A stretch of DNA of 38,099 nucleotides, from the NCBI RefSeq assembly GCF_003334335.1, contig NZ_QOWQ01000042.1; one strand, 5' to 3'. The notes beneath the pieces were generated by a model. The model had not been told where the DNA came from. It did not search any database and was given only the letters and a program-made list of their open reading frames with translations. How positions within the stretch are numbered: position 1 is the stretch's first letter; each line of letters starts with the position of its first letter. The DNA comes from Escherichia coli (GTDB lineage: Bacteria; Pseudomonadota; Gammaproteobacteria; Enterobacterales; Enterobacteriaceae). Positions 1 through 38,099 of this stretch are shown here, piece by piece. The position numbers and the translations under genes are program-made.

Positions 1-137
1 GCACCATCACGGTATGCCGTGGTGTGGTTACCTTCTTTTTCGTCAAGAAACTGGTCGAGGATTTCAGGCGCAGAAGCACCTGTGGCAATCATCGCCAGAA
101 CGGCTACCGATAAACCATAGTGGAGTTTCCTGCTCAT
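1..137 (-). CDS. SAR-type endolysin (lysozyme), N-terminal 45 codons; gene runs off the window start
   Basis: Minus-strand ATG at 137..135 gives MSRKLHYGLSVAVLAMIATGASAPEILDQFLDEKEGNHTTAYRDG: a hydrophobic signal-anchor-release segment followed by a lysozyme-like start, 4 nt after the holin stop. Confidence 0.8.
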   Translation of the reverse strand, partial: MSRKLHYGLSVAVLAMIATGASAPEILDQFLDEKEGNHTTAYRDG

Positions 138-141
138 CAGC

Positions 142-357
142 TTACTCTCCCCGCGCAGCTTTGCGCCGGTCTTCTTTAATCTTGAAATACAGATTCGTCA
201 GGTATGTCAGGAACCCCAGACACAGGCTCCCCAAAACCCCGATAGCAGCCCACTGTGACGGAGTAACCTGATCCAACCACTGTAGAAACCAGTAACCCGC
301 ACTGCCCGCAGAAGTACCATAGGCTATGCCCGTTGATATTTTTTCCATCTGATACAT
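142..357 (-). CDS. class II pinholin (phage 21 S21 / EssD-like holin)
   Basis: 71-aa product [30 protein letters not shown]...[13 protein letters not shown] matches the S21 pinholin as recalled, with two TM segments and a charged C-terminus, directly upstream of the SAR endolysin. Confidence 0.85.
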
Positions 358-433
358 ATCCCCGCCCCGACAGACCTGTGCTACCGGAAATAAAAAAGGC
401 CATCAGTGTTTTACTGATGGCCCTGCCCCGCCG

Positions 434-724
434 TTACAGCATTGTGCCCGGTTCGGGTTGTGTGTCTGTCATATCCGTCACCGGTGACTCCGGCTGAATA
501 TCACCATTTTCCGTGGTGACATCTTCCGCCTGTGGTTCCGGAAGCAGTTCCGGGGATGGTTCCGGCTGTGCACCAAGCAATTCATCCAGAATTGAATCCA
601 CTTCTGCATCAAGACGCGCCTCAAGGTTCTGCCGAAGTTGCTGTTTCAGTGCGCTCCGGACTTCTTCAGAGCGCAGGACTTCCTTCACTGCCTCAGCAGT
701 GACCAGCGATTTTATTTCTGACAT
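434..724 (-). CDS. hypothetical acidic protein in the lysis cassette (97 aa from internal Met)
   Basis: ORF 434..898; start placed at MSEIKSLV (cat at 722-724). Charged N-terminus and Pro/Glu-rich C-terminus. No family recognised. Confidence 0.4.
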   Translation of the reverse strand: MSEIKSLVTAEAVKEVLRSEEVRSALKQQLRQNLEARLDAEVDSILDELLGAQPEPSPELLPEPQAEDVTTENGDIQPESPVTDMTDTQPEPGTML

Positions 725-749
725 AGGATTTTCTCGTTGAAAGGGGTTA

Positions 750-944
750 TTAAGAAGGTTGTTCCGGAATGAGTGGGGCTTCTGTTTTTGCTCCGGCTGA
801 CTGAGTGGCGCTGATTTTCTCAGCGGCCCTTTTGTCAATCTGTCTGCGCCAGAAGTCGCGTACTGCCCTGTATCCACCCGAAAGCAGATACAACACACAG
901 ACCACCGTACAGAAGTACAGCATTAACTGGTTGATGAATGTCAT
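750..944 (-). CDS. hypothetical small membrane protein (64 aa)
   Basis: One hydrophobic segment (LMLYFCTVVCVLYLLSGGY) followed by a basic stretch. Sits between the esterase gene and the holin. Weak RBS. Confidence 0.35.
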   Translation of the reverse strand: MTFINQLMLYFCTVVCVLYLLSGGYRAVRDFWRRQIDKRAAEKISATQSAGAKTEAPLIPEQPS

Positions 945-1084
945 GGTTTATTACCGTTACTGTTGACAATGAGAACTGTTTTCATTTAGAAATGATTGAT
1001 GTCGAAAGCATCCTTTCGTTAGATTCTCCATTGGGATTACCTCCGCCAGTCTCCATTCCTGTTGCTGGCGGTTTTTTTCGTCTG

Positions 1085-3058
1085 TTATGCTGCTACGGCA
1101 TTCACACCAACAGTAAGACTTTCAATCAGCACAGGGTAAGTTGCCGCATTTCCGGTAATATCCGTAATTGCCAGCGCGTTGGCCTCAAAGGCTGCATTCG
1201 TCCATCTGGTCAGCGTAAACGGTTTTCCTGCTGCATTATCAAGCACCGGCGTGACGTTCAGCGAGCCACCACCCGGGAAGCGGAAAGTCAGCGTGTGCCA
1301 GTCGTGACCGAACGGACCATAACTACCAAGCCGCTGTGATGTGGTGTTTGCATGATACATCACATTGATGTTTGTTTTATCAGTCTGCAGATAGAAGGCC
1401 GCAATATAACCCTCCTCTGATTCCGCTCCCGGCCATCCACTACCGCGCCAGTAAATACCCGCAGAATATTGATTTGCAGAAGCATTGAGAGATACATCAT
1501 CGGGGATTTTAAAGCGCAGCGTGATTTCACCGCCGTTATCGAACAGCTCCTTCCCCTTACCGGCATCAATTGCGTGCGATACTTTCCAGGTCTTTTTCTG
1601 TGCAAGACCATTTTCTGGTTTTTCAAGACGAAGGGCTTTTTTACCTGAACCACTGTCACTGACCAGCGTGTTTTTGACATCTGTCAGCGTCCAGCCCTGC
1701 GAAGCCAGAGCGGCATTTTCCGCATTCACATCATAAGCCAGCACTGACTGTATCTTTGTCGGGACAACGGCTTCAGGCTGAGTATCGCCACTCTCCTGTG
1801 CTGGTTGCGATACGCCTCCGCCTGAAGAAACCGCGGCTTTTGTCACTTTCCCGGAAACAAAATCTGCCACTCTGCCCACATGCAGAAGAATGGCTGTTGC
1901 CAGACGGTCGGAAATAATTCCGCGACGCGCCCATGAACCAAAGTGGGTTTTACGATCGGATGTTGTCCAGCTCTTCGCATCCGTTCGTCCACCGGAACCA
2001 TAATACCCGATAGCCGGAATATCCGGGTCTTCTGACGGTTCATTGGTCCCGACTTTCTGACCATTGTCATCCATCATAAACGGCACAAAGAAGATATTTT
2101 TACCGGCTTTGGTTTTGTATGCGCCATAGACGGCATCGTATTGCGCTGAATACGTCTCCTTCCAGTAGTACGTCGTGTCACCACAAATCCAGGGCACCAG
2201 AGAAGGAGAAGCACCAGCGCACTGACCGGATACTCCCGCCAGGTCAGAACGGTATTTTTCCACCATGGCATCAAACATGGCGGGCTGACTGGCGTACGCT
2301 CCCTGTTTTAAATCAAACTCGCCCTGCATCCAGACAACACAAAGCAGTATGTTTTTGGGGTTTGCCTTCAGCGCGGCCTGAGTGCGTGTCAGCAGGTCTT
2401 TATACAACGGCTTATCAACGCCCCATCGTTCAGATTTATCCGACGCTCCTGAACTTTCACTGAACGTTCCGTCAGCACCGGCTGTAAACGCAGAGCCACC
2501 ACGACAGCACGGCACTAACAAAATACCCGCATTTTCCGGCATAAAGGGCAACAGCTTTTTGGCAATATGCAATCCCTGTCCGACACACCCATACTGCTCT
2601 GCGCTGGCTTTCGGATGAGAAAAACGGCTCAAATCCTGCACATCATGCAGGCAGTGGTCCGCCGGAATGATGTCGTTATATGCACAGGCCGCACCACCCG
2701 GTGTCACCGTACTGCGACGCGCCAGCTGTTTAATACGCGGGTCCGGACGGTCATATGTCTCCGGCAGCGGCAGGCCTTCACCATACGCCATGCCGTTTGA
2801 CTGTCCGGCCAGCGCAATGACAAAGTAATATTCTGGTTCAACAACAACAGTCCGGGTACCATCTCCCCCCGGTGAAACTACCGGAGAGGTCATATCCCCT
2901 TCAGCGACTATAGCCTGGATAAATTCAGCACCATAACCCGCGTTTGAGATAATCGGACTACCATAGGGTTGCCAGCCTTCCTTCAGTTTTTGCGTCAGTT
3001 TTCCTGCGAGGTCTGACGGCGATGATGCCCTGACCACGTCATAGTGTTTAAATGCCAT
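1085..3058 (-). CDS. nanS-p: NanS-p-like sialate O-acetylesterase (DUF1737 N-terminus plus SGNH-type esterase), prophage cargo
   Basis: 657 aa from MAFKHYDVVRASSPSDLAGKL, with GGAGG 5 nt upstream of the ATG at 3058. The N-terminus matches the DUF1737 signature of the large ORF that lies between the Q region and the lysis genes in Stx-type lambdoid prophages, as recalled. Confidence 0.8.
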   Translation of the reverse strand: MAFKHYDVVRASSPSDLAGKLTQKLKEGWQPYGSPIISNAGYGAEFIQAIVAEGDMTSPVVSPGGDGTRTVVVEPEYYFVIALAGQSNGMAYGEGLPLPETYDRPDPRIKQLARRSTVTPGGAACAYNDIIPADHCLHDVQDLSRFSHPKASAEQYGCVGQGLHIAKKLLPFMPENAGILLVPCCRGGSAFTAGADGTFSESSGASDKSERWGVDKPLYKDLLTRTQAALKANPKNILLCVVWMQGEFDLKQGAYASQPAMFDAMVEKYRSDLAGVSGQCAGASPSLVPWICGDTTYYWKETYSAQYDAVYGAYKTKAGKNIFFVPFMMDDNGQKVGTNEPSEDPDIPAIGYYGSGGRTDAKSWTTSDRKTHFGSWARRGIISDRLATAILLHVGRVADFVSGKVTKAAVSSGGGVSQPAQESGDTQPEAVVPTKIQSVLAYDVNAENAALASQGWTLTDVKNTLVSDSGSGKKALRLEKPENGLAQKKTWKVSHAIDAGKGKELFDNGGEITLRFKIPDDVSLNASANQYSAGIYWRGSGWPGAESEEGYIAAFYLQTDKTNINVMYHANTTSQRLGSYGPFGHDWHTLTFRFPGGGSLNVTPVLDNAAGKPFTLTRWTNAAFEANALAITDITGNAATYPVLIESLTVGVNAVAA

Positions 3059-3259
3059 TATTCCTCCCGGCAGGGATAGTGTATGCAATCAAGATAAGGT
3101 GCGGGCTGACGTCAGTCATGGACAAGGGTTCAGAAACAGGAGGATGACTACAGCCCGCAATACGAAAAAGACCATACAGTTGCGCAGAGTGATTACTATC
3201 AGGTATTATTCGCCAGCTGAAAATTGATCACTTCACGTTTTGTTGTTTATTCCTTGCCA

Positions 3260-3288
3260 CCCGCGCTTCCCGGCGCGGGCTTTTTTTT
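3260..3288 (+). terminator. intrinsic terminator hairpin readable on the plus strand
   Basis: cccgcgc-ttcccg-gcgcggg followed by TTTTTTTT. Back-to-back with the minus-strand terminator at 3301-3320. Confidence 0.45.
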
Positions 3289-3290
3289 AT

Positions 3291-3320
3291 CCAACAAGAA
3301 AGCCCCTCCGGAGAGGGGCT
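3291..3320 (-). terminator. intrinsic terminator in the late leader (copy 1)
   Basis: Perfect 8-bp stem agcccctc/gaggggct with a 4-nt loop; on the minus strand it is followed by TTCTTGTT. Confidence 0.5.
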
Positions 3321-3560
3321 GGAGAGTAGCGCTATGTACCGTTCATGCATGGTGCAGGGTGCCTCCCGGTGAGTTCAGTATCAGCACCTGAACCCGCACC
3401 AGAAAGGATAAGGGGTGTGACCAAACACCTGTCGCTGATATGCCCCTCCGCACAGGGGGATTCACCATGCCATATTTTTTTAACAAACTTCCCGCTGGCC
3501 AGACAATAATCGCCAGCCTGAATTGTGAGTAACGTGGCATTTTACGGGAAAACTGTTTTC

Positions 3561-3590
3561 TGCAGTAAAAAGGCCCGCCGGAGCGAGCCT
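3561..3590 (-). terminator. weaker terminator-like hairpin (partial repeat copy)
   Basis: aggcccgccggagcgagcct is an imperfect version of the 3301/3784 hairpin; followed on the minus strand by TTTTACTG. Confidence 0.3.
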
Positions 3591-3773
3591 GGAAGGATAG
3601 CGGTCATGTGATGCCGGTTTCCCGGTAACTCAGCATCGGTATCTGAGTCAACGTTTTCTCTACTGGGTCATTTCCGATACGTTCCGCCTTCCGGCAGACT
3701 TTCATCACGTCAGAAAATATAGCACCCTGAGTAACAGGACAGTACTCAGAATTCAGGAAACTGTGACACATCC

Positions 3774-3803
3774 TGCACAGAAAAGCCCCTCCGGAGAGGG
3801 GCT
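3774..3803 (-). terminator. intrinsic terminator in the late leader (copy 2)
   Basis: Hairpin agcccctccggagaggggct identical to 3301-3320; followed on the minus strand by TTTCTGTG. Confidence 0.5.
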
Positions 3804-4315
3804 GAAGTATAGCCTAATTTCTGTCTGTCGCATGGTGCCAGGTGCCTCCCGGTAAATTCAGCCTGGCTACTGAATTTGCATGTTCGCTGGATCATACACT
3901 TTGCCAGATGCCCCGCCGCTGAGGGGGATTCACCACGCGATGCAATTTTTAACAAATTCTCCGGCAGCCAGACAATCATCAAGCTGTGGAATTGTGAGGT
4001 ATTTAAAAATTTCGCAGCCTCTTGCCACCCGCTTTTCACAAAAATCGTATGTAGAAGGCCGCAGCGTAACTATCACTGATGAATTCAGGACACCCAGAGG
4101 CTACGGCTCAGTTTGGATTGTGGCGGCCGGAATCGAACCAGCTCCCATCGGTGCGCTGCCGATTACAATACGCGCGGCGATCCGCTACATGACTAGTATT
4201 TTCACAGTCGCCTGTCTGCTAGCTCGCCATTGAGCTTCACCACAACGATAAGAGCACTGCGCACACCTTTCACCAATTCCACGAGGTCTGCGGGTTCAAT
4301 GCTCTTACCTGTTGT

Positions 4316-4348
4316 GCAAACAAAAAGCCCCGACATTTCTGCCGAGGC
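4316..4348 (-). terminator. tR'-like terminator of the short late leader transcript
   Basis: Minus-strand hairpin ggcctcggcag-aaat-gtcggggc followed by TTTTTGTTTG, then TGCACAACAGGTAAGAGCATTGA, which matches the lambda sequence just past tR' as I recall it. Confidence 0.5.
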
Positions 4349-4455
4349 CTTTACCTAATCTAGCCAGTATGCCGATCCTAAATATTATCGACGACCGAGG
4401 TAAATCAGGATTTCTCTTTCGCTTCTCAGTGCGCTTTTGCTCCGAGCATACACAA

Positions 4456-4484
4456 AACATACTACTTTCATTTCTCGAAAGCAA
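4456..4484 (-). promoter_or_regulatory. candidate late promoter (pR' analogue)
   Basis: Minus strand: TTGCTT, 17-bp spacer, TATGTT, about 30 nt after the Q-position gene stop and about 130 nt before the tR'-like terminator. Motif-based only. Confidence 0.3.
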
Positions 4485-4508
4485 CGCATTTACAAAAAAT
4501 ATTTTGCA

Positions 4509-5123
4509 TCATCCAGCAATCACTAGAAGTTCTTTCTCCAATTCTCGCTTCATTGCATAAAACATTTCTGAATCAAGGACCCTCTCGCACCACACGACCC
4601 GCCTCCGGCAATACTGAATATCAACTCCTGTTATCTGAGAAATCATCCTGGCGATATCTTGCGTGCTGTCGCGATTGCAATATCGCCTAATAGCTACATC
4701 ACGGACAGGGCTTTCACGATGAAAGGTCTCAACCATCACACGTTCAACGAAAGCAGCATCATCGGATTCTTTGGCGAGAGCAATGATATTACCTGCCGAT
4801 GACTGAGGGATGACCAGTTCTCGGGCTTTCTGATGGAGTTCATCTCCACGTAGTCCGTCTTCTTCATACAGACGCATGACAACAGACTCAATCTGCTTAG
4901 CTTTGTCATCGCTCCACTGACTGCGAATCATCAGTCGCCCAATAACGTTAATTGCACCACAAGGAGAATCATCACCAGCGTTAACATTTCCCCATACCTG
5001 TAGCATGTAGTGAACCCATGCTTTCTGACGAGAGTTAATGATTTTCTTCGGATGCCTCCATATGCGGCGGAAATGAGCATCATTAATAAAGTTAACCATG
5101 CCGAATACTGGGGTTAGCCGCAT
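4509..5123 (-). CDS. putative late-gene regulator occupying the Q position (204 aa, C-terminal HTH-like segment)
   Basis: Last gene before the late promoter/leader. C-terminal STQDIARMISQITGVDIQYCRRRV resembles a sigma-region-4/LuxR-type HTH. Not similar to lambda Q as recalled, so the call is positional. Confidence 0.4.
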   Translation of the reverse strand: MRLTPVFGMVNFINDAHFRRIWRHPKKIINSRQKAWVHYMLQVWGNVNAGDDSPCGAINVIGRLMIRSQWSDDKAKQIESVVMRLYEEDGLRGDELHQKARELVIPQSSAGNIIALAKESDDAAFVERVMVETFHRESPVRDVAIRRYCNRDSTQDIARMISQITGVDIQYCRRRVVWCERVLDSEMFYAMKRELEKELLVIAG

Positions 5124-5365
5124 CACAGCCCCCATCCTTTACAATGACACCACACTTCAAACATTCGTTTCACAACTTCACGGCAGTAGAAACCGTCAGC
5201 ATCACGTGTCAGGTCATAGCGATCTCCGTGCTTCAGTCTCATATAGCATTCGAATAATCTGTTCATATACTCTTCGCCATGAACTCCGCTATTACGCTGC
5301 TCATGCGCTTTTCCAGACGACCTGAATAAAGCCATGCGTTCAGGCACCTGCTGAATATCACGCAT
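5123..5365 (-). CDS. hypothetical Cys/His-containing small protein (80 aa) coupled to the Q-position gene
   Basis: MRDIQQVPERMALF...CREVVKRMFEVWCHCKGWGL. Its stop overlaps the next start (TGATG) and its start overlaps the ninH stop (ATGCGTGA). Confidence 0.4.
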   Translation of the reverse strand: MRDIQQVPERMALFRSSGKAHEQRNSGVHGEEYMNRLFECYMRLKHGDRYDLTRDADGFYCREVVKRMFEVWCHCKGWGL

Positions 5366-5558
5366 CAGTAGCTTTCCCCTTATCCCATCCACGATGAACC
5401 ATAAGGACACCGTTGACGACGGCGTGCCGTTTGCCTTCTTTATCACCGACATATTTTCTGACCGTAGCACGATTACAGTTCAGTTTTCGTGAAACTTCAG
5501 TCATATTGCCTCGTGCCTGGATAAGCAATTCCGGTATTGTTTGAATTGTGGCGTTCAT
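5358..5558 (-). CDS. ninH: NinH-like protein
   Basis: MNATIQTIPELLIQARGNMTEVSRKLNCNRATVRKYV...VLMVHRGW closely resembles lambda NinH as recalled. Confidence 0.7.
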   Translation of the reverse strand: MNATIQTIPELLIQARGNMTEVSRKLNCNRATVRKYVGDKEGKRHAVVNGVLMVHRGWDKGKATDA

Positions 5559-5917
5559 ATGTTCTCCAGTTCGGTGATTTTTATCCCCACTCTACCGCCA
5601 AGCACTTTCACGCCGCGAATTACGCGAATGTCATCGAATTGCACGTCGTCTTCCGCAAATCCGGCGTGGATAAGAGAGTCGAGTAAACCTTTCAGGATGT
5701 TATCGAGGTCGCGACGGCGGGAATCTGGTGGTTCAGCAATAATTGTGATGCGAAGTCGTGATTTAGTGAAAATGTCTAATCTGAGTTGCCGGATGATTTG
5801 CTGTACGTCTTTTCGGTATTTCTGGCCTTTATCGCTGATGTAGTACTGGCTTCCCCGTCTTCGCCAGTAGGTATTCACCGTCGGCGGCCAGGGAAGCACA
5901 AACTCATATTCATTCAT
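5555..5917 (-). CDS. rusA: RusA Holliday-junction resolvase
   Basis: 120 aa with LPWPP...RRRDLDN, the RusA family signature. Overlapping stop/start with the flanking genes. Confidence 0.85.
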   Translation of the reverse strand: MNEYEFVLPWPPTVNTYWRRRGSQYYISDKGQKYRKDVQQIIRQLRLDIFTKSRLRITIIAEPPDSRRRDLDNILKGLLDSLIHAGFAEDDVQFDDIRVIRGVKVLGGRVGIKITELENI

Positions 5918-6207
5918 GACTTAATCTTCCCCTCCTTCAGCAATATCGCCAGCGTCCTGATCACGCCTTCCAGGTGGTAAAGTCTGGCGTCGTTGTTGTC
6001 GAGAATGCGAGTACGGCGATCGATTTCATTATGGCAGTCACTACAGGCCCATGCAGCCAACAGATCATCTGGCTTTGTTCCCGTTCCGCAAATTCCAGCC
6101 ATTCGGTAATGCGCCAGAACTGTAGTTTCAGGGTTGCCATTGCATACGCCATAAATCCGTACCTGGCATTCTCTGCCGCGCGCTTCTTTGCGTAGGTTTG
6201 TCATCAT
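5914..6207 (-). CDS. DUF1364 (YbcO-like) zinc-binding protein
   Basis: MMTNLRKEARGRECQVRIYGVCNGNPETTVLAH...CSDCHNEIDRR resembles the DLP12 YbcO family. Start set at the Met with GAGGA upstream. Confidence 0.65.
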   Translation of the reverse strand: MMTNLRKEARGRECQVRIYGVCNGNPETTVLAHYRMAGICGTGTKPDDLLAAWACSDCHNEIDRRTRILDNNDARLYHLEGVIRTLAILLKEGKIKS

Positions 6208-6227
6208 CTTATTCCTCATGCAGTAGG

Positions 6228-6419
6228 CTATCCGGAGTGACAATTAAATCTTGCTCGACGCCTTAGCCACCGGATATCCCACAGGTGAGCCGTATAGTTG
6301 AAGGTTTTAACATCAGATTCTTTGGGGACTGGCCTGGGTTTATTTCGGGAGCGTTTGGTTGGAAGGTAATTGCAGTTTTCACAGACGATATCGGTGATGC
6401 TTCGTCGCTGTCGTCTCAT
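6228..6419 (-). CDS. ninE: NinE-like protein
   Basis: [57 protein letters not shown] resembles lambda NinE as recalled. Confidence 0.65.
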
Positions 6420-6826
6420 TCGTACCTCCTGTCGGTAAATCTGACACCCTGATCCACGGCCCAGGATGTTGTGTACTCAATCAGGCTTGCCATACGCTTC
6501 ACGCTCATTTGCGCACTGCTTTCGCGGATATTGACGTATTCACCTTCAAGACCTGGCAAAACATCAGCTTCCTGTTTTGTCGCCACGGCATGACCGCTTA
6601 TTAACAAAACTTTCCACTGTTCTGGTTTTAGCCACCTGCCGCACCACTTAACCTGGCGGGATATATCAGCGACCATCGCGTGAAATTTTGCATTTTGAGC
6701 GAGATTACGCTTGTAATCGGTGATACGGATCGTAACGGGTTTGTCTTTATCGAGAGTTGTTGCAAGGATGGCGTTAATGGCGAATTGTTGCTGCTGCTTA
6801 CTTCGGAGGAAGATAGTCTGGTTCAT
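6416..6826 (-). CDS. ninB: NinB recombination protein
   Basis: 136 aa. [11 protein letters not shown]...[27 protein letters not shown] matches the NinB/Orf family pattern. Confidence 0.8.
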
Positions 6827-6880
6827 TATTCCCTCTCACTGGATTTTCCCAACAAAAAAGGAGCCGAAGCTCCTTTAGTT

Positions 6881-7555
6881 TCAGAATTCAAATTGTCTTG
6901 CCCGCAGGCTTTTCAGCATTGGCATGGCCCGCTGGATAACGGAACTTGACATGTCGAGACGTGTTACCTCCCTTAGTAGCGCGTCTCTGTTCTTCGTCAC
7001 CATGTAGATGGTCTCAAACGCAATGTCATACAGCTTGTTCGTGTATGAGGAGTTCAGCTCTTTCATAATGGGATACAGGTGTTTGCTGAGGTCCTGGGCT
7101 TTTTCCATCCAGAGCTGCATGTAGCAAAGGAGGATGATTTCTTCGGCTGTGAATTGTGGCTGAATCTGCGGCTGCTGTTCGGTTGGTGCTGTTTTTCCCT
7201 GGCTGAAATAGCAGTCTTCCAGTTTTTCGAACACTTCCCACGCCTGATCGGTTTCTAGCATTTTTGCGTGGCGGGCTGCGCCTCGTTCTGTCCAGAGGAT
7301 GAGCGAGCGGGTTTTGGGAGAGATTTTCACCTCATTTTGCGACTCGTTTAAAACTAGTCGCAAATTTCTGAGTTCATCACCAACAGCTTTAAAGAAGTGC
7401 TTTCCCTCAATAAACCGAGATTTATTTTCATGGTGATTCTGCTGTATACGGATTGTTTCTGTTCCATAAAGGCGGGCAAGCAACTCAGTTGTGATTACCG
7501 GAATCTGGTTATAGGTAACAGGGGAAAGGTTTTTGACAGAGATTTGAACAGTCAT
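6881..7555 (-). CDS. ORF6N-domain protein (antirepressor-like DNA-binding N-terminus, unknown C-terminus)
   Basis: N-terminus contains NHHENKSRFIEGKHFF and ILWTERGAARHAKMLETDQAWEVFEKL, hallmarks of the ORF6N/KilA-N-type fold. GAGGT RBS upstream of the ATG. Confidence 0.6.
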   Translation of the reverse strand: MTVQISVKNLSPVTYNQIPVITTELLARLYGTETIRIQQNHHENKSRFIEGKHFFKAVGDELRNLRLVLNESQNEVKISPKTRSLILWTERGAARHAKMLETDQAWEVFEKLEDCYFSQGKTAPTEQQPQIQPQFTAEEIILLCYMQLWMEKAQDLSKHLYPIMKELNSSYTNKLYDIAFETIYMVTKNRDALLREVTRLDMSSSVIQRAMPMLKSLRARQFEF

Positions 7556-7716
7556 AACGACCTCGCGTTTCGATAATTTTTACCTCACCACCTTCAGGTG
7601 CTAATCATAGTGGTGGCGAACTGTGCGGGGTTAGCACTACCGGTCGAAACATCCGGCGAGCCTTTCGGCTCCCCCACACAGCCCGCCATAAATCGCGAAT
7701 GTGACTGTGCTTAGCG

Positions 7717-7740
7717 CATAAAAAAACCGCCAGCGCGGTT
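7717..7740 (-). terminator. intrinsic terminator on the early-right strand
   Basis: Minus strand: aaccgcgctggcggtt followed by TTTTTTT, between the cargo island and the ORF6N gene. Confidence 0.45.
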
Positions 7741-7820
7741 ATGCACCGTTTCGATATCCGGGGTGCTAATCCCGACGCCAGATTTTGCTGGCGTGCGAAG
7801 AATATAATCCCGGATATGTG

Positions 7821-7849
7821 TTGTCGTCAACATACCTTGAATGTATATA
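7821..7849 (+). promoter_or_regulatory. candidate sigma70 promoter of the toxin-antitoxin operon
   Basis: TTGTCG, 17 bp, TATATA, ending 12 nt before the toxin ATG (very short leader). Motif-based only. Confidence 0.3.
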
Positions 7850-7860
7850 ACAAATTTGTT

Positions 7861-8202
7861 ATGTTTACTCTCATAAACTACATTATCGAATACTACAGTG
7901 ACGAGGTTGAAGCTGAGATCCTTTCTCTTCCTGAGACCTTACAAGCCCGGTACATTCGGTACACGGAGAAAATGCGTATTTACGGAGCTAATCTTGGTTC
8001 CCCGCATACAGAGGCATTTGGCGACGGTTTGTTTGAAATCCGCCTTAAGGGCTCGGAAGGCATAGGGCGTGTTTTTTACTGCACGCTAAAAGGAAAGCGA
8101 ATCATTATGTTGCATAGCTTTGTAAAGAAAACGCAAAAAACTCCACCTGCCGAGCTTAGAAAAGCTGAAACCAGAATGAAGGAGGTTAAGCATGACTGGT
8201 AA
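7861..8202 (+). CDS. gp49-like RelE/HigB-family toxin (DUF891-type)
   Basis: 113 aa with GDGLFEIRLKGSEGIGRVFYCTLKGKRIIMLHSFVKKTQKTPPAELRKAE, the gp49/HigB-like motif. Overlaps the downstream HTH gene by 11 nt. Confidence 0.7.
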   Translation: MFTLINYIIEYYSDEVEAEILSLPETLQARYIRYTEKMRIYGANLGSPHTEAFGDGLFEIRLKGSEGIGRVFYCTLKGKRIIMLHSFVKKTQKTPPAELRKAETRMKEVKHDW

Positions 8203-8500
8203 ACGTACCCCACCTACCATGACACACGATGAAATGGTAGAAAAAATGTTGTCTAACCCCGCAGTAAAAGCAGAATACGACGCCATCGCCGATGAATTCG
8301 CACTACTTGATGAAATGCTGGCAGCACGAAAAGAAGCTGGCTTAACCCAGGCTGAAGTTGCTGAACGTATGGGAACAAAAGCGACTGCGATAACCAGAAT
8401 GGAAAGCAATCTTGCATCAGGTACAAGCGGCCCATCATTTGCCACACTGAAAAAATTCGCCCGTGCTACAGGGAAAAAACTCCAGATCCGCTTCGTTTAA
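8192..8500 (+). CDS. XRE-family HTH antitoxin (HigA/gp48-like)
   Basis: 102 aa; EAGLTQAEVAERMGTKATAITRMES is an XRE-type HTH. Toxin-first gene order with overlap. Confidence 0.7.
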   Translation: MTGKRTPPTMTHDEMVEKMLSNPAVKAEYDAIADEFALLDEMLAARKEAGLTQAEVAERMGTKATAITRMESNLASGTSGPSFATLKKFARATGKKLQIRFV

Positions 8501-8512
8501 CTCTCCACTACC

Positions 8513-8537
8513 GCGCCGTCATTCTGGCGGCGCTTTA
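8513..8537 (+). terminator. weak terminator-like hairpin after the antitoxin
   Basis: gcgccg-tcattctgg-cggcgc followed by TTTA; the T-run is poor. Confidence 0.25.

Positions 8538-38099: not shown

Follow-up and report, generated by a model that had tools for sequence, protein, structure and literature searches.

The prototype esterases of Stx phages are gp84 of phi24B (vb_24B_21) and NanS-p of 933W (Z1466, 933Wp42). For other alleles of the NanS-p family, esterase activity on Neu5,9Ac2 and on O-acetylated mucin glycans has been reported, and benefit to the lysogen is a documented role of the family (PMC8065619). In the phi24B protein, residues Y510, Y515, Y540 and F611 are the proposed sugar-binding aromatics, and nanS-p goes up by 1-2.4 logs in qPCR upon mitomycin C induction (PMC10462455). 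According to a 2026 preprint, gp84 ranks among the most abundant virion proteins of phi24B and is a structural component that decorates the capsid: a DUF1737 hexamer plugs the central hexon on every face of the T=9 shell, Tyr42 serves as the anchor, and cleavage after about residue 54-57 removes the remainder of the protein (bioRxiv 10.64898/2026.04.10.717836). Earlier work had referred to the nanS-p reading frame, which lies past the moron site, as a 'conserved hypothetical phage ORF' (Tree et al. 2014, PMC4104026).

Here we analyse a related locus in a 38,099-nt stretch of Escherichia coli DNA (contig NZ_QOWQ01000042.1), referred to below as the window. We consider it fairly probable that its esterase gene is an intact NanS-p orthologue that belongs to the conserved late genes of a lambdoid prophage (933W/phi24B-like, Sepvirinae-type), and not an insert in the stx or moron slot.

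Prophage setting and gene order

The left 5 kb of the window forms the late-gene end of a lambdoid prophage that is integrated in ynfG, and is read on the minus strand. The remainder passes through the early region, reaches an integrase (about 22.9-24.05 kb) and continues into host DNA. A preliminary description of this DNA had put the esterase gene in the late region ahead of the lysis cassette, and the gene order bears this out, with a Q-like antiterminator gene on one side and the lysis genes on the other:

4509..5135, minus strand: Q-like late antiterminator gene (PHROG 753, 3.5e-68)
1085..3058, minus strand: nanS-p-type esterase coding sequence, 657 aa plus stop (ATG 3058..3056, TAA 1087..1085)
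142..944, minus strand: downstream late genes DUF1378 (944..750), DUF826 (724..434) and class II holin S (357..142), with PHROG matches among the evidence

Phage PhiR5_2 (PV340546) is 99.6% identical to window positions 1-5200, and 25 kb of the window align at 98.8% identity with a prophage of E. coli G1/2. In PhiR5_2 an extra C in a C6 run (window 2864-2869) frameshifts the gene just after DUF1737, a one-base difference that may be a homopolymer sequencing error. We also considered a recurrent or programmed split after DUF1737 and rejected it: other genes annotated as 'x2' or under different names proved to be overlapping spurious ORFs or full-length coding sequences.

An intact esterase gene with three domains

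The minus-strand interval 3088..1085 is an open reading frame of 667 aa when counted from TTG 3088. That codon is merely the ORF boundary; the esterase starts at ATG 3058, which yields the 657 aa given in the preliminary description. The N-terminal motif M-[ATVS]-[FI]-KHYDVV is common to all 63 of 63 distinct homologues and reads MAFKHYDVV here, and a ribosome-binding site precedes the ATG:

3061..3068, minus strand: Shine-Dalgarno sequence GGGAGGAA, 4 nt before the esterase ATG and invariant across 30 homologous leaders

An HMM search for DUF1737 and an SGNH hydrolase, proposed earlier as a check, found both. Pfam reports DUF1737 (PF08410) at residues 3-53 (1.4e-16), SASA at residues 83-274 (5e-9) and DUF6645 (PF20350) at residues 508-618 (1.5e-25). 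Searches against the PDB extended these matches: residues 71-391 match E. coli NanS/YjhS (3PT5, 3e-118), with the esterase domain approximately 65% identical, and residues 438-653 match the NanS-p C-terminus (6YP6, 3.5e-42). The protein as a whole matches PHROG 143 (3e-298), while an NCBIfam search with it returned no match. The resulting domains are as follows:

2897..3058, minus strand: DUF1737 domain, aa 1-54, putative capsid anchor (Pfam; Tyr42 and Gly54 conserved; role taken from the phi24B cryo-EM preprint)
1868..2836, minus strand: SGNH/SASA catalytic domain, aa 75-397 (3PT5 match and motif positions)
1088..1750, minus strand: C-terminal lectin-like DUF6645 domain, aa 437-657, a divergent variant (6YP6 match)

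The catalytic blocks of 3PT5 are GQSNA, RGGSAF, MQGEFD and R-x-S-H (PMC10792757). The window protein has a complete set, with GQSNG at 85-89, RGGSAF at 186-191, MQGEFD at 244-249 and R369-K-T-H372, and these blocks (nucleophile Ser, oxyanion residues, QGE and catalytic His) are essentially invariant in 64 alleles. The lectin-like C-terminal domain, for which homology predicts a jelly-roll fold, carries all four aromatic residues of the sugar site: Y531, Y536, Y556 and F624 align with Y510, Y515, Y540 and F611 of phi24B. Because the domain matches, catalytic blocks and sugar-site aromatics are all present, the sequence identifies the gene as that of an intact NanS-p-type esterase.

A divergent C-terminal domain in a known family

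The same protein is already in RefSeq as WP_000874521.1, a 'SASA family carbohydrate esterase', and the exact allele (at least 99% identity) occurs in 20 of 5426 complete E. coli genomes. Other nanS-p alleles, with 60-90% DNA identity, are present in 1160 of the 5426 genomes, at up to seven copies each. Compared with 63 distinct IMG/VR alleles, the protein is a mosaic: its DUF1737 domain is 81% identical to the phi24B type, its catalytic domain is up to 86% identical to another clade, and in the C-terminal domain no non-identical allele exceeds 48% identity. This C-terminal domain is carried by only two of 50,697 phage records, with 340 others below 60% identity. A word-indexed protein search with it gave just three matches; an exhaustive search of 1.84 billion cluster representatives gave 25 relatives, the best of them 52% identical.

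Since its best match reaches no more than 52% identity, the domain may have a different ligand, and it would be a reasonable pick for comparing glycan specificity among NanS-p variants. Otherwise the esterase, set apart by its lectin module, adds one more representative to a known family, and nothing beyond that. It carries little weight in itself, as the family, the layout of the locus and the exact protein (WP_000874521.1; PhiR5_2) are already public.

Convergent small-RNA genes flank the esterase

Between Q and the esterase lie approximately 1.4 kb without long ORFs. This interval holds three STnc100-family units and a small gene on the opposite strand, and a second opposite-strand unit lies at the other end of the esterase gene:

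3775..3968, minus strand: second full STnc100/PasD-family unit (Rfam 138.7 bits)
3564..3739, minus strand: degenerate STnc100-like unit (Rfam 30 bits, under the gathering score; repeat family D1)
3290..3499, minus strand: STnc100/PasD-family small-RNA unit with its terminator at 3320..3301 (Rfam RF02076, 129.9 bits)
3180..3288, plus strand: small gene in the AgvB/AsxR (anti-sRNA) position, with a promoter homologous to those of AgvB/AsxR genes
963..1078, plus strand: small unit converging on the esterase stop codon (TTGACA at 963-968, terminator at 1043-1071 plus T7; from sequence and fold)

The preliminary description had noted a bidirectional terminator pair in this region and tied it to the esterase. 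The pair is real; its link to the esterase is not. A plus-strand hairpin at 3260-3279 followed by T8 ends the 3180..3288 gene, and the minus-strand hairpin at 3320..3301 terminates the STnc100 unit at 3499..3290. With the two terminators belonging to these genes, the 'bidirectional pair' is therefore a known convergent sRNA pair. In related loci, Rfam places AgvB or AsxR in this very position, adjoining STnc100 and 150-205 nt upstream of the esterase ATG.

The promoter of the 3180..3288 gene consists of TTGCGC (3180-3185), an 18-nt spacer and TATTAT (3204-3209). Aligned with the promoters of AgvB and AsxR genes, it shares their invariant TTGCGC, a spacing of 17-18 nt and a second element that is TATTAT or TAAAAT. 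Its transcribed sequence and terminator are unlike those of AgvB and AsxR and form a third sequence class, and the gene matches neither of the two Rfam models. The same variant also occurs in L015, L019 and other loci, and in 701 of 5426 E. coli genomes, where it is unannotated. The unit at 963..1078 is conserved in 33 distinct loci and probably corresponds to the PasA/PasC position. For the two opposite-strand units, Rfam gave just weak Esr41-like or other matches, far under gathering scores.

The esterase gene lies outside the stx slot

The preliminary description had also assigned the esterase to the slot that carries stx in Stx phages. Rfam scans of phi24B and Stx2_EH1846 contradict this: the order in both is Q, three tRNAs, stxAB, STnc100, AsxR (opposite strand) and nanS-p, with stxAB upstream of the STnc100/AsxR pair and nanS-p downstream of it, in agreement with Tree et al. 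(2014). Because stx and nanS-p sit on opposite sides of the sRNA pair within one phage, the esterase is outside the stx slot. Where the tRNAs and stx would sit, the window has a tRNA-like fragment and two extra STnc100 units. ARAGORN calls no tRNA in this fragment (about 4147-4077), which also shows no homology to tRNAs from related phages.

We next turn to the label 'prophage cargo'. Under this reading, the gene would be a classical lysogenic-conversion moron with a metabolic role in growth on 9-O-acetylated sialic acid, and its presence in the virion would be incidental. NanS-p of EDL933 and O104:H4 is active and needed for growth on Neu5,9Ac2 (reviewed in PMC8065619), and the occurrence of E. 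coli genomes with up to seven copies fits a dosage benefit. The locus itself speaks against it. The ORF lies outside the moron site and coexists with stx; it is kept at the same position across phages with different cargo; and its GC content (50-53%) is no different from that of the adjoining genes. It is not bracketed as a self-contained unit by a promoter and terminator of its own, and the flanking terminators face the opposite way. Furthermore, the N-terminal domain has been reported as a capsid anchor (bioRxiv 10.64898/2026.04.10.717836), and the protein has no signal peptide and would thus leave the cell only via lysis. Although compatible with our favoured explanation, the moron reading appears possible at best, on the unlikely side.

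The esterase does belong to a known class of prophage genes, as the preliminary description stated. The word 'cargo' is doubtful, with gp84 of phi24B reported as a structural capsid decoration protein, and it is probably too narrow here because the anchor residue Tyr42 is kept and the capsid protein of the closest related phage is 95% identical to that of phi24B. The gene is probably a conserved late, structural gene whose enzyme is also useful to lysogens. NanS-p genes are usually listed as metabolic cargo beside stx; the gene order together with the 2026 phi24B structure suggests correcting this to a conserved structural late gene. The locus also illustrates that a non-Stx prophage of commensal or uropathogenic-type E. 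coli has the same module without the toxin.

A conserved hairpin in the leader, and the proposed route of expression

The preliminary description had pointed to a long inverted repeat near 3130-3180 in the 5' region of the gene. An inverted repeat is indeed present and conserved, but it lies elsewhere, at 3100-3114 and 3145-3159, and it is not especially long: arms of 15 nt, 87% complementary, enclose a 30-nt loop, 42-101 nt upstream of the esterase ATG. Repeats of similar size are common by chance, with 44 pairs in 1.7 kb of the region. The structure is listed as:

3100..3159, minus strand: conserved 5' leader stem-loop (98% of cells paired, with covariation, in 30 homologous leaders)

Across 30 distinct nanS-p leaders, an outer stem of 8 bp and an inner one of 4 bp have been preserved, and five pairs have changed on both sides. 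None of 500 shuffles and no slid register came near the observed pairing and covariation, a comparison somewhat in the hairpin's favour as the structure was derived from the same 30 leaders. The fold energy of the leader is ordinary (z = -0.94), and support for the hairpin comes from conservation and covariation only. Its loop is pyrimidine-rich and includes CCUCC, which, as a speculation, could pair with the Shine-Dalgarno sequence. The hairpin is a conserved RNA element that may serve processing, stability or translational control. It is no evidence for a promoter.

This bears on the earlier suggestion that the esterase is also expressed apart from late transcription, with the leader hairpin and the terminator pair insulating or driving a separate unit. 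The conserved hairpin is followed by a strong Shine-Dalgarno sequence, and a basal level of nanS-p mRNA can be detected without induction (PMC10462455), for which spontaneous induction can account. On the coding strand between 3300 and 3059, neither a consensus nor a relaxed scan found a sigma-70-like promoter scoring above 8/12, and none of the candidates is conserved in homologues. The only conserved promoter in this interval points the other way. As there is no good promoter, the terminators belong to sRNA genes and the hairpin is a leader element, independent expression is unsupported; the mitomycin C induction of nanS-p (PMC10462455) also argues against it, and we regard it as very unlikely.

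A candidate pR' lies just after Q (TTGCTT at 4484, a 17-nt spacer and TATGTT at 4461; 7/12), followed by a terminator-like hairpin at about 4350-4318. Under the late-gene explanation the esterase would be transcribed within the Q-antiterminated late transcript, which would read through the terminators of the three STnc100/PasD-type units before it reaches the leader hairpin and the strong Shine-Dalgarno sequence. The enzyme would then be made only in induced cells.

A probable role in capsid decoration

The anchor loop AGYGAEFIQ is identical to that of phi24B, and Tyr42 and Gly54 are conserved. The linker has TSP/VSP in place of the SISSP of phi24B. As the window itself is without head genes, relatives are the guide to a possible phi24B-type capsid (T=9, major capsid protein of the N4-gp56 family): PhiR5_2 has a structural module colinear with that of phi24B and shares 95% identity with it in the major capsid protein, and the E. 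coli G1/2 prophage carries the same phi24B-type head module. By analogy with a 58%-identical orthologue described in one preprint, the esterase probably decorates the capsid, with a DUF1737 hexamer seated in the pore of each central hexon as in phi24B gp84.

If DUF1737 anchors the protein to the capsid, its three loop types should follow capsid type, a prediction that we set for eight phages. Loop type A occurs with the Sepvirinae major capsid protein (phi24B, PhiR5_2), type B with both a lambda-E-type and an EH1846-type capsid, and type C with both the ASU11-type major capsid protein and that of the Traversvirus Stx1 phage NC_004913. Because types B and C each occur with two capsid types, there is no strict association among these eight phages, and the prediction was dropped.

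Deacetylating tailspikes of other phages act on bacterial surface polysaccharide. The esterase could by the same token be a virion-borne receptor-modifying enzyme that deacetylates O-antigen or O-acetylated capsule to aid adsorption, a possibility raised in PMC8065619. The C-terminal lectin is highly variable between alleles, as is often the case in receptor-binding modules. However, the catalytic domain most resembles that of NanS, which is sialate-specific, and the phi24B protein is on the capsid, not the tail (bioRxiv 10.64898/2026.04.10.717836), which makes a receptor-modifying role highly improbable.

In the explanation that we prefer, a conserved late gene with a structural role, the SGNH esterase would act on sialic acids, Neu5,9Ac2 for example, by removing their 7/8/9-O-acetyl groups, and the lectin-like jelly-roll domain would probably target glycans. 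The protein would be displayed on the virion, clipped later by analogy with phi24B, and released at lysis, and the released esterase would de-O-acetylate mucin sialic acids, a possible advantage to the phage within mucus and a possible way for surviving lysogens to feed on the sugar.

The combination of a phi24B-type, capsid-anchoring DUF1737 domain with a divergent lectin (at most 52% identical) raises the further idea of a virion-displayed enzyme whose glycan target is unlike that of characterised NanS-p proteins. We offer this tentatively and think it rather doubtful. If true, the esterase would determine where in mucus the particles attach, or the range of sialoglycans open to kin of the lysogen, and the lectin domain would act as a swappable specificity module.

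Comparison with known systems

The closest described proteins are phi24B gp84 and 933W NanS-p, which share with the window protein the three-domain architecture, an N-terminus beginning MAFKHYDVVRA, the SGNH blocks and the four sugar-site aromatics. Their genes likewise follow an STnc100/anti-sRNA pair and precede DUF1378, DUF826 and S, and the head type of these phages is the same as in the nearest relatives of the window. Overall identity to gp84 is 58%, with DUF1737 at 81%, the catalytic domain at 73% and the C-terminal domain at 41%; the window protein is 12 residues longer and has a longer second linker. In contrast to phi24B and 933W, the window is without stx and without tRNA genes upstream, and it has a different Q protein.

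Chromosomal NanS (YjhS, 3PT5) aligns to residues 71-391 and shares the unusual SASA motifs (GQSN, RGGSAF, QGE and a His without the block V Asp). Unlike the window protein, it has neither DUF1737 nor DUF6645. NanS is encoded by the host, within its regulon for sialic acid catabolism, and not among phage late genes.

The small-RNA genes compare best with the convergent pair at the PR' moron site, formed by the AgvB/AsxR anti-sRNAs and their partner sRNAs (Tree et al. 2014), and with the PasD/STnc100 family. As in the window, STnc100 there adjoins an opposite-strand gene of approximately 70 nt that has its own terminator and a homologous promoter, and the opposite-strand gene of the window lies 150-230 nt upstream of the esterase ATG, as in that pair. 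The window differs from the AgvB/AsxR loci in having three tandem STnc100 units instead of one, and in the transcribed sequence and terminator of its opposite-strand gene.

Small RNA units around the esterase gene

Between the gene for the Q-like late antiterminator (Q; 5135..4509, minus strand) and nanS-p, the esterase gene (3058..1085, minus strand), lies a tandem array of sRNA units, and the esterase gene is flanked by small units on the opposite strand:

3290-3968, minus strand: array of three STnc100/PasD-family sRNA units in tandem
3180-3288, plus strand: unannotated small gene with a conserved promoter, in the position of the AgvB/AsxR anti-sRNA genes
963-1078, plus strand: second small unit, convergent with the esterase stop codon, with a TTGACA element and a terminator

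Two of the STnc100/PasD units are full (138.7 and 129.9 bits), each with CTCACAATTC about 21 nt upstream, and the third is degenerate (30 bits). Related loci have one or two units. The predicted transcript of the neighboring small gene, about 70 nt long, forms together with its terminator a third sequence class; its 5' part is GU-rich (GUUUUGUUGUUUAUU), and among 5426 complete E. coli genomes, 701 carry the gene. At the other end of the esterase gene, the small unit has TTGACA without a mismatch, and its strong terminator is followed by T7. It is kept across 33 distinct nanS-p loci, with a hairpin that varies, and its only Rfam match was a weak, Esr41-like one. A preprint (bioRxiv 10.64898/2026.05.13.724894) describes a PasA/PasC position, to which this unit probably corresponds.

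Upstream of the array is a further element:

about 4077-4147, minus strand: tRNA-like 3' fragment (GGTTCGATTCCGGCCGCCACA)

Related phages carry three tRNA genes at this site, but ARAGORN detected no tRNA here and no homology was found between the fragment and those tRNAs.

Apparent frameshifts in a related phage and a related prophage

2864-2869: run of six C (G6 on the coding strand), in the linker directly after DUF1737

The esterase gene of PhiR5_2, a phage 99.6% identical to window positions 1-5200 (PV340546), differs from ours only by a seventh C in this run, which shifts the frame and separates DUF1737 from the enzyme. The extra C may be a sequencing error. The E. coli G1/2 prophage (loci L093/L094) is near-identical apart from its head genes: RefSeq flags its terminase, portal and capsid genes as all frameshifted, which may well reflect misassembly and not decay of the prophage.

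Integration site, immunity and toxin-antitoxin modules

about 22890-24600: prophage integrase and truncated ynfG
7609-7807, minus strand: C4 antisense RNA (76.5 bits), isrK (75.8 bits) and c4 a1b1 targets
about 7866-8493, plus strand: RelE/ParE-family toxin and HTH antitoxin pair, nin region

Because the integrase adjoins a truncated ynfG, we place the prophage insertion in that gene; beyond it, the remaining right-hand part of the window carries host genes. The C4, isrK and target elements adjoin an ORF6N antirepressor gene (7555..6881), and this region is a P1/P7-type c4-ant immunity module within a lambdoid prophage. The nearby toxin-antitoxin pair is annotated in PhiR5_2 as HigB/HigA.

Follow-up and report, generated by a model that had tools for sequence, protein, structure and literature searches.

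The question raised by this locus is why the late leader of a lambdoid prophage should hold a row of tandem repeats, each ended by a terminator hairpin. In the stretch of Escherichia coli DNA analysed here (38,099 nucleotides in its entirety, hereafter the window), these repeats lie between the region of the Q gene (4509-5135, minus strand; phrog_753) with its tR'-like terminator and a NanS-p type esterase gene (1088-3058, minus strand; Pfam DUF1737, SASA and DUF6645; phrog_143), downstream of which a holin is found; NCBIfam gave no match for Q or for the esterase. The initial annotation, which had located the block correctly between these genes, regarded the units as late-leader repeats that carry terminators. 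This reading is replaced here, as the units are small-RNA genes of the Rfam family STnc100 (RF02076) with the hairpins as their 3' ends, and 3100-3980 is very probably a small-RNA gene cluster in the lambdoid 'moron' slot between Q/PR'/tR' and the esterase/lysis genes.

Three units are arranged head to tail on the minus strand within 3290-3980 of the window, every one of them closed at its 3' end by a hairpin and a U-tract. The repeat structure suspected earlier is significant upon self-comparison, with 3299-3511 aligning to 3782-3980 at 69% over 215 nt (self-BLAST, E = 4e-16) and three Rfam matches in register, and a repeat search of the window resolved a three-copy family (3294-3330, 3564-3600 and 3777-3813; spacing 270 and 213) besides longer two-copy families 468-483 nt apart. 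Two copies of ~250 bp and a partial third, each with the same palindrome, had been described initially. The repeats stand, while the supposedly partial middle copy is full-length and strongly diverged (Rfam match 3564-3739); equally, the palindrome AGCCCCTCCGGAGAGGGGCT occurs exactly twice, at 3301-3320 in copy A and 3784-3803 in copy C (0 expected; 100 shuffles), while copy B has the different minus-strand hairpin AGGCTCGCTCCGGCGGGCCT at 3571-3590. As proposed, all three hairpins have the form of minus-strand terminators, with 8-bp stems of -15.6 to -17.3 kcal/mol and, after these, U-rich tails; these U-tracts are interrupted (UUUCUUGUU, UUUUCUGUG, UUUUUACUG), for which reason termination and Hfq binding may be inefficient. 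A recent local tandem duplication was considered as the origin of the array and rejected, because single-copy alleles from other phages reach up to 95% identity with copy A, against 78% for copy C.

Homology assigns the units to a known family. Gene C (3776-3975, minus strand) matches RF02076 with 138.7 bits (E = 6e-32; 3775-3968) and gene A (3293-3506, minus strand) with 129.9 bits (E = 1e-29; 3290-3499), both passing the gathering cut-off of 47 bits and both matched over the full model, positions 1-206. The paralogous gene B between them (3565-3744, minus strand) scores 30 bits (E = 4e-4; 3564-3739), below the cut-off, with a match that is collinear and in register; judged from its sequence, it is a diverged relative of STnc100 which the curated threshold excludes from the family, and it may represent a small-RNA subfamily apart, with targets of its own. 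In gene C, a -35 element TTGTCT (3975-3970) and an extended -10 element TGtTAAAAA (3954-3946) are predicted to precede a transcript from ~3938 to ~3776 with its terminator hairpin at 3803-3784. The corresponding predictions are TTGTCT (3506-3501), TGtTAAAAA (3485-3477), a transcript from ~3470 to ~3293 and a hairpin at 3320-3301 for gene A, and an extended -10 element TGcTATATT (3724-3716), a transcript from ~3709 to ~3565 and a hairpin at 3590-3571 for gene B. Copy A folds into a closing helix, three internal hairpins and the terminator, a folding no more stable than that of shuffled sequence (z = -1.2).

The promoter-like element TTGTCT followed by TGtTAAAAA is common to the family, and the RNA-seq-estimated 5' end of the EPEC small RNA PasD2 (PMC8550237, Table S6) corresponds upon alignment to GCAUGGUGAAUCC in copies A and C, at a distance of 6-7 nt downstream from TGtTAAAAA. 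Among 98 unique family members, gathered by exact match to a motif of 15 nt within the 5' helix, so that conservation there is inflated, the majority fraction is 0.85 for the -35 element, 0.89 for the extended -10 element and 0.71 for the intervening spacer, with the linker before the terminator (0.66-0.68) as the most variable transcribed segment. We infer from these conserved elements and from the alignment of the PasD2 5' end that the units have promoters of their own; a consensus promoter scan called no minus-strand promoter in the block, having missed them on account of the weak -35 elements and a -10 that reads TAAAAA. In Salmonella LT2, where STnc100 genes are multi-copy, ChIP-exo has recorded patterns of RpoD/RpoN binding in their promoter regions (PMC10794520, Fig. 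6D).

The empty promoter scan, the mosaic nature of the slot and the four terminators that do oppose the late transcript would also fit a cis-acting leader, that is, a terminator series boosting Q dependence which arose by repeated recombination and has no independent transcripts. However, the units correspond over their entire length to a curated small-RNA family, their relatives are found as discrete RNAs in uninduced lysogens and the promoter elements are more conserved than the spacer between them, while a role in termination alone leaves the ~150-nt conserved scaffold upstream of each hairpin unexplained; we consider a purely cis-acting leader quite unlikely. Somewhat different in kind is the proposal that one or more of the units, especially copy B with its 30 bits against a cut-off of 47, are decaying pseudogenes beside a single functional copy, with which the poor -35 element of copy B and an allele (L123/L124) without terminator would agree. 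Yet copy B possesses the best -10 element of the three (TGcTATATT) and is 100% identical in another version of the cassette, in which the flanking copies differ and the cassette as a whole is 93.7% identical. Its core of ~105 nt shows a single substitution between the two alleles compared, and an 86%-identical allele retains the 5' hairpin by one compensatory change (U-A to C-G) and two wobble changes, which makes decay an unlikely account.

The same 86% allele bears on the reading that the block encodes small proteins, for example by the 55-aa open reading frame at 3604-3771 or the one at 3901-4233. The former matches phrog_23557 (E = 2e-45) and is a hypothetical protein in the phage PhiR5_2, and phage records annotate coding sequences across the region, but the PHROG match reflects just the near-identical ORF calls in related phages. 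Over the 5' hairpin of copy B, four of the seven codons of the overlapping 55-aa ORF are changed in this allele and its ATG is gone, with the substitutions mostly non-synonymous and the RNA hairpin preserved; the other ORFs of the block have no significant family match (two none, one a marginal PHROG, E = 0.004), and PGAP leaves the region unannotated or calls fragments pseudogenes. On substitution pattern and start-codon loss, a protein-coding reading of these ORFs was rejected, and that small proteins account for the block is most improbable. A cluster of small-RNA genes remains our preferred reading.

The closest characterised relative is STnc100 itself, also known as EcOnc27 in prophage Sp5 of EHEC Sakai and as sRNA103 in EDL933, to which copies A and C correspond as full-length model matches with 130-139 bits. 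Northern blot and CRAC have confirmed EcOnc27/sRNA103 as a small RNA that binds Hfq (PMC7873438, PMC12711010), with no direct target established in the literature and no function listed in Rfam-based surveys. Alike are the location downstream of PR'/cargo and upstream of an esterase gene, the late strand, the intrinsic terminator and the convergent antisense partner, whereas EcOnc27/sRNA103 is a single gene in an stx setting and here three tandem genes, the middle one below the cut-off, occur without stx genes. PasD1 and PasD2 of EPEC E2348/69, the homologues of EcOnc13, resemble the present units in length (172-173 nt), in the 5' end motif GCAUGGUGAAUCC, in promoter type (TTGACT, 17 nt, TTAAAA) and in their location between Q and a sialic-acid esterase gene; in fact, the genes described here also reside in a lambdoid prophage between Q and the esterase/lysis genes on the late strand. 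PasD has been verified by northern blot alongside other Pas small RNAs, with Hfq-dependent stability of those assayed (PMC8550237), and a common ancestry of STnc100 and PasD has been proposed (bioRxiv 10.64898/2026.05.13.724894), with which the score of PasD2 on the STnc100 model, 41.4 bits, is in line. On the other hand, the PasD seed CUUGUGAG is absent here and the PasD copies are reportedly far apart in the genome and non-tandem, while the present copies are tandem. BLAST detected PasD similarity nowhere in the window, and an identification of copy B as PasD was dismissed, as PasD2 and PasA gave no match and the likeness is confined to the shared scaffold.

A fourth small-RNA gene faces the array from the plus strand. 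The segment 3101-3288 is a homologue of the EPEC locus E2348C_1409.E2348C_1408.IGR (EcOnc08/21/42), with 87% identity of 3040-3300 to NC_011601 1444779-1445039. Its terminator (3260-3288), which consists of an 8-bp stem at 3260-3279 followed by T8, ends 13 nt before the hairpin of copy A and is the plus-strand terminator that had been noticed adjoining the last unit. RIL-seq in EPEC identified a 182-nt small RNA at the homologous site with the target motif GGCAAGG/GGCAGGG (Pearl Mizrahi et al., 2021), which is complementary to the putative seed CCUUGCC retained here at 3252-3258. The two loci are alike over 260 nt, including the identical seed beside the terminator and the convergent orientation towards an STnc100 copy that lies ahead of an esterase-type gene; they differ in the -10 element, TAAAAT in E2348/69 and CAAGAT here, so that the long form may be poorly expressed. 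The 5' end of the RNA is uncertain on the basis of the sequence, at ~3101 by homology or at ~3217 if a promoter TTGCGC, 18 nt, TATTAT is used. Membership in the anti-sRNA class of AsxR and AgvB, defined by homology to a conserved ~42-nt 3' region (Rfam RF02702/RF02703), was rejected, with no match to these families at E <= 1 and an alignment with the AsxR of the L118 array that covers only a shared T-tract.

The back-to-back terminator pair is therefore real, but it represents the junction of two convergent small-RNA genes, a layout published in 2014. Convergent small-RNA pairs occur downstream of PR' in Sp3, 4, 5, 9, 10, 11, 15 and 17, at least eight EHEC prophages (PMC4104026, PMC7873438), and in the window the opposite-strand 3' ends with terminators at 3260-3288 and 3320-3301, separated by 13 nt, equally lie downstream of PR', with both flanks homologous to known small RNAs. 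The dyads AsxR-EcOnc27 and AgvB-EcOnc06 likewise have their terminators abutting, in the interval from PR'/cargo to a conserved phage ORF (Tree et al., 2014), while here the antisense partner is of the EcOnc08/21/42 type instead of AsxR/AgvB and the sense partner is triplicated.

Upstream of the array, the late leader is of the lambda type. A candidate PR' was read by eye at ~4482-4454 on the minus strand (TTGCTT, 17 nt, TATGTT), and a tR'-like intrinsic terminator (4310-4352, minus strand) whose 13-bp hairpin (4320-4352; -19 kcal/mol, z = -3.7) runs into UUUUUGUUUG lies within a few bases of where it had been placed initially, ~160 nt downstream of the Q gene and in a position equivalent to the annotated Tr' of HK75; a simple terminator scan did not list this hairpin. 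The likeness to the lambda late leader proposed initially was borne out by alignment, with 4018-4122 (minus strand) 86.7% identical over 105 nt to lambda 44936-45039 (E = 2e-31) and 4326-4296 matching lambda 44777-44807, and 4013-4326 is 92.7% identical to the HK75 leader from Tr' to the holin gene. As in lambda PR'/tR' (6S RNA) and StxS, a short terminated PR' transcript is expected, from ~4452 to ~4318, with everything downstream in need of Q-dependent read-through; different from these systems are the three extra terminators beyond tR' which belong to independent genes. By terminator scan and folding, four intrinsic terminators, tR' and those of the three small-RNA genes, face the late transcript, in agreement with the three to four predicted. 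In lambda, late expression from PR' past terminators needs antitermination by Q. By this analogy, expression of the esterase/lysis genes from PR' must rely on Q antitermination, and the strong dependence claimed at the outset follows from established lambda biology. The deposition of the identical sequence as the genome of phage PhiR5_2 fits this reading. Q-dependent read-through of several terminators is, however, expected and standard, and leaves the picture of late-gene control unchanged. The 17-nt direct repeat CTTGCCACCCGC (3253, 4021) was discarded as an insertion scar, as lambda has the motif within its own leader hairpin; it is part of the lambda-type leader, and its complementarity to the seed of the antisense RNA may be chance.

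Outside the small-RNA cassette, the leader contains an unannotated tRNA-like structured RNA (4118-4244, minus strand), recognised by covariation and by 26.5 bits on the Rfam tRNA model, a score under the cut-off of 29. It comprises an acceptor stem of 7-9 bp, a D arm, a ~53-nt extra arm after the D arm, an invariant anticodon-like arm AUCGG-CAGCGCA-CCGAU and a T arm with the canonical T loop GGUUCGAUUCC; among 22 diverse homologues 97.9% of cells are paired and 11 pairs show compensatory changes (RNAalifold and pair counts). A canonical tRNA has the anticodon arm directly after the D arm, U33, a purine at 37 and recognition by ARAGORN or above the Rfam cut-off, whereas here the extra arm follows the D arm and the loop CAGCGCA has A at 33 and C at 37. 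ARAGORN found no tRNA in the window; with this result and the non-canonical sub-cut-off match, the presence of genuine leader tRNA genes, as known from Stx phages (ileZ/argN/argO), was dismissed. An origin from the phage tRNA-Arg genes of L006 and L118 was equally set aside (no convincing similarity), as was a pseudoknot of the conserved CGCGCG with the CAGCGCA loop, to which the L220 variant gives no support. In the bacterial Y RNA YrlA, the T arm precedes the D arm and the ends form a Ro-binding stem (PMC4201824); the topology here differs, Rfam gave no match of the Y-RNA/YrlA type, and this identification was rejected. The element has no Rfam family of its own and occurs among lambdoid, P22-like and Skate-like phages, where dozens of distinct neighbourhoods surround it. 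Opinion is evenly balanced as to whether it belongs to an undescribed family of phage tRNA-like RNAs, native-topology cloverleaves with an inserted extra arm. It could be a tRNA mimic, for example one that acts as a decoy for, or is a substrate of, a tRNA-recognising enzyme of host or phage, or a signal for RNase P processing in long phage transcripts.

The cassette recurs in other settings. Of 5426 complete E. coli genomes, 570 match it over at least 80%, and in the version with 93.7% identity the preceding genes are a different Q, a tRNA gene and DUF3927, with IraM following, which upholds the initial reading of a cargo slot, mosaic in nature. Related layouts include an STnc100 gene (75.5 bits) facing the very small RNA detected by RIL-seq in PP6 of E2348/69, the L118 array of STnc100, B-type and STnc100 facing AsxR (63 bits) and a four-copy array in L050. 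The tandem small-RNA layout is thus common and already described in E. coli prophages, and the finding is real but ordinary.

Taken together, the late strand would carry C, B and A head to tail as three paralogues within the STnc100/EcOnc27/PasD lineage, each with a predicted sigma-70 promoter with extended -10 and its own intrinsic terminator, and each with a conserved scaffold of ~145-175 nt (5'/3' closing helix and internal hairpins) followed by a variable, putatively single-stranded stretch before the terminator, with the fourth gene, of the EcOnc08/21/42 type, arranged terminator to terminator with copy A on the opposite strand. In the lysogen, PR' transcripts would halt at tR' and the small RNAs would be expressed from their own promoters, acting, by analogy with characterised relatives, in association with Hfq to regulate mRNAs of host and phage by base pairing, while their terminators might shield the esterase/lysis genes from constitutive transcription. 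Upon induction, Q-modified RNA polymerase would pass tR' and the three small-RNA terminators.

In the output of PGAP and the phage annotators the 0.9-kb block is either blank or occupied by spurious 'hypothetical proteins', which matters for annotation, as at least 80% of the block is matched in roughly one in ten complete E. coli genomes. Recognition as three or four small-RNA genes accounts for the terminator cluster. Furthermore, prophages can carry arrays of paralogous regulators with a common scaffold and a differing pre-terminator stretch, a concrete set of RNAs for testing effects on host physiology, while the unannotated tRNA-like RNA is the part of the leader likeliest to give something new.

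The repeats that follow tR' on the late strand are small-RNA genes; both their family, which is curated, and their architecture have been published. This was overlooked in the initial annotation, whose reading of the segment as late-leader repeats with terminators was otherwise partly right. All the features it noted were found in the window. A 37-nt core is common to three tandem units (at 3294, 3564 and 3777), longer two-copy segments recur at a spacing of 468-483 nt in a repeat search, and self-BLAST aligns 3299-3511 with 3782-3980. The palindrome ascribed to every copy has two exact 20-nt occurrences, versus none by chance, but the middle unit carries another 8-bp hairpin; U-rich tails follow all three unit hairpins on the minus strand. 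Between the end of the abutting plus-strand terminator (3260-3288) and the last minus-strand hairpin lie 13 nt. The match to lambda holds: 4122-4018 corresponds to lambda 44936-45039 with 86.7% identity, and over 4013-4326 the identity to the HK75 leader is 92.7%.

The Rfam model RF02076 (STnc100) gives three collinear minus-strand matches, to the units termed copy C (3775-3968, 138.7 bits), copy A (3290-3499, 129.9 bits) and, between them, copy B (3564-3739, 30 bits), the cut-off being 47 bits. First reported from Salmonella, STnc100 is a prophage small RNA with multiple copies and ranks among the small RNAs most often annotated across bacterial genomes, with no function listed (PMC9029176); its EHEC counterpart is the Hfq-binding EcOnc27/sRNA103 directly downstream of stx2B (PMC12711010, PMC7873438, PMC12370729). 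A 2026 preprint concludes that STnc100 and EPEC PasD1/PasD2 have a common ancestor and are tied to esterase genes (10.64898/2026.05.13.724894); against the STnc100 model, PasD2 reaches 41.4 bits.

The window is that of a lambdoid phage with its late genes on the minus strand. The Q gene (4509-5135) is assigned by phrog_753, a candidate PR' downstream of it by our own reading of the sequence, and the tR'-like hairpin with U-tract (4352-4310, minus strand; -19 kcal/mol, z = -3.7) matches the annotated Tr' of HK75 in position. The ORF at 1088-3058 combines the domains DUF1737, SASA and DUF6645, which is the architecture of a prophage sialate esterase, and holin and lysis genes lie downstream of it. 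Escherichia phage PhiR5_2 (PV340546), a complete phage genome whose host is given as E. coli K-12 MG1655, shares the stretch 3200-4400 at 100% identity, as do prophages of 17 complete E. coli genomes. The PhiR5_2 record splits the esterase into two CDSs; the ORF is unbroken in the window (1084-3058, minus strand). The same annotation places a HigB/HigA toxin-antitoxin pair (7972-8500, plus strand) in the nin/early-right region, in opposite orientation to the adjacent phage genes. At 7609-7807 (minus strand), Rfam matches above cut-off to C4 antisense RNA (7609-7693), isrK (7720-7794) and c4-a1b1 (7755-7807) immediately precede an ORF (6881-7555) with an antirepressor annotation, an arrangement that looks like a P1/P7-type C4 RNA/antirepressor immunity module within a lambdoid phage.

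The RNA-seq estimate of the PasD2 5' end (PMC8550237 Table S6) falls, when aligned, on GCAUGGUGAAUCC of copies A and C; TGtTAAAAA lies 6-7 nt upstream of this position and TTGTCT, in place of which PasD2 has TTGACT, about 17-18 nt upstream. From this alignment and the promoter-like elements, minus-strand transcripts are predicted from about 3938 to 3776 for copy C and from about 3470 to 3293 for copy A, both by the PasD2 5' end, and from about 3709 to 3565 for copy B, by its extended -10 TGcTATATT. Among 98 unique family members from viral contigs, a set gathered via an exact 15-nt motif that biases the 5' helix segment upward, the majority fraction is 0.85 for the -35, 0.89 for the extended -10 and 0.71 for the spacer between them, and the least conserved transcribed segment is the stretch just before the terminator (0.66-0.68). 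Base-pairing small RNAs are expected to combine a conserved scaffold with a terminator and a variable stretch before it, the pattern found here, with the variable stretch presumably serving as the seed.

Copy B is not filed as STnc100 because it falls below the Rfam cut-off, nor does it look like a relic: its sequence recurs with 100% identity in another version of the cassette that overall shows 93.7% identity; in an 86%-identical allele, one U-A to C-G double change and two single changes compatible with wobble pairing leave the 5' hairpin intact; and a core of about 105 nt has just one substitution between the two alleles that were compared. The substitutions of the same allele change 4 of 7 codons of an overlapping 55-aa ORF, the ATG of which it lacks, so that the PHROG match of this ORF is a product of ORFs being called repeatedly on an RNA gene. 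Public records contain hypothetical proteins called over the small-RNA genes and the tRNA-like element described below (3604-3771, minus strand; 3901-4233, plus strand), and phrog_23557 is built from such calls.

On the plus strand, 3040-3300 is 87% identical to a locus of E2348/69, to which RIL-seq maps the 182-nt small RNA E2348C_1409.E2348C_1408.IGR, recorded as a homologue of EcOnc08/21/42, with the target motif GGCAAGG/GGCAGGG. This motif is complementary to CCUUGCC directly 5' of the terminator of that RNA, a sequence also present at 3252-3258 of the window, and in E2348/69 the RNA converges on an STnc100 copy (75.5 bits). Homology, CCUUGCC and convergent layout together mark what had been described as a back-to-back terminator pair as the junction of two convergent small-RNA genes. 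Tree et al. reported this architecture for eight Sakai prophages, as pairs of convergent sRNAs located 3' of PR' at the site of moron insertion (PMC4104026), later named dyads (PMC7873438). Neither Rfam nor alignment gave a match of the AsxR/AgvB type for the antisense small RNA, and its 5' end is uncertain, since the -10 TAAAAT of E2348/69 is CAAGAT in the window. Within its locus we also read a well-conserved element of TTGCGC, 18 nt and TATTAT (3204-3217, plus strand), which would yield a short form of ~70 nt, resembling short anti-sRNAs, besides the ~185-nt form expected by homology. The late leader contains GCGGGTGGCAAG (4021-4032, minus strand), a second copy, compared with 3253-3264, of the sequence complementary to the seed (CUUGCC) and terminator start of the antisense small RNA; in lambda the matching place, within a leader hairpin, reads GCGGGTGGCAGG. 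GCGGGTGGCAAG fits the RIL-seq motif of the EPEC homologue, which may be chance.

Between tR' and the cassette, 4118-4244 (minus strand) forms a tRNA-like element. ARAGORN finds nothing there and the Rfam tRNA model gives only 26.5 bits, below cut-off, owing to the ~74 nt between D arm and T arm; the element has no Rfam family of its own, other Rfam matches being weak tmRNA ones, and bacterial Y RNAs have a different topology. A pattern scan recovered it from at least 120 viral contigs in 76 distinct versions (homologues in L127-L247, other phage sequences). RNAalifold on 22 diverse versions yields an acceptor stem, a D arm, an extra arm (~53 nt), an invariant 5-bp stem with loop CAGCGCA (AUCGG-CAGCGCA-CCGAU) and a canonical T arm, with 97.9% of cells paired and compensatory change at 11 pairs. 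Four of five measures never reach the observed values in shuffles, the fifth, further pair types, doing so in 6/500, and sliding the 3' partners by 1-3 columns leaves pairing at only 32-45%. This covariation supports a tRNA-like RNA. At least 36 types of upstream flank and 42 of downstream flank surround the element, which occurs, for example, in the HK75 late leader, beside tail genes of a Skate-like virulent phage and upstream of N in a P22-like phage. It is present, unannotated, in 175 complete E. coli genomes.

In a lambda lysogen, PR' transcripts end at tR', and after induction Q-modified polymerase ignores downstream terminators. Four terminators do lie on the late strand (tR' and three others), but given this behaviour of Q they impose no unusual demand on antitermination. 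The main role of the three hairpins would be to set where the small RNAs end, at their 3' side, and a secondary one to shield the esterase and holin genes from constitutive small-RNA transcription; their interrupted U-tracts may permit some read-through.

Of 5426 complete E. coli genomes, 570 match at least 80% of the cassette (3290-4012) and 2679 match some part of it, at up to nine places per genome. It also follows a different Q, with a tRNA gene and DUF3927, and there precedes IraM. Among loci from other phage sequences, L050 has four consecutive STnc100 copies (6956-7937) and a fifth 2 kb upstream, and L118 an STnc100, B-type, STnc100 array (4277-5024) converging on an AsxR gene. A recent duplication is contradicted by the 78% identity of copies A and C versus up to 95% between copy A and single-copy alleles in other phages; C-type alleles were observed only within cassettes. 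From these identities, the array is an old cassette or one assembled by recombination, in agreement with the earlier idea of a cargo slot. The finding is a further case of a known small-RNA family, to which the tandem triple layout and the B-type paralogue are modest additions.
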